Shown here in pieces: positions 1 through 64,000 of a stretch of 64,000 nucleotides of DNA (position 1 is its first letter; the number at the start of each line of letters is the position of its first letter). Where the stretch lies: contig JAULTD010000002.1 in the NCBI GenBank assembly GCA_038801785.1, positions 7,993 through 71,992 of the forward strand, in the 5' to 3' direction. The stretch comes from Candidatus Methanomethylicaceae archaeon GD_Cm_T35_P0_bin.15. GTDB lineage: Archaea > Thermoproteota > Methanomethylicia > Methanomethylicales > Methanomethylicaceae. The notes beneath the pieces were generated by a model that searched no databases, had not been told where the DNA came from, and saw only the letters and a program-made list of their open reading frames with translations. Made by a program: the position numbers and the translations under genes.

Positions 1-75
1 GGGTACCCCCCATTCCTTTTAGAAATCCTTAAAGACGGCGGGCTATTACAGAACCTAAAAAAGAGGTTCAAGTGA
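1..75 (+). CDS. 3' end of an aconitase-family small subunit (LeuD/HacB-like), truncated by the window edge
   Basis: Frame-1 translation GYPPFLLEILKDGGLLQNLKKRFK* parallels the C-terminus of the LeuD-type ORF at 6365..6880 ([23 protein letters not shown]). It sits directly upstream of an IPMDH-family gene. Confidence 0.55.
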   Translation, partial: GYPPFLLEILKDGGLLQNLKKRFK

Positions 76-90
76 TCTGGAGGCACCTTA

Positions 91-1098
91 ATGGCCAAAT
101 CCTTCAAGGTAGCACTGATGAGGGGCGACGGCATCGGCCCCGAGCAGACCGAAGCGATGCTGACGGTCCTCAACGCGCTTGAGGACGCCGCCGGGATAAA
201 GCTGGAGATGCTAGAAGCGGAGGGAGGGGACGAGACCCTCAAGAAGAGGGGCGAGGCCCTGCCGGCGGAGACGATCGAGACCATCAGGGGATCAGACGCC
301 TGCCTCAAGGCGCCGGTAGGCGAGAGCGCGGCGGACGTCATCGTCAAGCTCAGGCAGTTATTCGACCTCTACGCCAACCTGAGACCGATAAAGACGTATC
401 CGGGCCTCAAGGCGCTGAGGCCCGACATAGATATGCTCTTTGTCAGGGAAAATACCGAAGACCTGTACAAGGGCTATGAATTCAGGGTGGGCGACGATAC
501 GGTCGGGCTCAGGGTCATAACCAAGAGGGGCTGCCTGAGGATCGCCGAGTACGCGTTCAAGCAGGCCCTCAAGCGGCGCAGGAAGGTAACAGCGGTCCAC
601 AAGGCCAACGTCCTGAGGATCACCGACGGCCTCTTCAGGGACACCTGCAGGGAGGTAGCGGCAAGGTACCCGGACGTAGCATTTGAGGAGCTATACGTTG
701 ATGCCGCCTCGATGCAGCTGATCAAGAGACCGCACGAGTTCGATGTCATTGTGACGACCAACATGTTCGGCGACATCCTCTCCGACGAGGCGGCCCAGAT
801 CGGCGGCGGGCTTGGCTTGGCTGCTGGCGCAAACGTAGGGGACAGGTACGGCCTCTTCGAGCCGATTCACGGCTCAGTCCCGTCTAAGGCCGGCAAGAAC
901 GTGGTGAACCCTACCTCGATGATCCTCTCGGCGAAACTGATGCTCGACTGGCTCGGCGAGACCAGCGCAGCCAAGATGATAGAGGACGCGGTCATGAAGA
1001 CCCTCGCCGATAAGAAGGTTGTTACATACGACCTCGGCGGCACTGCAAAGACCAGCGAGATGGCTGAAGAGATCGCCAGGAACCTGCGGGGTCCATAG
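91..1098 (+). CDS. beta-decarboxylating dehydrogenase, isocitrate/3-isopropylmalate/homoisocitrate dehydrogenase family (paralog 1)
   Basis: 335 aa. N-terminal GDGIGPE, then LYANLRP, VRENTEDLY and NMFGDILSDEAA, all typical of IPMDH/ICDH/HICDH. The substrate cannot be assigned by eye. Confidence 0.85.
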   Translation: MAKSFKVALMRGDGIGPEQTEAMLTVLNALEDAAGIKLEMLEAEGGDETLKKRGEALPAETIETIRGSDACLKAPVGESAADVIVKLRQLFDLYANLRPIKTYPGLKALRPDIDMLFVRENTEDLYKGYEFRVGDDTVGLRVITKRGCLRIAEYAFKQALKRRRKVTAVHKANVLRITDGLFRDTCREVAARYPDVAFEELYVDAASMQLIKRPHEFDVIVTTNMFGDILSDEAAQIGGGLGLAAGANVGDRYGLFEPIHGSVPSKAGKNVVNPTSMILSAKLMLDWLGETSAAKMIEDAVMKTLADKKVVTYDLGGTAKTSEMAEEIARNLRGP

Positions 1099-1247
1099 CC
1101 ATGACAGGCTGTTGACCCTGCCTGCCAACCGAACGGCTGCTGCCGCTCGTTATGTAGGGGCGCCACCGGGAGTCTCAGTACCCTCCGGTTGCGCACCCAG
1201 CACTGCATGGTGCCCTTGGCCCGAGAGGGCCTGCTGCCGCCAAGATG

Positions 1248-2210
1248 TCACTTCTCGGCCACGTCGATTATTCCGCTGCCTGTTATCCCAAAGACGGCTT
1301 CGCCCTCCGGGTGCATAGGGGAGTCGATTATCCTGGCTATGCGCCTGCTCTCCTTGGACTTCCTCAGCCAGATGCGGTACGTAGAGCCGTGGGCGATGAT
1401 GTTGCCCCCCGCGGGCCTGTTGGGGTTGCCGAAGAAGGTGTCTGGCGTCGACTGGATCTGGTTCGTGACCACCACCGCCATATTGTATATGTCTGCCATC
1501 CGGAGCAGCTGGTGGAGGTGCCGGTTGAGCTTCTGCTGCCTTGGAGCGAGGGCCTCCCTCCCCGGGTACTCGGACCTGAAGTGGGTTATAACCGAATCGA
1601 CTACCATGAGGCGGATATTGCTCTCCGGTATGATGTTCATCGCCTCCTCTGCAAGCAGGACCTGGTGATCCGAGTTGTAGGCTCTTGCGTAGGTGATGTT
1701 GGTCAGGGCGTCGTCTGGGTCAAGGCCCAAGCTGTTGGCGATATCGACGATCCTCTCGGGCCTGAACGTCGACTCTGTATCAATATACATGGCGTTCCCG
1801 CTCAGCCCGCCCTTCTCCGGCGGTAGCTGGACGGTGACACATAACTCATGGCAGATCTGGGTCTTGCCCGACCCGAACTCTCCGATAAGCTCGGTGATTG
1901 CCTGTGTCTCTATCCCCTTGCCCAGGAGGGAGTCGAAGGTCTTCGATCCTGTCGTAATGTGGCCTATGTCCCCCCTCTTCGAGAGAACCTCCTTGGCATT
2001 CGTAAAGCGTATATTCAGCAAGGAACGCGCGTTCCGGCTGACAGCGAGGGCCTTCTCCTCGGTCAGGTCGGCCACGTTGGTGAGAACCCTGACGGGTGTG
2101 ACCGCCAGCGCCTCCACCGAGGTTATCCCGGCATTCCTGAGCTTCTCGGCAGTAGCAGGTCCTATCCCCTCAACCTCCTGCAATTCGTGCCTCGTTGCCC
2201 TTTCTGCCAA
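1248..2210 (-). CDS. radA: DNA repair and recombination protein RadA
   Basis: 320 aa. N-terminal HhH region ([20 protein letters not shown]), Walker [10 protein letters not shown], and Walker B-like LMVVDS. This is the archaeal RadA/Rad51 architecture. Confidence 0.95.
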
Positions 2211-2641
2211 AGATTTTTCTATCCTCCTAAGTTAGAGAGCATCAAGAGCGATTTAACTTATTCGGCGGGGAACCCGCACCATCAACAGGGTTTGCGGTGG
2301 GAGACTGCGATGCCATGTGCCCCATCGCAGCAAGCCAAAAGATAACGCACCGCGATATTTGGAGGGCCGGGTCGGAAACCGTCCAGCCCGAGGGAGCGCA
2401 CGCGGGCGCCCGATGGAGGGCGCGCTCAGGCGTTAAACGAAGCATCTCGGGTTTAGACCGTTCAGGTATAGCGCCGGCAGTGGGACGGTCAGCAAAAGCT
2501 TAAATCAAGCTTGGAAATTATAATGGTTAATTCGGTTGCTCTAGGGGATTGATTCCGGTGACCGCCTACCAAACTTGCGAGTTCTAAGGAAAACAGTGCG
2601 ATCTCAGCCCTTAGAGGCATTCGGAGAACAGGTGAGGCACT

Positions 2642-3700
2642 ATGGATAAAGTCAGAGTGGGTGTTTTAGGTTCTACTGGTTCGGTTGGCCAGAGGTACGT
2701 CAGCATGCTCAAGGACCACCCCTGGTTCGAGATAGCTGCGCTCTCAGCGTCCAGCGCATCGGTCGGGAAGAGGTATCGCGAGGCCGCAAAGTGGGTGCTT
2801 GATCAGGAGATGCCTGACATCGCCGAGCTGCGTGTCGTCCCTGCTAAAGCAGAGGCTTTTAGGGACGCGGGGGTCGAGCTTGTCTTCTCAGCCCTCCCGT
2901 CCGAGGTTGCGAAGGGGGTGGAGAGTGAGATGGCAAGCGCCGGGCTCAATGTGGTCGCTGACACCAGCGCCCACAGGATGGATCCCGATGTGCCGCTGCT
3001 CATCCCGGAGGTGAACAGCAGCCACCTGGAAGCGCTGCGCCTGCAGAAGAAGGGCAAGATGGTGACCGGCCCCAACTGCACCACCATCGGGCTGGCGATA
3101 TCTCTTAAGCCGATCCAGGAGAGGTTCGGCCTCAGGAGGGTTCTCGTCTCCACGATGCAGGCCCTCTCCGGAGCAGGCTTCTTCGGAGTCCCGTCCATGG
3201 CCATCCTCGACAACCTCATCCCCTACATCAGGAATGAGGAGGAGAAGCTGCAGCAGGAACTCCTCAAGATACTGGGCACCTACAGCGGGTCGTTCAGGTT
3301 CGCGGACTTTAAGGTCGGCGCGAGCTGCCACAGGGTCGGTGTGCTGGACGGACACACAGAGGCGGTCTTCGTCGAGACGGTAGAGCCCGCCTCCCCAGAG
3401 GAGGTGGTGGTCTGCATGAGGGAGTTTGAGGGGGAGCCGCAGAGGCTGAAACTGCCCACAGCCCCGTGCCCGCCTATAATCGTGAGGGAGGAGCCCGACC
3501 GGCCCCAGCCAAGGCTTGACCGGCTCTCCGGAGCGCCGGAGAGGGCAAGGGGGATGCCCGCCGTCGTCGGGAGGGTCCGCAGCGAGGGCGCGCTAGACAA
3601 TGGTATAAAATACGTGATGCTGAGCCATAACACCGTAAGGGGGGCGGCAGGCAACGCCATCCTCATAGCGGAGCTTTTAAAAGCAAAGGGCTTCATGTAG
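2642..3700 (+). CDS. asd: aspartate-semialdehyde dehydrogenase
   Basis: 352 aa. GSTGSVGQRY NAD-binding N-terminus and an active-site GPNCTTIG context. It lies immediately upstream of aspartate kinase. Confidence 0.9.
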   Translation: MDKVRVGVLGSTGSVGQRYVSMLKDHPWFEIAALSASSASVGKRYREAAKWVLDQEMPDIAELRVVPAKAEAFRDAGVELVFSALPSEVAKGVESEMASAGLNVVADTSAHRMDPDVPLLIPEVNSSHLEALRLQKKGKMVTGPNCTTIGLAISLKPIQERFGLRRVLVSTMQALSGAGFFGVPSMAILDNLIPYIRNEEEKLQQELLKILGTYSGSFRFADFKVGASCHRVGVLDGHTEAVFVETVEPASPEEVVVCMREFEGEPQRLKLPTAPCPPIIVREEPDRPQPRLDRLSGAPERARGMPAVVGRVRSEGALDNGIKYVMLSHNTVRGAAGNAILIAELLKAKGFM

Positions 3701-3741
3701 AATGTACCAAAGTGGGGAGGGGCGGCACTCTGAGGCTTGTC

Positions 3742-5124
3742 ATGAAGTTTGGCGGCGTACTGATGGAGAACGCGGATCAGATAAGCTGCTCTGCCGCGCT
3801 AGTGGCTGAGCAGGTCAAGAAGAACGATGAGATCGTGGTCGTAGTCTCTGCCATGTCTGGCGTCACCGACGATCTGCTGGAGATGGGCGAGAGCGCCAAG
3901 GTCGGTAACATGGAGCACGTCAGGGAGACCCTCTCGAAGCTGGAGAGGAGGCACCTGAGCACCGCCGGAAAGCTTTGCGACGGGAAGACACTGGGCGAGG
4001 CTACTGTGAGGATCAAGAACCTGATAGAGACGCTAAGCCAGTGCCTGACAGGGGTCTTCCTTCTCAGGGAGCTGACCCCGAGGTCCAGAGACCTGATACT
4101 CTCCTTCGGGGAGAGGCTCTCGGCACCGCTTATGAGCTACGCCCTGGTCGCAAGGGGGGTGAAGGCTGCCCCGTTCACAGGCGGCGATGTCGGGATAATA
4201 ACTGATAGCAACTATGGGAACGCCAAGCCCCTGCTCAACATTACTGAGGTCACGGCGAAGGAGAGGGTGCTCCCCATACTTAAGGGCGGGGTCGTGCCTG
4301 TTGTAACTGGCTTCATAGGCCAGGACGAGAACGGCGTCATAACTACCTTGGGGAGGGGAGGGTCCGATTATACCGCCACGATCCTGGCCTCGGCGCTGGA
4401 CGCAGACGAGGTCTGGATCTGGAAGGATGTCGACGGGATAATGACCGCAGACCCCAAGATAGTTAAGAGCGCCAAGACAATACCCGTCCTCTCGTACGCT
4501 GAGGTGATGGAGATGGCATACTTCGGCGCCAAGGTCCTCCACTCGCTCACAGTCACCCCCGTTCAGGAGAGGATGATCCCCATACGCATAAGGAGCGCCT
4601 ACACCTCGGGCCCGGGAACGCTCATAACAGTGAAGGGCGGCGACGGGAACATCGTCAAGGCTGTCACCTCGATAAAGGACCTGTGCATAATTACTACAGG
4701 CGGCGCCGGGATGATCGGGATACCCGGCATGGCTGCGAGGATATTCTCGGCTCTGGCCGCAAAGGACATCAATGTTATAATGATCTCACAGAGCTCGTCA
4801 CAGGCCAACATATCGATGGTGGTTAAGAGTTCGGACCTCGAGAAGGCGCTTAAAGCCCTGAAGCTCGAGTTCAGAAACGGCGACCTCGTAAAAGACATCT
4901 ACACGGTGCAGAAGGTTGCGGTGGTGGCGATAGTCGGGGAAGGGATGCGCGGCACCAAGGGGGTCGCGGCCAAGCTCTTCACAGCCGTCTCTGGGGCCGA
5001 CGCCAATATACTGATGATCTCACAGGGCTCTTCCGAGCTGAACATCTCCCTCGCCGTGCTCGAGCAGGACGTCGACAAGGTGGTAGCGGCGGTACACAAG
5101 GCGTTTGGTCTCGACTGCGCATGA
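3742..5124 (+). CDS. aspartate kinase with C-terminal ACT domains
   Basis: MKFGGVLM start (ATG 3742; the track ORF opens at GTG 3712). GRGGSDYTA motif and two ACT-like repeats (ISQSSSQANISMVV / ISQGSSELNISLAV). Confidence 0.9.
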   Translation: MKFGGVLMENADQISCSAALVAEQVKKNDEIVVVVSAMSGVTDDLLEMGESAKVGNMEHVRETLSKLERRHLSTAGKLCDGKTLGEATVRIKNLIETLSQCLTGVFLLRELTPRSRDLILSFGERLSAPLMSYALVARGVKAAPFTGGDVGIITDSNYGNAKPLLNITEVTAKERVLPILKGGVVPVVTGFIGQDENGVITTLGRGGSDYTATILASALDADEVWIWKDVDGIMTADPKIVKSAKTIPVLSYAEVMEMAYFGAKVLHSLTVTPVQERMIPIRIRSAYTSGPGTLITVKGGDGNIVKAVTSIKDLCIITTGGAGMIGIPGMAARIFSALAAKDINVIMISQSSSQANISMVVKSSDLEKALKALKLEFRNGDLVKDIYTVQKVAVVAIVGEGMRGTKGVAAKLFTAVSGADANILMISQGSSELNISLAVLEQDVDKVVAAVHKAFGLDCA

Positions 5125-5260
5125 TCCGCTCTCTCTTGCAGTAGCGGCAGCCTAGGGAGGACTAGGCCGGAGGCGGCGGAGGGGGCGGAGGCGGGTACCC
5201 CGTCCGTACGTCCCGTCTAACACCCGCGCCAAAAGATGCATCCCCCAACGACTCTTTTCA

Positions 5261-5372
5261 GATAAAAGAGGGCGAAGGGAGAGGAGAAAGAGCGAAAGAA
5301 GAGGGGGAGAGGGGAAAGGAAAAAGAAGTAGGGAGAGAAAGGCGAGGAAGGAGAAACCGGGAAGAGGGCGGG
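5261..5372. repeat. ~110-nt homopurine (plus strand) / homopyrimidine tract in a convergent intergenic region
   Basis: gataaaagagggcgaagggagaggagaaagagcgaaagaagagggggagaggggaaaggaaaaagaag... is almost purine-only. On the minus strand it is a CT tract directly after the stop of the leuB-like gene. Confidence 0.8.
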
Positions 5373-5381
5373 CGCCTCGGA

Positions 5382-6386
5382 TCAGAGCTTTTCTGCAACG
5401 GCCCTCGCAAAGTCCATGGTGCCCGCCGTTCCCCCCAGATCGCGGGTCACGACCTTCCCCTCTTCCAAGACCCTGTCTATGGCGGATTCCATCCTCGCGG
5501 CCGCATCCATCTCTCCTAGGTGCCTGAGCATCATCGCGCCTGAGAGCATAAGGGCTGCCGGGTTGGCATCCCACTTGCCCGCATGCTTGGGCGCGGTACC
5601 GTGGATGGCCTCGAAGAAGGAGTACCTGTCCCCTACGTTTGCGCTGGGAGCGAGCCCCAGGCCTCCCACGACCCCGGCGACCTCGTCGGAGAGGACATCC
5701 CCGAAGAGGTTGGTGGTGACGATCACGTCCAGGTTCTGGGGCTTCATGGCAATTCTCATGGCTGCAGCATCAACGTGCATCTCGTCGAACTGTACGGAGC
5801 TGTAATTCTTTGCCACATCAGCGCAGACTGACCTGAAGAGGCCGTCGGTCTCCTTGAGGACGTTGGCCTTGTGGACCGCTGTTACCTTCTTCCTCCCCTC
5901 CCGCCTTGCCAACTCGAACGCGAACCGAGCTATCCTCTCGGAGCCCCGCCGTGTAATCACCCTTATCGCGAGGGCACTCTCGCCTACGTTGTACTCGATC
6001 CCCGCATAGAGACCCTCCGTATTCTCCCTGACGATCACCAGGTCTACGCCCTTGTGCACCGACGGCACCCCGGGGTGGTTCCTGAAGGGGCGCACGTTCG
6101 CGTAAAGGTCAAGCTTCTGCCGGAGCATGACCGTTGCGCTCCTGAAGGATCCCGGACCGGGCGGGGTCTGGGTAGGAGCTTTCAGGCAGGCGTCCGACTC
6201 CCTGATCGTCTTGACGCTCTCCTCAGGGAGCTGGTTCCCGTACTTCTCCCAGGCGTTGAGCCCGACCGGGACTTTGGTGAACTCCAAGTTGAGCCCGATC
6301 TTATCGAGCACATAGAGCGTGGCCTCGGAGATCTCCGGGCCTATCCCGTCACCGGTTATTACCGCTATCTTGTAGGTTCTTCCCAA
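5382..6386 (-). CDS. leuB: 3-isopropylmalate dehydrogenase-like beta-decarboxylating dehydrogenase (paralog 2)
   Basis: 334 aa. [30 protein letters not shown] and [13 protein letters not shown] start preceded by gaggggagga, overlapping the leuD-like stop by 22 nt. It is the last gene of a leuC-leuD-leuB-like operon, so the symbol is tentative. Confidence 0.8.
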
Positions 6387-6880
6387 ACAAATCCTCCCCT
6401 CTTCTTATAATGTTCTACCAATCCGCCATCTTGAAGTATGGTCATTAGGAACTTCGGCATGGGCTTGAAGCGGAAAGTCTGACCGTCCTTTATGATCTCC
6501 CCCTTCTCAAGCAGGATCTCGATGGTATCGCCGGTGCTCACACTGTCGACCAGCTCCGGGCACTCTATGACCGGGAGGCCGACGTTGAACGAGTTCCTGT
6601 AAAAGATCCGGGCGAACGATTTTGCCACCACCGCACTGACCCCTGCGTGCTTGATCACCACCGGGGCCTGCTCCCTGCTCGACCCGCAGCCAAAGTTATT
6701 CCCCCCGACGATCACATCCCCCTTGGAGACCTTCGAGGAGAAGCCCGGATCCGCCCCCTCCATCGCGTGTCTTGCAAGTTCGTTAAAGTCGATCGTCTTG
6801 AACTTGTACTTTCCGGGGATTATCAGGTCGGTCGAGATGTCGTCCCCGAACTTCCATACCTTTCCCCTTATCCTGTCCAT
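6365..6880 (-). CDS. leuD: 3-isopropylmalate dehydratase / homoaconitase small subunit
   Basis: 171 aa aconitase swivel domain ([34 protein letters not shown]). It follows the large subunit with a 2-nt gap. Confidence 0.85.
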
Positions 6881-6882
6881 TC

Positions 6883-8130
6883 TCAGATCCCCCTAGGTAC
6901 TGTAAGTTTTCCGTTCAGTGCGGTGTAAGCTGCCGTGAGCGAGGATGTGAGGTAGACGTCAGAATCAGCACAGCCCATCCTCCCCTTGAAGTTCCTGTTG
7001 GTCGTGGAGACAACGACCTCCCCCGCGGCGGGGACGCCATGGTGTCCGCCGACGCACGGCCCGCAACCAGGTACGCCGACCGCGCAGCCGGAGGCAAGTA
7101 GCGTCTCTAGTATCCCCTCGCCGATCGCCTTCATGAGAATCTCTCGGGACGCCGGCATGATTATAGTCCTGGACCTCACCCTCTTCCCCCTCATGACTGA
7201 GGCGGCAATCCTCATGTCCTCCAGCCGGCCGTTGGTGCACGAGCCGATAAAGACTTGGTCGACCGCCAGCCCCTCCAGCTCGGAGACGGACCTGACGTTG
7301 TCCACAGTGTGGGGGCATGCGATCATGGGTTCGAGCTTCTCCGCCTCGACCTCCAGCGTGTCGCTGTAGTGGGCATCGCCGTCCCCCGAGAGCTCGATAA
7401 AGGGCTGCCTTGACCTTCCCTCAAGGAACTCGCGCGTCACGCCGTCCGACCCTATCAGGCCGGTCTTGCCCCCCATCTCCACTGCCATGTTGGTCATGGT
7501 CATGCGGCTGTCCATCGACATCTTTCTCACGGTATCCCCTGTGAACTCGACGGCCTTATAGGTGGCCCCGTCTGCCCCAACTTCCCTGATCGCATAGAGG
7601 ATGGCATCTTTCGACATCACGCTTGGCTTGAAGCTGCCCGTGAGGTTGACCCTCAGCGTCTCAGGCACCCTGAACCATAGCTTGCCCGATGCGAAGACCG
7701 CCGCCATGTCCGTCGATCCTATGCCGGTAGCGAATGCCGCAAAGGCCCCGTGGGTGCAGGTATGGGAATCCGCCCCCACCACGACGCCTCCAGGAAAGGT
7801 GTATCCTTTCTCCGGGAGGAGTTGATGACAGATTCCCTCGCCGACATCATAGATCGTCATCCCGTGCCTCTTTGCAAACTCCCGCATCATCTTATGAAGT
7901 GCGGAGCTCCCCTCGTTTGAGCTGGGTGAGATGTGGTCTATGACGAAGACCGCCTTCTCCCTGTCCCAGACCGACTTTGCACCCATCTCCTCAAAGCTCT
8001 TGATCATCAGTGGCGCCGTCCCGTCATGAGCCATGGCTGCATCGATCGGGAGGACCACGATCTCGCCGGGGCTCGGGGCTCGCCCGATCTTCCGGGAGAT
8101 GATCTTCTCAGCAAGTGTTAGTCCCATCAA
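6883..8130 (-). CDS. leuC: 3-isopropylmalate dehydratase / homoaconitase large subunit
   Basis: 415 aa aconitase catalytic domain. Cluster ligands lie in [11 protein letters not shown] and GSCTNGR...GCGPCVG contexts. Confidence 0.9.
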
Positions 8131-8388
8131 CTGCCACCAGACTTCGTCTAATATCGCGGGGATGTGATTTTAAATCTATCGGAGATCGTGTTAGTGGTTC
8201 GGGACAATTACCGAAATCCGGCTCTGGGATGCCGGTAAACGCCCCTTCCCGGCTCGGGGCTGGCGATCTTCACGGGCAAGTCTGCAATTATGCCGATCGG
8301 TTACCTGTTATGAGCCAGCGGCACGGGTGTAAGCATCAGCCCAGGATTGGGCGAACATATAAATCCGTCGGCGACCTTACTTGTATCC

Positions 8389-8796
8389 ATGCAGAAGACC
8401 GGTGTTGAGCGCTTCAGCATCTCGGCCCCGCGCGATCTCATAGACGACTTTGACAGGACAGTCGGAAGGCTCGGCCAGGACCGCTCGAAGGCAATACAGC
8501 AGGCCATGCGGCTCTTTCTCTCGGAGTACAGGTGGGTAGAGGAGGCGGGCCTCTGCGCTGGGGCGGTCGTGATCATCTACAACCACGAAGTCCACGAGGC
8601 TGAGGAGGAGCTCACAGACCTCCAGCACCACTTCCGCGAGGTCATAAACTCGGCGCTCCACCTCCACATAGATGACAACAACTGCCTAGAGATCATAGCT
8701 GTCAAGGGGGCCATCCCGGGGGTCAGGAACCTCATCGAGAAGCTCTCTGTCTGCAAAGGGGTCAGGCAGATCAAGCATACTGTGGTCGGGATTTAA
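8389..8796 (+). CDS. nikR: nickel-responsive regulator NikR (ribbon-helix-helix plus ACT-like metal-binding domain)
   Basis: VERFSISAPRDLIDDFD RHH N-terminus. C-terminal YNHEVHE...QHHF...HLHIDDNNCLEI contains the His/Cys nickel-site pattern. ATG 8389 is preferred over TTG 8347. Confidence 0.8.
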   Translation: MQKTGVERFSISAPRDLIDDFDRTVGRLGQDRSKAIQQAMRLFLSEYRWVEEAGLCAGAVVIIYNHEVHEAEEELTDLQHHFREVINSALHLHIDDNNCLEIIAVKGAIPGVRNLIEKLSVCKGVRQIKHTVVGI

Positions 8797-8873
8797 TCCG
8801 GCGGCAGGGACGGGTAGAATAAAAATATCCGGGAGCTTGACATGAGGGTAGGCCACGGCAAGCTCGCCTTATA

Positions 8874-9080
8874 TCATGTTCTCGAAGTATACGACCATAC
8901 GACCACTAGTATGACCGTCACTACCGCGCCGATAAGACCCGCAACGACCCACTCGGCTGACACCAGCATCGGCAGGACTTCTCTGATCCATGGCTCAAGG
9001 TTCCTGAACAGGTAGAACGCTGCCACGCCGATAAAGTAGCCGATGACAGCAAAGGCAATCAAAATCCCAGCTCTTCCCAT
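8874..9080 (-). CDS. small hypothetical membrane protein (2 predicted TM helices)
   Basis: 68 aa with two hydrophobic stretches (ILIAFAVIGYFIGVAAFYLF and VVAGLIGAVVTVILVVVW). No recognisable family. Confidence 0.4.
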   Translation of the reverse strand: MGRAGILIAFAVIGYFIGVAAFYLFRNLEPWIREVLPMLVSAEWVVAGLIGAVVTVILVVVWSYTSRT

Positions 9081-9300
9081 AGGATCTCCTCAGATGAAAC
9101 TCCTCCCCCCTCACTGGATATAAAGATTGCTAAGCGTCTTTTTCAGGGATAAAATCCTGCAATATCTGCCTGTCAACAACTTGCCCTTCATTGCACTGCG
9201 GTAGCCTCGCCTTCAGACGCATCCCCGCTAACGACAGAGGACTCTCCGAATAAGTTAAATGATGTAAAACCCAATTATCCTTACGGATCAAGGTGTTCCC

Positions 9301-10503
9301 ATGTTTGACGTCGAATCTATCAGGAAGGATTTCGTTCCGCTGAGAGAAGGCCGGATCTATTTGGACTCGACGGCAACGAGCCTCACCCCCGAGCCTGTCA
9401 TTAACAAGATGACTGAGTATTATCACGATTACCGCGCAAACGTGGGAAGGGGGATATATTCCTCAACCAAGAGGGCGACCGAGGAGTTCGAGAAGGCCCG
9501 CGCCGAGGTGGCAAGGATGGTGAACTGCAAGCCATCTGAACTGGTCTTCGTCAAGAGTTCCACCGAGGGGCTCAACCTAGTGGCCCGCGGGATAGGCCTC
9601 GGGAAGGGGGATCGCGTGGTTACCACGATCGTGGAGCACCACTCGAACTACGTCATCTGGCTGAGGGCCCGCGACAAGGCAGGGGCGGAGCTCAAGGTCG
9701 TCAGATCCGATAGGGACGGGATCTTCGATCTCTCGGACTTTGAGGAGGCCATAAACGACAGGACCAAGATCGTCTCGGTGACGCACGTCTCGAACGTACT
9801 CGGGGTCAGGCTCCCAATCAAGGAGATCGGTGAGATCGCCCATGCCCATGGTGCGCTCTTCGCAGTCGATGGTGCCCAGTCTGTTCCCCACATGCCAGTC
9901 GACATCAAGAAGCTCGGCTGCGACTTTTTAGCGTTCTCCGGGCACAAGATGTGCGGACCAACCGGGATCGGCGCCCTATACGTAAGGGAGGATCTGCAGG
10001 AGGCGGTCGAGCCGCTATCCGTCGGCGGAGGGGCGATCGAGGATGTCGGCATCGACTCTTACAGGCTCAGAAAAGGCCCGTCCAAGTATGAAGCCGGGAC
10101 CCCCCCCATCGCAGAGGCGATAGGCATGGGGGCAGCCGCCTCTTACCTGATGAGGATAGGTATGGACAACATCCTCTCGCACGAGGAGAGGCTGACAGAG
10201 CTCATGCTTCAGGGGCTGGCAGAGGTCCCCGGCCTGATGCTGTATGGGCCGCAGGACCCCCGCCTAAGAACCGGCATATTCTCGTTCAATGTAAGCAGCA
10301 TCCACCCGCATGATGTCGCCATGGCGCTGGACGTCACTGCCGGCATAATGGTGAGATCCGGCCACCACTGTGCCCTTCCGCTGCTGAGGGATCTCCTCAA
10401 CATCGCGGACGGCACTGTAAGGGCATCGGTGTACCTATACAACAACAAGGGCGACGTGCACGCCTTTCTGGAAGCACTCGGAGAGATAGCCCGCTCCATG
10501 TGA
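9301..10503 (+). CDS. cysteine desulfurase (class V aminotransferase, SufS/CsdA-like)
   Basis: 400 aa. HHSNYV, PLP-lysine context SGHKMCGPTGIGALY, and catalytic-loop RSGHHCA. Confidence 0.9.
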   Translation: MFDVESIRKDFVPLREGRIYLDSTATSLTPEPVINKMTEYYHDYRANVGRGIYSSTKRATEEFEKARAEVARMVNCKPSELVFVKSSTEGLNLVARGIGLGKGDRVVTTIVEHHSNYVIWLRARDKAGAELKVVRSDRDGIFDLSDFEEAINDRTKIVSVTHVSNVLGVRLPIKEIGEIAHAHGALFAVDGAQSVPHMPVDIKKLGCDFLAFSGHKMCGPTGIGALYVREDLQEAVEPLSVGGGAIEDVGIDSYRLRKGPSKYEAGTPPIAEAIGMGAAASYLMRIGMDNILSHEERLTELMLQGLAEVPGLMLYGPQDPRLRTGIFSFNVSSIHPHDVAMALDVTAGIMVRSGHHCALPLLRDLLNIADGTVRASVYLYNNKGDVHAFLEALGEIARSM

Positions 10504-10517
10504 GGTGATCCACGCAG

Positions 10518-11018
10518 ATGGCGACCTTCTATGAAAATTATGCAAAGTTCCCCAAGACCGACTGCGGCTACTGCGGCAACCCCTCATGCGTGACCCTCCT
10601 GAGGAGGTACTCGTCAGGAGACCAGCCGATCACAGACTGCGTCTACTTCAAGTCGGGGCTCTGCAACGAGGGGGACTTCACTAGGACCCCCTTGGTTCGG
10701 CCGCAGTCCCTCAAGCGCGAGATCAGCTACGTGAACCCGTGCGCCAGCGATGCCGATCGGGTAGCCGTCGAGGTCCACCTCTCGGAAGACACCAAGTACG
10801 GCTACTTTGACATGATTACTGCGAACAAACTCTTCGGCGCCGCGATCCCGGGGCTGAAGATATCCCCTGCGCTCGGCATCGCCCGGTACGAGATCGAGGG
10901 CAAGGGCATCATGGGGTTCTCGGACGGCCGGCTGATCATAAGGAGGGCATCCAGCCGTGAGGATGCCTTCTGGCTGCTGAGCAGGTTCGTCCGGTCTCTC
11001 TGGGCAGCGGTTAACTGA
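10518..11018 (+). CDS. protein with N-terminal RnfB/CFeSP-type 'FeS' cluster-binding motif; remainder uncharacterised
   Basis: FPKTDCGYCGNPSCVTLLRRYSSGDQPITDC matches the pattern I recall for the putative Fe-S cluster domain (lPktnCgeCGyptC...dC). The C-terminal 110 aa are unassigned. Confidence 0.55.
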   Translation: MATFYENYAKFPKTDCGYCGNPSCVTLLRRYSSGDQPITDCVYFKSGLCNEGDFTRTPLVRPQSLKREISYVNPCASDADRVAVEVHLSEDTKYGYFDMITANKLFGAAIPGLKISPALGIARYEIEGKGIMGFSDGRLIIRRASSREDAFWLLSRFVRSLWAAVN

Positions 11019-11059
11019 TCGCATCAGGCCGAATCTGCCCCGAGACCGGATCCCCTGCA

Positions 11060-11551
11060 GTGGAGTGCCTAAGCTGTCCGGAGGGATGCTCCGCCCTGGA
11101 GGTGCCCGACTCGATCATCACGGAGAAGCTCGGCGTCCGTGAATCGGAGGCGTATGCCCCGGAGAAGCTGCCCGAGCCTCCGGGGGAGGCCGACCCCTCC
11201 GAGCTGCTAGGGATCGCCAGGCGGAGCATGCTGGCCATAATGCCTGAAACATCCCCTGCGGTCGCACGCTGGTACCTCAGGGACGCCTCTTTCGCGCTCT
11301 TCATGTCTAGGGCAGCCGAGGGGATCCGCAAGAGCGGATCGGCCGACCTCCTGGACCACTACAGCGCCGTGATGAGGGGCAGGATCGATGCCGGGGCACT
11401 GGAGAGGCTGACCTCGACCCTGGACAACCTCCGGGAGGCCGTCCCTGCGAGGGATGCCGCCAAAGTTCACGCCAGCAGGACAAAGGCCGTCTTCTCGATC
11501 CTCCGCGCGGGGAAGATCGGGTATGGTCTGTCGGACGGCGCCCGGGGTTAG
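11060..11551 (+). CDS. hypothetical protein (N-terminal CxxCxxxC)
   Basis: 163-aa ORF, co-directional and 41 nt after the previous gene. Starts MECLSCPEGC and the rest is helical-looking. No family recognised. Confidence 0.4.
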   Translation: MECLSCPEGCSALEVPDSIITEKLGVRESEAYAPEKLPEPPGEADPSELLGIARRSMLAIMPETSPAVARWYLRDASFALFMSRAAEGIRKSGSADLLDHYSAVMRGRIDAGALERLTSTLDNLREAVPARDAAKVHASRTKAVFSILRAGKIGYGLSDGARG

Positions 11552-11627
11552 ACTGATGCGGCATGGGGACCCGTCTGCCAAGGAAAAATTCCGGTGGTAA
11601 GCCCTGAAACACTACTCCGTCTCGGTC

Positions 11628-12695
11628 GTGGATGCTGGCACCTCCCTCGAGGCTTCGGTGAAGGAGGCCATAGACCTCATAGGTTGGCGCCCCTCGAGGG
11701 GTGAACGTTACCTCCTCAAGCCAAATATGATAGTCGCGAAGACCTCCGAGGAAGGCGTCACTACCGATCCGGGGATAATAGGAGCGCTCATCTCACTCCT
11801 GAAGGGGAACGGGTGCCAGCCGTATGTCGGCGACTCGCCGGGCAACGCCTACCCCGGAAAAGCCAGGTCCGTCTTCGAGAAGACCGGCATGCTCCGAGCA
11901 GTCTCTGAGGCAGGGGGGGAATTCGTCGAGTTCGAAAGCTCTCCCCCCTTGGTGGTCGGCACAGGGGGGAAGATCATCAGGGAGGTAGGGCTCGCAGAGC
12001 CCATCTTCAGGATGGGGCTGATCAACGTCCCGAAGCTCAAGACCCACATCCAGACGGTCATGACCGGGGCCGTAAAGAACCTCTCCTTCGGCTGCATACC
12101 CGGCTCGGGCAAGATCGCCCTTCACATGGAGGGGCGGACGATGGCGCTCATGGCGGAGGCAATGATCGATGTCTACTCCGTCATCCGGCCGCTCGTGACC
12201 CTCAACGTTATGGACGCAATAGTCTGCATGGAGGGGGCAGGCCCGTCGCACGGCAGGCCTGTAAGGGTCGGGAAGGTTCTGGCCAGCAGGGACGCCCTGG
12301 CGCTGGACATGGTCGCCTTCAAGATGGCAGGGGTAGACCCCTTGAAGGTTCCTTATATAAAGGAGGCAGCGGTCCGCTCGATGGGCCCCCGGAGCCCGGA
12401 TGAGATCGAGGTTCTTGGGGACCTCCCCTCACTGAAGTTCAGGCTGCCGCCGGCCTTCCTGGGGAGGTTCCTTCTTCTGGCTTCGCCCTACGCCCCGATC
12501 AAATCCACGGTGTCGATCAGCAGCTCATGCAAAAGGTGCGGCGAATGCGCCCGCGCCTGCCCGGTATCCGTCATCTCCCTCTACCCGTCTCCGCGGATAG
12601 ACTCTGGCAAGTGCCTGAGGTGCTTCGTCTGCTCGGAGGTCTGCGAGTACGGGGCAGTACGGATAAGGAAGGGGTTCGCCTCCGGGTTCATGTGA
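11628..12695 (+). CDS. DUF362-domain protein with C-terminal 2x[4Fe-4S] ferredoxin domain
   Basis: YLLKPNMIV and GAVKNLSFGCIPG resemble DUF362. The C-terminus carries CKRCGECARACP and CLRCFVCSEVCE. GTG start. Confidence 0.7.
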   Translation: MDAGTSLEASVKEAIDLIGWRPSRGERYLLKPNMIVAKTSEEGVTTDPGIIGALISLLKGNGCQPYVGDSPGNAYPGKARSVFEKTGMLRAVSEAGGEFVEFESSPPLVVGTGGKIIREVGLAEPIFRMGLINVPKLKTHIQTVMTGAVKNLSFGCIPGSGKIALHMEGRTMALMAEAMIDVYSVIRPLVTLNVMDAIVCMEGAGPSHGRPVRVGKVLASRDALALDMVAFKMAGVDPLKVPYIKEAAVRSMGPRSPDEIEVLGDLPSLKFRLPPAFLGRFLLLASPYAPIKSTVSISSSCKRCGECARACPVSVISLYPSPRIDSGKCLRCFVCSEVCEYGAVRIRKGFASGFM

Positions 12696-12732
12696 ACTGG
12701 CTGGTCGCCCCTGCCAGCTCGAGGCGCCCCCC

Positions 12733-13635
12733 TCAGACGAGGAACCTTCCGAACGTCCTCTCAACGCTCACCGGGAGCGACCTGCCGTTTTGCGAGACCT
12801 CCTGTATCGCGGGCGGCTTGCTGGCGTACAGCTCGTTGATGGTTGCCAGCCGCTCCTCGAAAGTCTCTTTCTTGTCGTTGACAAGGAATGTGCCGAGTGC
12901 CACCTTGTCCCCTGCCTCGATCTGCGTTATCTCCTGGGCCTTCCTGACAAAGTCGCCCCCGTCCTTTACCACGGGATCCCAGTCCTCGAGCACATACGAG
13001 TTCCTGTTCATCCAGTCCATGTCCATGATGTTATTCCATGTAACGCACGGCTGGAGGACCTCTATGACGCCAGCCCCCTTATGGGCTAACCCTTCCTTCA
13101 TGACAGATTTCAAGTGATCGAGGTTGTAGGCATAGCTCCTTGCCAGAAACGTGTACCCGGCGCTCATCCCGAGCAGTATGGGGTTGACAGGGTCGTTGAC
13201 GTTGGGAAGCGCCAGCGCCTTGGTCTTGACCCCCCTCTTGAGGGTCGGTGACGCCTGCCCCTTGGTCAGCCCATATACCCAGTTGTTGTGGATGATCACG
13301 AGGACGCCGGCGTTCCTCCTCCCCAGTGCTATGAAGTGCCCCATCCCTATGCCCAGGAGGTCCCCGTCCCCGCCGTGGACAATGACCTTCAGCCCCGGGT
13401 TCGAGGCCTTGATCCCAGTTGCAAAAGGTATAGCCCTCCCGTGCAGCGCATGAACCCCCGTCGCCCGGACAAAGTGCGGCATCTTTCCGCTGCAGCCTAT
13501 GCCGGAGACTATCACCAGGCTCCTCCGGTCAATATGCGACTCGCTGAGGGCATACTTCAGGGCTGTCAGGATGCCAAAGTCACCGCAGCCCGGGCACCAG
13601 TCCACCCATACATCGGACCCCCACTCCACCGCCAT
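12733..13635 (-). CDS. 2-oxoacid:ferredoxin oxidoreductase beta subunit (TPP-binding)
   Basis: 300 aa with WCPGCGDFGIL, GIGCSG and GGDGD TPP motifs. Confidence 0.9.
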   Translation of the reverse strand: MAVEWGSDVWVDWCPGCGDFGILTALKYALSESHIDRRSLVIVSGIGCSGKMPHFVRATGVHALHGRAIPFATGIKASNPGLKVIVHGGDGDLLGIGMGHFIALGRRNAGVLVIIHNNWVYGLTKGQASPTLKRGVKTKALALPNVNDPVNPILLGMSAGYTFLARSYAYNLDHLKSVMKEGLAHKGAGVIEVLQPCVTWNNIMDMDWMNRNSYVLEDWDPVVKDGGDFVRKAQEITQIEAGDKVALGTFLVNDKKETFEERLATINELYASKPPAIQEVSQNGRSLPVSVERTFGRFLV

Positions 13636-13636
13636 C

Positions 13637-15511
13637 TCACTCGCCCCCGGTGAGGACTACGCGGCTCTCCCCCTTCAGGATCCTCGTGTATGCTGAGACC
13701 ACCTCATCCTCCGTGATCAGCCTCCCGTTGTATTTCAGGATCCTCTTATCGATCGGCCTCTGGCACTCATGATTGATGCGCTCGGCCAGCTGCCCCAGGT
13801 AGTTGGCCTCCGCGGCTATGACCTCGCCAGCCTGCGAGAGGAAGCTCGAGATATACCCTGCAGGGAAGGGGTCCATCAGCCTCACCTGAAGTACGGAGAC
13901 TCTCCTCCCCCCCTCACCCAGATCCCCGATGGCATCGAGTACGGCGCCTGTGGTGATTCCCCACGTGACGATCAGGTCGTCGTAGTTGTCGGGCCCGAAG
14001 AAGCAGGCCTTGTCCTCCTCGGGCACCTCCTTCAGGATTTTCTCCAGTTTGCGCATCCTCTTGTCGTACATCTTGGTCCTGTTCACGGGGTCCTCGTTGA
14101 TATGACCGAACTCATCGTGCTCGTCTCCGGTGTACCACATGAGCATCTCCCCCAGAAATGCACGGGGGGAGATGCCGTCCGCCGTGAATTGGAACCTCCT
14201 ATATAGCCCGGCCCCGGTCTCCCCCACCCTCCTCCCCCTTAGGATCTCCGAACCGTCAGGGAGGGGAACCGTGGCGGCGGTATTCGCCAGTCCCTTATCC
14301 AGCAGGTGTATCACCGGCAGCTGGTACGTCTCCGCATAGTTGAACGCTTTGATCGCATCCATCATCGCCTCCTCATGATTACCGGAAGCCAGGATCATCC
14401 TAGCGAACTCTCCGTGGCCCGCAAATATTGAGAAAAGGAGGTCTGACTGGCTGTGCCTGGTCGGCAGCCCTGTCGACGGCCCGCCCCTCTGGTAGTATGT
14501 GATCACGATCGGCACCTCGTTGTTGCCCGCCCAGCCGAGGCCCTCCACCATGAGCGAGAACCCCGGGCCGCTGGTGGACGTTGCCGACCTGGCACCTGTA
14601 AGGGCCCCCCCTATGGCCATTCCGACAGCAGAGATCTCGTCCTCAGCCTGGATTACAACGGGTGCCCCTGCCAGGTTGCCTCCGCCGTCCAGAAGCCTGG
14701 TATGCTCCTCAATCGTGAACGATTCATCAGCAGCGGGGGTGATCGGATAATATGTCTGGAACCTGCCCCCGCCCAGTACTTTCCCGATGGCGACAGAGTC
14801 GTTCCCCGAGACGAGGAGCCTCCTCTCCCGTGCCTCGATCCGGACCGGGGCGGCCTTAATGTGGGGCTTGATGATTTCATAGACCAGATCGACAACCTTG
14901 AGGTTGACATCCGCCACGTTCCTCTTCTCACTGAAGAAGGATGCGACGGCTCCGCGGATCGACTCCCTTCCTATTCCGACCAAGGCAAGGATCGATGTGG
15001 TGATGGACGTGTTCATGGTTCTGGCTATGAGCGGGTTCGGGAACTTGAGCAGCTCGGAGATCGACTCGGATATTGGGGCCTCGACTATCTTTATGCCTCT
15101 TCCGGAGAGGTGCCTGCCCAGATCACCTACGGTCTTGCCCACACTGTGCTCCTCTAGATACGCCCTGACCCTCTCCCCCTTGTAGCGATCGATCGAGGGT
15201 GTGGCGGTGAGGGGCTTGCCTGAGAGGAGGGCGTCGTAGACGACGAACCCTCCTTCCATCACCTCATGGAAGTGCGTGACGAGCGTCTCAACGTCGAGCG
15301 CTCCCAGCGCACCTATGGGGTACTTCAGGCTTCTTACGGGCCTGTCCGAGGCCCTGATGTGGGCGTAGCTGTGTTTCCCCTTTATATTCGAATGGTACTC
15401 CCTGTCCACGAAAACCTCCAGGCCCTGCATCGCCAGCGTCTTGACGGCAAGGAGCCCCGCGGTCTCGATCCCTCCTCCTTGGGGACCACCAACTACGAGG
15501 TTGAGATCCAA
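13637..15511 (-). CDS. 2-oxoacid:ferredoxin oxidoreductase alpha subunit (gamma-alpha fusion type)
   Basis: 624 aa. N-terminal GGPQGGGIETAG (gamma-like), then YPITPA and the rest of the alpha domain. 1-nt gap to the beta subunit. Confidence 0.9.
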   Translation of the reverse strand: MDLNLVVGGPQGGGIETAGLLAVKTLAMQGLEVFVDREYHSNIKGKHSYAHIRASDRPVRSLKYPIGALGALDVETLVTHFHEVMEGGFVVYDALLSGKPLTATPSIDRYKGERVRAYLEEHSVGKTVGDLGRHLSGRGIKIVEAPISESISELLKFPNPLIARTMNTSITTSILALVGIGRESIRGAVASFFSEKRNVADVNLKVVDLVYEIIKPHIKAAPVRIEARERRLLVSGNDSVAIGKVLGGGRFQTYYPITPAADESFTIEEHTRLLDGGGNLAGAPVVIQAEDEISAVGMAIGGALTGARSATSTSGPGFSLMVEGLGWAGNNEVPIVITYYQRGGPSTGLPTRHSQSDLLFSIFAGHGEFARMILASGNHEEAMMDAIKAFNYAETYQLPVIHLLDKGLANTAATVPLPDGSEILRGRRVGETGAGLYRRFQFTADGISPRAFLGEMLMWYTGDEHDEFGHINEDPVNRTKMYDKRMRKLEKILKEVPEEDKACFFGPDNYDDLIVTWGITTGAVLDAIGDLGEGGRRVSVLQVRLMDPFPAGYISSFLSQAGEVIAAEANYLGQLAERINHECQRPIDKRILKYNGRLITEDEVVSAYTRILKGESRVVLTGGE

Positions 15512-15513
15512 CG

Positions 15514-15795
15514 TCAGTCACCGGCGCCAGTGTACTCATGGGAGTCATAATCGATGTGGGCTCCGTTGTGGAGGCGGTGCGTGGCATGCTTCGAATCGAG
15601 CTTGTAGACGGTCATCCTGCAGTCGCGGCACCAAGGAAAATTGGCCTCCGGGCCCGCCCTCTCGAAGCGATCTCGGCACTCATGTTTTTCGAGGGTTGCC
15701 GTGCCCTTTGCCCTGCACTCACCGAGATATGTTATAAACACATCGGGCTGCCACCATCTACAATCTTCACAAAGAGGCATTAAACCATCTACCAC
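15514..15795 (-). CDS. small Cys-rich protein (two CxxC pairs), first gene of the OFOR operon
   Basis: 93 aa with CEDC...GEC...HEC...CRDC. Its stop is 2 nt upstream of the OFOR alpha start. It is not a CxxCxxCxxxCP ferredoxin. Confidence 0.5.
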   Translation of the reverse strand: MVDGLMPLCEDCRWWQPDVFITYLGECRAKGTATLEKHECRDRFERAGPEANFPWCRDCRMTVYKLDSKHATHRLHNGAHIDYDSHEYTGAGD

Positions 15796-15932
15796 CCTGA
15801 TTTATGGCTCATGAAGGATTTATCTCTTCTTACAACCCGATTCGGACAGCCCCTGCGGCACCCGCGGCAGCCCGGAAGCCGGTCAATAAGTTTATGCGCC
15901 GAAGGATCAACTACTATGCCGGCGGGCTCAAT

Positions 15933-16247
15933 ATGAATGAGGCTGAAGGAGGCTCATTGGGCATAAAGGACGTCAAAGGCGGCGCCCTCGTTAACGTCTA
16001 TGTGAAACCCTCCTCCCGGGTCGAACGCATGACCTTGGCGGGCGAGGTCTGCATAGAGACCAGGGCGCCTCCGTCGGGGAATAAAGCAAACATCGAGGTC
16101 ATCAGGGTTCTCTCCAAGGCCCTCTGCATTCCCTGCGCATCCATCTCGGTCGTTAGGGGGTCTACCAGCAGAACGAAGGTGCTCCTAGTGAGGGGGATTG
16201 GTGCGGCAGAGGTGGAACAACGTCTAAAGCGCCAAGGAGGTCCCTGA
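15933..16247 (+). CDS. DUF167 (YggU-like) family protein
   Basis: ALVNVYVKPSS...ETRAPPSGNKANIEVIRVLSKAL...ISVVRGSTSRTKVLLV matches the DUF167 pattern. An internal ATG 15933 is preferred; the track ORF opens at 15804. Confidence 0.7.
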   Translation: MNEAEGGSLGIKDVKGGALVNVYVKPSSRVERMTLAGEVCIETRAPPSGNKANIEVIRVLSKALCIPCASISVVRGSTSRTKVLLVRGIGAAEVEQRLKRQGGP

Positions 16248-16339
16248 CCAAGCGTTTAGGAACCTCTCCATCAAAGCATCATTATGAAAATTTATATAAC
16301 GATCAAGCGTCCACAGGTTAGTGGTATCCGACACTGCAG

Positions 16340-17329
16340 GTGTGCACTATGGGGCTGGGGAAGTATGTTCTCCGCAGAGTCATCTACATGATCCCTCTGA
16401 TCCTGGGGATATCGATAATCAGCTTCCTCGTGATGTACGCCGCAGGTGATCCCATACAGATCGCGACTGCTGGCAACCCGGGTATCACTGAGGCTCAGAG
16501 AGAGTTCCTCCGGGAGTACTACGGGCTGCGGGACCCCATCCCTGTCCAGTACGTGAGGTGGCTCAGCCACTTTGTGCAGGGCGATTTCGGCAAGTCGCTC
16601 TACGGCGGCAGGCCTGTCAATGAGGTCATCTCCTCGCTCGCATGGGAGACCATAAAGCTCCAGATAGTCTCGTTGCTGCTGGCATTCGCCATCTCCCTGC
16701 CGCTCGGGGTATACTCTGCCCAGAAGCAGCGCTCCGCGACAGATTACAGCGTAACGAGCCTCGCCATCTTCGGGATATCCCTCCCGGTATTCTTCTTCGG
16801 CATAATCATGATACTGGCATTTTCATTCCATCTCGGCTGGCTCCCCTCGGCAGGGGCACATGGTGCACCGGATCTCTGGCCCGTCTTTGGCATCAAGAAC
16901 GAGGTGCTGGACGAGCTCGCGCACCTGATCCTCCCAGTGGTCGTCCTGACTTTCGCCAACCTGGCCTACAACGTGAGGCTGCTGAGGGCGGGCATGCTGG
17001 AGGTCTTGAGGCAGGATTATATCATGGCGGCAAGGGCGAGCGGCTTCTCCGAGCGCAAGATATTATTCAAGTACGCCCTCAAGAACGCGATCACACCGCT
17101 GCTGACTCTTCTCGGTCTGGCGATAGGGACCTCAATAGCAGGGGCGCCTGCAACTGAGACCGTCTTCAGCTGGCCCGGCCTGGGGAGGGCTTATGTGACC
17201 GCCACCCTCCGCCTAGACTTTCCTCTCATAATGGGCATCACGATGATCGTCACAATAATGATCCTCGCGGCCAACCTGATCGTCGATCTAGTCTACGCGT
17301 GGGTCGATCCTAGGATAAGCATCGATTGA
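16340..17329 (+). CDS. ABC transporter permease (Opp/Dpp/Nik B-type)
   Basis: 329 aa, multi-TM, with the EAA-like loop region YIMAARASGFSERKILFKYALKNA. Confidence 0.9.
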   Translation: MCTMGLGKYVLRRVIYMIPLILGISIISFLVMYAAGDPIQIATAGNPGITEAQREFLREYYGLRDPIPVQYVRWLSHFVQGDFGKSLYGGRPVNEVISSLAWETIKLQIVSLLLAFAISLPLGVYSAQKQRSATDYSVTSLAIFGISLPVFFFGIIMILAFSFHLGWLPSAGAHGAPDLWPVFGIKNEVLDELAHLILPVVVLTFANLAYNVRLLRAGMLEVLRQDYIMAARASGFSERKILFKYALKNAITPLLTLLGLAIGTSIAGAPATETVFSWPGLGRAYVTATLRLDFPLIMGITMIVTIMILAANLIVDLVYAWVDPRISID

Positions 17330-17347
17330 TAGTGCGAGGGCTCTGGT

Positions 17348-18298
17348 ATGAACTCTGACAACCGGAAAACTGCCAACTCCAAGGGAAGGAGCGCCAGCCA
17401 GTGGGGAGTGGCATGGAGGAGGTTCAAGAAGCATAGATCCGGGCTCTTCGGCCTCGGGATGATCGTTGTCCTACTAGCGATAGCGGTCCTCCATAACGTC
17501 ATCGCTCCCTACCCCGCCAGACCTGCCCCGGGCGCGTTCGGCCCCCTCTATGAGGGGGATGCGGCGATGCCGCCCTCTTGGAAACACCCCTTCGGCACCA
17601 CCGTGATGGGTACCGACGTCTTCAGCGAGGTGATCCACGGGTCGGTCTATACCGTCTACGTCGCGGTCTTGGGGACAGCCATCACGATGCTGATTACCGT
17701 CTCCATAGGGATAGTCTCCGGGTATATGGGCAGGTATGTGGACGAGGTTCTGATGAGGATAACCGAGATATTCTTGGTCTTCCCCTCGCTCCTTCTCATA
17801 CTGATCTTCGCCCGGCTGTACCAGCTCAGGAACCCGGAGCCCTTCTGGAACCTCGCAGGGGTGAACATCCCTGCGGGTCTCACCATGACCATCCTGATCG
17901 TCTCGATATTCGGCTGGGCGTCATATGCCAGGGTGATACGTGGCGAAGTCCTGAAGCTGAAGGAGGCAGAGTACATCCAGGCTGCGAAGAGCCTGGGAGC
18001 CAATTCCAGGTGGGTGATGCTGAGGCATGTCTTCCCCAACGTCCTGCCCCAGATTATCGTCTTAGGGACCCTGACCATGGCCACTATCGTTCTGGTCGAA
18101 GCCGTCGTCAGCTTCCTTGGGTTTGGGGATCCCAACACAGTGACGTGGGGCAGACTGATGGACGAGGCTCTCCAGGATCTCAGCACGGTCTGGTGGGCAG
18201 AGGTCTTCCCCGGTCTGGCCGTCTTCCTGACGATCCTCGCATTCAACCTGGTCGGAGATGGCCTGTCCGACGCGTTAAATCCGAGGCTGAGGGAGTGA
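17348..18298 (+). CDS. ABC transporter permease (Opp/Dpp/Nik C-type)
   Basis: 316 aa with YIQAAKSLGANSRWVMLRHVFPN and a multi-TM profile. Confidence 0.9.
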   Translation: MNSDNRKTANSKGRSASQWGVAWRRFKKHRSGLFGLGMIVVLLAIAVLHNVIAPYPARPAPGAFGPLYEGDAAMPPSWKHPFGTTVMGTDVFSEVIHGSVYTVYVAVLGTAITMLITVSIGIVSGYMGRYVDEVLMRITEIFLVFPSLLLILIFARLYQLRNPEPFWNLAGVNIPAGLTMTILIVSIFGWASYARVIRGEVLKLKEAEYIQAAKSLGANSRWVMLRHVFPNVLPQIIVLGTLTMATIVLVEAVVSFLGFGDPNTVTWGRLMDEALQDLSTVWWAEVFPGLAVFLTILAFNLVGDGLSDALNPRLRE

Positions 18299-18300
18299 CA

Positions 18301-19275
18301 ATGGACAACATACTCGAAGTGCAGAAACTCAATACACGCTTCTTTACCGAAGCCGGTGTAGTCAAGGCACTCAACGACGTGTCCTTCTCAGTGGAGCGCG
18401 GCTGCACCCTGGGGCTGGTCGGCGAGAGCGGCAGCGGAAAATCGGTAACCGCGCAGTCCGTACTGAGGATCGTGCCGAGGCCCGGTAAGGTAATCAGCGG
18501 CACCGCGCTCTTCGATGGCGAGGATCTCCTCTCCAAAAAGGAGGAAGAGATGCGCAAGTTCAGGGGGAGAAAGATCTCTCTCATATTCCAGGACCCGACA
18601 AGTTCCCTCAACCCCCTCTTCACGATCGGGAGCCAGCTGGGGGACATCGTCGTCCAGCATGACCGGGTCAAGAAAGATGAGGCCATCGAGCAGGTCATCA
18701 AGACCCTGAAGCTGGTAAAGCTGCCCGATCCCGAGGAAGCGGTCCGGCGCTACCCCCACCAGTTCAGCGGCGGCATGAAGCAGAGGATATGCATAGCAAG
18801 GGCGCTGCTTCTGAACCCCAAGCTCCTCTTCGCAGACGAGCCGACCACGAACCTCGACGTCACCATACAGGCCCAGATAATCGCCCTCCTCAAGGATCTC
18901 CAGAAAGAGATCGGCATGACCCTCGTCATGATAACACACGATATGGGGATAGTGGCCGACATGTGCAAGTGCGTCGTGGTCCTCTATGGCGGGCGCGTCA
19001 TGGAGATCGGCGATATAGAGACGATCTTCGAGAGGCCCCACCCGTATACCGAGGCGCTTCTGAAGGCCGTGCCCCGTCTCGACGAGACGAAGAAGCTCAT
19101 CTCCATCCCGGGGAACATACCCAACCTGATCGACCCGCCGCCAGGCTGCGTCTTCCACCCGAGATGCCAGTACGCAACAGACGCGTGCAAGGAAAGGGTG
19201 CCCGAACTACAAGAGAACGGCAGCTCCCACTTTGTCTCCTGCATCAGATGGCGGGAGCTGCGGGGAGGCGAGTGA
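18301..19275 (+). CDS. ABC transporter ATP-binding protein (OppD/DppD-like)
   Basis: Starts MDNILEVQKL at ATG 18301. The track ORF 17578..19275 is an artefactual N-terminal extension. GESGSGKS, FSGGMKQR, LLFADEPTTNLD and a C-terminal oligopeptide-type extension with Cys residues. Confidence 0.9.
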   Translation: MDNILEVQKLNTRFFTEAGVVKALNDVSFSVERGCTLGLVGESGSGKSVTAQSVLRIVPRPGKVISGTALFDGEDLLSKKEEEMRKFRGRKISLIFQDPTSSLNPLFTIGSQLGDIVVQHDRVKKDEAIEQVIKTLKLVKLPDPEEAVRRYPHQFSGGMKQRICIARALLLNPKLLFADEPTTNLDVTIQAQIIALLKDLQKEIGMTLVMITHDMGIVADMCKCVVVLYGGRVMEIGDIETIFERPHPYTEALLKAVPRLDETKKLISIPGNIPNLIDPPPGCVFHPRCQYATDACKERVPELQENGSSHFVSCIRWRELRGGE

Positions 19276-19277
19276 GG

Positions 19278-20267
19278 ATGGCTCCGCTTCTTGAGGTCAG
19301 GGATCTGGTGAAGTACTACCCCGTCTACTCGAGGGGCATACTGACCAAGAAGGTGGTCGGAAAGGTCCATGCGGTCGACCACGTCAGCCTGACGGTCAAC
19401 GAGAGAGAGATTGTGGGGCTTGTGGGGGAGAGCGGCTGCGGCAAGACGACGACCGGGAAGCTCCTGCTCTACTTGGAAAAGCCCACCTCGGGCGAGATCA
19501 CGTTCGAGGGGAAGAACGTCATCGAGACCCTGTCCAACGGTTCCAGCGGGGAGAAGATGCTTCTTAGACGTTCTATGCAGATGGTCTTCCAGAATCCGTA
19601 TGCCTCGCTCGACCCGAGGATGACGATCTTTGACATAATAAGCGAGCCCTTCAAGATACATCAGCACATCCCCTCGAGCGAATGGAGGGATAAGGTCTAC
19701 GACCTCCTCTCACTGGTGGGCCTCGAGGCGTATCATGCCGAGAGGTATCCCCACGAGTTCAGCGGCGGGCAGAGGCAGAGGATATGCATAGCGAGGGCGC
19801 TGGCAGTCGATCCCAAGTTCATCGTTGCCGACGAGCCTGTATCGTCCCTCGACGTATCTATACGCGCGCAGATCCTGAACCTCATAATGGACCTGCAGCA
19901 GAGGCTGGGCATATCCTACCTCTACATCTCGCACGACCTCAGCTCAGTCAGGCAGATCACCCAGCGGGTTATGGTGATGTACCTCGGGGAGATAGTCGAG
20001 AGCGCCCCCACCGAGCAGCTCTTCGACCACCCCGCCCATCCATACACGAGAGCTCTGATGGCGGCAGTACCCGTTCCGGACCCCAGGAAGAAGGTGGCCG
20101 TGCCGCTCCTCTCCGGCGAGGTGCCAAGCCCTATAAACCCGCCCAAGGGCTGCAGGTTTCACCCTAGGTGCCGCAAGGCCACCTCAAAGTGCTGCGAAGA
20201 GCCGCCCGTTATGGTAAAAGTCGGCACAGACCATTACGTCTCATGCCATTACCTCGACGGATTTTAG
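19278..20267 (+). CDS. ABC transporter ATP-binding protein (OppF/DppF-like)
   Basis: Starts MAPLLEVRDL at ATG 19278. GESGCGKTT, FSGGQRQR and IVADEPVSSLD. Confidence 0.9.
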   Translation: MAPLLEVRDLVKYYPVYSRGILTKKVVGKVHAVDHVSLTVNEREIVGLVGESGCGKTTTGKLLLYLEKPTSGEITFEGKNVIETLSNGSSGEKMLLRRSMQMVFQNPYASLDPRMTIFDIISEPFKIHQHIPSSEWRDKVYDLLSLVGLEAYHAERYPHEFSGGQRQRICIARALAVDPKFIVADEPVSSLDVSIRAQILNLIMDLQQRLGISYLYISHDLSSVRQITQRVMVMYLGEIVESAPTEQLFDHPAHPYTRALMAAVPVPDPRKKVAVPLLSGEVPSPINPPKGCRFHPRCRKATSKCCEEPPVMVKVGTDHYVSCHYLDGF

Positions 20268-20510
20268 CTGCAAACGCGGGCGGTCTCTCGCCGGCACCTC
20301 CCCGCCAGCCAACGGCGCACAAGGCGCCGGCTTGCCCCTCATAAGAGGCGTTTCAAAAAAGGATGTAGTCAGCATTTTCTACCTAAAATTTTGACGGAAA
20401 TACATTTTCAGCCTATGTTTGTAAACTTTCCTATGGTAGAGTTATGACAGCCCTTAAATATTATCTTGTCTCAAGTGATCTCACACTACACAGATTGTGT
20501 ATGGGGTAAA

Positions 20511-22922
20511 ATGTATATGAACAAACAGTTATTTGCTATATCTCTGCTTGTGCTGATGGTTGCCTCTCTCTGCGCAGTCTTTCCAGTGCCTGCCGTTGAA
20601 GCCGCCGACAACCAGCCGTTCTTCAAGATGACCATAGTCGCTCCGGGCGATGCCAATCCCGCGAGACGCAATTGGGGACAGATCATCGCCAACTCGTTCC
20701 AGTCCGCTGGCATCGATGCGCGCGTAGTCTTCCTGGGATGGGGGAGCGTTTACGACAGATGCCTGACCCCTGCCGCCGAGAACATCGGTAAGACTTGGGA
20801 CGAGGGCGGCTTCGACGCCCTCTTGATCGGGTGGACCCCTGGTTCGCCCTCAACCCCCTACCTGGGCTCCTTCCAGATCTACTACAGCAAGAACCTGCCA
20901 CCAAACTCTAACTATTTCCTGTGGAACAACGCTACCAGCGACAGGTACCTTGAGCAGTCCCTGGTCCTGGGGTACACCGATGCAGGCAAGGCGGCATTCG
21001 ACAACTGGCAGCTAGTCCAGTACCAGGACGTCCCTGCCTCACAGATCCACTTCACCTCGGCCGTCTTCTCTGCGGATAATGCCCTGAACTTCCATGACTT
21101 TGAGTGGATCTTCGACAATATCGGCCCTGTCCCGCAATTCGTGACCGGCAGGACAGAGATCACCCTCGCCAGCACCGGCGAACTGCTCTCCCTCAACCCG
21201 CCGCTCTCGAACTCCTGGTACGACACCATCGCGTTTAACCCCGTCTTCGACGGCCTCTACTACCTCGACACCGACTACTCTTACAAGCCCGCGATCGCGG
21301 CTGCTGATCCCGTGGTCTCCAACAACGGCTCGACCTACACCTACACCCTGAAGCAGGGCGTCAAGTTCCATGACGGTGTGGAGCTGACCGCTGACGACAT
21401 CCTCTTCACCTACCTCGCCTACCTCAACCCGCAGTCCGGATCCCAGCAGTCGGCAACCGTTGCAGGCTACACTGGTGACGATGTGACCTTCAAGTGGCTC
21501 AACGGGTCGACTACGAGGCTGGTGATCGATAACGTTGCAGGTGTCGGCATATACCCGGCTACCACTGAGACCGGGACCCGCCAGGGAACTATTGAGGCGG
21601 TAGACACCTACACCGTCAGGATCACTATCCCCGACTTTGGCGATCTCGGCGCGCCCGCGGCTACATTCCACCCCGAGGGTGAGCCGTCCTACATACTTCC
21701 AAAGCATGTCCTTGAGACCGTTCCCTTCAGCGAGTGGCAGAACCACCCGTTCACCAAGGGCACGGGCACCTACACCGCCAACGGCCAGACCTTCTCTGGG
21801 CCCATCGGAACCGGACCGTACGTCTACAAGAGCTACGATGCAACCAGAGCACTTGTAGAGCTCGATAAGTTCAACGACTACTATGACAAGGCAGCCTTGG
21901 AGTCCCAGGGCCTATTCACCGTACAGAAGTACTATGTCAGGTATATTGAAGAGAAGGACGGCGCCATTGCGGCCCTGAAGAACGGCGAGGTCCAGATGCT
22001 GGATCAGAACTACCAGCAGGGGAGGGATTATGTCGCCGGCAACCTTAACTTCGCCACCAACTATGTGCTCGAGGGCTCGGGCATACAGCAGCTCGGCTAC
22101 AACCTGAGGCACCCGGTCTTCGGGACAGGAACCGCCACGCCTGTGGGTCAGGCTGACCCATCAAAGGCGGCTGAGGCTGCCAGGAACGTCAGGATGGCCT
22201 TTGAGTACCTGATCCCGCGGCAGCTCATCGTCGACAACCTCATGAGCGGCCTTGGAGCCCCGGCAGCGGTTCACGTGAACCCAGTCAGCCCGTACTACAA
22301 CAACCAGTGTGTGCCCCGTGAGTACAGCCCCTCCACCGCAAGCCAGTACCTTGCCAAGGCAGGATACGGGACAGGCGCCGCCCCCGCCGGACCGACACCA
22401 TCCGCGACCTACCTGGTCAACCAGTCCATAGTCTTCACCGGCAACTTCTCGATCGATCCAACGATCGAGAGCGGGCATGGCGGTATTGTAGCCCTGCTGG
22501 AGAAGCAGGTCAACAGTACTACTTGGACGCCGGTAGCTATGGGGAACACCATGAGCGGCGGGTACTATGCCATTCCGTACACTCCGACACAGACCGGCGT
22601 TCAGACCTTCAGAGTCTACCTGACAGGCTTTGGTGCAGACGATGCAGCTGCGAGAGGATTCACAACCCCGACCTTCAACTACTTTACTCTGCCGTCCGCA
22701 CTTCAGGTGGTACCGCCTGATACATCTGATCCCGTAACCTACAACATAACTTCCATAAGCAGCGTCCTCGCACCGTTGCAGAGCCAGATAACTACCCTGA
22801 ACAGTCAGCTCAGTGCAGCCAACGCACAACTGAGTAGCACGACGACGCTCATGTACGCCGGCTGGGCAGTTGCCATCATTGCGCTGATAGCCGTCGCGTT
22901 CGTTGCCATGCGCAAGAAGTAA
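20511..22922 (+). CDS. ABC transporter substrate-binding protein (family 5, peptide/nickel type) with signal peptide and C-terminal membrane anchor
   Basis: About 800 aa. N-terminal hydrophobic signal (LFAISLLVLMVASLCAVF), an SBP_bac_5-like core, and a C-terminal TM (YAGWAVAIIALIAVAFVAM-RKK). Preceded by a 240-nt AT-rich gap. Confidence 0.85.
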   Translation: MYMNKQLFAISLLVLMVASLCAVFPVPAVEAADNQPFFKMTIVAPGDANPARRNWGQIIANSFQSAGIDARVVFLGWGSVYDRCLTPAAENIGKTWDEGGFDALLIGWTPGSPSTPYLGSFQIYYSKNLPPNSNYFLWNNATSDRYLEQSLVLGYTDAGKAAFDNWQLVQYQDVPASQIHFTSAVFSADNALNFHDFEWIFDNIGPVPQFVTGRTEITLASTGELLSLNPPLSNSWYDTIAFNPVFDGLYYLDTDYSYKPAIAAADPVVSNNGSTYTYTLKQGVKFHDGVELTADDILFTYLAYLNPQSGSQQSATVAGYTGDDVTFKWLNGSTTRLVIDNVAGVGIYPATTETGTRQGTIEAVDTYTVRITIPDFGDLGAPAATFHPEGEPSYILPKHVLETVPFSEWQNHPFTKGTGTYTANGQTFSGPIGTGPYVYKSYDATRALVELDKFNDYYDKAALESQGLFTVQKYYVRYIEEKDGAIAALKNGEVQMLDQNYQQGRDYVAGNLNFATNYVLEGSGIQQLGYNLRHPVFGTGTATPVGQADPSKAAEAARNVRMAFEYLIPRQLIVDNLMSGLGAPAAVHVNPVSPYYNNQCVPREYSPSTASQYLAKAGYGTGAAPAGPTPSATYLVNQSIVFTGNFSIDPTIESGHGGIVALLEKQVNSTTWTPVAMGNTMSGGYYAIPYTPTQTGVQTFRVYLTGFGADDAAARGFTTPTFNYFTLPSALQVVPPDTSDPVTYNITSISSVLAPLQSQITTLNSQLSAANAQLSSTTTLMYAGWAVAIIALIAVAFVAMRKK

Positions 22923-22960
22923 GGCGTGAGAAACGCCCCCTTCTCTTTTTTTGCCTTTTT
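22923..22960 (+). terminator. hairpin plus oligo-T tracts after the SBP gene
   Basis: ggcgtgagaaacgcc hairpin followed by T7 (22946-22952) and T5 (22956-22960). Archaeal terminators are oligo-T. Confidence 0.55.
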
Positions 22961-23080
22961 ACTATTTGCCAGTTTTCTTAGCTTGTTCTCCTTCGTTCTC
23001 GCCTTGACTTTGTATTTGCCCCACTCAGGAAACTTTCCTTAACCTGCCCTGCATTGGCCCTGCCCAGAATCTGCCCTGAA

Positions 23081-23455
23081 TCAGAGCGTGGCTAGCGCCA
23101 GCAGGATGGACTCGCTCAGTAAGACCAAACCGAGCAAGGCGAATCTTTTTCCTATCCTTACCTGCTCTTTCATCGGGATAGGGGCTTCTCTGGCCCCGGT
23201 CTTTTCTGTATTACCGTCCTTTCCTGCCTTCCTTGATCTCGACCGTCTGTCTATGGCATGGATGGATGCGCTCGAGAGGAGGAACCCAAAGAGCCCTCCC
23301 ATGATGAGCATAAGCGCGCTGGCGAGGAGCAGAGCGGTCATGAACCCTCCAAGCAGTCCCCCTCCCGCAAAGTAGATTACGACCGCCACCAAGAATGCTG
23401 CCGCATTAGATATTACCAAGTCGATTGAGAGGCGTTTAATGATCGCACCAGCCAT
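23081..23455 (-). CDS. hypothetical membrane protein
   Basis: 124 aa with 3-4 hydrophobic helices. No family recognised. Confidence 0.45.
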   Translation of the reverse strand: MAGAIIKRLSIDLVISNAAAFLVAVVIYFAGGGLLGGFMTALLLASALMLIMGGLFGFLLSSASIHAIDRRSRSRKAGKDGNTEKTGAREAPIPMKEQVRIGKRFALLGLVLLSESILLALATL

Positions 23456-23506
23456 AAGGCCACTTCTTGCGATGAGAAGAGGCGTCCTGCAATAAAAACC
23501 TTAATA

Positions 23507-24436
23507 ATGCCAGTGGCTGAACTACCCTCTAACAACCCGGTGATTCGAGTGCCTGCGAAGAAGGACGCGCCGTCGGCAAAGATGAAGATCTTCATACTCT
23601 TCATGCTCGTCATACTCGTCGCCTCTGTCGGGGGGGTCCTCCTCAATCGGCAAGATAACCGGATAGTTGCGCCACCCGCGTCCGACTTCTCAGCCAAAGG
23701 CTGGATGTATCTGGTGCCGGCTGACGTCACCGGCTTCCGCTTCCTCAACCTCACCGAGATATCAAAATACCCGGGCGTCTTCGGTTCGACGTCCCTCCTC
23801 AACCTCACTGACGTCGGCGTGGAGCTGTCCATTGCTGACGCCTCTTTCGGTCTCGACATGGCTACCAAGAACGGCTCTCTAATCAACGTGATAGGACTGA
23901 CGGATTCAAGCGCCCAAAACGTCTCGGCTGCCCTGCAGGCGGGCAACCTCACCACCTCCACCTACAACGGCCTAGGGATATACCGGCTCTCGTCCGCCCC
24001 GGTGGCGGGGAGCGGAGGAGCCTGGGTATGTGTCTACAACAGTGTCCTCATCCTCTGTGAGGGCGAGGACATCGCCCTGGAGGGGGTAAAGAGCGTGATC
24101 GATGCAGGGGAACGCCCGTTCTTCAGCAGCGATGCGCTCAAGGTCGGCTACCTTCTCTCGGTAAACGGGCGGGAGGTTCTTGCGTTCACCTACTATGAGG
24201 CAGGGGGCGACCCTTACAATGTCGACTGGGAGATGAGGGGCGTCTCAAACTCGTCCGGGCTCGCGGTCCGCGACGTCCTCTACTTCCCGTCGAGCAGCGA
24301 TCTGGAAAACAACAAAAACGAGATCACACGATCCCTCTACGCAAGGGCGGACGCGGTCTTCCTCAGCGAGAAATTTATGATCGGTGCGTTCCTGTATCCG
24401 TACTCAGAGATACGGGCGGTACTGATGGGCCTCTGA
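23507..24436 (+). CDS. hypothetical membrane-anchored (extracytoplasmic) protein
   Basis: 309 aa with an N-terminal TM (IFILFMLVILVASVGGVLL) and NxS/T-rich body. The start could be the internal MKIF at 23582. Confidence 0.5.
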   Translation: MPVAELPSNNPVIRVPAKKDAPSAKMKIFILFMLVILVASVGGVLLNRQDNRIVAPPASDFSAKGWMYLVPADVTGFRFLNLTEISKYPGVFGSTSLLNLTDVGVELSIADASFGLDMATKNGSLINVIGLTDSSAQNVSAALQAGNLTTSTYNGLGIYRLSSAPVAGSGGAWVCVYNSVLILCEGEDIALEGVKSVIDAGERPFFSSDALKVGYLLSVNGREVLAFTYYEAGGDPYNVDWEMRGVSNSSGLAVRDVLYFPSSSDLENNKNEITRSLYARADAVFLSEKFMIGAFLYPYSEIRAVLMGL

Positions 24437-24659
24437 GGTGGGGCGGGGCAGGCCTAAATCCCAACTGCCTGCTCTGCACCTCCGGGAATCCGACCTTCCC
24501 AGCGGTGGCGTTGAACCCCTCAGGACGGGCTCTCGGGTCGCTGGTCCGCGTTTTCGCCCTCAAGGACGTTCAACGTTCAGGTAGAGCATATCCTCCTTCG
24601 ATCGCAATACTAATAAATTAAGAGGCCTCTAATCGGAATGCTCACGGTGATGCAGTAAT

Positions 24660-25025
24660 ATGGCTGACCGCCCGCGGCTGGTGCTTTTGATGGTGGCCAT
24701 TCAGGCAGCCTTTGTAGCAATCAACCTGAGCATGCCGTTCCTCACCGGAAGCTTCCTTTCGTATACATACCTCGATTTCCTGATGGCCTACCTGACCGCC
24801 ATAATCGAGCTGATCCTTGTCGTGGGGTTCCTGAGAGGCTCCAAGTGGGCGTGGTTCGCCGGCCTCTTCTACAGCGGCCTCTCAGTGCTGATGTACGCCG
24901 TCTCATACCTCTCCGTCCCCTCGGTGTTCTACATAATCCTGATATTCATGCGTATTGTGGTGATGGCCTCGCTGAGGAGCAGGAACGTCCGAGCCTACTT
25001 TGACATCACCCGGTTCACTCGATGA
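24660..25025 (+). CDS. hypothetical integral membrane protein
   Basis: 121 aa with four hydrophobic segments. Confidence 0.5.
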   Translation: MADRPRLVLLMVAIQAAFVAINLSMPFLTGSFLSYTYLDFLMAYLTAIIELILVVGFLRGSKWAWFAGLFYSGLSVLMYAVSYLSVPSVFYIILIFMRIVVMASLRSRNVRAYFDITRFTR

Positions 25026-25698
25026 GCGGGAATACCTCCTCCCTTATATATGAGAGGAACTCCGCCTCCTGGATCTCGCTGAACGCGGTCACCACCGAGC
25101 TCCTCGTGACGCCTGCTACTATGCCATACCTCTTGGATTTGAAGACTATGTACCAGATGACGCCGTGGCTCAGGTAGTCGTTGTAGAGCGCGGTGTTGGC
25201 CAAGCCCGTACCGTATAGCGAGAGCTTGTCGACATTAGGTATATCGACACCGTCGAAGAAGATCACCTTCGTATCGTCGGGGTTTGCCTCATGGAACGTC
25301 TTCAGCGTCTCCGGGAGGATCTTGGCCTCGACGATACCGCCTGTGGTGATAAAGAGTATCCTGCTCAGCTCATTGGCTATGTTGTTGGCAACCCTCTTCT
25401 TCTCCAGCACAATCAGGAGCGTCCTATCGCCGTTCTTGACGAAGAGGAAAGGCGCCTCAAGGGTCCTGACGACCAGCCTCTCCCCCTCCCTGTGGGCGAC
25501 CGTGAACGGGATGTCCTGCGAGAAGACGCCCTGCAGCGAGTCCGGGGTCAGGGCGAGCCTGTCTATCTCTGTGATGAGGTTGAACTTGTGCTCGTTCTGG
25601 GCATATTCCTCTTCCTTCCTGTACTCTTTCAGTTTTGCCGATATAGTCGGGAGGTCGATCTCCTCCCTGACTTTAAAGACCTTGCCAGCCAAAACCAT
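25015..25698 (-). CDS. hypothetical protein, co-transcribed downstream of topoisomerase IB
   Basis: 227 aa from ATG 25698 (the track opens at TTG 25743). No family recognised. Contains GDRTLLIVLEKK (D-x7-E-x-K), weakly reminiscent of PD-(D/E)xK cores. Confidence 0.55.
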   Translation of the reverse strand: MVLAGKVFKVREEIDLPTISAKLKEYRKEEEYAQNEHKFNLITEIDRLALTPDSLQGVFSQDIPFTVAHREGERLVVRTLEAPFLFVKNGDRTLLIVLEKKRVANNIANELSRILFITTGGIVEAKILPETLKTFHEANPDDTKVIFFDGVDIPNVDKLSLYGTGLANTALYNDYLSHGVIWYIVFKSKRYGIVAGVTRSSVVTAFSEIQEAEFLSYIREEVFPLIE

Positions 25699-25808
25699 CC
25701 TGAACGCCCCACCCCTCTGTTGAGGGCGCTTTAATATAAGCAATGTCCCGCAAGCCCCATTGCACGGATAAGCGCATGGAATAGGACGGGGAGGTAAAAG
25801 GGCCAGGC

Positions 25809-27326
25809 TCAGCTCTCCTTGTCGATCCAGCCGAACCTCCTCTGCAGAGACTTGTTGTAGTAAAGCTTCCAGTCGTAATCGATCCTCCTCCCCCAGTTCG
25901 CGTAGACCCTGGGATCGATATAATTCTTCAGCGAGGTGTTGAGATTATAGTCCCGGGTAGCGGTTATGGCCTTTATCCTCAGTTCGAGCTCCCTGATCCT
26001 ATCCCTCTTGGCGTTCTTCTCCTTCAGGGCCCTGAGCCTCTCCCTCTTCTTCTCGAGCGACTCTTCCCAGTTCTTCGGCATCTTCCTCTTGTGGTTGCAG
26101 ACTATGGCTGCCTGCAGGTTTGCCATTGTGGCATAATACCTCTTGACGTAGGCGGGGTCCTCCGGCTTGACCTTCGCCTTCTCAAGCTCGCCCTTGGCGG
26201 TTATCGAGGCATGATAGGTCCTGAAGACCTTTGCCGAGAGCCCCGGCATCACCTCTGCGAGGTAGGCGTTGACCCTCTGGGACCTGATACCGTTGAAGAG
26301 GGTGCCGTTGCCCTCCTTCACGTACTCCATAAGGTTGTCCACTACCGGCTCCTGTGGCATAATCGTGCAGTTCCACCTGACGCAGTCCTTTCCCAAGAAA
26401 TCGAAATTGACCGATCCGTCCGGTCTGAACTTGATGTGCTCTGCCCTCAGGGTTGTTGCACCGACGGTATCTGCCTCATCGTCCCCCTTCTCATCGCCCA
26501 CCCTCATCTTGAGGTGATCGATCAGATAGCAGACCGTCGCGACCTTCCTCAGTGTGGGGTCCCTTGACCTGAGCCCGTCAAGGATGTGCTTCCTCACCTC
26601 CCTGATCTTCTTCTCCAGCTCCCACGCCTTGTCAAACTTCTCCACATCCCTTACCTGCTTTATGTACGCTGTATCGGAGAGCCAGACATACTTCATCTTG
26701 CCTCTCAGCTTGTCCTTCCACCTCGCGACCCAGAGCGAGGAGGGGTCAAAGAGGACTGCCCCCCACCTACCGCCGTTCGGCGGTTCGGGCACCTTGGCGT
26801 CGGGGGAGAGGTTCAGCGTGATATCTTCTGCCTTGAGGCCGGGTTTCCACACCCCCCTCATGGGGTGCTCCCCCCTGCCCATGAATATCGAGGCCGGTTC
26901 AACCATATAGTTGCTGATCTCCATCGGCATGCCATTGACATAGGCGAAGCCGTACTTCTGCCTGTTCTCCTCTCTGATCCTCTTCCTCTCGGCGGCGAGA
27001 GCCTTCCTCTCCTCCCTGCTCATCCCCTCCCTCTTCGCCCTCTCCGACTCTAGCCACTTCACGATCTGCGAAAAATCGAAATCGTCGGGGCCGACCGCCT
27101 CACTTATCCCCAGCGCCTTGCCGAAGTCGGCGAAGAAGTTCCTCACGAAGACCTTGTCCTTGACGTAATCGGTGCTGAGCTTCCTTGCCCAGGCGACAGC
27201 CATCTCCTCCTGATCCGGGGTCAGCGCCAGCTCCCTTCCCCTGAAGGTGATCCTGAAGCCCAGCGGCTTGTAGACCGGTATCAGCACGCCGTTAGTGATC
27301 AGCTGCCTGACCTCGATCTTTTCCAT
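25809..27326 (-). CDS. eukaryote-type DNA topoisomerase IB
   Basis: 505 aa. IFMGRGEHPMRG, DTVGATTLR, FDFLGKD, KVFRTYHASIT, AIVCNHKR and the C-terminal catalytic-Tyr context LNTSLKNYIDPRVY align motif by motif with eukaryotic Topo I. Confidence 0.92.
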   Translation of the reverse strand: MEKIEVRQLITNGVLIPVYKPLGFRITFRGRELALTPDQEEMAVAWARKLSTDYVKDKVFVRNFFADFGKALGISEAVGPDDFDFSQIVKWLESERAKREGMSREERKALAAERKRIREENRQKYGFAYVNGMPMEISNYMVEPASIFMGRGEHPMRGVWKPGLKAEDITLNLSPDAKVPEPPNGGRWGAVLFDPSSLWVARWKDKLRGKMKYVWLSDTAYIKQVRDVEKFDKAWELEKKIREVRKHILDGLRSRDPTLRKVATVCYLIDHLKMRVGDEKGDDEADTVGATTLRAEHIKFRPDGSVNFDFLGKDCVRWNCTIMPQEPVVDNLMEYVKEGNGTLFNGIRSQRVNAYLAEVMPGLSAKVFRTYHASITAKGELEKAKVKPEDPAYVKRYYATMANLQAAIVCNHKRKMPKNWEESLEKKRERLRALKEKNAKRDRIRELELRIKAITATRDYNLNTSLKNYIDPRVYANWGRRIDYDWKLYYNKSLQRRFGWIDKES

Positions 27327-27431
27327 GGCGATCGCCCTGATAGCTGTTAACGAGTAATGATATTATAGATAAACTTTTTTGAGTTATGGGTGCCGCTCCA
27401 TGAGGGCCTCCAGCTCTGAGCTGGGGCGAAG

Positions 27432-27439
27432 TTTATAAG
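27432..27439 (+). promoter_or_regulatory. TATA-box-like element upstream of the SMC-like operon
   Basis: tttataag lies 40 nt upstream of ATG 27479. The same octamer precedes the AbrB-like ORF (31486) and a near copy precedes the MCP (56512). Confidence 0.4.
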
Positions 27440-27478
27440 GCAGGGTTCCACTCTGGAAAGTTCCAAGGGGCACCATGA

Positions 27479-29239
27479 ATGTCCAAGTTTACCATATCCG
27501 AAGTCATCCTTGAGAACTTCATGTCGTACGAGTATGCCAGGGTGCCCCTTAAACGCGGCCTGAACCTCATATCGGGCCCCAATGGCGCAGGAAAGTCCTC
27601 GATCCTCCTGGCGATATCCGTAGCGACCGGCCAGAGCTACACCGAGCGCTCGAGGAAGCTAGCCGACCTCATCCGCCGGGGTAAGGAGACCGCCCGCGTG
27701 ACCCTCGTCTTGGACAACAGTCCCGACGGAGGGAAGAGGCCTGTTCCCTTCATCAACAGCGACTCGGTGGCCGTCTCCAGGTACCTGAAGAAGGACGGGA
27801 CCTACTGGTTCGAGATCAACAACAGGGAAGCGGGCAAGTTCGACATCAACCGCCTCTTCAAGAGCGTAGGAATGAACCCCGACAACATGCTCGTGATAAT
27901 GCAGCAGAACATGATCGAGGAGTTCGCCATCACCTCGCCCGAGAAGAAGCTGAGGATGGTGGAGGAGGCCGTCGGCTTCTCGCAGTACCGGAAGGCGATC
28001 TACGATGCGGAGGAGAAGCTGAACCGCATACTCGGCGAGGAGGAGGCGACATCCCAGCTCCTCGTCAGCGCCGAGCAGACCCTCGCTTACTGGAAGGATC
28101 TATTCGACAGGTACAACGAGAAGAAGTCCCTCTCGGAGAAGAAGGCATACCTGGAGAGGGAAGCCGCCTGGGCCCAGATCCTGAAGAGCGAGCGGGCGCT
28201 GACAACGATCGAGGAGAGGCTGCGCCTCAAGGCGTCCCAGCTCGAGGACCTCAGGAAGAGGATAGCCGAGGCAGAAAAGTCTGCGGGGGGCCTCTGGGAG
28301 GATTACCTTGCGGAGAAGGAGTTCCTCCGGTCCCTCCTCTCGGACCGCGGCGGCGAGGACCAGATGAGGAAGCTCGGGGTGCTCGACGAGAAGATCGACG
28401 CGACGATCAAGGGCTATGTCGATGCGCGGGTCGAGGCCGCGGTGATGCGCTACCGCACAGAGGGGCTGGAGTCCGACATCAAAGAGTTGCGGTCATCGCT
28501 CAACGAAGCCAAGCAGAATTTGGAGGAGTCCAACAAGCTCAGGGAGAAGGCGGGCGACCGGATCGAGACCAGCAGATCCGCCCCCGAGATCACCGAGGAG
28601 CTGAAGTACGTCAACGCACACCTGCTCTCCCTCGGCGACGTCCCGGATGACGCGCCGTCCATGTATGAGGCCTACCTCAAGACCTACAACGAGCTAAAGG
28701 AGAAGGTGACCGTCGTCGGCGAGAACAGGAAGAGGACGATAGAGGAGCTCGATGAACGGAAGAAGGTCTGGAAGGGCATAATGGAGCGCCTCGTAGAGGA
28801 GATCAACCCGATCTACCGCGACGTCCTGGGGAGGGTCGGAGGCGTCGGATCGATCCGCCTCTCGGGGATGGAGGATCCGGATCGTGCGGGGATAGAGGTC
28901 ACTGTGGGGTTCAGGGGGGTCTCCCCCGTAGTGCTCGATGCCTATGCCCAGAGCGGCGGGGAGAGGGCGGTCTCGACGATGGCGTTCCTACTCTCGCTCC
29001 AGCACCAGCTCAAGTCGCCGGTTAGGGCGGTCGACGAGTTCGACGTGCATATGGATCCATCGAACAGGGAGGCGATGATGAGGATGCTCTTCTCGTTCAT
29101 GAGCGAGAACGCAGACGTCCAGTTCATAATGATCACGCCGAGTCAGCTAAGCGCTGTGGGTAAGTTCGCCAACATCGTCTTCGTCCAGAACGTGCGCGGG
29201 AGATCGGAGGTGGCAAAGGCTGCCATCGCCACGCCCTGA
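27479..29239 (+). CDS. short hinge-less SMC-like ATPase with SMC5/SMC6-like head motifs
   Basis: 586 aa. Walker A GPNGAGKS (33-40), Q-loop VIMQQN, signature QSGGERAVST (490-499), Walker B/D-loop VRAVDEFDVHMD, and QFIMITPSQL. Residues ~165-445 are heptad-rich and charged with a central SDRGGED break. No hinge domain and no CxxC hook. Confidence 0.85.
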   Translation: MSKFTISEVILENFMSYEYARVPLKRGLNLISGPNGAGKSSILLAISVATGQSYTERSRKLADLIRRGKETARVTLVLDNSPDGGKRPVPFINSDSVAVSRYLKKDGTYWFEINNREAGKFDINRLFKSVGMNPDNMLVIMQQNMIEEFAITSPEKKLRMVEEAVGFSQYRKAIYDAEEKLNRILGEEEATSQLLVSAEQTLAYWKDLFDRYNEKKSLSEKKAYLEREAAWAQILKSERALTTIEERLRLKASQLEDLRKRIAEAEKSAGGLWEDYLAEKEFLRSLLSDRGGEDQMRKLGVLDEKIDATIKGYVDARVEAAVMRYRTEGLESDIKELRSSLNEAKQNLEESNKLREKAGDRIETSRSAPEITEELKYVNAHLLSLGDVPDDAPSMYEAYLKTYNELKEKVTVVGENRKRTIEELDERKKVWKGIMERLVEEINPIYRDVLGRVGGVGSIRLSGMEDPDRAGIEVTVGFRGVSPVVLDAYAQSGGERAVSTMAFLLSLQHQLKSPVRAVDEFDVHMDPSNREAMMRMLFSFMSENADVQFIMITPSQLSAVGKFANIVFVQNVRGRSEVAKAAIATP

Positions 29240-29418
29240 AATCACCTTAACCTTTTTATCATTACATCTGCTTCAATATGATTGTTGCAGTTGTCACAGG
29301 GGGATTATCACGACTGCGGGTACACCGTCGGAATGGCATCCTGAAGCCTCCCGGCTCCAGCCTCCTACACGATCGGTCCCCGTCACGCAGCCCCGTCTCA
29401 GGCCGGAGGTGATGCGTA

Positions 29419-30348
29419 TTGCCGCCGCACCAGCATGAACACAACAAGGCCTTTTACGAGGAGCTGGCGAGGATAGTCAACCTCTGCCAGAGCATCAGGA
29501 CTAAGAGCGACGATCCGTTCCTGGTGGACGTCCCCCAGAAACTTGCGATCCTGAAGAAGCTCCTGCCGAAGTGGAAAGCTCTCGATGAGCTCCTCATGGA
29601 TGCCGAGGCGCTGAACGAGCTCTCGCTCATGGTCAAGCTCCAAAGCGACTGGGTCAGGCGGCGCGCAACCGGCCTCTTCATAGATCCGTTTCTGATAGAG
29701 GTCAAGGTCAAGATGCTGAGCAAGGAGCACCTGGCGTCGGCGCTCCTATCCTCCTGGAGGCCTCTGATCGCCTCAGATCAGCTGACACCGCGGCGCCTTG
29801 CGCAGGCGATCGAATACTGGAAGGTCCTCCTCCCCCTCTCGCAGAGGATGGCGGAGGCCGAGCCCGTCCAGGAGACTGAGCAGAAAGTGATGACCGTATC
29901 CGACCTCATCCGCCTAAAGTTCCTCTCCGACAAGGTCTTCAACGAAGAGGTAAGAGGTATCGAGGCCGAGCTGGTCCGCAGCGCCGGAGGGGCCCCTGTC
30001 GACTACTGGAGCTTCGTGATCCGGGATACCTACGACGAGACCGTTATGAGGGCGTATGCCCTCAGTTTCCTCATCTCCAACGGGCACGCCGACCTCATCA
30101 TAAACCCGGTCGAGGAGACCATAGATATAGCCCCTGTCACAGGACCTGCGCTCAAGAAGGCGGGCAAGTCCGTACCGATCTCTATCCCCTACGAGAAATG
30201 GATGGAGATGCGCGGCCGCGGCAAGATCAGCCCGGCCGGAGGGCCTGAGCCGGCTCCGGGAACTGGGGCAGGCGGAGGCTGTCCTCCCGGGGCCGGGTCC
30301 GGTAGGGGCGGGATGGACTCGGAGGAAGGCGAGGGGACGATTACTTAA
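29419..30348 (+). CDS. kleisin-like (ScpA/Nse4-like) protein, tentative
   Basis: 309 aa. TTG start 7 nt after ggaggtga. The N-terminal helical segment DAEALNELSLMVKLQSDWVRRR resembles the ScpA 'LvmaAtLlxiKSrxL' region. The C-terminal ETVMRAYALSFLISNGHADLIINPVEETIDI resembles the ScpA winged helix (vvtFLAlLEL...v.l.Q...f.eI.i). Gly/Pro-rich tail. Confidence 0.5.
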   Translation: MPPHQHEHNKAFYEELARIVNLCQSIRTKSDDPFLVDVPQKLAILKKLLPKWKALDELLMDAEALNELSLMVKLQSDWVRRRATGLFIDPFLIEVKVKMLSKEHLASALLSSWRPLIASDQLTPRRLAQAIEYWKVLLPLSQRMAEAEPVQETEQKVMTVSDLIRLKFLSDKVFNEEVRGIEAELVRSAGGAPVDYWSFVIRDTYDETVMRAYALSFLISNGHADLIINPVEETIDIAPVTGPALKKAGKSVPISIPYEKWMEMRGRGKISPAGGPEPAPGTGAGGGCPPGAGSGRGGMDSEEGEGTIT

Positions 30349-30363
30349 GCGAGGGTGTGACAG

Positions 30364-30975
30364 ATGAGCGAAGATGCATCCCTATCAAGGAAGATAAAGA
30401 AGGCAACCCAGCTCCTGATGTACCAGCACCACAGGGTCCCGGGCGCCAAGGGCTGGGAACTGAGGAGGGTGGTCGGGAAAGACTATATGAGGGTGATAAA
30501 GCTGCTCGAGAGGCGGCTCGAGGACCTTGGCCTCGAGGTGAAGATCGTCTACAAGGACGGAATTGACCTTCCGAACCCTACCGCGGAAGACTTTGAGCAG
30601 GCTACGTTCTACGTCCTGTCCAAATCCCCCCTCCAGATGGGCGAGATCTCGCTCTCCGGGTGGAGGATAGATACCCTGGCTGTCTTGGCGGCGTCGCTGG
30701 CCTATATAATGTCCAAGCAGGGGAAGGCGCCGAGGCGGGACGTCGAGGAACTCCTCATGGAGAAGTTCCCTGACTGGAAGGTCGACTACGACCTGAACCG
30801 CTTCATCAAGCGAGGCTATCTCGACGAGGACGACTCGGGCAACCTCTTTGTAGGATGGAGGACACGGGCAGAGATCGACCGGAAGAAGCTCCTCGAGATA
30901 GTCGCTGGGTCGGTCACAGAGCCCGCCCCAGAGGCTGAGACCGGGCCTGATACAGGCATTGAGACCACGACCTGA
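30364..30975 (+). CDS. tandem winged-helix 'kite'-like protein (ScpB / MAGE-Nse3-like), tentative
   Basis: 203 aa. First WH: KATQLLMYQHHRVPGAKGWELRRVVGKDYMRVIKLLERRLEDLGLEV. Second WH: DTLAVLAASLAYIMSKQGKAPRRDVEELL...RFIKRGYLDEDDSGNLFVGWRTRAEIDRKKLLE. The order and spacing parallel my recollection of the MAGE homology domain. Confidence 0.5.
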   Translation: MSEDASLSRKIKKATQLLMYQHHRVPGAKGWELRRVVGKDYMRVIKLLERRLEDLGLEVKIVYKDGIDLPNPTAEDFEQATFYVLSKSPLQMGEISLSGWRIDTLAVLAASLAYIMSKQGKAPRRDVEELLMEKFPDWKVDYDLNRFIKRGYLDEDDSGNLFVGWRTRAEIDRKKLLEIVAGSVTEPAPEAETGPDTGIETTT

Positions 30976-31157
30976 ATCGGTCGGGCGTGATGAGTTGGCC
31001 GGTTATATCGGTACCCTGGACCCTGGCTGGCCTCATCCCCTGCCCGATAAACCCGACCGAATACTTTTCACTGTCTCGGTCTCCTTCGGAGACGTCCAGA
31101 GGTACGGCCACTGACTCTCTCAGTAGCGCGTCTCAGTTCGAAGGGTCAATAAGCGAG

Positions 31158-31442
31158 TCAGGTCAGTTCCGACAACTTCTTCTCTATCTTCAGGGCAAGC
31201 TCAGTGTATTTGGGATTGAGGGTCTCGATCTCGTAGGTAATCTTGTCCTCCTTCTTCTTGATTGGAACGTTGATCACCGGGTCGAAGCCGAGGAAGTCTG
31301 CCTTCCCCACGCGGAAACCGCCGAACTGCTGCTCGACGATTATGGTGTCGATCTCATGTTTGGGAGGTAGCGCCGACTCGATACGCTTGCGGGCCTCCGT
31401 TCTGAATTGGGCTAAATCCATACTCTCCCCCCAATTTATCAT
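31158..31442 (-). CDS. small hypothetical protein
   Basis: 94-aa ORF, or 87 aa from the internal ATG 31421, which fits the TATA-like tttattag at 31455-31462 better. No family recognised. Confidence 0.45.
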   Translation of the reverse strand: MINWGESMDLAQFRTEARKRIESALPPKHEIDTIIVEQQFGGFRVGKADFLGFDPVINVPIKKKEDKITYEIETLNPKYTELALKIEKKLSELT

Positions 31443-31457
31443 CCGCAGTTATCACTA

Positions 31458-31490
31458 ATAAATGTTATCACCAGTGGTGATAACATTTAT
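31458..31490. promoter_or_regulatory. perfect 15-bp inverted repeat operator overlapping divergent TATA-like boxes
   Basis: ataaatgttatcacc-agt-ggtgataacatttat. A third half-site gttatcac lies at 31448-31455. It sits between the 94-aa ORF (-) and the AbrB-like ORF (+). Confidence 0.6.
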
Positions 31491-31541
31491 AAGCACGCTG
31501 CCCCAAGCATGTACCATTGCTGGTACTGCTGAGGTAAGAGC

Positions 31542-31715
31542 ATGGTCCGGGAAGGGGTTGGCAGCATATTCAGGAGGAAGGACGGAAAGTTCTTCATTTA
31601 CCTCCCCCAGGGGGTGGTTGAAGATACAGCATTCCCGTTCGAGATCCATTCCTCGATGAAGGTGATGGTAAGATTCACCGATGACACGATAGTCATCGGG
31701 CGTCTGGGTAAATAA
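31542..31715 (+). CDS. AbrB/SpoVT/MazE-like small DNA-binding protein (absent from the ORF track, 57 aa)
   Basis: MVREGVGSIFRRKDGKFFIYLPQGVVEDTAFPFEIHSSMKVMVRFTDDTIVIGRLGK*. The pattern G-x-hhh-LP-x-x-h...h-x-V-x-h...hhI is typical of swapped-hairpin AbrB-type domains. gaggt lies 7 nt upstream. Confidence 0.5.
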   Translation: MVREGVGSIFRRKDGKFFIYLPQGVVEDTAFPFEIHSSMKVMVRFTDDTIVIGRLGK

Positions 31716-31911
31716 TCCCCTTCTAATTCTGATGGCATTCCTGCACATGCGATGCAAGCGATCCGGGACGTCAAGGGAGCGGTATGGCATAAGGGACATG
31801 GTGCTTGGATGCGGCGCGGGCGGGGCTAGATTTTTATGGCTTAGCGCCAAGTATTATATTGCCTTGGACGCTGTCTCCGCAGGGGGAACGGGTCGGCCAG
31901 TGCCGAGAACG

Positions 31912-32217
31912 ATGCAGCTACCGGGTTCGAAGCCGAGGAGGTCCTTCTATGAGATCCTCTCCGAGATCCTTATGGCTGCGCGGAGGAGGGGAGGGGCAAA
32001 CAAGACCCTGATAGTGTATAAGGCAAACCTCAACTTCACGAAAGCCGAGGAGTATCTGGGCCTGCTCGAGAGGAACGGATTCCTCGAATCATACCGCTGC
32101 GGGAGGACCATCTACAAGACGACGGATAAGGGCATCGAATTCCTCGCGCGATATAAAAGCCTCACTGACCTCGTCGGGAGCGGGAAGGTATCGTCGAACG
32201 GTCGTGGTTGCCCGTAG
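31912..32217 (+). CDS. winged helix-turn-helix regulator (COG3432/HTH_45-like)
   Basis: RRSFYEILSEILMAARRRGGANKTLIVYKANLNFTKAEEYLGLLERNGFLES...YKTTDKGIEFLARY. An internal ATG 31912 is preferred over the track start 31732. Confidence 0.7.
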   Translation: MQLPGSKPRRSFYEILSEILMAARRRGGANKTLIVYKANLNFTKAEEYLGLLERNGFLESYRCGRTIYKTTDKGIEFLARYKSLTDLVGSGKVSSNGRGCP

Positions 32218-32239
32218 GCTCCCTTTCTGCCTGCCGGGC

Positions 32240-35113
32240 TCAGGTGCCCGGGGGAGCCCTCCTCATCCTGCTCTTCAGGGCGCTCCTCTCCTCTTTCAGG
32301 ATGAGGTCCACTAGGTAGTCCAGGTCCCTGATCTCCGAGGTGATCAGAGTGATCGCCACCGGTCTGGGCAACCCCCTCGCGGCCAGGACGAGCGCGGCCA
32401 TCCCGCCATACCTCCCCACCAGCTCCCCGCTCTCGACTGCCGACTTGTACATCCTCCTGAACTTCTCCGCGACCTTGCCTGTCGCCGCCTTCTCGGCTGC
32501 CATCTGCTCCACTTCCGCCGGGTCATCTGTCAGGAGACCGATCCTCTCCGAGCCGCAGACCGGGCACCTCACCTCTCCCATGAATTTCTTGACCCTCGTG
32601 TTCTCAACGTACCCGAAGCAGTTTGTGCAGACCGCCACGCGCGACTCGTTGAGCAGCCTGGCTTTACCCGATTCGATGAGGAGGCGGCGCATCCTGTCCG
32701 CCGGCACCAGGTCCGTCTTCCAGCTCAGCTCCCTCATGCCTATCATGGAGATGGGTGAGAGCGGCTTGTCGGGATCGGTGACCACCACCCTGTACTTCCC
32801 CTCGCCCATATCCTTGACCACCCTTGCCGTGCCCTCCAAGTCCAGATCCTTGAAGAACACCTCCTTCATCCCCTCCCTGTAAATGACCGATCCCTTGAGC
32901 CCCTCTGCCAGCTGGTTGAGCCCGACGTCCTCAAAGTCTGCCTTCTTCTCCACTACCCCTGCCCTCTTCGCCACGTGGAGGAGCCTCCTCTTGAAGAGTC
33001 CTGTCCTCTCCACCGCGGCTTCGACCATACGCCCCACCTCGCCGGCATCCATCCCCTTCAGTATCTCCGCTATGACGTGGGGGCTTACTTCCGTCTTCAG
33101 GAAGATCCTGTACGCGTCCTGCGATGCGCCGACACCGCTCCCGGTCCTCTGGGCGAGCATGTAGCCGAGGAGCCTGGAGAGGGTCTTGTTTATCTGGAGC
33201 CCGAAGGCGCAGCTGATGATGACGTACCCCTCCCACTCCTCGACCGTCACCGTCCTGTCTGTAGGTACGGGGAATCCCCCCTCCACCTGCTCCCTGACCT
33301 CCCTCAGCGATCTCGCAAGGATCTCCGGTGAGACCCTGTACTCCTTCCGGATCTCCTCCGCCGCCTCTTCGACGGTCTTCCCCCCTGCCAGTATCTCAGC
33401 GCCCATGCCCCTTATGGCGCCGACCTCCTGCGCGATCTCGAAGGGCACCGGTATCTCGTCCCCGACCCAGTCGGGTATGGCCCCAGTAGGGTCGCTCTCC
33501 GCCCTGACATAGACCGAGTCCTTGAAGATGTGGATTATCTTCCAGGGCGATCCCCTGACTATGAACTTCACTCCCGGCTCCCCGTACTCCGCCACGAACG
33601 CCTCGTCGAGGGTGCCTATCGGCTCGTCCTTCTCCTCGTCCACGACGATGAAATGCTTCTCCTCGGGGATCATCGAGAGGTTCTCAAAGTAGTACTGGTA
33701 GAGGCCCTCCGAGGGGCGCGGCCTGAGCACTAGGTCGTTCTCCGGTATGTAGAGGGCAAGCCTCGGCCGCCTGGTGGACATGTACTCCAAGACCTCCACG
33801 ACCTCCTCCTCCTTCAGGTCCGCGAAGGGGTATGTCCTGCGCGAGATCTCCATGATATCGTCCACCGTCCACCTCTCCTCGTCGAGCAGGAGCCCGGCGA
33901 TCTGGTGGATCAGCACGTCCGTCGGCCTCTCCACTATCTCCACCTCCTCGAGCTCCTCCTTCAGCCCCCTCTTTACTATAACCACCGACTCGAGTGCGTC
34001 GTCAGAGTCTATCGTTATCACCTTCCCCTTCGAGGTCCCCCCCACCCAGTGCCCTGCCCTGCCGATCCTCTGCAGGAGCCGCGTGACCTGCCTGGGCGAG
34101 TTGTACTGGACGACTAGGTCGATGCTCCCTATGTCTATCCCGAGCTCCAGCGACGATGTGGAGACAACTCCCCTCAGCTCGCCCTTCTTCAGATCCGTCT
34201 CCACTCCCACCCTAGAGGATTTTGCGAGGCTGCCGTGGTGGATACCTACCGGTATGTCGATGTCCCACACCCTGAACCTGCTGGCGAGGACCTCCGCCTC
34301 CGACCTAGTGTTGGTGAAGATCAGCGTCGATCTGTGGCCGTCTATCAGCTCCCTTATCCTCCTGAGCCTCGCGGCCACCTCAGGGTAGGTGGCTATCCTC
34401 TCCGCGAGCATGGTGTCCTTCTGGCCCGCCTCGGGGAGCTCCACGTCTATGTCCATGCTCTTCGCCACAGAGACCCTGACGATCTCGCACTCCCTGTGAA
34501 CCCCGACTAGGAACTTTGCGACCTCACCCGGGGAGCCTATCGTCGCGGAGAGTCCGATGATCTGCGGCTCCGACTCCGTGATCCTCCTCAGCCTCTCGAG
34601 CGCGAAGGCGAGCTGGCTCCCCCTCTTGTCGTTCGTCAGCTCGTGAACCTCGTCGACCACGACCCACCTCACCTTGGCAAGGTGTCTCTTCATCGTCCTG
34701 CCAGGCAGGATCGCCTGGAGGGTCTCCGGCGTGGTTATCAGTATGTCCGGCGGGGCGAGCGCCTGTCTCCCCCTCTCCTTGACCTCTGTATCCCCGTGCC
34801 TGACCGAGACCTTCAGGTCGAGCTTGTTGCACCACCAAGTCAACCGCTCGAGCAGGTCCCTGTTGAGGGCCCTCAGGGGCGAGATGTAGAGCACCTTTAT
34901 GCCGCCCCTGCCACCCTCCCTCACCAACCTGTCCAGTATCGGGAGAAATGCTGCCTCGGTCTTCCCCGTCCCCGTCGGCGCGATGACCAGGACATTCTTT
35001 CCTCCGAGTATAAGCGGTATGGCGTCCCTCTGTATCTCTGTAAAGACCTTGAACCCTTTCTCCGCTACTATCCGCTGGACCGGTTTGGAGAGCTGCGATA
35101 ATATTCCGCTCAT
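32240..35113 (-). CDS. Lhr-type large superfamily-2 (DEVH) helicase
   Basis: About 957 aa. FTEIQRDAIPLILGGKNVLVIAPTGTGKTEAA, VVVDEVHEL, SAT, HHGSL and QRIGRAGH. The C-terminal region carries a zinc ribbon (CTNC...CPVCG). Confidence 0.9.
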   Translation of the reverse strand: MSGILSQLSKPVQRIVAEKGFKVFTEIQRDAIPLILGGKNVLVIAPTGTGKTEAAFLPILDRLVREGGRGGIKVLYISPLRALNRDLLERLTWWCNKLDLKVSVRHGDTEVKERGRQALAPPDILITTPETLQAILPGRTMKRHLAKVRWVVVDEVHELTNDKRGSQLAFALERLRRITESEPQIIGLSATIGSPGEVAKFLVGVHRECEIVRVSVAKSMDIDVELPEAGQKDTMLAERIATYPEVAARLRRIRELIDGHRSTLIFTNTRSEAEVLASRFRVWDIDIPVGIHHGSLAKSSRVGVETDLKKGELRGVVSTSSLELGIDIGSIDLVVQYNSPRQVTRLLQRIGRAGHWVGGTSKGKVITIDSDDALESVVIVKRGLKEELEEVEIVERPTDVLIHQIAGLLLDEERWTVDDIMEISRRTYPFADLKEEEVVEVLEYMSTRRPRLALYIPENDLVLRPRPSEGLYQYYFENLSMIPEEKHFIVVDEEKDEPIGTLDEAFVAEYGEPGVKFIVRGSPWKIIHIFKDSVYVRAESDPTGAIPDWVGDEIPVPFEIAQEVGAIRGMGAEILAGGKTVEEAAEEIRKEYRVSPEILARSLREVREQVEGGFPVPTDRTVTVEEWEGYVIISCAFGLQINKTLSRLLGYMLAQRTGSGVGASQDAYRIFLKTEVSPHVIAEILKGMDAGEVGRMVEAAVERTGLFKRRLLHVAKRAGVVEKKADFEDVGLNQLAEGLKGSVIYREGMKEVFFKDLDLEGTARVVKDMGEGKYRVVVTDPDKPLSPISMIGMRELSWKTDLVPADRMRRLLIESGKARLLNESRVAVCTNCFGYVENTRVKKFMGEVRCPVCGSERIGLLTDDPAEVEQMAAEKAATGKVAEKFRRMYKSAVESGELVGRYGGMAALVLAARGLPRPVAITLITSEIRDLDYLVDLILKEERSALKSRMRRAPPGT

Positions 35114-35457
35114 AAATGTAATGACGAGTACTTGTCCCCCCATAAATATCCTTTTCCCGTACCATCATAATCGGAAAGATCGACGGGGGACAGCGAGGGA
35201 AGCCAGTCCATATGCTGGCATTCTCGTGTAACGGCCGCTGATCTCGGGTTACGCCGCCCAGACCACCAAAGGGCACGCTGACCCCTTGCGCCCTCGGCTT
35301 CCCCCGGACCATGAATAGGCTCCCCTGCCGGCAGATCGTCGAATACACAAGGTATATCTGTGACTGATCACAGAAAGAAGACTGGGTCAGGTGCCCGGGC
35401 CGCCCAGCGGCTGATGATGAAAGCTGATTGCGGCCGTAGCATCAGGAGGCAAGCTGA

Positions 35458-36153
35458 ATGTCAGAGTCCAAATCCGAGCCAGAGTTAGTTCCACGTGCGC
35501 GGTACATCTTCCTGATGGCAGCCGTCCTTATCGCTGTCATAGGCGGCGGCTCCGCTGTGGGCTTTAGCTCCATAACTGGCACTTTCATGGAGAATGTCCA
35601 TAAACTCCAGAACTATATGGTGGGGAGGGAGGGGATGGAGTTCGACACAGACTCGGGTATAGCCAGGGTGAACCTGGGCATAGACATGAAAGGCCTGTAC
35701 AATGAGACGCACGGGCTGGTCTACTGGTTCATGGATGTCGAGGTTGCCCCGGGATCGACTGTTATCGACCTCATCCAGAACTCGAGCGTTGCGCAGAAAC
35801 GGCAGTACCGCATCTACAGCCTCACCAACTCATCGGAGTGGGTGGCGATCAACGATACTGGTGTGGGGAACTGGTTCTTTGACGTAGAGTACGGCGATAT
35901 TGGCGGCATGCGCTACATCTATGCAATTAACGGCACGGCCTCAGATCCCGGCAACATGAGGAACTGGATGGTGTTCGTCTGGGATCAACAGAACGGGAGA
36001 TTCTCATATCTCTCGATGCCTCCCGACGTCTACAGGCTCTCTGACCTCGAGACTGTCGTGCTGCTCTACGACCAGGTGAATATGCTGCCTGCCGACTGTT
36101 GCTCGGGGTTCGCATCTGAGTATCAGGAGTATGAAGGGGGACAGCCAACCTGA
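35458..36153 (+). CDS. membrane-anchored hypothetical protein, DUF4430-like C-terminal region
   Basis: 231 aa with an N-terminal TM (IFLMAAVLIAVIGGG). MRYIYAINGTASDPGNMRNWMVFVWD...LSDLETVVLLY resembles the DUF4430 pattern of the ORF at 45887. Confidence 0.45.
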   Translation: MSESKSEPELVPRARYIFLMAAVLIAVIGGGSAVGFSSITGTFMENVHKLQNYMVGREGMEFDTDSGIARVNLGIDMKGLYNETHGLVYWFMDVEVAPGSTVIDLIQNSSVAQKRQYRIYSLTNSSEWVAINDTGVGNWFFDVEYGDIGGMRYIYAINGTASDPGNMRNWMVFVWDQQNGRFSYLSMPPDVYRLSDLETVVLLYDQVNMLPADCCSGFASEYQEYEGGQPT

Positions 36154-36273
36154 GCCTCCCCGTCCGGGACACGGAGATAGCCGGACGTTGTCATGTGCAG
36201 GCTGACTGGCTCATCCCAGCGGGGACTGCCTGCACCAGACGCGGCCGTTACTTCAGATCTGCCACCGCTGCCG

Positions 36274-36582
36274 CTACTGGTGGGATATCTCCAGCCTCCG
36301 CCCTTCCAGTATAGCAGTAATCATCTTTACCTTGCCGCTCTCCACAAGGCGCCAGACCGTATTCCGGGAGATGCCCATCGAGAGGGCTGCCTCGCAGTAC
36401 GGGTAGCCTTCGAGTTCCACCAGCCTCAAGGCTTCAAACTCCGCCAAGTCGAGGGAGATTGGCGGACCGTTCCCTTCTGGCTCCGGCACCATTACCTCTG
36501 TTTTCGGCAGAGTGGATATGGCGACTGGCTTGGGGATGCGACCCAGCGCCCCCCTCCTGCACCTGCAGAACCTTTCATGCAT
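36274..36582 (-). CDS. DUF134 (UPF0251) putative DNA-binding protein
   Basis: 102 aa. LDLAEFEALRLVELEGYPYCEAALSMGISRNTVWRLVESGKVKMITAILEG matches the DUF134 sigma-70 region-4-like HTH pattern. Confidence 0.8.
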   Translation of the reverse strand: MHERFCRCRRGALGRIPKPVAISTLPKTEVMVPEPEGNGPPISLDLAEFEALRLVELEGYPYCEAALSMGISRNTVWRLVESGKVKMITAILEGRRLEISHQ

Positions 36583-36587
36583 ATGTG

Positions 36588-36637
36588 GGATATATCACAA
36601 AAGATATAAAACGGTAATTATAGGATATATCACAAAA
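36588..36637. promoter_or_regulatory. two perfect 15-nt direct repeats in the DUF134/DUF5320 divergent promoter region
   Basis: ggatatatcacaaaa occurs at 36588-36602 and at 36623-36637 (35-nt period), with gatataaaa between the copies. Confidence 0.5.
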
Positions 36638-36651
36638 AGGTGAGCAAACTG

Positions 36652-36963
36652 ATGCGGAATATGGGGTACCACGGGAAGCGCGGAGCGGATGAGCCGCCGC
36701 GCGGGATCTGCCGCTGCGGGCATGGACCGAATGCCTACAGATGTTGCTGCCACACGAGATCGGGGCCGAGGCAGGGCCTTTCTGAGGTGAGTTCGGAGTA
36801 TCTCCAGAACCTGAAGGCCGATCTCGAGAAGGAGCTGAGGATGGTTGAGGAGAAACTAGCTGAGATGAACAGGCGGGGTGGGCTGGTCGGCATCAGCAAT
36901 AGCGGGGGCGGTAGTGACAAGGGGGGTGCTGAAAACGGCGGTATCAGTGGCAGTAGTAGTTGA
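36652..36963 (+). CDS. DUF5320-like protein (Cys/Gly-rich N-terminus plus coiled coil)
   Basis: MRNMGYHGKRG...CRCGHGPNAYRCCCH, then LQNLKADLEKELRMVEEKLAEM. ATG 36652 has aaaaaggtga upstream. This gene type typically neighbours DUF134 and NifX-like genes. Confidence 0.55.
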   Translation: MRNMGYHGKRGADEPPRGICRCGHGPNAYRCCCHTRSGPRQGLSEVSSEYLQNLKADLEKELRMVEEKLAEMNRRGGLVGISNSGGGSDKGGAENGGISGSSS

Positions 36964-37420
36964 TGCTGACGGAAGGATAAGCAAGCACTTCGGCAGTGCA
37001 CCATATTATCTTATAGTAGATATTGATATTGAAGATGGCACGGTAAAGCGCCGGAGGAAGGTTCCCAAAGTAGGACACGGACAATGGTACGGGCGCCCCA
37101 ACTATCAATTGGAAGCGGGAGCGGGGCCCACTCCAGTGCCGGGTTCGGGGGCAAATATGGCACAGGTGTCAGATCGCAATGAATGGTGCCGAGGGGGAAG
37201 AGGCGGCGTCCACACGGGGGAGGGCTGGAAGCATGACTTGATGACCAATCCGATAGAAGGCTGTGCGGCCTTGATAGTCGGCGGGATGGGTATTGGCGCA
37301 TATGAGGCCATGATGGCCAAAGGAATAAAGCCCGTGCTTGTAGCCCTCGATGACGTCGAAGAGGCGCTCGCTACCTTCGTGAAGGATAAGCTGGAGAGCC
37401 ATATCGAACTCCTCCACTGA
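36926..37420 (+). CDS. NifX/NifB-C-terminal-type (dinitrogenase FeMo-cofactor-binding family) protein
   Basis: VAVVVDADGRISKHFGSAPYYLIVDI...ALIVGGMGIGAYEAMMAKGIKPV. Contains a ~60-aa insertion. GTG 36926 is likely; the track ORF opens at 36878 and overlaps the previous gene. Confidence 0.65.
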   Translation: MLKTAVSVAVVVDADGRISKHFGSAPYYLIVDIDIEDGTVKRRRKVPKVGHGQWYGRPNYQLEAGAGPTPVPGSGANMAQVSDRNEWCRGGRGGVHTGEGWKHDLMTNPIEGCAALIVGGMGIGAYEAMMAKGIKPVLVALDDVEEALATFVKDKLESHIELLH

Positions 37421-37435
37421 TCTGCATCCCTCGGG

Positions 37436-37460
37436 CTCATTTTTTCTTTTTTGCCCCTTT
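37436..37460 (+). terminator. oligo-T terminator (T6-C-T6)
   Basis: ctcattttttcttttttgcc lies directly after the stop at 37420. Confidence 0.55.
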
Positions 37461-37487
37461 TAACACGGCTTACGTCTGCAGATCGTG

Positions 37488-38063
37488 TCACTGAGCTACC
37501 GTTGCTCTTCTCCTTATTATCACAGAGTTGAGCACCGTGAGGCTAGGGATCAGAATCTCGTTTGTCTGCGTCTCGATGATCGTGTGCATTATCTCGATGC
37601 TCTTCACCTTTCCGGTATTCCCCGCCACTGTCACCTCGTCGTCCACCTTAAAAGGCCTGATTACCATCAGCAGGACCCCCGCCAGGGCATTGCCGAAGAC
37701 GGTCTGGGAAGCCAGGCCTGCCACGATCCCTGTGAAGGATCCCACGATCAGGGCGAACGACGGGTTGAGGCTAAGCACGGAGGTGAGGCTTGAGAGCAGT
37801 ATGACATAGCCGATTACCTTGATAAACGTCCGGACGGTAGTCGCCGTCTGCTTTGAGGCTGCTTTTGAGATCCTGTTGTATGCGATCGTGCTGAACGCCG
37901 AGACGATGATGTAGCCGCCCACCACTACAAAGGCCGCGTAGAAGTACTGGATGTACTCCGGCGTGATGTAGTTGAGCGAGTAGAGATACGACGTGAGGGC
38001 CGCCCCCCCGGCCAGAAAGGCGATCCCGCCGATGAGCTTGAAGCCCGGATATGACCCCTCCAT
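37488..38063 (-). CDS. small mechanosensitive channel (MscS-family) protein
   Basis: 191 aa with three N-terminal TMs, then VIRPFKVDDEVTVAGNTGKVKSIEIMHTIIETQTNEILIPSLTVLNSVI (MscS beta-domain pattern). Confidence 0.7.
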   Translation of the reverse strand: MEGSYPGFKLIGGIAFLAGGAALTSYLYSLNYITPEYIQYFYAAFVVVGGYIIVSAFSTIAYNRISKAASKQTATTVRTFIKVIGYVILLSSLTSVLSLNPSFALIVGSFTGIVAGLASQTVFGNALAGVLLMVIRPFKVDDEVTVAGNTGKVKSIEIMHTIIETQTNEILIPSLTVLNSVIIRRRATVAQ

Positions 38064-38104
38064 AGTCCCTTACCCGCTCACCTTCGTTGATGCGATGGTT
38101 CTGA

Positions 38105-38524
38105 TCAGGCTATGTAGCTCGGGCCCGGGCCAGTCTTGACCTCCCTCGCCGCCTGTGGGGCGATAGTGGGGAGAGGGAGCGGCGGGGGCACGTTGAGGGA
38201 ACGCGAGAGGATTACCCCCTCGACGAACGAGATGTTTGAGATCGACTGGAGTATCTGTGGCGGCAGGACCTTCTTCTCGTCGAAGGATCTCTTTATCTCT
38301 TCGAGCTCACCCTTCTCACCGGAGATCTTCACAGAGCCTTTGATCGTCAGGCTCGCGATCACCGGGTTGTAATTGACCACGAAGATGAATGTAAAGTCAA
38401 GTACATCCGTGTACGTCACCTTGGTTATGCTGATGTTAGTCGTAACCTGGAGGTTTACGGGGCCCTTGTCGAGTTCCAGCAGCTTCTCCCCAGTGATCTG
38501 GGTAAGGCTCACGTTTAGGTTCAT
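38105..38524 (-). CDS. hypothetical protein
   Basis: About 139 aa from MNLNVSLTQI. Beta-rich with a Pro-rich tail. No family recognised. Confidence 0.45.
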   Translation of the reverse strand: MNLNVSLTQITGEKLLELDKGPVNLQVTTNISITKVTYTDVLDFTFIFVVNYNPVIASLTIKGSVKISGEKGELEEIKRSFDEKKVLPPQILQSISNISFVEGVILSRSLNVPPPLPLPTIAPQAAREVKTGPGPSYIA

Positions 38525-38560
38525 ACCGAGGCACCATCCTACCAATTGGGTGACTGCTTT

Positions 38561-39670
38561 TTAAATTGTGCGTCTCCTCCAGCCGTACCTCCCGGTATCG
38601 TAGAAGGGCATGCCTGAAATGGTTGCGCGGCTCCCTCTCCCGCGGATATCGACCAGCACCTCGTCCCCCTCCGATATATCCGCCCTGGCGTAAGCCATGG
38701 CTATGGCCGCCCCGACCGTCGGGGAGTAGGTGCCGCTGGTCACTTCTCCGATCTCTCGGCCGCCCGTCGCCAACTTGAAACCCTTCCTGGGTATGGCCCT
38801 CTCAAGCATCCTTATCCCGATCCGGTGCCGCCCTCCCCTCCCTTTAGCCGCCTCAGAGCCCACCAACTTGAGCAGGGTCTCCCTTCCTATGAATGAATGC
38901 TTCTCGAGGCTGACTGCAAACCCCAGCCCCGCCTCGATCGGGTTGGTCGTCTCGTCCAGCTCGTTGCCGTAGAGCGGCATGCCCGCCTCTATCCTCAGCA
39001 CGTCCCTGGCGCCCAGGCCCACCGGTGCCGCCCCCTCCGCAATGATCCTGCCCCATACCTCCTCTGCCCCAGAGACCTCTTCGAAGATCATCTCAAAGCC
39101 GTCCTCCCCTGTATAGCCCGTCCTTGAGAGGAGCGCCTCCTCGCCGGCTACCTTCCCCTTGGCTGACCTGAACCTCCTGACCTTGGCAAGGTTGACCTCC
39201 GTGACCTTCTGCAGCACGGCCTGTGAGAGGGGCCCCTGGACGGCGATCATTATCGAACTATCCGTAAAGTCCGTTATCTCAGCATCGAAGCTCCCCCTGT
39301 TGGCCCTGAGCCACTCCATGTCCCTCCGCCTGTTCGCTGCGTTCCCTATGAAGATGAAGGAACTCCCGCTCTCCCTGATCATGATAAAATCCTCAATCGT
39401 CCCCCCCTCCTCGTTGCAGAGCATCGAGTACTTCGCCTGCAGGGGGGCTACTAGAGACGCATCCGCGGTGCCGACCTTGTTGAGCAGCCCCTCCGCGTCG
39501 GCTCCACTGACGCGGAGCCTGCACATGTGGCTGACGTCAAATATCCCGACCCCCTCCCTCACCGCCATGACCTCTGGGATTATCCCCTCATACCACAGCG
39601 GCATATCATATCCAGCGAATTCGACGATGTGGCCCTTTGAAGCATGGTATCCGTACAGGGGCGTCCTCAC
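38561..39670 (-). CDS. gcvT: glycine cleavage system aminomethyltransferase T
   Basis: 369 aa with TPLYGYHASKGHIVEFAGYDMPLWY, GIFDVSHM and SRTGYTGEDGFE. Confidence 0.9.
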   Translation of the reverse strand: MRTPLYGYHASKGHIVEFAGYDMPLWYEGIIPEVMAVREGVGIFDVSHMCRLRVSGADAEGLLNKVGTADASLVAPLQAKYSMLCNEEGGTIEDFIMIRESGSSFIFIGNAANRRRDMEWLRANRGSFDAEITDFTDSSIMIAVQGPLSQAVLQKVTEVNLAKVRRFRSAKGKVAGEEALLSRTGYTGEDGFEMIFEEVSGAEEVWGRIIAEGAAPVGLGARDVLRIEAGMPLYGNELDETTNPIEAGLGFAVSLEKHSFIGRETLLKLVGSEAAKGRGGRHRIGIRMLERAIPRKGFKLATGGREIGEVTSGTYSPTVGAAIAMAYARADISEGDEVLVDIRGRGSRATISGMPFYDTGRYGWRRRTI

Positions 39671-39740
39671 CTCCCGCCCGCCTCCTCTCCCGATCTTCTT
39701 TCACATGTACTGTTAGAGATATGCATCGGTAGAATATAAA

Positions 39741-39814
39741 GTGAAAGTGAAAGTGAAAGGGGAACGAAAACGGGAACGGAACGGGAACGGAGCGGGAACG
39801 AGGGAACGGGAAAG
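39741..39814. repeat. microsatellite block: (gtgaaa)x3 followed by ~7 degenerate gggaacg units
   Basis: gtgaaagtgaaagtgaaaggggaacgaaaacgggaacggaacgggaacggagcgggaacgagggaacgggaaag lies between the moeA stop and the gcvT start (both minus strand). Confidence 0.85.
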
Positions 39815-39896
39815 ATTAATGGAAAGGGCTATAGAAGTACCAACAGGCGGTCGGAGGGCAGCGGAAGGGGAGGAGAGCGGCCGTGCCCGGCTCCCG

Positions 39897-41843
39897 TCAT
39901 ATGCTGTACCCCGGGAGTGACTTCAGCGCCTCCCTGAAATCATCCGACCTCAGGTACTCCAAGAATGCCTTCACCGGACGCTTCTCCCTGCTGCGTGGGT
40001 TTATTATGAAATCATACTCCTCTTCCGCGAGCGGGATGAAGTCCAGCCCATAGGCAGCGGCGGCGCTCTTCACACCTACGCCGGCGTCAGCCCTTCCCTG
40101 GCTGACTGCCGCGGCAACCGCCGAATGGGTCTTCGCCTCGAACCTGTACCCGCTGATCCCCCTGGTGAGGTCTCCCAGGCCCACCCCCTCAGCCTCCGCG
40201 ATCTCCCTGAAAAAGTGGTCGATGAGAGCCCTCGTGCCGGATCCCCTGTTCCTGTTCACCATCACGACGCCCTCCCTCAGGAGGTCTGCCATGCCGGTAA
40301 TCCGCTTGGGGTTGCCCTTCCTTACTATGATGCCCTGCAACCTCCTGTATCCCTTGACAAGGCTCTCCGGCGGGAGCCCGGCGTCCTTCACGAAGGTTCG
40401 GTTGTACTGGAGCGTCTCCTCGTCGAGAAGGTGCACCCCCGCGATGTCTGCCTCGCCCCTGGCTATGGCGTTGAGCCCCCCGAGAGATCCCACGTTCGCG
40501 GTCTTCGCCCTTATCCCCCCCCTCTCGAAAGCGATCTTGAGGAGGATGTCGAGGCCGGGGCAGTGGCTTCCCATAACAGTGAGGTCCGGGATCTCCTTCT
40601 CGAAGAGGTTGACCTCCACCACCTCCCCTGCGTCAAGGAATTCCGTCCCCTCACCCACTACAGTATAGCCGTCTGCCCTGGCCAGCGTCGCGATCGCTCC
40701 CGAGCTGGCGAAGATCGGGTATACGCTGGCCTCTCCCCCTTCAGTCCTGAGGACGTGCACCGGCAGGAACCACCTCCTGCCCTTAGCGCTGTTGACCCTC
40801 AGCGAGAGCCTCCCCCTCAGGGTGCTGCCGGTCCTCCGGGGCCTCCTCCCGAGCCTCTCGAGGTAAGGTCTCACTAGCTGGTCAAATATGATCAGCGCCG
40901 AGACCGGGTATCCCGGAAGCCCGAAGACCGGCTTGCCACCGTCCGCCGCCACGACCGTGGGCTTGCCGGGCTTGACGTTCAGCCCGTGGACGAGGATGCC
41001 CGGGTCCATGCTGCCGAGCACTTTATAGACGAGATCCCCCGCACCGGCCGAGGTGCCGCCGGAGACGAGGACTACATCACACTCACGCACCGCCCCCTCG
41101 ATCGCGTCCTTGGTGGACCGGAAGTCGTCCTTGACCCTTCCCAGGCGCCGCGCAACTCCCCCTGCCTCCGCAACGGCCGCCTCCAGTGCGGGCGAGTTCG
41201 CGTCATATATCCTGCCCAGCGAGAGGGCCTCCCCCGCGTCCACCAGCTCATTTCCGGTCGAGATTATCCCCACCAGCGGCCTCCTCACAACCACGACCTC
41301 GCCGATCCCTGCCGCCGCAAGCATCCCGATCTCCCTGGTCCCGAGCAGCACCCCCTCCCGCAGCACCATCTCGCCGATCTGGACATCCGACCCTGTGGAG
41401 GAGACGTTCTCCCCGGGAGTGACGCTCCTGAAGATCATGACGCTCCCGCCGCCTCCCGCCTCCGTATACTCGACCATGACCACCGCGTCAGCCCCCCTCG
41501 GCATGGGGGCCCCGGTGGCTATCTCGGCGCACTCGCCCCTGCCTACCGCGCCCGGCCTCTCCTCGCCGGCACCTATCCTGCCGACAACTTTCAGCCTCAC
41601 CGGGGCCTGATCAGAGGCGCCTTCCAGATCCGCCGATGCTACAGCGTAGCCGTCCATCTCTGCCCTGTCGAAGGGCGGAAGGTCCACTCTCGAGAAGACG
41701 CTCTCTGCGAGCACCCTCCCCTCAGCGCAGTTCAGGCCGATCCTCTCGCAGCCCGTCTCAGCCCTCGCGTTCCTGAGGAGCGCCTCGGAGGCCTCCTCAA
41801 TGGTGAGCAGCCTGTGGAATATCTTCCGGGGCCCTTCAGCCAA
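39897..41843 (-). CDS. moeA: molybdopterin molybdotransferase MoeA fused to a C-terminal periplasmic-binding-protein-like domain
   Basis: 648 aa. MoeA N, MPT-binding (VLVSGGTSAGAGD) and C domains, then a ~220-aa PBP-like domain (VGSLGGLNAIARGEADIAGVHL). Confidence 0.85.
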   Translation of the reverse strand: MAEGPRKIFHRLLTIEEASEALLRNARAETGCERIGLNCAEGRVLAESVFSRVDLPPFDRAEMDGYAVASADLEGASDQAPVRLKVVGRIGAGEERPGAVGRGECAEIATGAPMPRGADAVVMVEYTEAGGGGSVMIFRSVTPGENVSSTGSDVQIGEMVLREGVLLGTREIGMLAAAGIGEVVVVRRPLVGIISTGNELVDAGEALSLGRIYDANSPALEAAVAEAGGVARRLGRVKDDFRSTKDAIEGAVRECDVVLVSGGTSAGAGDLVYKVLGSMDPGILVHGLNVKPGKPTVVAADGGKPVFGLPGYPVSALIIFDQLVRPYLERLGRRPRRTGSTLRGRLSLRVNSAKGRRWFLPVHVLRTEGGEASVYPIFASSGAIATLARADGYTVVGEGTEFLDAGEVVEVNLFEKEIPDLTVMGSHCPGLDILLKIAFERGGIRAKTANVGSLGGLNAIARGEADIAGVHLLDEETLQYNRTFVKDAGLPPESLVKGYRRLQGIIVRKGNPKRITGMADLLREGVVMVNRNRGSGTRALIDHFFREIAEAEGVGLGDLTRGISGYRFEAKTHSAVAAAVSQGRADAGVGVKSAAAAYGLDFIPLAEEEYDFIINPRSREKRPVKAFLEYLRSDDFREALKSLPGYSI

Positions 41844-43260
41844 ACCTCTTGCCTCCTAGCATCTCGACGTCCACCTCTTCCCCCTCCTCGACCCCCTCGA
41901 GGTCTTCCCGTATGACCACGACGCCGTCAGCCCTAGTTATCGACGAGAGGAGCCCAGAGCCGGTAAGGGCTATCGGTACAGCGAACAGCCTCCCATCCCT
42001 CCTCTCTAGGGTAACCCTGAGGAAGTGCCTAATGCCGGGAGCGGTTGGGACCCTCCTGCTCATAACCGCCCTCACCCTCTCACGCTTGGATGGCTCGATG
42101 CCCAGCCATCTGCAGAGGAGCGGCTGGACAAGGTTCTCGTATCCGATCAGCGCCGAGACCGGATATCCGGGAAGGAGGAATACCGGTTTGCCGCCCGAGA
42201 CGGCAAAACCTGCCGGCTTGCCGGGCTTCGCCGCTATTCCATGGAAAATTATGCCGGGCGAACCCGCAGAGCCCAGCGCCTCAGGGACGAGGTCCCTGCC
42301 GCCTATAGATGTGCCTCCTATGGTTATTACTGCGTCCGACTGGCCCCTGAGCTGCAGGATCTTCGAAGCGATCTCATAGAGGTCGTCTGCTACGATCCCG
42401 CCGTCGATGACTGTACACCCCAGCTCCCTGACGAGCCCTGAGACCATCGGTCTGGTGGAATCGATCAGCCGCCCGCCCCTTCCAGTCCCAGCTGGTGCGG
42501 CCGCTCTCGTGCCCGCATCAGCCTCGGTATCAGCGTCCGCACCAGTATCGGCATCAGCACCCGCGTCCACGTCTAGGAGTTCCGCCCCGGTCGAGAAGAT
42601 CCCGACCGTGGGCCTCCTCCTGACCACCACATCCCTCCGGCCTATCGATGCAAGCACTCCGATGTGCCACGGCCTGAGGAGGGTGCCCCTCCCCAGTACG
42701 ACCTCGCCTGCACGTATGTCCTCTCCCTTCAGGGAGATGTTGGCCAGCTTCGGGACCGGTCTGCAGACATAGAGCGTGGAGCCGACGAGGTCCGTGTCCT
42801 CTGCCATCACCACCGAGTCGAAGCTGGGCGGGACCGGGGCGCCTGTATATATCCTGAGCGCCCCCCTCCCCTCCGCTGCCTTCCGCCTTTGCCCCGATCC
42901 TCCAGCCTCCCAAGAACCGCCCGCCTCGACGGTCCCCACGACTGTGAAGACAGCCGGGCTGGACCGGCTCGATCCGTAGGTCTCCTCAGATCTCACGGCA
43001 TAGCCGTCCACTGCAGACCTGTCAAAGGGAGGTACATCCACCGCGGAGATGACGTCCTCATCGAGGACCCGCCCCCACGCTTCCTTCACCGGGGCCCTCT
43101 CCGAGCCGATGCTCTCGCCGGAGTGGCTCATGATAAGCCTAAGGGCTTCATCTATACCCGTCAGCCTGCTGAATCCCTTCATCCGCCTCAAGCCCATCCC
43201 CGACCACGAGGATACTTTACCCCGTATGGGCATTATGAAGTTTTGTTCTGTGCCATCCAT
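41836..43260 (-). CDS. moeA: molybdopterin molybdotransferase MoeA (paralog 2) with low-complexity insertion
   Basis: 474 aa; the start may be the internal MKGFSRL at 43182. MoeA motifs (PPFDRSAVDGYAV, ITIGGTSIGGRD). Insert DAGADADTGADADTEADAG. 8-nt overlap with the downstream moeA. Confidence 0.85.
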   Translation of the reverse strand: MDGTEQNFIMPIRGKVSSWSGMGLRRMKGFSRLTGIDEALRLIMSHSGESIGSERAPVKEAWGRVLDEDVISAVDVPPFDRSAVDGYAVRSEETYGSSRSSPAVFTVVGTVEAGGSWEAGGSGQRRKAAEGRGALRIYTGAPVPPSFDSVVMAEDTDLVGSTLYVCRPVPKLANISLKGEDIRAGEVVLGRGTLLRPWHIGVLASIGRRDVVVRRRPTVGIFSTGAELLDVDAGADADTGADADTEADAGTRAAAPAGTGRGGRLIDSTRPMVSGLVRELGCTVIDGGIVADDLYEIASKILQLRGQSDAVITIGGTSIGGRDLVPEALGSAGSPGIIFHGIAAKPGKPAGFAVSGGKPVFLLPGYPVSALIGYENLVQPLLCRWLGIEPSKRERVRAVMSRRVPTAPGIRHFLRVTLERRDGRLFAVPIALTGSGLLSSITRADGVVVIREDLEGVEEGEEVDVEMLGGKRFG

Positions 43261-43274
43261 GCTGCCAATCTAGG

Positions 43275-44606
43275 CTACTGCTGTGCCTTCGTCAGAGTAA
43301 CGCCGCCTATTATCATGGCAGGGAGGAAGACCGGCGTCCTCACCTCCCACCACTTGACCCAGCCCCTCTCCCTGCAGACGGCCTTCACCGACTGGAACAT
43401 CCTGAGGAGGTTGTCGCTTATCCTCACCCCCCTCAGCGGCCCCCTTATCTCCCCGCCCTCGACCAGGAAGACACCGTCCCTACAGATGGTCGAAAAGTCC
43501 CCCGTCCTGTAGTTCTGGAAGCGGGTGTACCAGTTGCTCACCACGTAGACGCCGCTCCCCAGCTCTTCCAGCGCTTCGTCGAAGGGGAGGGATCCGCCCT
43601 CTACCACCAGGCTCCAGGGGGACGGCGCTACCCACCCGGCGTTTCCCGTGGTCTCTGTCTTGAACCTGCGGGCCGTCGAGGAGTTGTGGAGGTATGTCTC
43701 CAGTACCCCCCTGCTGAAGAGGCGGTTCCTCCGGGTGGGCGTTCCCTCGTCATCGAACGACCTGGCGGAGAGCGACCTCTCGTCGGAACCGTCATCATAA
43801 ACGGTGACGAGGTCTGAGAGCACCTTCGTACCCAGCCTGTCTGCGAGGCAGGAGGTCCCCGCCTCCACCGAGAATGCCGAGCAGCTACCGCCGAGCCTCT
43901 CGATCAGGTTTGCACAGACTATGGGGCCCAGGAGGACGTCTCGCCTCCCCTCGAGCCAAGGTATCGGGTCTCCTGCCCCTGCCCTCACGATCCTCCCCGC
44001 CTCCGAGCCCGCCTCTTCCGCCCTGACATCCGAGATGCGGGTTCCGCAACTCAGCCCCTGACCCGACGCATCGCCCCTGAAAGCCCGGACGTTGAGCTCG
44101 AACGACGATCGTTCGTCATACCCTTCGGATCCGCTGCTGCTGAGGAGCGCATAGCGCCTCACACCTACGGTGAATATGCCCGCGGCCCTCTCTGCCCCCT
44201 CCCTCAGCGCCGCGTCGATCGCCTCTTCCGCCCCTCGGGCAGCAGCGTCCCCGTCAGTAGTCCCTTCCAGGAGGGTTCTGTCGGCGTACCTGACGGCGGG
44301 CAGCGGGGGCGCCACCTCGCTCTCCCTCACGAAGGCCGCCTCCTTCGCCATCCGGTCGGCCGTCCTAGTTATGGATCCTTCCGACAGATCCTCAAAGCTG
44401 CTGATGATCCTTCTGCCGGCGAACTTTGCAAGGGCGCTGGCGTCAGTCACGCTCCAGCTCTGCACCACCGTGACCTGGTTGTTGCTGAACCTCACCATGA
44501 GGATGTCCATGTTCGCCGGGAGGACTATCACCTCCTCGGCCCCCCTCCTCTCAAGCTCCTTCAGGATCCTCCCGCCGAACTCGAAGAGCCCGTCCTTCAT
44601 GCTCAT
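43275..44606 (-). CDS. TldD/PmbA family metallopeptidase-like protein
   Basis: 443 aa. C-terminal TGNAGW...VSNWYTRFQN...GDFSTICRDGVFLVEGGEI is typical of PmbA/TldD. Confidence 0.8.
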   Translation of the reverse strand: MSMKDGLFEFGGRILKELERRGAEEVIVLPANMDILMVRFSNNQVTVVQSWSVTDASALAKFAGRRIISSFEDLSEGSITRTADRMAKEAAFVRESEVAPPLPAVRYADRTLLEGTTDGDAAARGAEEAIDAALREGAERAAGIFTVGVRRYALLSSSGSEGYDERSSFELNVRAFRGDASGQGLSCGTRISDVRAEEAGSEAGRIVRAGAGDPIPWLEGRRDVLLGPIVCANLIERLGGSCSAFSVEAGTSCLADRLGTKVLSDLVTVYDDGSDERSLSARSFDDEGTPTRRNRLFSRGVLETYLHNSSTARRFKTETTGNAGWVAPSPWSLVVEGGSLPFDEALEELGSGVYVVSNWYTRFQNYRTGDFSTICRDGVFLVEGGEIRGPLRGVRISDNLLRMFQSVKAVCRERGWVKWWEVRTPVFLPAMIIGGVTLTKAQQ

Positions 44607-44772
44607 AAAAAGCGCTCTCCCGCTGGGTCGCTGTTATATTATAGCTTCGGCGGGCGATTATTTTAACCTGTCCGGCGGGAGTCTGCCCCCTCCCTTCCCG
44701 GCTGCACTGCAACAATAAATATGCTCTCGCAATCCTTATACTGTATACGCCAGCAGAGGTAGAGCGGTAAGC

Positions 44773-45780
44773 ATGAGAGTCACAGTCTCCGCCCCCGGCA
44801 AGATAACGCTCTTGGGCGAACACGCCGTCGTCTACGGCGAGCCCGCCATCGTAAGCGCCATCGACCGCCGCATCTATATCGCCGTCGAGTCCAGAACCGA
44901 TAAGTCGATAAGGATATCCGCGCCCGACCTGCAGGTGCCCGGCATGACGCTCACCATGACCGGCAGGGATCTGATCGTTGAGACCGACCGAGTACGGGCA
45001 CAGGGGGCGGTGAGCTACATCCGCAGGGCCATCGACGTAGCCTCCGAGTTCGCCGCGAAGAGGCAGGGTGTGGACGTATATGTAAGCTCCCAGATGCCCG
45101 TCGGCGCCGGCCTCGGAACGTCCGCGGCCGTCTCGATCGGCGTGATCGCCGCCTACCTGCGCATGGCGGGGCAGGAGGTGGAGACGAAGGATCTGGCAAA
45201 GCTGGGGCACTCAACCGAGGCGGGAGTACAGGGCGCTGCCAGCCCGATGGACACCACCATATCGGCGTACGGTGGAACTATCTATCTAAAGCCCTCTGGC
45301 CGGGGGCAGGATCCCATCGTCGAGCCCCTGAGCCCGCCGGTCGAGCTCCCCTATGTCTTGGGGTACACCGAGAGGGAGTCGAACACCGGGGACCTGGTGG
45401 CAAGGGTGAGGCGGCTGAAAGAATCATACCCCGACGTGGTGGACCCGATCATCAAGGCCATCGGGCGGGCGGTGGAGGGATCGAGGAAGGCTATAGCGGG
45501 AGGCGACCTGAACACTCTCGGCTCACTCATGAACATCAACCAGGGGCTGCTGGCGTCTCTGGGCGTCTCGACCAAGAGGCTGAGCGATATGATCTACTCC
45601 GCGAGGAGCGCCGGTGCGCTGGGCGCAAAGCTGACCGGGGCAGGCGGCGGGGGGTGCATGATCGCGCTCTGCCCCGGAAAGGCGGCGGAGGTGACTACTG
45701 CCATAGGCATCACCGGGGGGAGGGCGTTCCAGACCTCGCTCTCGGCCGAGGGCCTCCGATACGAGTCGGTCGAGCCCTAG
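44773..45780 (+). CDS. mvk: mevalonate kinase
   Basis: 335 aa with APGKITLLGEHAVVYG, PVGAGLGTSAAV and KLTGAGGGGCMIAL (GHMP kinase motifs). Confidence 0.9.
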   Translation: MRVTVSAPGKITLLGEHAVVYGEPAIVSAIDRRIYIAVESRTDKSIRISAPDLQVPGMTLTMTGRDLIVETDRVRAQGAVSYIRRAIDVASEFAAKRQGVDVYVSSQMPVGAGLGTSAAVSIGVIAAYLRMAGQEVETKDLAKLGHSTEAGVQGAASPMDTTISAYGGTIYLKPSGRGQDPIVEPLSPPVELPYVLGYTERESNTGDLVARVRRLKESYPDVVDPIIKAIGRAVEGSRKAIAGGDLNTLGSLMNINQGLLASLGVSTKRLSDMIYSARSAGALGAKLTGAGGGGCMIALCPGKAAEVTTAIGITGGRAFQTSLSAEGLRYESVEP

Positions 45781-45886
45781 TGCTGTACCTCTGCCACCGC
45801 CTCTCCTGACTCCCCTCCCCTTTCCCTCCGGCGCCCCCAAGTCGGCCGTGCCAAGGTGAGCGGCTAACGGTAACTCTTATATATGG

Positions 45887-46378
45887 ATGGATAATCTATC
45901 CAGACTTATGAGATCAAGCGTTTGGACCGCAGTAGCCCTTGTATTCCTGGTATGGGCGGTGGGGGCGACGGTCGGGCTTGCCCAGTTCTACCAGACCTCA
46001 CAGAACCAGGCCGTAACCATAAACAACCTCCAGTCCGTGGTGAACGAACTCCAAGGGGTTGTCGGAAACATCTCGATCAGGACAACAATCGGAGTAGATT
46101 ACGGCAACGGTACCATCACCTGGTACAACAATACATACGCTCCGATAGGCTCCACCCTGTTGAACCAGACTATGCGGTTGGCCAGCGTAACCTACGACGT
46201 CTACCCGTTCGGCATCTGGGTCAACGGCATCAACGGCGTCAGGGAGAACGCATCCGCCGGGCAGTACTGGATGATCTACTCATGGTCATCCGGGAACTGG
46301 ATCGAGCTGACGGTGGGTGCCGCTGATTATACCCTCTCGAACGGTGAGATCGTCAAGTGGGCACTAACAAAATTCTGA
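45887..46378 (+). CDS. DUF4430-domain protein with N-terminal membrane anchor
   Basis: 163 aa. FGIWVNGINGVRENASAGQYWMIYSW...LSNGEIVKWAL matches the DUF4430 pattern. T6 terminator at 46396-46401. Confidence 0.65.
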   Translation: MDNLSRLMRSSVWTAVALVFLVWAVGATVGLAQFYQTSQNQAVTINNLQSVVNELQGVVGNISIRTTIGVDYGNGTITWYNNTYAPIGSTLLNQTMRLASVTYDVYPFGIWVNGINGVRENASAGQYWMIYSWSSGNWIELTVGAADYTLSNGEIVKWALTKF

Positions 46379-46588
46379 CCTTTCGTCACCCCCTCTTTTT
46401 TCAGGCGTCTGGCTCAGAGAGATGACGGGCTTACCGACAAGCGGTGCGCTTAAAAAGTTAACCTTCAATGGGGCCCTTCCCCCTCTCACCTCTGCCTGAA
46501 AAAGCTAAAGATTGTAAAAAAATCATTCTTACCGATCCGCAGCCGCTCAGGCCTCTCGGACCGCTAAAGCCGGGCTCTCTCGTCCTGC

Positions 46589-46726
46589 TTACATGCGCCT
46601 TGGCGGCCTTCTCTTGGCCAGGCACTCCCTGCAGTAGACGGGCCTGTTGGGGTCCGGTACGAAGGGAACTTCGCACTCTTTCTGGCAATCAGAGCAGATT
46701 GCCTTGTGCATTTCACGAGCTGCCAT
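46589..46726 (-). CDS. small CxxC-x17-CxxC zinc-ribbon protein (absent from the ORF track, 45 aa)
   Basis: MAAREMHKAICSDCQKECEVPFVPDPNRPVYCRECLAKRRPPRRM*. aaggaggt lies 10 nt upstream of ATG 46726. The C-x2-C-x17-C-x2-C spacing with VPF.P...RPVYC is a recurrent small zinc-ribbon family. Confidence 0.6.
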   Translation of the reverse strand: MAAREMHKAICSDCQKECEVPFVPDPNRPVYCRECLAKRRPPRRM

Positions 46727-46908
46727 TGGATTTCTAACCTCCTTATTTTACTTGGTTGCAAGGATCAGGGCTCTGTCAAGCTCATGGATTCCTGCGGGGA
46801 AAGAATTGACTCGGCTCCCCTATTAAACCTAACTATTACAGTTTCCATGCCAAAGAAGAGCAAGCCTTTTAAGATGGCGGGATACTCCATCCATATAGGG
46901 GCGCTAAA

Positions 46909-47487
46909 ATGAAGGCTGTGCTTCCAAGGACCAAAATGATAAGTTATACCGCCATCATGATCGCCCTGGCTATCTCACTCAGGATCCTGAAGCACGCGCT
47001 TGTCGGTCCCTTCCAGTTCGTCAACTTCCCGGGGGTCTTCACCATCCTGGCAGGCGTCACCTTTGGTCCGGTTACGGGGATGGTGGTCGGATTTGCATCA
47101 TACCTGCTCTCCGATATGATGATCGGACTGCCGGGCCTCTGGACAGCGGTCAACGCCCCGCTCATGGCGGTGGTGGGCGCCGTCAGCGGCCTAATATGGG
47201 GGTGGCGCAACAAGCTCCACATATCCAAGATCGGGCTGGGGATAAGCACATACGTAATGATGTTTGCCTTCGATGTTCTGGCCTCCTGGATCCTTTGGGC
47301 CCTCATAGGGTACGACTGGGTGACCGCCCTCGTCGTCAGCATGATCGGGCTCTTCATCCCGGCGGGCGGCGGATTTCTTTTCGCGGTAGGTCCGATAACA
47401 GAGGCAGTGACCGCCATCCTGGTGGTGACGCTGGTGTTCGCCCTCGCCCGCGGCACGCAAGGGCTGCTTCACCAGCGGCCGTCATGA
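46909..47487 (+). CDS. integral membrane protein (ECF-transporter S-component-like)
   Basis: 192 aa with 5-6 TMs. Its position near the DUF4430 gene is suggestive only. Confidence 0.5.
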   Translation: MKAVLPRTKMISYTAIMIALAISLRILKHALVGPFQFVNFPGVFTILAGVTFGPVTGMVVGFASYLLSDMMIGLPGLWTAVNAPLMAVVGAVSGLIWGWRNKLHISKIGLGISTYVMMFAFDVLASWILWALIGYDWVTALVVSMIGLFIPAGGGFLFAVGPITEAVTAILVVTLVFALARGTQGLLHQRPS

Positions 47488-47611
47488 GAGCGGGAGTTGC
47501 AGAAGAACGGCCGAGGACCGGGTGAGCCGTTGGACGGACGGGCCGGCCGCCTGCTTAATAAGCTTATTATCCACCTCCTCTTCTAGTCTTGTGGAACATG
47601 AGGTCTGTCTT

Positions 47612-48685
47612 ATGGTCACCACGGAAGAGGTCCTGGAAGTCCTGCGCAGGGTCATGGACCCCGAGCTGGGGCTGGATATAGTTACCCTCCAGATGGTAAA
47701 GGAGGTCAAGTTAGAGGGTGAGAAGGTCCGCGTGACGATCGCGCTTACTTCGAAGACGTGCCCCCTCGCCGAGAAGATACGGAAGGACGCCGAGGACGAG
47801 CTGATCAAGGAAGGGATCAACGCTACCGTTGAGCTGACAGTGATGAGCGGGGAGGAGATGGCTCAGATGATGGAGGCCTTGGCCTCACGGGGCGGAGAGC
47901 CGGGCGCGCAGCCGGTCCGGGCCCCCACGGTGCCCCCTCCCGGGAGGCTGCCGAAGATGAAGATCAAGGAGATAATCGCTGTCCTCTCCGGCAAGGGCGG
48001 CGTCGGCAAGTCCTCTGTGGCGGCGATGCTCGCTGCCGAGCTGGTGAGGAGGGGGAAGAAAGTGGGGCTGCTCGACGCAGATATAACGGGGCCGAGTATC
48101 CCGAAGATGTTCGGCCTCACCGAGGCACCGTTTGTCCTCGAGGGGAAGATCCTGCCAGTGCCGTCAAAGACCGGCATAAGGGTGATGTCAATGAACCTGA
48201 TCGCCGGTAAGGAAGAGGCCCCCATCGTCTGGAGAGGCCCCCTCGTGAGCAGCGCCATAAGGCAGTTCTACATCGATGTCGACTGGGGCGAGCTCGACTA
48301 CCTTGTGCTGGACCTGCCGCCGGGGACCAGCGACGCACAGCTGACGGTGATGCAGCTGATCCCGGTGGATGGCATCGTCGTGATAACCTCCCCGCAGGAG
48401 CTTGCCGGTATGATCGTCTCCAAGGCAGTGAACATGGCGACTATGATGAACACGCCGGTTCTGGGCATCATTGAGAACATGAGCTACGTGAAGTGCCCGA
48501 CCGACGGCACCATAATCAATGTCTTCGGGGAACCCAAGGGGAAGAAGTTCGCGGAGAACATCAACGCCAAGTTCCTGGGCTCGCTCCCGCTGGACCCCGA
48601 GATATCAAAAGCGGCGGATACCGGGAAGATCGAGGACTACCAGAGCCCTGAATTCAAGGCAGTGGTTGACCGGCTACTGGAGTAG
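47612..48685 (+). CDS. Mrp/NBP35/ApbC-type iron-sulfur cluster carrier ATPase with N-terminal DUF59 (MIP18) domain
   Basis: MVTTEEVLEVLRRVMDPELGLDIVTL (DUF59), deviant Walker A SGKGGVGKSS, and a C-terminal CP context. An internal ATG 47612 is preferred. Confidence 0.9.
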   Translation: MVTTEEVLEVLRRVMDPELGLDIVTLQMVKEVKLEGEKVRVTIALTSKTCPLAEKIRKDAEDELIKEGINATVELTVMSGEEMAQMMEALASRGGEPGAQPVRAPTVPPPGRLPKMKIKEIIAVLSGKGGVGKSSVAAMLAAELVRRGKKVGLLDADITGPSIPKMFGLTEAPFVLEGKILPVPSKTGIRVMSMNLIAGKEEAPIVWRGPLVSSAIRQFYIDVDWGELDYLVLDLPPGTSDAQLTVMQLIPVDGIVVITSPQELAGMIVSKAVNMATMMNTPVLGIIENMSYVKCPTDGTIINVFGEPKGKKFAENINAKFLGSLPLDPEISKAADTGKIEDYQSPEFKAVVDRLLE

Positions 48686-48702
48686 GAGGCGGCCGCGCCC
48701 AG

Positions 48703-48832
48703 CTCTCGCCCTCTCTTCTCTTCTCTTCTCTCCTCTCCTCTCCTCTCCTCTCCTCTCCTCTCCTCTTTCTTCTTCGCTCTTCTCTTGCCTCTCCCCTACC
48801 CAGCCCTATCCTCTCTTCCCTTTCCTTCTCTG
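48703..48832. repeat. ~130-nt homopyrimidine (plus strand) tract with (tctcc)n core in a convergent intergenic region
   Basis: ctctcttctcttctcttctctcctctcctctcctctcctctcctctcctctttcttcttcgctcttctcttgcctctcccc... fills essentially the whole gap between 48685 (+ stop) and 48835 (- stop). Confidence 0.85.
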
Positions 48833-48834
48833 AC

Positions 48835-49602
48835 CTATCCCCTGCTGGCTGAGCCGGGTCTAAAACCCGTGCCTGTCCCGACGCTCGAAAATTTGGCGGA
48901 CTCCTTATTGTAGCAGACCGGGCACTTCCTGAAATAGAACGGGACGTAGAACTTGCCCTCCGCAGCGTGTACGGGGCACTCGAACTCCTTCATCTTCCCC
49001 CCTAGATTATGCCACCGTATCTCGACCCTGCCGTTGCTGATCTCGAGGGTCCAGTAGCAGCCAAGGAGGGGGGACGATCCGTGGGTCCCGTCGCGGTAGA
49101 GGAAGGCGAGGTTGAGGTAGTTGCCGTTGCGCTGCCCGGCGTGGGTGTGGCCCTCCACGTGTATAAGGGCGTCAGAGGCGACCCCTTTATCATAGTGGGT
49201 CATATACACCGCGCCGCTGGCGAGGTCCTTCCGCGAGGTCACCTTCAGGCCGCCTATGTCTACGGAGGGCGCCATCTCGAGCATAAAGCCGTTGCTGAGC
49301 GATTGGAGTATCTCCATCAGCGCCCTGTTGCGGTCCTTCGCCTCCTGCTCAGGGAGCGACTCGTCCCCGAAGAGGGGATAGTCCCGGTTCCCCAGCGTAA
49401 AGAGGTACTTTATACCGAAGGACTCGAGGGACGAGAGTACCGCCTTGAACTGTTTCACCATGGCGTTGAAGGAGCTGGCGAAGAATGCATTGGTCAGGTC
49501 CCCCGGGATGATCATGAGGTCATAGTCCTCGCTGATATTGCCCTTGAGGGCCCGGAGCGCTCCCAAGTTGCCGTGGATATCACTGAAAGCAAGGATCTTC
49601 AA
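48835..49602 (-). CDS. calcineurin-like metallophosphoesterase with C-terminal zinc-ribbon
   Basis: 255 aa with ILAFSDIHGN, PGDLTN, GNRD and GHTHAG. The C-terminus carries CPVH...CPVC. Confidence 0.8.
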   Translation of the reverse strand: MKILAFSDIHGNLGALRALKGNISEDYDLMIIPGDLTNAFFASSFNAMVKQFKAVLSSLESFGIKYLFTLGNRDYPLFGDESLPEQEAKDRNRALMEILQSLSNGFMLEMAPSVDIGGLKVTSRKDLASGAVYMTHYDKGVASDALIHVEGHTHAGQRNGNYLNLAFLYRDGTHGSSPLLGCYWTLEISNGRVEIRWHNLGGKMKEFECPVHAAEGKFYVPFYFRKCPVCYNKESAKFSSVGTGTGFRPGSASRG

Positions 49603-49859
49603 CTGGTAAACCGCCCCTTCGCCAGAGCCACTGCAACGAGCAGAAGCGTGGATGATAATTGCGCAGAGGTGGGATATTAAGTTAAGTTAAGCTGGCTGCA
49701 ACTCCCCGGGGCCGGAACGCGGGATGCGCTGCAGTGGCGTCTGACTGGCGCGCAACACCTGCCTCGCCCGCCCTGGCGGCCTTGCCCATGCCTCCTAACA
49801 AAGTTTTAATCGGGGCGGCTGGAAGGTACTATGAATACCGACGTGGGTAGTGGGAGACG

Positions 49860-52583
49860 TTGGATCAAGAAGACGCCTGGCATACCCTGAAGAGCGAGGA
49901 GGCGCTCCTGAAGCTGGCGACAAGCGAGGAGGGCCTGACGACAGCCGAGGCAGAGAGGAGGCTCCAGACGTACGGGGCAAACGAGCTGGAGGAAGAGAGG
50001 GGACCATCAAGACTGGCCCTCATCGCGCACCAGCTGAAGAGCCCCCTCATCGCGGTGCTCGTTACGGCCGCGCTGATATCTTTCTCCATCGGGGAATACA
50101 TCGACATGTCTGTCATCGTCGTCATCATAGTCTTCAATACCATCATAGGATTCTTCCAGGAGTACAAGGCAGAGTCCGCCCTCCAAGCCCTGAAGACCAT
50201 GACGGCGCCGGAAGCGGGCGTGATCAGGGACGGGCTCGAGACGCGCGTCAAGACCAGGGAGATCGTGCCGGGCGACGTAATAACCCTGAACGCCGGCGAC
50301 AAGGTCCCCGCCGACGCCCGCATCTTCGAGGCACTGAACCTCGAGATGGACGAGTCGATGCTGACCGGCGAATCGACACCCGTAAAGAAGACTGCCATGC
50401 CCCTAGGAGGAGATCTGCAGATAGCCGACAGGGTGAATATGGTCTTCTCAGGGACAATAGTCACGCGCGGAAGGGCAAAGGCCGTCGTCGTCCTGACCGG
50501 AATGAGGACCGAGATAGGCAAGATAGCCAAGCTGATAAAGGAGACCGGGAAGGCCGAGACCCCGATCCAGAGGCAGACAACTGATCTGAGCAAGAAGCTC
50601 GGACTGTTCGCGCTGCTGGCAAGCGGCATTATCCTGGTGATCAGCCTCCTTCGTGGCTTTGAGTTCATCGAGGCGTTCCTCTTCGTCCTGGCGGCGGCCG
50701 TCTCAGCCATACCTGAGGGGCTGCCCGTGGTGATCACGATAACCCTGGCGATCGGCGTGAACCGTATGGCGAGGCGGAACGCCATAATCAGGCGCCTGCA
50801 GGCGGTCGATACGCTGGGCTCTGCCACGGCGATCTGCACGGACAAGACGGGTACGCTGACGACCAACCAGATGACCGTCCAGAAGATCTTCACGGACGGG
50901 CGAACTATCCGGGTCACTGGCGCAGGCTACGCCCCCGAGGGGCGCTTCGAGGAGGACGGCCGTCCTGTGGATCCGGCAGAAGATGGGCAGCTCGGCCTAC
51001 TGCTCAGGATAGCCGCCCTCTGCAACGATGCGAGCCTGAAGCAGCACAAGCTCGACGGAGGGAGCCGGTGGGGGATCCAAGGCGACCCGACGGAGGGTGC
51101 CTTGGTCGTCGCCGCGGCAAAGGCAGGGCTCGAGAAAGACCGGCTGGAGGAGACGTATCCCCGTGTGGACGAGATCCCGTTTGACTCGAAAGACCGGTAC
51201 ATGGCCACCTTCCACACCTTCCACAAGGCCGGAGAGGGGAGGCTGGGCGTCTACGTCAAAGGCGCGCCCGAGAACATACTGGAAAAATGCTCCAGAGTCC
51301 TTGAGGGGGGCAGGGCGGAGCAGCTGACCCCGAAGAAGAAGGAGGAGATCATGAGGGCCAGCACCCAGATGGCACGCGAAGCGCTGAGGGTTCTGGCCCT
51401 TGCCTATGATCTGATAGACGAGGGGAGGCTCGGGGAGGTCAAGGCGGGCCTCCAGGCCGGCAGCTCCCACCTGATATTCGCGGGCCTCGTCGGGATGATT
51501 GACCCGCCCAGGGCCGAAGCCAAGCCCGCTGTCGATCTCTGCAAGAAGGCGGGGATCCGGGTGATCATGGCCACCGGGGATCACATGCTCACCGCGGAGG
51601 CGATAGCGAAGGAGATCGGCATCCTCGAGGAGGGACCCGGGGTCCTCGAGGGCGTCGACATCGACCGAATGTCCGACAGCGAGCTGGATGCCGCGGTAAG
51701 CAAGACTTCTGTCTTCGCCCGCGTCTCCCCCGAGCACAAGCACCGCATCGTCGAGTCCCTGAAGCGCAACGGCCACGTAGTTGCCATGACAGGCGACGGA
51801 GTCAATGATGCCCCCGCCCTGAAGGCGGCTGCTATAGGCATCTCCATGGGCATCACGGGTACCGATGTGACGAAAGAGACTGCCGACATGGTCCTGACCG
51901 ACGACAACTTTGCGAGCATCGTCAGCGCGGTCGAGGAGGGGCGCGTGGTCTTTGAGAACATCAGGAAGGTCGTCAAATACCTCATCTCGACCAACACGGG
52001 AGAGATCGTCACGATACTCTCCGCCCTCGTCCTCCTGCCGGGCGCGCCCCTCATATTCACCCCTGTCCAGATCCTCTGGGTTAACTTGGTTACCGACGGC
52101 CTACTCGACAAGTTCATAGCGATGGAGCCGAAGGAGAAGGGCATCATGGATCAGCCCCCGCGGAAGCCCGGCGAGAGGATAATCAACCGGGACATGGTCC
52201 TGAACATTCTCTACGTGAGCATCTTCATGGCCGTCGGAACACTCTGGCTCTTCACGACCGAGTGGAACAACGGGGACCTCCGGAGGGCCCAGACCATGGC
52301 CTTCACCGTTATCGCGATGTTCCAGGTCTTCAACTCGCTGAACTGCAGGTCGAGGACGGCCTCCATCTTCAGGCTCGGCCTGGCTACCAATAAATACCTT
52401 CTGGCGGGCATTACCGCCTCCGTCTCGCTTCAGGTGCTGGCGACATTCCTTCCTCCCCTACAGATTGCGCTGGGTACAGTCCAGCTCTCGATCTGGGACT
52501 GGGCGACGATATTCCTCCTCTCCAGCACGGTCCTGATAGCCGATGAGATAAGGAAGCTGGTCATGGGCCGAAAGAGGAAGTGA
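49860..52583 (+). CDS. cation-transporting P-type ATPase (P2, Ca2+-ATPase-like)
   Basis: 907 aa with TGES, ICTDKTGTLT, MATGDH and TGDGVNDAPAL, plus 10-TM topology. TTG start; a stop at 49848 excludes anything upstream. Confidence 0.92.
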   Translation: MDQEDAWHTLKSEEALLKLATSEEGLTTAEAERRLQTYGANELEEERGPSRLALIAHQLKSPLIAVLVTAALISFSIGEYIDMSVIVVIIVFNTIIGFFQEYKAESALQALKTMTAPEAGVIRDGLETRVKTREIVPGDVITLNAGDKVPADARIFEALNLEMDESMLTGESTPVKKTAMPLGGDLQIADRVNMVFSGTIVTRGRAKAVVVLTGMRTEIGKIAKLIKETGKAETPIQRQTTDLSKKLGLFALLASGIILVISLLRGFEFIEAFLFVLAAAVSAIPEGLPVVITITLAIGVNRMARRNAIIRRLQAVDTLGSATAICTDKTGTLTTNQMTVQKIFTDGRTIRVTGAGYAPEGRFEEDGRPVDPAEDGQLGLLLRIAALCNDASLKQHKLDGGSRWGIQGDPTEGALVVAAAKAGLEKDRLEETYPRVDEIPFDSKDRYMATFHTFHKAGEGRLGVYVKGAPENILEKCSRVLEGGRAEQLTPKKKEEIMRASTQMAREALRVLALAYDLIDEGRLGEVKAGLQAGSSHLIFAGLVGMIDPPRAEAKPAVDLCKKAGIRVIMATGDHMLTAEAIAKEIGILEEGPGVLEGVDIDRMSDSELDAAVSKTSVFARVSPEHKHRIVESLKRNGHVVAMTGDGVNDAPALKAAAIGISMGITGTDVTKETADMVLTDDNFASIVSAVEEGRVVFENIRKVVKYLISTNTGEIVTILSALVLLPGAPLIFTPVQILWVNLVTDGLLDKFIAMEPKEKGIMDQPPRKPGERIINRDMVLNILYVSIFMAVGTLWLFTTEWNNGDLRRAQTMAFTVIAMFQVFNSLNCRSRTASIFRLGLATNKYLLAGITASVSLQVLATFLPPLQIALGTVQLSIWDWATIFLLSSTVLIADEIRKLVMGRKRK

Positions 52584-52738
52584 ACGCCGAGGACTTGCGC
52601 TGGCAGTCTTGCCAGAGGTCAATGCGGCTGATCATCCGTTTCCCTACCCGGCGTTCTCCCCGGCCATCGCCTATTATGTTTGCCCCCGCCTGCTTCTTTC
52701 TGGGAGGCATACGGCTGGAACGTTATAGCACCAGCATC

Positions 52739-54769
52739 TTACAGGAAATATGACAGGAGCCGAGACGCCAGACCGCCAACCGCTATCGCCGCCATAATAT
52801 TTGCCAGCGAGATCGTCGCAGCCGCTCTCCATCCGAACTCCCTCCCGAGGATCGCTACTGTGGAGAGGCACGGCAGATAGAGCATCGAGACCAGCGCCAG
52901 GGTGACCAGCTGCACAGGCGAGAAGTACAGCGCCAAGTTGGTCGTACCGAAGATGGCCACGGCGCCCAAGAGCACAAACTCTTTGCGTACAGTGCCGAGG
53001 ATGAGCAATATCCCAACGGCTGCTGGCAGACCGAGCCACTGGACAGTCAACGGCGACAACGCATCGCTCAGGGGCGTCAATGCGTCTAGGGCATACAGGG
53101 CCTGGACCGCGGCACTGCCGACTATGTAGATCGGAAAGACTAGGTAGATCAGCGATTTGGTACGGGCCCACGTCTGCCTGACTATCACCTCGAGTGAGGG
53201 CACCCTGAAGCTGGGCATCTCCATTATCAAGCCCGTGGACCTGCCCGGAACCACTTTCATCGCCACGCGGCCCATCAGGAAGATCAAAGCCACGTCCACC
53301 ACGTACAGGGCAAGCGCCCACTGGATGCCCAGAAACGCGCCGACCAGCCCTAAAATGACTAGCGTCCTCGCGGCGCACGGGGCAAAAGTTATGGCAAAGG
53401 CGGCCAGGAGCCGTTCACGCCTCGTCTCCATGATCTTGCACGAGTGGACCGCAGGGACGCTGCAGCCATAGCCGAGGATCAGCGGAATTAAGGCTTTACC
53501 GTGCAGGCCGATCCTGTGCATAGCGCTATCCATCATAAACGCTACCCTCGTAAGCAGCCCCGAATCCTCGATCGCCGCCAACAACAGGTAGAACGGGATT
53601 ATGTATGGTATGACCAGTGTGAGCCCCGCCACCAGCCCGCCAAGTATGCCGCTCCACAATGCGCCTGGAACCGATCCGCCGATTGCTGGCCCGAGCGGCA
53701 CAACGGCGCTGAACGCTTGTGAGATGGCCTCCGAGAGCAGGTTGCCGACAATAAACGTCCACAGCAGCAGGCCTGCTACTATGCCCGCAGAAGTAACGTA
53801 CCCGAGGACCCTGTGGGTCGTCAGCGAGTCGAGCCGCTCAATGAAACTCTTCTCGACAGCCTTCTGCCGCAGCGCACGTCTGGCAATCGAGCTTGCCAAC
53901 GAGTACCGCTCGGAGGCGATGACCGAGAAGCAGGGCTCCTGGCAACTGTCTGCCAGATCCTGCGCAAAGATCCCGGCCATGCTGGCAACTTTCTGGGACC
54001 TTGAGGCCACCAGCTTGGTGATCTCTGCGTCCCCCTCGAGAAGTTTTATGGCGACCCAGCGAGGGGGGTATCCGAGTCCGGGCTGCTCCGACTCGATCAG
54101 CCCCGCCAGCTCCCCGACGGCCCTCTCGACCTCTGCCCTATACCTGATCTCTCTCCGCGGCGGCCTGCCGAAGGCAACTTGGACGGCAGTCTTTACCAGC
54201 TCGTAAACGCCCTCCCCGCGGGTAGCGACAGTAAGCACAACCGGCACACCGAGGGCCTCCTCAAGCTCCTTCCTGTCTATAGTTATACCCCTCTTCTTTG
54301 CCTCGTCCACCCGGTTCAGGCATACAACCAGCGGGACATCCATCTCGATAAGCTGGATTGTGAAGAAGAGGTTGCGCTCGAGGATGGACGCGTCGAGGAC
54401 ATTGATGACCACATCGGGTCTCTCGAGGGCGATATAGTCGCGCGAGACGATCTCTTCCATGGAGAATGTGGAGAACGAGTAGATGCCGGGCAGATCGATG
54501 ACCGTGACCTCGTAATCCTCAAAGAGCAGCGTGCCCTCTGCCCGGTCAACAGTCTTGCCGGGCCAGTTGCCGATGATCTGGTTCGAGCTGGTGAGCTGGT
54601 TAAAGATCACGCTCTTGCCGACGTTTGCGTTTCCAGCCAAAGCGATCGTCAAATGCCTGCCCTTTTTCTCCTCCTTCTCTTCTTTCTTCTCCTTCTCCTT
54701 CTCCTTCTCCTCGTCTCTATCCTCCGCTTCACTGTCGTGCCGTTTTTCCAAAGATATGCTGGGCTTCAT
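52739..54769 (-). CDS. feoB: ferrous iron transporter FeoB with Glu/Lys-rich N-terminal extension
   Basis: 676 aa. G-domain GNANVGKS and DLPG, plus a polytopic membrane domain. The first ~35 aa (EDRDEEKEKEKEKKEEKEEKKG) are encoded by a CT/GA low-complexity tract (54655-54725). Confidence 0.92.
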   Translation of the reverse strand: MKPSISLEKRHDSEAEDRDEEKEKEKEKKEEKEEKKGRHLTIALAGNANVGKSVIFNQLTSSNQIIGNWPGKTVDRAEGTLLFEDYEVTVIDLPGIYSFSTFSMEEIVSRDYIALERPDVVINVLDASILERNLFFTIQLIEMDVPLVVCLNRVDEAKKRGITIDRKELEEALGVPVVLTVATRGEGVYELVKTAVQVAFGRPPRREIRYRAEVERAVGELAGLIESEQPGLGYPPRWVAIKLLEGDAEITKLVASRSQKVASMAGIFAQDLADSCQEPCFSVIASERYSLASSIARRALRQKAVEKSFIERLDSLTTHRVLGYVTSAGIVAGLLLWTFIVGNLLSEAISQAFSAVVPLGPAIGGSVPGALWSGILGGLVAGLTLVIPYIIPFYLLLAAIEDSGLLTRVAFMMDSAMHRIGLHGKALIPLILGYGCSVPAVHSCKIMETRRERLLAAFAITFAPCAARTLVILGLVGAFLGIQWALALYVVDVALIFLMGRVAMKVVPGRSTGLIMEMPSFRVPSLEVIVRQTWARTKSLIYLVFPIYIVGSAAVQALYALDALTPLSDALSPLTVQWLGLPAAVGILLILGTVRKEFVLLGAVAIFGTTNLALYFSPVQLVTLALVSMLYLPCLSTVAILGREFGWRAAATISLANIMAAIAVGGLASRLLSYFL

Positions 54770-54792
54770 TCTATGTCATCCTCCCGCCCTCG

Positions 54793-55560
54793 CTAGTCTC
54801 CGTTTCCATTCCTACGCCTGCTCTCGCCCCCGCCTTCGCCCCTGTCCCGGCACCCAGCATCGATGAAGACTTTGGAGGCGATGCCCCTGCCGATCGCCAG
54901 TCTCGAGCCCCTGACCAGGATCTCAAGGGGGCCCCCGAACGGCGCAGCCTTGACGAGGGTGACCTCCGTGCCCGGCGTGAGCCCCATGTCGAGTAGCCGC
55001 TGGAGCAGGTTATGGCCGCCCCTGATGAAGAAGACCTTGCCCGATTGCCCCTCTCCCAGATCGATCAGTGCGGTGAGGCTCTCCTTGCGCCTGCCAACCT
55101 CCTCTAGGCCTTGGCTGTGGAGCTGCACGCACTCTGCACAGCTTCCGACCCTCAGGTCGCACGGCGGTATTGCCTTTCCGTCGTCCGGGCACCTGTCCGG
55201 GTGTCTGAGGAGCCGGCAGAGCGACTCCTCCGCGTCGTCCGAGAGTACATGCTCCATCTCGCAGGCTTGGCTGTGGACCTTCTCCTTGTCAATCTTCAGC
55301 AGGTCTGACAGGAAACGTTCGAGCAGGCGGTGCTTCCTAACAGTCCTCTCGGCGATCTCCCTCCCGGCACCGGTTAAGGTAGTGCCATGGTAGGGCGAAT
55401 ACTGTATATACTCCCTCTCCGCCAATTTCTTGAGCATCTCCGTAACGCTGGCTGGCGCCACGCTCAGGTTTCTGGAGATGTCTGTGGTGCTGACCGGGGC
55501 TCCGTCCTTGGAGAGGTTATAGACCGTCTTGAGGTAATCTTCAACGCTCTTTCTGGGCAT
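54793..55560 (-). CDS. DtxR/IdeR/MntR-family metal-dependent regulator with C-terminal FeoA/SH3-like domain
   Basis: VEDYLKTVYNL...ISRNLSVAPASVTEMLKKLAEREYI (wHTH), a dimerisation/metal domain with a Cys-rich insert (CRLLRHPDRCPDDGKAIPPCDLRVGSCAEC), and FeoA-like GQSGKVFFIRGG...LLDMGLTPGTEV. ATG 55560. Confidence 0.85.
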   Translation of the reverse strand: MPRKSVEDYLKTVYNLSKDGAPVSTTDISRNLSVAPASVTEMLKKLAEREYIQYSPYHGTTLTGAGREIAERTVRKHRLLERFLSDLLKIDKEKVHSQACEMEHVLSDDAEESLCRLLRHPDRCPDDGKAIPPCDLRVGSCAECVQLHSQGLEEVGRRKESLTALIDLGEGQSGKVFFIRGGHNLLQRLLDMGLTPGTEVTLVKAAPFGGPLEILVRGSRLAIGRGIASKVFIDAGCRDRGEGGGESRRRNGNGD

Positions 55561-55574
55561 TATCCCCACCGCTT

Positions 55575-55626
55575 TTAGGTACGCCTAATAAAGCGGGCTC
55601 TAATAAATATTTAGGTTTACCTAAAT
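55575..55626. promoter_or_regulatory. two DtxR/IdeR-box-like palindromes upstream of the dtxR-feoB operon
   Basis: ttaggtacgcctaa (55575-55588) and atttaggtttacctaaat (55609-55626), compared with the DtxR consensus TTAGGTTAGCCTAACCTAA as I recall it. They lie 15-65 nt upstream of ATG 55560. Confidence 0.5.
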
Positions 55627-55822
55627 AACCTGCCGGCAAAAAAGACCTGCGCCGCAGATGCGGCCCGGCAGCATGGCGGGTTCGGCCTGCCGCGGCCACG
55701 AGCGCAACCGCGACCCCCTGCCGTTACCCCCGCTGGCACCATTCAATAAGGCCCGCCCTCATGCCCGATCCCCCGCAGCAGGGCTGGTGCGACGCCTATG
55801 CATCGCCCTAATGGCAGGGTGA

Positions 55823-56170
55823 TCACCTGATGGCGCCCTCCCGGTCCTCCGGGCAGCAGGCTATGCCTGCCTCGGTGCGCCAGATCTGACCCTTGATCCT
55901 CTCCCAGCCGGCATGGGGCTGGGCGGCGGCCACCGTCTCGGCGAGCTCCTTCAGCATCAACTCTGCCCCGTCGCCGAATATCCTTGCGAGGGCATCGCTG
56001 AAGCGCTCTGGGTCCCGCAGCACCTGCTCGCCGCCTATGTGATATACGATGGTCTTTGCGATATCCTCGCCGAAGAGCACCTCCAGCCAGAGGCCGATGG
56101 TCTCCGCCAGCCTCTCCTTCGGCTCGATGCGCCCCGCTCGGCTGAGGAACTCCTCTCTCGCCTTCGCCAT
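55823..56170 (-). CDS. small conserved hypothetical protein, paralog A (see 59819..60181)
   Basis: 115 aa from MAKAREEFLSRAGRIEPKERLA. About 45% identical by eye over ~85 aa to the ORF at 59819. The track ORF is over-extended to 56398. Confidence 0.5.
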   Translation of the reverse strand: MAKAREEFLSRAGRIEPKERLAETIGLWLEVLFGEDIAKTIVYHIGGEQVLRDPERFSDALARIFGDGAELMLKELAETVAAAQPHAGWERIKGQIWRTEAGIACCPEDREGAIR

Positions 56171-56511
56171 CAACACGACCACACCGATCCACCAACCCTT
56201 ACGCGCCGAAAATTTATAAACCGGACAGGGTTCGGCGACACCTCCTCGCCGGTGCCGGAGGCCGCTCCCCCCCGGTCGCCCCCTTTGGCCCTCCCCGCAC
56301 CCTGCACGAAGCAATGCGCCTGCCCATGGACAGCCGCGTCCCATGGCCGGACCTGCCGGCACCCCCATGCCATCCCACTCGCCTCCTCGCGGGTTCATAC
56401 GCCTACGACCGGCCCCTCGGCCGATGCTTATTGGTAGGGGAGTAACCCGGGGGCGTCACGGGGCCCTGGTCAGGTCCCAGACCGCTGACAGGTCGCCTGC
56501 CCGACTCTCCG

Positions 56512-56519
56512 TTATAAAG
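56512..56519 (+). promoter_or_regulatory. TATA-box-like element upstream of the MCP gene
   Basis: ttataaag lies 36 nt upstream of ATG 56555. Confidence 0.4.
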
Positions 56520-56554
56520 TGTACTACACTATCACCCTGCAAAGAGGCATTCCT

Positions 56555-58672
56555 ATGAACCTCGGAATCCGGACCAAGATACTTATCATATGTGCTATTG
56601 TTGCCGTTGCGCCCCTCTCCGTAGGCATACTCTACTCATCACAACTCTACTCGGAGAACCTGAAGCAGCAGATCTTCCAAGGCACGGAGGCGGTAGCAGC
56701 GGCCTGTACCAGAACGTTCTTCTCGGAACTGCAGACTGCGGGAGGACTCGTGCAGCAGGCGTCAGCCATTTTGGACCACCTGCCACAGGAGGACTGGCGG
56801 ATCTCCCTCAGCGACCTCAAAGGCGCCTCCACCCGGATAATCGCGCTGGGCGTGGTCGACTCTTCCGGAAGGGTCCTCGCGGTGAGCGAGCCGGAGAGGT
56901 GGGCCTCCTCCTACATCGGGGTCGGGGCAGACCTGTCCGGGAAGGAATGGTTCAGGGAAGCGTCAGGCGGGAAATCCTACCCCTGTTCTGAGGGGAGCGG
57001 AGATACCGTCTACTACAGCAGGCCTGCGCTGGACTCTTCACTCTCGCGGCAGGAGGTGCCTGTGGTTCAGCTCTTCGCGGAGGAGTTCAGGGGCGTGGAC
57101 GGGGCAGACTACCTCCTCTTCATGGTCTATGACTGGTTCTATTCGCTCAACACCGCGGGACTCGCCCCGCAGGAGATGGTCTATGGTACCATCGGAGCGG
57201 TCGTCGGCGAATACGATAACTCGGGCCTTTACATATGGGCCGACACCAATCTGGTGGGCAGGATCGGGACCATCCTCGGCACATCTAGCCTCGGCGACGG
57301 GTGGCTGCTCTACACCGCCATAAAGGATGAGCGGGCCCCATCGTTGGACCGGGTAGAGGTCCGGACGGCAGAGTACTCCCTGAACGGGCAGCCCAGGGTC
57401 GTCACCGCCGCGGCTGCACCTTCGTGGTACCCCTATGCAATGATCTTCATAGGCTACCTGACCAACCCCGAGGCGGCGTACGCCTTCATAGACGGTGTCA
57501 GGAACCAGGTGGTCCTCATAGCCTCTGTCGTAGCGATCGCGGGTGTCGTCTCAGGTCTCTTCACCACGAGGGGGATGACGAGGAGGATCACAAAGCTGGC
57601 CGAGGCCGCGGCACGGGTGAGCTCCGGGGACCTCACAGTTACCTTCGGCAGCCGCGGTACCGGAGGGGGAGACGGAAGCGGGAAGGGCGACGAGATCGAC
57701 CGCCTCTCCGGCGCATTCAGCGTGATGGTCAGCAACCTCAGGGGGGTGATAAGCAAAGTCTCTGCCAGCTCCGACAGGGCGTCTGACTTTGCAGAGTCGC
57801 TCGGGTCGTCCTCGGAGGAACTCTCCTCCTCAGCCAACCAAGTCTCCCAGTCGGTGCAGCAGATCAGCACCGGCATACAGGATCAGGCCAAGACCGTCAA
57901 CGAGATCGCGGTGGAGGCCAGGACGACGCTGGGCACCATGGACGCGATCGGGAACGCCACACTCTCGCTCGACGCAGACGCTTCCCAGGCAGGGGAGCAC
58001 GCCGGCGAAGCCAAGGGCGCGGGGGAGGCAGGCATGGCGAAGCTGGATGCCATACAATCGGCAGCGAAGAGGGCGACCGAACTTTCGGCCAGCCTGAACG
58101 AAAAGTCGAAGCAGATCATCAGTATCGTCAGCACAATAAGAGAGATGGCTGACCAGACCTCGCTCTTGGCACTGAACGCTGCGATAGAGGCCGCCAGGGC
58201 GGGCGAGGCCGGGAAGGGCTTTGCGGTCGTTGCCGACGAGGTGCGCAAACTCGCAGAGGAGTCTCGGAAGAGCGCGGACCAGGTCTCGGTACTCGTCAAC
58301 AACATCACAGCAAGCACGAAAGCCGCCGCAGACGCTATGGGCGAGGTCGAGGCGAATGTCGAGTCGGGCGGTACCACCATCCGGGAGGCCCTCTCGAAGC
58401 TGGACTCGATATCCGACGCCATCTCGGGCATAGCCGGCAGGGTGCGCAGTCTGAAGGATTCGATCGAGACCGGCACCGCCGCCGTGAAGAAGATCGAAGA
58501 GGGCATCAGCGGGCTAGCGAGCGTCTCCGAGGAGTCTGCGGCATCGTCCGAGGAGATAACGAGCGCGGTCGAGGAGCAGACCGCTGCCATCGAGAAGCTC
58601 TCCGGAATGGCCCAGGAGCTCGTCAAGACCGCGGCGGAACTGAAGGAGGAGGTGAAGCGGTTCAACGTCTGA
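56555..58672 (+). CDS. methyl-accepting chemotaxis protein (two TMs, extracellular sensor domain, HAMP, MA domain)
   Basis: HAMP ([18 protein letters not shown]...[14 protein letters not shown]) and the highly conserved signalling hairpin ([38 protein letters not shown]). Confidence 0.9.
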
Positions 58673-58694
58673 GAGGGATGCTGCGCTGGTTCAT

Positions 58695-58737
58695 CGGCTG
58701 GCGCCAGGCCGCAGGCTGGCGCGGCCCCGATTTTTTT
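58695..58737 (+). terminator. GC-rich palindrome plus T7 tract after the MCP gene
   Basis: ctggcgccag palindrome, then ccccgattttttt (T7 at 58731-58737). Confidence 0.5.
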
Positions 58738-58945
58738 CTCCCGACCGCCTCTGCCCCCTTTGATGCGGCTCAGTGAAAGGTGAAACTTGGTGCCATAGGG
58801 GGCACCGTCCTCCCCCTCAAGCGACCTCCTGCTGCGACGTATACATGAATCTGCTATACGCAAGTGCATTAGATCCTTCTTCCCTAGCGCCCCCCTTCGG
58901 CATTACATCCTGCTGGCCTAACTGCGGACAGGGCGGGTTCCCGAT

Positions 58946-58980
58946 CCCTTATCCTTTACCCTTTACCCCTTATCCTTTAC
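58946..58980. repeat. pyrimidine-rich short tandem repeat
   Basis: cccttatcctttac (58946-58959), cctttac, then cccttatcctttac (58967-58980). Confidence 0.8.
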
Positions 58981-59019
58981 AGTGCACACTGTCGATCCAA
59001 GATGCCCTCCGAAAACCGA

Positions 59020-59355
59020 TTATTCATGAGGCTCCTTGATCAACTTCTGAATGGCCCTAAGATGGGCTACCAGTTCCCAGCCCTTCTCCGTCAGCTCGAT
59101 GGTCTGCTTGAATGGGAAGACCTTTTCCTCGGTGATTTTTATGAGGCCTGCCCTCACAAAACCCTTCTCGTAGAGTATGTAGGTTGCCCACCTCACCGAT
59201 CCCCCCTTGCTCAGCAGTTCAGACTTGAGCGCCACCCCACCGCGTTTCTCCAATTCGAGCAGTATCTTCGCCGGACCAGGACTCAGGAATGAGTCAAGTT
59301 GCATGGACCCACCTATTCTCCCACCCTTACGCTTTGCGTGTAAGCGCTCAGACAT
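59020..59355 (-). CDS. winged-helix DNA-binding protein (family unassigned)
   Basis: 111 aa. ILLELEKRGGVALKSELLSKGGSVRWATYILYEKGFVRAGLIKI...IELTEKGWELVAHL has a wHTH-like pattern. Confidence 0.55.
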   Translation of the reverse strand: MSERLHAKRKGGRIGGSMQLDSFLSPGPAKILLELEKRGGVALKSELLSKGGSVRWATYILYEKGFVRAGLIKITEEKVFPFKQTIELTEKGWELVAHLRAIQKLIKEPHE

Positions 59356-59370
59356 AAAGATATCTCCGCC

Positions 59371-59391
59371 TTCTTACTAAGATAGTAAGAA
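59371..59391. promoter_or_regulatory. perfect 9-bp inverted repeat operator upstream of the wHTH gene
   Basis: ttcttacta-aga-tagtaagaa lies 16 nt upstream of ATG 59355, between it and an atatat TATA-like element (~59400). Confidence 0.55.
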
Positions 59392-59818
59392 CGTAAACTA
59401 TATATCTCCTCGCTTAATAAAGTATTGGCGCTGATGTGCAGGTTGATGCAAACTTGGCCTCTCTATTCTGTTCTTATGGTGACATCGGTCTCGACCTTTC
59501 CCGCATTGGGGATAGCCGCCCGGAGTATCTGTCTCCCTCCTTCACGGATAATGCCGAGCGCTTTTTTAAAACTTGCCGCCCGCCGATACGTCCGCGGCCA
59601 AGGGACCCGGTGTCCCCTGTAGGAGCGCGAGGAGAGGGCAGGAGATCGGGACTGACCGGGATCAGGAGGCGGGCAGGCGCGGGGGGAAGGTGCATGGTCA
59701 CCAGAGCAGATCCAAGCGGACGGGGAGTTCAGGTTTGGGCATAACCACACATAACGAACGGGCACACCGCTTGTCTGGCCGACAGTCTTTTACACACTGA
59801 CTGGTGTGGATCAGATTG

Positions 59819-60181
59819 ATGGAGAGAGCAAAGGGGAAGTTCGTCAGCCGAGCGGGGCATATCAAGACGAAAGAGGACTTGGCCCACCTGCTGTATGTCT
59901 GCCTGCTGAAGGTCTTCGGGAGGAACATCACGGAGGTCATCCTCTTCCATATCGGTGGCGCGCGCACCTTGGAGGATCCGGAACTTTTCAGTGAAGGGAT
60001 AATCCGGATATTCGGTGAAGGTGCGGTGATAATCCTCGATCAGCTCGGGGAGGCGATGGAGGATTTGAACCAGTCCGGCTGGGAGCCGGGGCATGAGCTG
60101 AGGAGACGCGCGGGCGGGCCTGCATCTGCGGGCGCGCGGCGAGGAAGGGGGCTGGGGACGAGGTCACTGGCTGCACAGTGA
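59819..60181 (+). CDS. small conserved hypothetical protein, paralog B (see 55823..56170)
   Basis: 120 aa from MERAKGKFVSRAGHIKTKEDLA. Shares F.SRAG.I..KE.LA, FG..I......HIGG......DPE.FS......IFG.GA with paralog A. Confidence 0.5.
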   Translation: MERAKGKFVSRAGHIKTKEDLAHLLYVCLLKVFGRNITEVILFHIGGARTLEDPELFSEGIIRIFGEGAVIILDQLGEAMEDLNQSGWEPGHELRRRAGGPASAGARRGRGLGTRSLAAQ

Positions 60182-60243
60182 GGCTATCGCCGGCGGGGCC
60201 GATGGTGTGTAACCTCCAGCGCTCCGAGGACACCTGAGACATC

Positions 60244-61545
60244 TTAGTGCTCTGCCCGGACGTACTGCCTGAGCAGCTTTATCGCGCAGTACTCGCCGCA
60301 CATCGTGCATGTGTGAGCCCCCGAAGCCGGCTCCCCCGGCAGCTTTTCTCTCCTCATCCTCCGGGCCTTCTCGGGATCGAGGGCCAGACTGAACTGCCTG
60401 TCCCAGTCGAGCTCCGCGCGTGCCTTTGACATCCGGAGATCCCACTCTGCCGCCTCCGCCCGCCTCGTCAGGTCGGCGGCGTGCGCGGCGATCCTGGTGA
60501 CGGTGACCCCCTCCTTGACGTCCGCCGCGCCCGGGAGGGCTATATGCTCCGCCGGCGTCACGTAGCAGAGAAAGTCTGCGCCCGCCGCCGCGGCGGCAGC
60601 ACCGCCGATCGCGCCGACGATGTGGTCGTAGCCGGGCGCCACGTCTGTCACGATCGGCCCGAGGACGTAGAAGGGCGCGTTCCCGCAGATGCTCTTCTCG
60701 AGCCTGACGTTCGCCGCTATCTGGTCCAGCGGGACGTGCCCGGGGCCCTCGACCATCGACTGCACATCAGCGTCCCTCGCACGCTCGACCAGCTCGCCCA
60801 GCACTAAAAGCTCATGGACCTGCGGCCTGTCCGTGGCGTCGTGTATGCAACCGGGCCGCAGGCCGTCTCCCAGGCTCAGCGTGGCGTCGTACTCCCTTGC
60901 GACCTCCAGAAGGTAGTCAAAGTTCTCGTAGAGCGGGTTCTCCTTCCCGTGGTGTTTGATCCATGCCGCCAGGAAAGTGCCGCCGCGGCTGACGATCCCG
61001 AGTAGCCGGTTCTGGCGGATGAGCCGATCGACGCTCTCCCTAGTCACGCCGCAGTGGACTGTGATGAAGTCGACCCCGTCCTTAAGGTGCCTCTCGATCG
61101 CACCAAAGATGTCGTCCTCCGTCATGTGGATTATGGCGCCACTCCTCCTCTTGGCATCGATGGCCGCCTGATATAGCGGAACGGTCCCGAAGGCCACCGG
61201 GGCCGCCTGTAAGAGCCTCCGGCGGATCCCGTCAAGGTCCCCACCCGTACTGAGATCCATGACCGTGTCCGCCCCTGCCCCAACGGCCGCCTCCACCTTC
61301 AGGACCTCCGCCTCCGCGTCGCAGATATCTGTCGAGGTGCCGACGTTGGCGTTTACCTTGACCCGCAGCCCCTCGCCTATACCCAAGGGTTTTATGCACT
61401 CTCTCCTCGCGGTGTTCTTTGGGATCACTATGCTGCCGCAAGCCACCCGGCGCATGACCAATTCGGGAGGGAGGCCCTCTGTCCCCGCAACATATCTCAC
61501 TTCCTCCGTCAGGACCCCCCTCCGGGCCGAAGCTAGCTGTGTCAC
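60244..61545 (-). CDS. thiC: phosphomethylpyrimidine synthase ThiC
   Basis: 433 aa with ANVGTS, MDLSTGG, HCGV and VEGPGHVP, plus the C-terminal cluster motif [12 protein letters not shown] start. Confidence 0.95.
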
Positions 61546-61659
61546 AGCTCTCCCCCTGCCTCTACGCCTTCGCTGCCCCGTGTGCAGCCGATGGCCGCAG
61601 GTCTGGCCTGCGACAGGCGCTCTTCTGAGGCTGCGACGGACTGCCAGACGAAAAATCCA

Positions 61660-61765
61660 CCCATCTCTCTCCCTCCGCCAGCATTATCTGGATCAGGTAC
61701 AAAGGGTCGACGGTGAACAACCGTCCTCTCAGCCGGGTCGCTGCCCAGCTCCCCTTCCTCCGTGA
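61660..61765 (-). promoter_or_regulatory. TPP (THI-box) riboswitch in the thiC leader
   Basis: Minus strand reads GGGGAGCUGGGCAGCGACCCGGCUGAGAGGACGGUUGUUCACCGUCGACCCUUUGUACCUGAUCCAGAUAAUGCUGGCGGAGGGAGAG. It matches the GGGGxGC, CUGAGA, ACCC and ACCUGAUCyrGAUAAUGCyrGCG...AGGGA consensus blocks. GGAUUUUUCG follows directly. Confidence 0.85.
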
Positions 61766-61873
61766 GAAATGGGCGTGGTTCTTTTTAAAACCTTTTGGTC
61801 GGCGGGGGCTGTCTGTGGCAGGTCGGCAGCCCCGGCGGGAGCAAGCCCCACCGCCCGGCATTCCCGGGCAAGG

Positions 61874-62695
61874 CTACGCCTTACCCTCGACGGGCGGAGT
61901 TCTTCCGCCGCTCTTCCACACCCTCACCACTCCCATACCCGTGGTCCTCCCGCCGCCAACGTTGCTGTACTCTGCAAAGGTGAGGAGCGCGTCCGTGAGC
62001 TTGGAGTACTTCTCCTCCCTGCTCCTGATCGCGTAGCAGGCGCTTCCGGTAAAGCCTACCTTTGCCTTTACGCCCCGGACTGAGAGGGAAACGGTCCTCA
62101 GGTCGTACGCCGTGATGCCGATGCTCTTCCCCACCCACTCACGGTACCCCTCATAGTCCTCATCGCTGACTTCGGCAAAGGCCTTCCAGACCCTGAGGAG
62201 GTTCATCATCACCCTCTGCGGCTCAGGGAGGAGGCTGAAGAACGCCGCCCCCCTTTGGGAGAAGTAAGTGGGCGTGATGAACTCCATCGTGAACCGATCG
62301 ATCGCCGCAGCCTCGTCAAGGATGCTCGCATAGCTCTTGGAATCGATGAACAGCTCGCTGAAGCGGAGCTCGTTGTCCCTGATCAGCGCACTGTCGCCCA
62401 AGGAGAGGCGGCTGGCAAAGTCCTGCTCGAGGCCGTCCTCCAGTACCCTGACATCGAGCGTGCAGGGGCAGGAGGAATCCACTATATACCCGTCCTCCGT
62501 CCTGTACTTCTTGCGGAAGTGCAGCCTGTCCACGGTGTACGGCTTCAGGACGTTGAGCTCATGGAGGTCCTGCGCCATCGAAGGGGAACTCTTCCTGATG
62601 ATGTGCAGGAGAAGACCCCTCGCGATATGCCCGGTGAACCTTGGGAGCGGGAAATCCCTCTCGGAGATCATGCTGATCGTAATCCGTGCGGGCAT
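61874..62695 (-). CDS. cas6: CRISPR-associated endoribonuclease Cas6
   Basis: 273 aa. Duplicated ferredoxin-like/RAMP-style layout and the C-terminal glycine-rich loop NVGGGRTTGMGVV (G-x-G-x5-G-x-G type) characteristic of Cas6. Confidence 0.7.
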   Translation of the reverse strand: MPARITISMISERDFPLPRFTGHIARGLLLHIIRKSSPSMAQDLHELNVLKPYTVDRLHFRKKYRTEDGYIVDSSCPCTLDVRVLEDGLEQDFASRLSLGDSALIRDNELRFSELFIDSKSYASILDEAAAIDRFTMEFITPTYFSQRGAAFFSLLPEPQRVMMNLLRVWKAFAEVSDEDYEGYREWVGKSIGITAYDLRTVSLSVRGVKAKVGFTGSACYAIRSREEKYSKLTDALLTFAEYSNVGGGRTTGMGVVRVWKSGGRTPPVEGKA

Positions 62696-62787
62696 GGTAT
62701 CACCTCGTGCACAGGCGCCTTATTACCCTTTAAGCGGATAAAAGGATAAAATAGCCTGCCAGTGAAAGGGGTATCCGTGTTCCGGAA

Positions 62788-63072
62788 ATGATGACCCTCG
62801 TAATATACGACATATCCGACGACTCGATGCGGACCAAGCTCTCCGGATACCTGAAGCAGTACGGCCTCACCCGGGTGCAGTACAGCGGGTACAAGGGCGA
62901 TCTCGACGCCAATGACCGCCACGTCCTGGTACAGGAGGCTGGGAAGTTCCTCTCAGAGGACCGGGACTCGATATACGTGATCCCTGTCTGCACCTCCTGC
63001 ACGAGGACGGTCTCGATAATCTCCAAGACAAAGGGAGAGTTCAGGGACGACCAGAAGGTAAAGATAGTATAG
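62788..63072 (+). CDS. cas2: CRISPR-associated protein Cas2
   Basis: 94 aa. LVIYDISDDSMRTKLSGYLKQYGLTRVQYSGYKGDL...DSIYVIPVC fits the Cas2 beta1-alpha1-beta2 pattern (hhhYDIs...R.kh.k.L..yG..rVQ.S). Confidence 0.7.
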   Translation: MMTLVIYDISDDSMRTKLSGYLKQYGLTRVQYSGYKGDLDANDRHVLVQEAGKFLSEDRDSIYVIPVCTSCTRTVSIISKTKGEFRDDQKVKIV

Positions 63073-63258
63073 TATAAGCGCCGTGAGAGCGCGGCGGCAC
63101 GCCGCCCATCCCGGGGGCTCGGGGACGGCAGCAGGACTCAAAAGCGTTATAGACATAAAGCGTTTCTATTACCACTGTGACCGAAGATGGCCCACCTCCC
63201 CAGCGGGGTAGACCAGGAAGCGCTCCTGCGGCTCTTGCCCGCTCTCGAGTGGAGGATA

Positions 63259-63288
63259 GGAACTGGAACTGGAACTGGAACTGGAACT
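63259..63288. repeat. perfect hexanucleotide microsatellite (ggaact)x5
   Basis: ggaactggaactggaactggaactggaact lies in the ~560-nt apparently non-coding stretch after cas2. Confidence 0.9.
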
Positions 63289-63639
63289 GCCGCTCACAAC
63301 TGGGCCGCTCCTGCCCATTGCCCAGCCGCCTCTGCCGTGCCGGCGCTGCCCGCCGCCCATGCAGATGTATTCTTATACCTTCTCTCTCCCTGTCTGTCTT
63401 CTGCCCTCTCCCCGGCAACCATCCCGATAACGGTTGCGGCCCCTTCGGGGGGGCGGTGGAGGGTGAGCTCTGGCAAAACGCGGTGTCCATAAATGCCATA
63501 TAAAAAAAGTACGCATCGGCTCCTGTCCTGCCCTGACCGCAAGGCTGGCCCTGCCTACGTCATCCTGCTCTTCCTAATCCTCTCCCCTCCCCTCGAGGGG
63601 TTGCCGATCTGCCCCCAGCCAGCAGTTACCGGCACCACC

Positions 63640-64000
63640 GTGGCAAGCTACACCGTTGCGATAACCTTGGACGACGCAGAGCAGCACGAGCTGGAGGTGA
63701 GGGCGGTGATCCCTGTGAGCGGGACGACCGACCTCACCGTGACCTCCCCGGACGCCGGCTACGGCTCCTCCTGGATCAGCGTGGAGGCATGCTACGACAG
63801 CGCCGGGAAGGACGTCCGAATCGAGCAGCTGAACAATAGGACCTGGCGGGTGAGCCCCTCCTCGGCCGGCGACGTGATAGTCGAGTACCGGGCGCGGACC
63901 GACATCCCGAGTTCCATGGCGGCAGGCACCTACCTGACCTACCTCTCCGGAAGCTGCGGTCTGCTCTACGGTGGCGCGGTCTTCCTCCGCCCGTCCTCGG
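63640..64000 (+). CDS. 5' part of an ORF running off the window (hypothetical; possibly peptidase N-terminal beta-domain)
   Basis: The frame is open from 63493 to the window end; candidate starts are TTG 63601 and GTG 63640. Translation is VASYTVAITLDDAEQHELEVRAVIPVSGTTDLTVTSPDAGYGSSWISVEA... with coding-like composition. The family guess (M61-type N-domain) is weak. Confidence 0.35.
   Translation, partial: MASYTVAITLDDAEQHELEVRAVIPVSGTTDLTVTSPDAGYGSSWISVEACYDSAGKDVRIEQLNNRTWRVSPSSAGDVIVEYRARTDIPSSMAAGTYLTYLSGSCGLLYGGAVFLRPSS

Follow-up and report, generated by a model that had tools for sequence, protein, structure and literature searches.

The open reading frame at positions 30364..30975 (+ strand) of the window, this being the complete 64,000-nt stretch of archaeal DNA analyzed here, encodes a protein of 203 aa with an ATG start that we consider, with a probability of roughly 85%, to be the kite subunit of an archaeal SMC5/6-like complex and to be homologous to the protein from which eukaryotic Nse1 and Nse3/MAGE arose. 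Kites form a superfamily of kleisin-interacting tandem winged-helix (WH) proteins; the concept, as cited in PMC8665677, is said to originate from Palecek and Gruber in 2015, with ScpB and MukE reportedly being the bacterial and archaeal kites. The identification as an Nse1/Nse3-like subunit was based upon the open reading frame itself, an AF2 model, Foldseek searches and hhalign profile comparisons. The kite gene was found to be the last of three co-oriented genes, following those for an SMC-like ATPase and an Nse4-type kleisin, a combination here called the trio.

The kite ORF is a real and conserved gene, with 150 homologues found at E<=1e-3 in a word-indexed search. When one genome of each GTDB species was scanned, at least 562 of them contained relatives. 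The 150 homologues came from Methanomethylicia (Verstraetearchaeota), Bathyarchaeia and Nitrososphaeria, and the nearest relatives, all of them Methanomethylicaceae, were 70–77% identical to the window protein. In the public records, every one of these 150 homologues was listed as a 'hypothetical protein', having neither a functional name nor a precomputed Pfam domain. When a narrow kite family profile built from 38 sequences that were 40–75% identical (profile A1) was searched exhaustively, as an HMM, against 1.84 billion cluster representatives, 144 matches were obtained, a number showing that the family is compact. In the window, the ATG of the kite gene is located 15 nt past the stop codon of the kleisin gene (TAA, 30346–30348), and the intervening sequence contains GAGGGTG (30351..30357, + strand), a putative Shine–Dalgarno-like element ending 6 nt 5' of the ATG.

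The AF2 model of the kite (pLDDT 79, with 38 homologues in the alignment) showed a tandem winged-helix fold, with the elements H-H-H-beta-beta occurring twice in succession before C-terminal helices. The first domain, WH-A, covered residues about 3–86 and the second, WH-B, residues about 102–163, followed by two short C-terminal helices at residues 165–180. The remaining tail (residues 185–203) was modeled as disordered, with a pLDDT below 50, and is a non-conserved segment of acidic, Pro and Thr residues. When the model was compared with the PDB using Foldseek, ranks 1–9 were all occupied by Nse3/MAGE or Nse1 chains, with E values of 4.9e-5 to 6.2e-3 and probabilities of 0.99–1.00. This included Xenopus Nse3 (7dg2_C, E 4.9e-5) and human MAGE-G1 (5hvq_D, E 7.1e-5), human Nse1 (5hvq_C, E 3.0e-4) and Xenopus Nse1 (7dg2_A, E 4.3e-4) at ranks 3 and 4, 7qcd_E at E 9.6e-4 and, among the later of the nine, chains of yeast Smc5/6 including Nse1 (7tve_C), together with MAGE-A4. 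The use of the human sequences as PDB queries confirmed which chains were Nse3 and which were Nse1. The TM-scores of the kite model to Nse1 and Nse3 were modest, at 0.36–0.52. After rank 9 came cullin WHB, STK19 and Rpc5, which matched a single WH domain at a TM-score of about 0.25, while MukE appeared at ranks 19 and 31 with E values of 0.03–0.07 and ScpB was absent from the top 50 PDB matches. By this ranking, the structure of the kite model is nearer to that of Nse1/Nse3 than to those of ScpB, MukE or generic winged-helix (wHTH) proteins, and the structural comparison with MAGE-G1/Nse3, ScpB and MukE that the initial annotation had proposed thus came out on the side of the MAGE and Nse proteins.

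As it contains two WH domains as well as conserved basic residues, and gave weak Foldseek matches to MarR and IclR, the protein might instead be regarded as a stand-alone winged-helix transcription regulator that adjoins SMC-like genes by chance. Those matches, however, had E values of 0.09 or higher and TM-scores of about 0.2, and covered only one WH domain. The initial annotation had named best matches to ScpB-like proteins or generic regulators as speaking against its proposal, and neither of these gave the best match here. The gene context was also hard to reconcile with a chance neighbourhood. A kleisin gene was present in 80 of 80 related loci, which spanned Methanomethylicia, Bathyarchaeia, Nitrososphaeria and Hydrothermarchaeota, and it was positioned immediately upstream of the kite gene in 78 of them, with the ATPase gene present, upstream of the kleisin gene, in 74. 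The genes of the trio often abutted or overlapped in these loci, with stop and start codons overlapping, and the sizes of their products were uniform (570–700 aa for the ATPase, about 272 aa for the kleisin and about 196 aa for the kite). As the best matches in both sequence and structure were furthermore the kites of SMC5/6, we find a stand-alone regulator very improbable.

At the level of the single window protein, the sequence comparisons gave little. Pfam produced no match for it, leaving it below the curated thresholds of MAGE (PF01454, 25 bits) and SMC_Nse1 (PF07574, 23.3 bits), and a vertebrate MAGE HMM gave 2.6 bits (E 1.8), being third among the 529 stop-to-stop segments of the window and not significant. 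The MAGE resemblance of this one sequence, when taken alone, would therefore seem to be at the level of chance. A match to sucrose-phosphate phosphatase in NCBIfam was discarded as spurious (19.5 bits, with the cutoff being 184). Profile A1 likewise found no Nse protein among the PDB sequences and had no similarity to a MAGE profile, and none of its 144 matches among the 1.84 billion representatives was evidently eukaryotic; HMMER alone hence gave no bridge to Nse1/Nse3.

The Nse signal became visible only once divergent representatives had been added, in a profile of the diverse kite family (A4) comprising 41 sequences and including 50%-cluster representatives that the exhaustive search had given. 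When A4 was aligned using hhalign with a MAGE-domain profile of 14 sequences (A3), the probability was 94.3% (E 1.1e-7) over 162 colinear columns that extended across both WH domains. The initial annotation had pointed to three segments of the ORF as following one another in the order seen in MAGE domains, and its three strings, KATQLLMYQHHRVPGAKGWELRRVVGKDYMRVIKLLERRLEDLGLEV, LAVLAASLAYIMSKQGKAPRRDVEELL and FIKRGYLDED..LFVGWRTRAEIDRKKLLE, were all present in the kite. That order was reproduced over these 162 columns, in which the N-terminal helix with its LL was paired with LVQFLL, LAVLAASLAYIMSKQGKA with GLLMIVLGLIFMKGNT, and FIKRGYL...GWRTRAE with FVRQRYLEY...WGPRT..ET. Against PDB sequences, the best natural matches of A4 were Xenopus Nse3 (6e-4) and MAGE-G1 (1.3e-3), followed by NSMCE3 (7.9e-3) and NSMCE1 (0.011–0.014). 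The top match of that search was a designed helical-repeat protein, which we rejected as an artefact of one helix having been matched weakly four times over. On members of the kite family, the MAGE and Nse1 HMMs reached 24 and 21 bits, respectively, and Pfam matched SMC_Nse1 in 9 of 42 divergent members and MAGE, below threshold, in 2 of 42. One member, P0170, was the only one to exceed the curated cutoff of SMC_Nse1 (27.1 against 23.3 bits, E 4.7e-6), and it was also matched by the kite family profile at 3.6e-27, thereby providing a transitive link between the kite family and Nse1. A direct comparison of A4 with an Nse1 alignment of two sequences, which is too thin a template, was weak (hhalign 6.8%, E 0.005) and is given no weight here. 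Judged from these comparisons, the MAGE resemblance is real at the level of the kite family profile.

The same profile could be used for weighing whether the kite is instead of the ScpB type and belongs to a canonical archaeal Smc–ScpAB condensin. ScpB is also a tandem-WH protein of roughly 190 aa encoded after a kleisin, and one distant member of the kite family gave a very weak match to Pfam SMC_ScpB (E 0.072). Set against an ScpB profile from four species, with sequences taken from PDB entries, A4 gave an hhalign probability of 0.8% over 35 columns, as compared with the 94.3% for MAGE, so that the profile comparison also bore out the proposed MAGE relationship. An ScpB HMM, moreover, reached at most 0.8 bits on each of the 41 kite family members.

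The partner proteins bear on the same question. The kleisin gene (29419..30348, + strand; 309 aa as listed, with a TTG start) is preceded by a putative Shine–Dalgarno-like element, GGAGGTGA (29406..29413, + strand). Its product matched Pfam Nse4_C only weakly (E 0.011), and the same domain was matched by 26 of 26 orthologues, the best of them at 5.7e-6. The PDB proteins matched by a profile of these 26 orthologues were exclusively of the Nse4 kind, including human NSMCE4B/EID3 (3.3e-5) and yeast Nse4 (1.2e-4), and no ScpA was found in that search. By sequence, the partner kleisin is accordingly of the Nse4 type, and not the ScpA expected for an ScpB-type kite. The window kleisin carries a low-complexity Gly/Pro/Ala extension of about 40 residues at its C-terminus (30229–30348), which is missing in most orthologues.

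The third gene of the trio, located at 27479..29239 (+ strand), encodes an SMC-like ATPase of 586 aa (Pfam SMC_N, 3.1e-32) that is possibly related to SMC5/6. In phmmer searches of the PDB, this protein matched Smc5 at 2.7e-28 and Smc6 at 5e-25, marginally ahead of prokaryotic Smc at 3.6e-24; in Foldseek, its model gave the Pyrococcus Smc head first, and Smc5/6 was not favoured over canonical Smc. The AF2 model (pLDDT 82) had head segments at residues 1–165 and 455–578, connected by a coiled-coil hairpin at 168–451, which consisted of a helix at 168–288, a turn of four residues (289–292) and return helices reaching to residue 451, without any globular hinge domain. Among 30 homologues the arm region was 279–361 aa, making the arms about a third of the normal length, with no CxxC zinc hook in any of these 30, and no precomputed SMC_hinge Pfam domain was found among the 120 ATPase homologues listed. 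With its 586 aa and no hinge, the partner ATPase differs from the archaeal Smc of roughly 1170 aa. Together with the profile comparisons, the ScpB-less Foldseek list and the Nse4-type kleisin, this largely refutes an ScpB-type kite, which we regard as the least probable of the alternatives considered.

In the window, a possible archaeal TATA box, TTTATAA (27432..27438, + strand), is located about 41–47 nt 5' of the ATG of the ATPase gene, in the divergent intergenic region that this gene has in common with a topoisomerase IB gene. A non-coding spacer of 179 nt, with a T5 run at 29253–29257, separates the stop codon of the ATPase gene from the start of the kleisin gene (29240–29418), unlike in most related loci, where the two genes abut or overlap. 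In the window genome the kleisin and kite genes may be transcribed separately from that of the ATPase, as far as the sequence suggests.

The short arms of the ATPase resemble those of LmuB, and in PADLOC this protein matched LmuB at 2.2e-22 and mad3 at 6.9e-33. Combined with the weak structural match of the kite to MukE at rank 19, and with eukaryotic SMC5/6 itself being reported to restrict extrachromosomal DNA (PMC9458440), this could suggest that the protein is a JetB- or MukE-like kite of an anti-plasmid or anti-virus SMC defence system such as Wadjet, Mks or Lamassu. PADLOC, however, gave no match for the kleisin or the kite, the ATPase matched only generic SMC/ABC-like models in that collection, its scores against defence ATPase models being below those against Smc5/6, and the locus held no nuclease of the JetD, MksG or LmuA type. 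Since neither kleisin nor kite was matched and such a nuclease was lacking, a Wadjet, Mks or Lamassu type of system is unlikely. The distribution of the trio is also unlike that of a mobile defence island, as it occurs in 562 or more species genomes and has a housekeeping context that is stable, with an Lhr helicase, a topoisomerase IB and a conserved gene of 242 aa.

We thus return to the kite of an SMC5/6-like complex, with regards to its closer relation to Nse1 and Nse3. The initial annotation had proposed a MAGE/Nse3-type kite; its placement on the Nse1/Nse3 branch was upheld by the fold, the profile comparisons and the Nse4-type partner, but the specific assignment to Nse3 was not, as Nse1 scored about equally. 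Each locus examined had just one kite gene, positioned after that of the kleisin, and the kite carries no RING or Cys-rich extension. With one kite per locus and no RING, the protein is an orthologue of neither Nse3 alone nor Nse1 alone. Affinities to Nse3 and to Nse1 could not be separated with the present data, and 'Nse1/3-like, pre-duplication' is the better label, considering the about equal scores and the single kite gene per locus, and also that the window protein falls short of the Pfam threshold for MAGE, which argues against 'Nse3-type'.

With the Nse3/MAGE domain (PF01454; 5hvq_D, 7dg2_C), the archaeal kite has in common the tandem of WH-A and WH-B, an Nse4 kleisin partner, a hydrophobic helix 1 in WH-B and, past the wing, a W..RA..[ED] motif. 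It differs in having an identity of about 19% or less, and in being shorter, with neither the N-terminal extension nor the insertion of 10–14 residues before the WGPRA motif. Eukaryotic Nse1 (PF07574; 5hvq_C, 7dg2_A) is likewise a tandem-WH kite, but its C-terminal RING has no counterpart in the archaeal protein, which, disordered tail aside, ends about 20 residues past WH-B. ScpB and MukE share with it the architecture at the superfamily level and a presumed role as a kleisin-bound dimer; their kleisin partners are, however, ScpA and MukF rather than an Nse4-type protein, and the similarity was absent for the ScpB profile and weak, in structural terms, for MukE.

The initial annotation had also regarded MAGE-type kites as confined to eukaryotes and an archaeal one as unusual, which is out of date. 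Van Hooff, Raas, Tromer and Eme reported that archaea of the TACK and Asgard groups encode Nse1/3-like kites beside Nse4-related kleisins, with the two genes being neighbours in 31 of 31 cases, and proposed a duplication of the whole complex in the ancestor common to TACK and Asgard archaea (10.1101/2024.01.07.573240). In their Supplementary Table 3, the Methanomethylicia, a Methanomethylicaceae genome among them, are entered with one Nse1_Nse3_related kite each and without any ScpB-like kite, and the Bathyarchaeia with one Nse1_Nse3_related kite each, having an Nse4-related gene as neighbour (10.1101/2024.01.07.573240). An archaeal Nse1/3-like kite in this lineage and operon is consequently already known from that 2024/2025 preprint. 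The window kite does not differ in kind from those reported there, with the operon again consisting of an SMC (SMC5/6-related in that study), an Nse4-related kleisin and a kite; it is not named in that study, the table of which gives counts, and the likeness is one of lineage and operon. Earlier, Yoshinaga and Inagaki described 'SMC5/6-related' SMC homologues in TACK archaea, including Verstraetearchaeota, that grouped with SMC5/6 in phylogenies, and Nse1/Nse3 could not be traced by them (PMC8665677). Our literature search found no further paper and no experimental work on archaeal Nse1/3-like kites, and neither the short arms nor the loss of the hinge of the ATPase were discussed by van Hooff et al. 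or by Yoshinaga and Inagaki. What the window adds is an independent confirmation using structure and profile comparison, the observation that this family still is a 'hypothetical protein' lacking a Pfam domain in public databases, and the finding of a short-armed, hingeless partner ATPase.

By analogy with Nse1–Nse3–Nse4 and ScpAB, two copies of the kite would bind to the Nse4-like kleisin in its central region, and the short SMC-like ATPase, as a homodimer, would have its two heads bridged by the N- and C-terminal domains of that kleisin. As there is only one kite gene per locus and no RING domain, these two copies would be expected to form a homodimer and not the Nse1–Nse3 type of heterodimer known from eukaryotes. 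Such a kite dimer might form a lid that closes a DNA-clamping compartment atop the ATP-engaged heads, with DNA probably contacted through basic residues of helix 3 and the wing of WH-B, and the complex as a whole would by the same analogy act in chromosome maintenance or repair. Basic residues that hardly vary within the kite family, namely R146, K/R149, R166 and R168 in the pattern RFI[KR]xGYL...GWRTRAE, are positioned in helix 3 of WH-B and after the wing and are candidate DNA contacts. The conserved basic residues that Nse3 carries in helix 3 and the wing of its WH-B bind dsDNA and are essential (PMC4756808).

Among prokaryotes, the archaeal trios are those most closely related to the SMC5/6 core of eukaryotes (Smc5/6, Nse4 and Nse1/Nse3), and thereby bear on the origin of eukaryotic chromosome-maintenance complexes, a point already made in the literature. 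They also provide a small three-gene system for biochemistry of MAGE-type kites. We put forward, as a tentative and rather doubtful suggestion, that the SMC5/6-like complex of TACK archaea is a minimal hingeless machine, with arm strands of about 120–180 residues that end in a tight hairpin, no zinc hook, an Nse4-like kleisin and a homodimeric kite. In that case, eukaryotic SMC5/6 may descend from a short DNA clamp, more like RecN, Rad50 or Lamassu, and not from a long-armed loop extruder; alternatively, these lineages shortened a long-armed ancestor. Considering that the table of van Hooff et al. holds no ScpB-like kite for Methanomethylicales, the trio may be the sole SMC–kleisin–kite complex of that order.

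Several neighbouring genes were noted in addition. The ORF at 25015–25743 (− strand), of 242 aa, was found near the trio in 23 of 80 loci, from Methanomethylicia, Bathyarchaeia, Nitrososphaeria and Hydrothermarchaeota, and outside Methanomethylicaceae it was usually located directly upstream of the ATPase gene and divergently transcribed. It gave no significant match in Pfam, NCBIfam, PADLOC or PDB sequences, with an MtrA match (E 0.078) being at chance level, and its product is a possible fourth functional partner of the trio. The ORF at 25809–27326 (− strand), divergent from the ATPase gene at a distance of 152 nt, codes for a DNA topoisomerase IB of the eukaryote type (Pfam Topoisom_I 8e-68, Topoisom_I_N 2e-56). 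This adjacency was seen in 9 of 80 loci, all of these being among the closest relatives (within L001–L010, mostly Methanomethylicia). About 750 nt downstream of the kite gene is an ORF (31732–32217, + strand) with an Sso10a-family chromatin-protein/HTH_45 domain at residues 69–147, which scored 70.8 bits in NCBIfam, where the cutoff is 60; residues 1–68 of this ORF as listed probably are an over-extension. Finally, a large DEAD/DEAH helicase of the Lhr type (DEAD, DEAD_assoc, WH_Lhr) is encoded at 32240–35143 (− strand), downstream of and convergent with the trio, and was seen near the trio in 19 of 80 loci from several classes, which hints at a DNA-repair neighbourhood.
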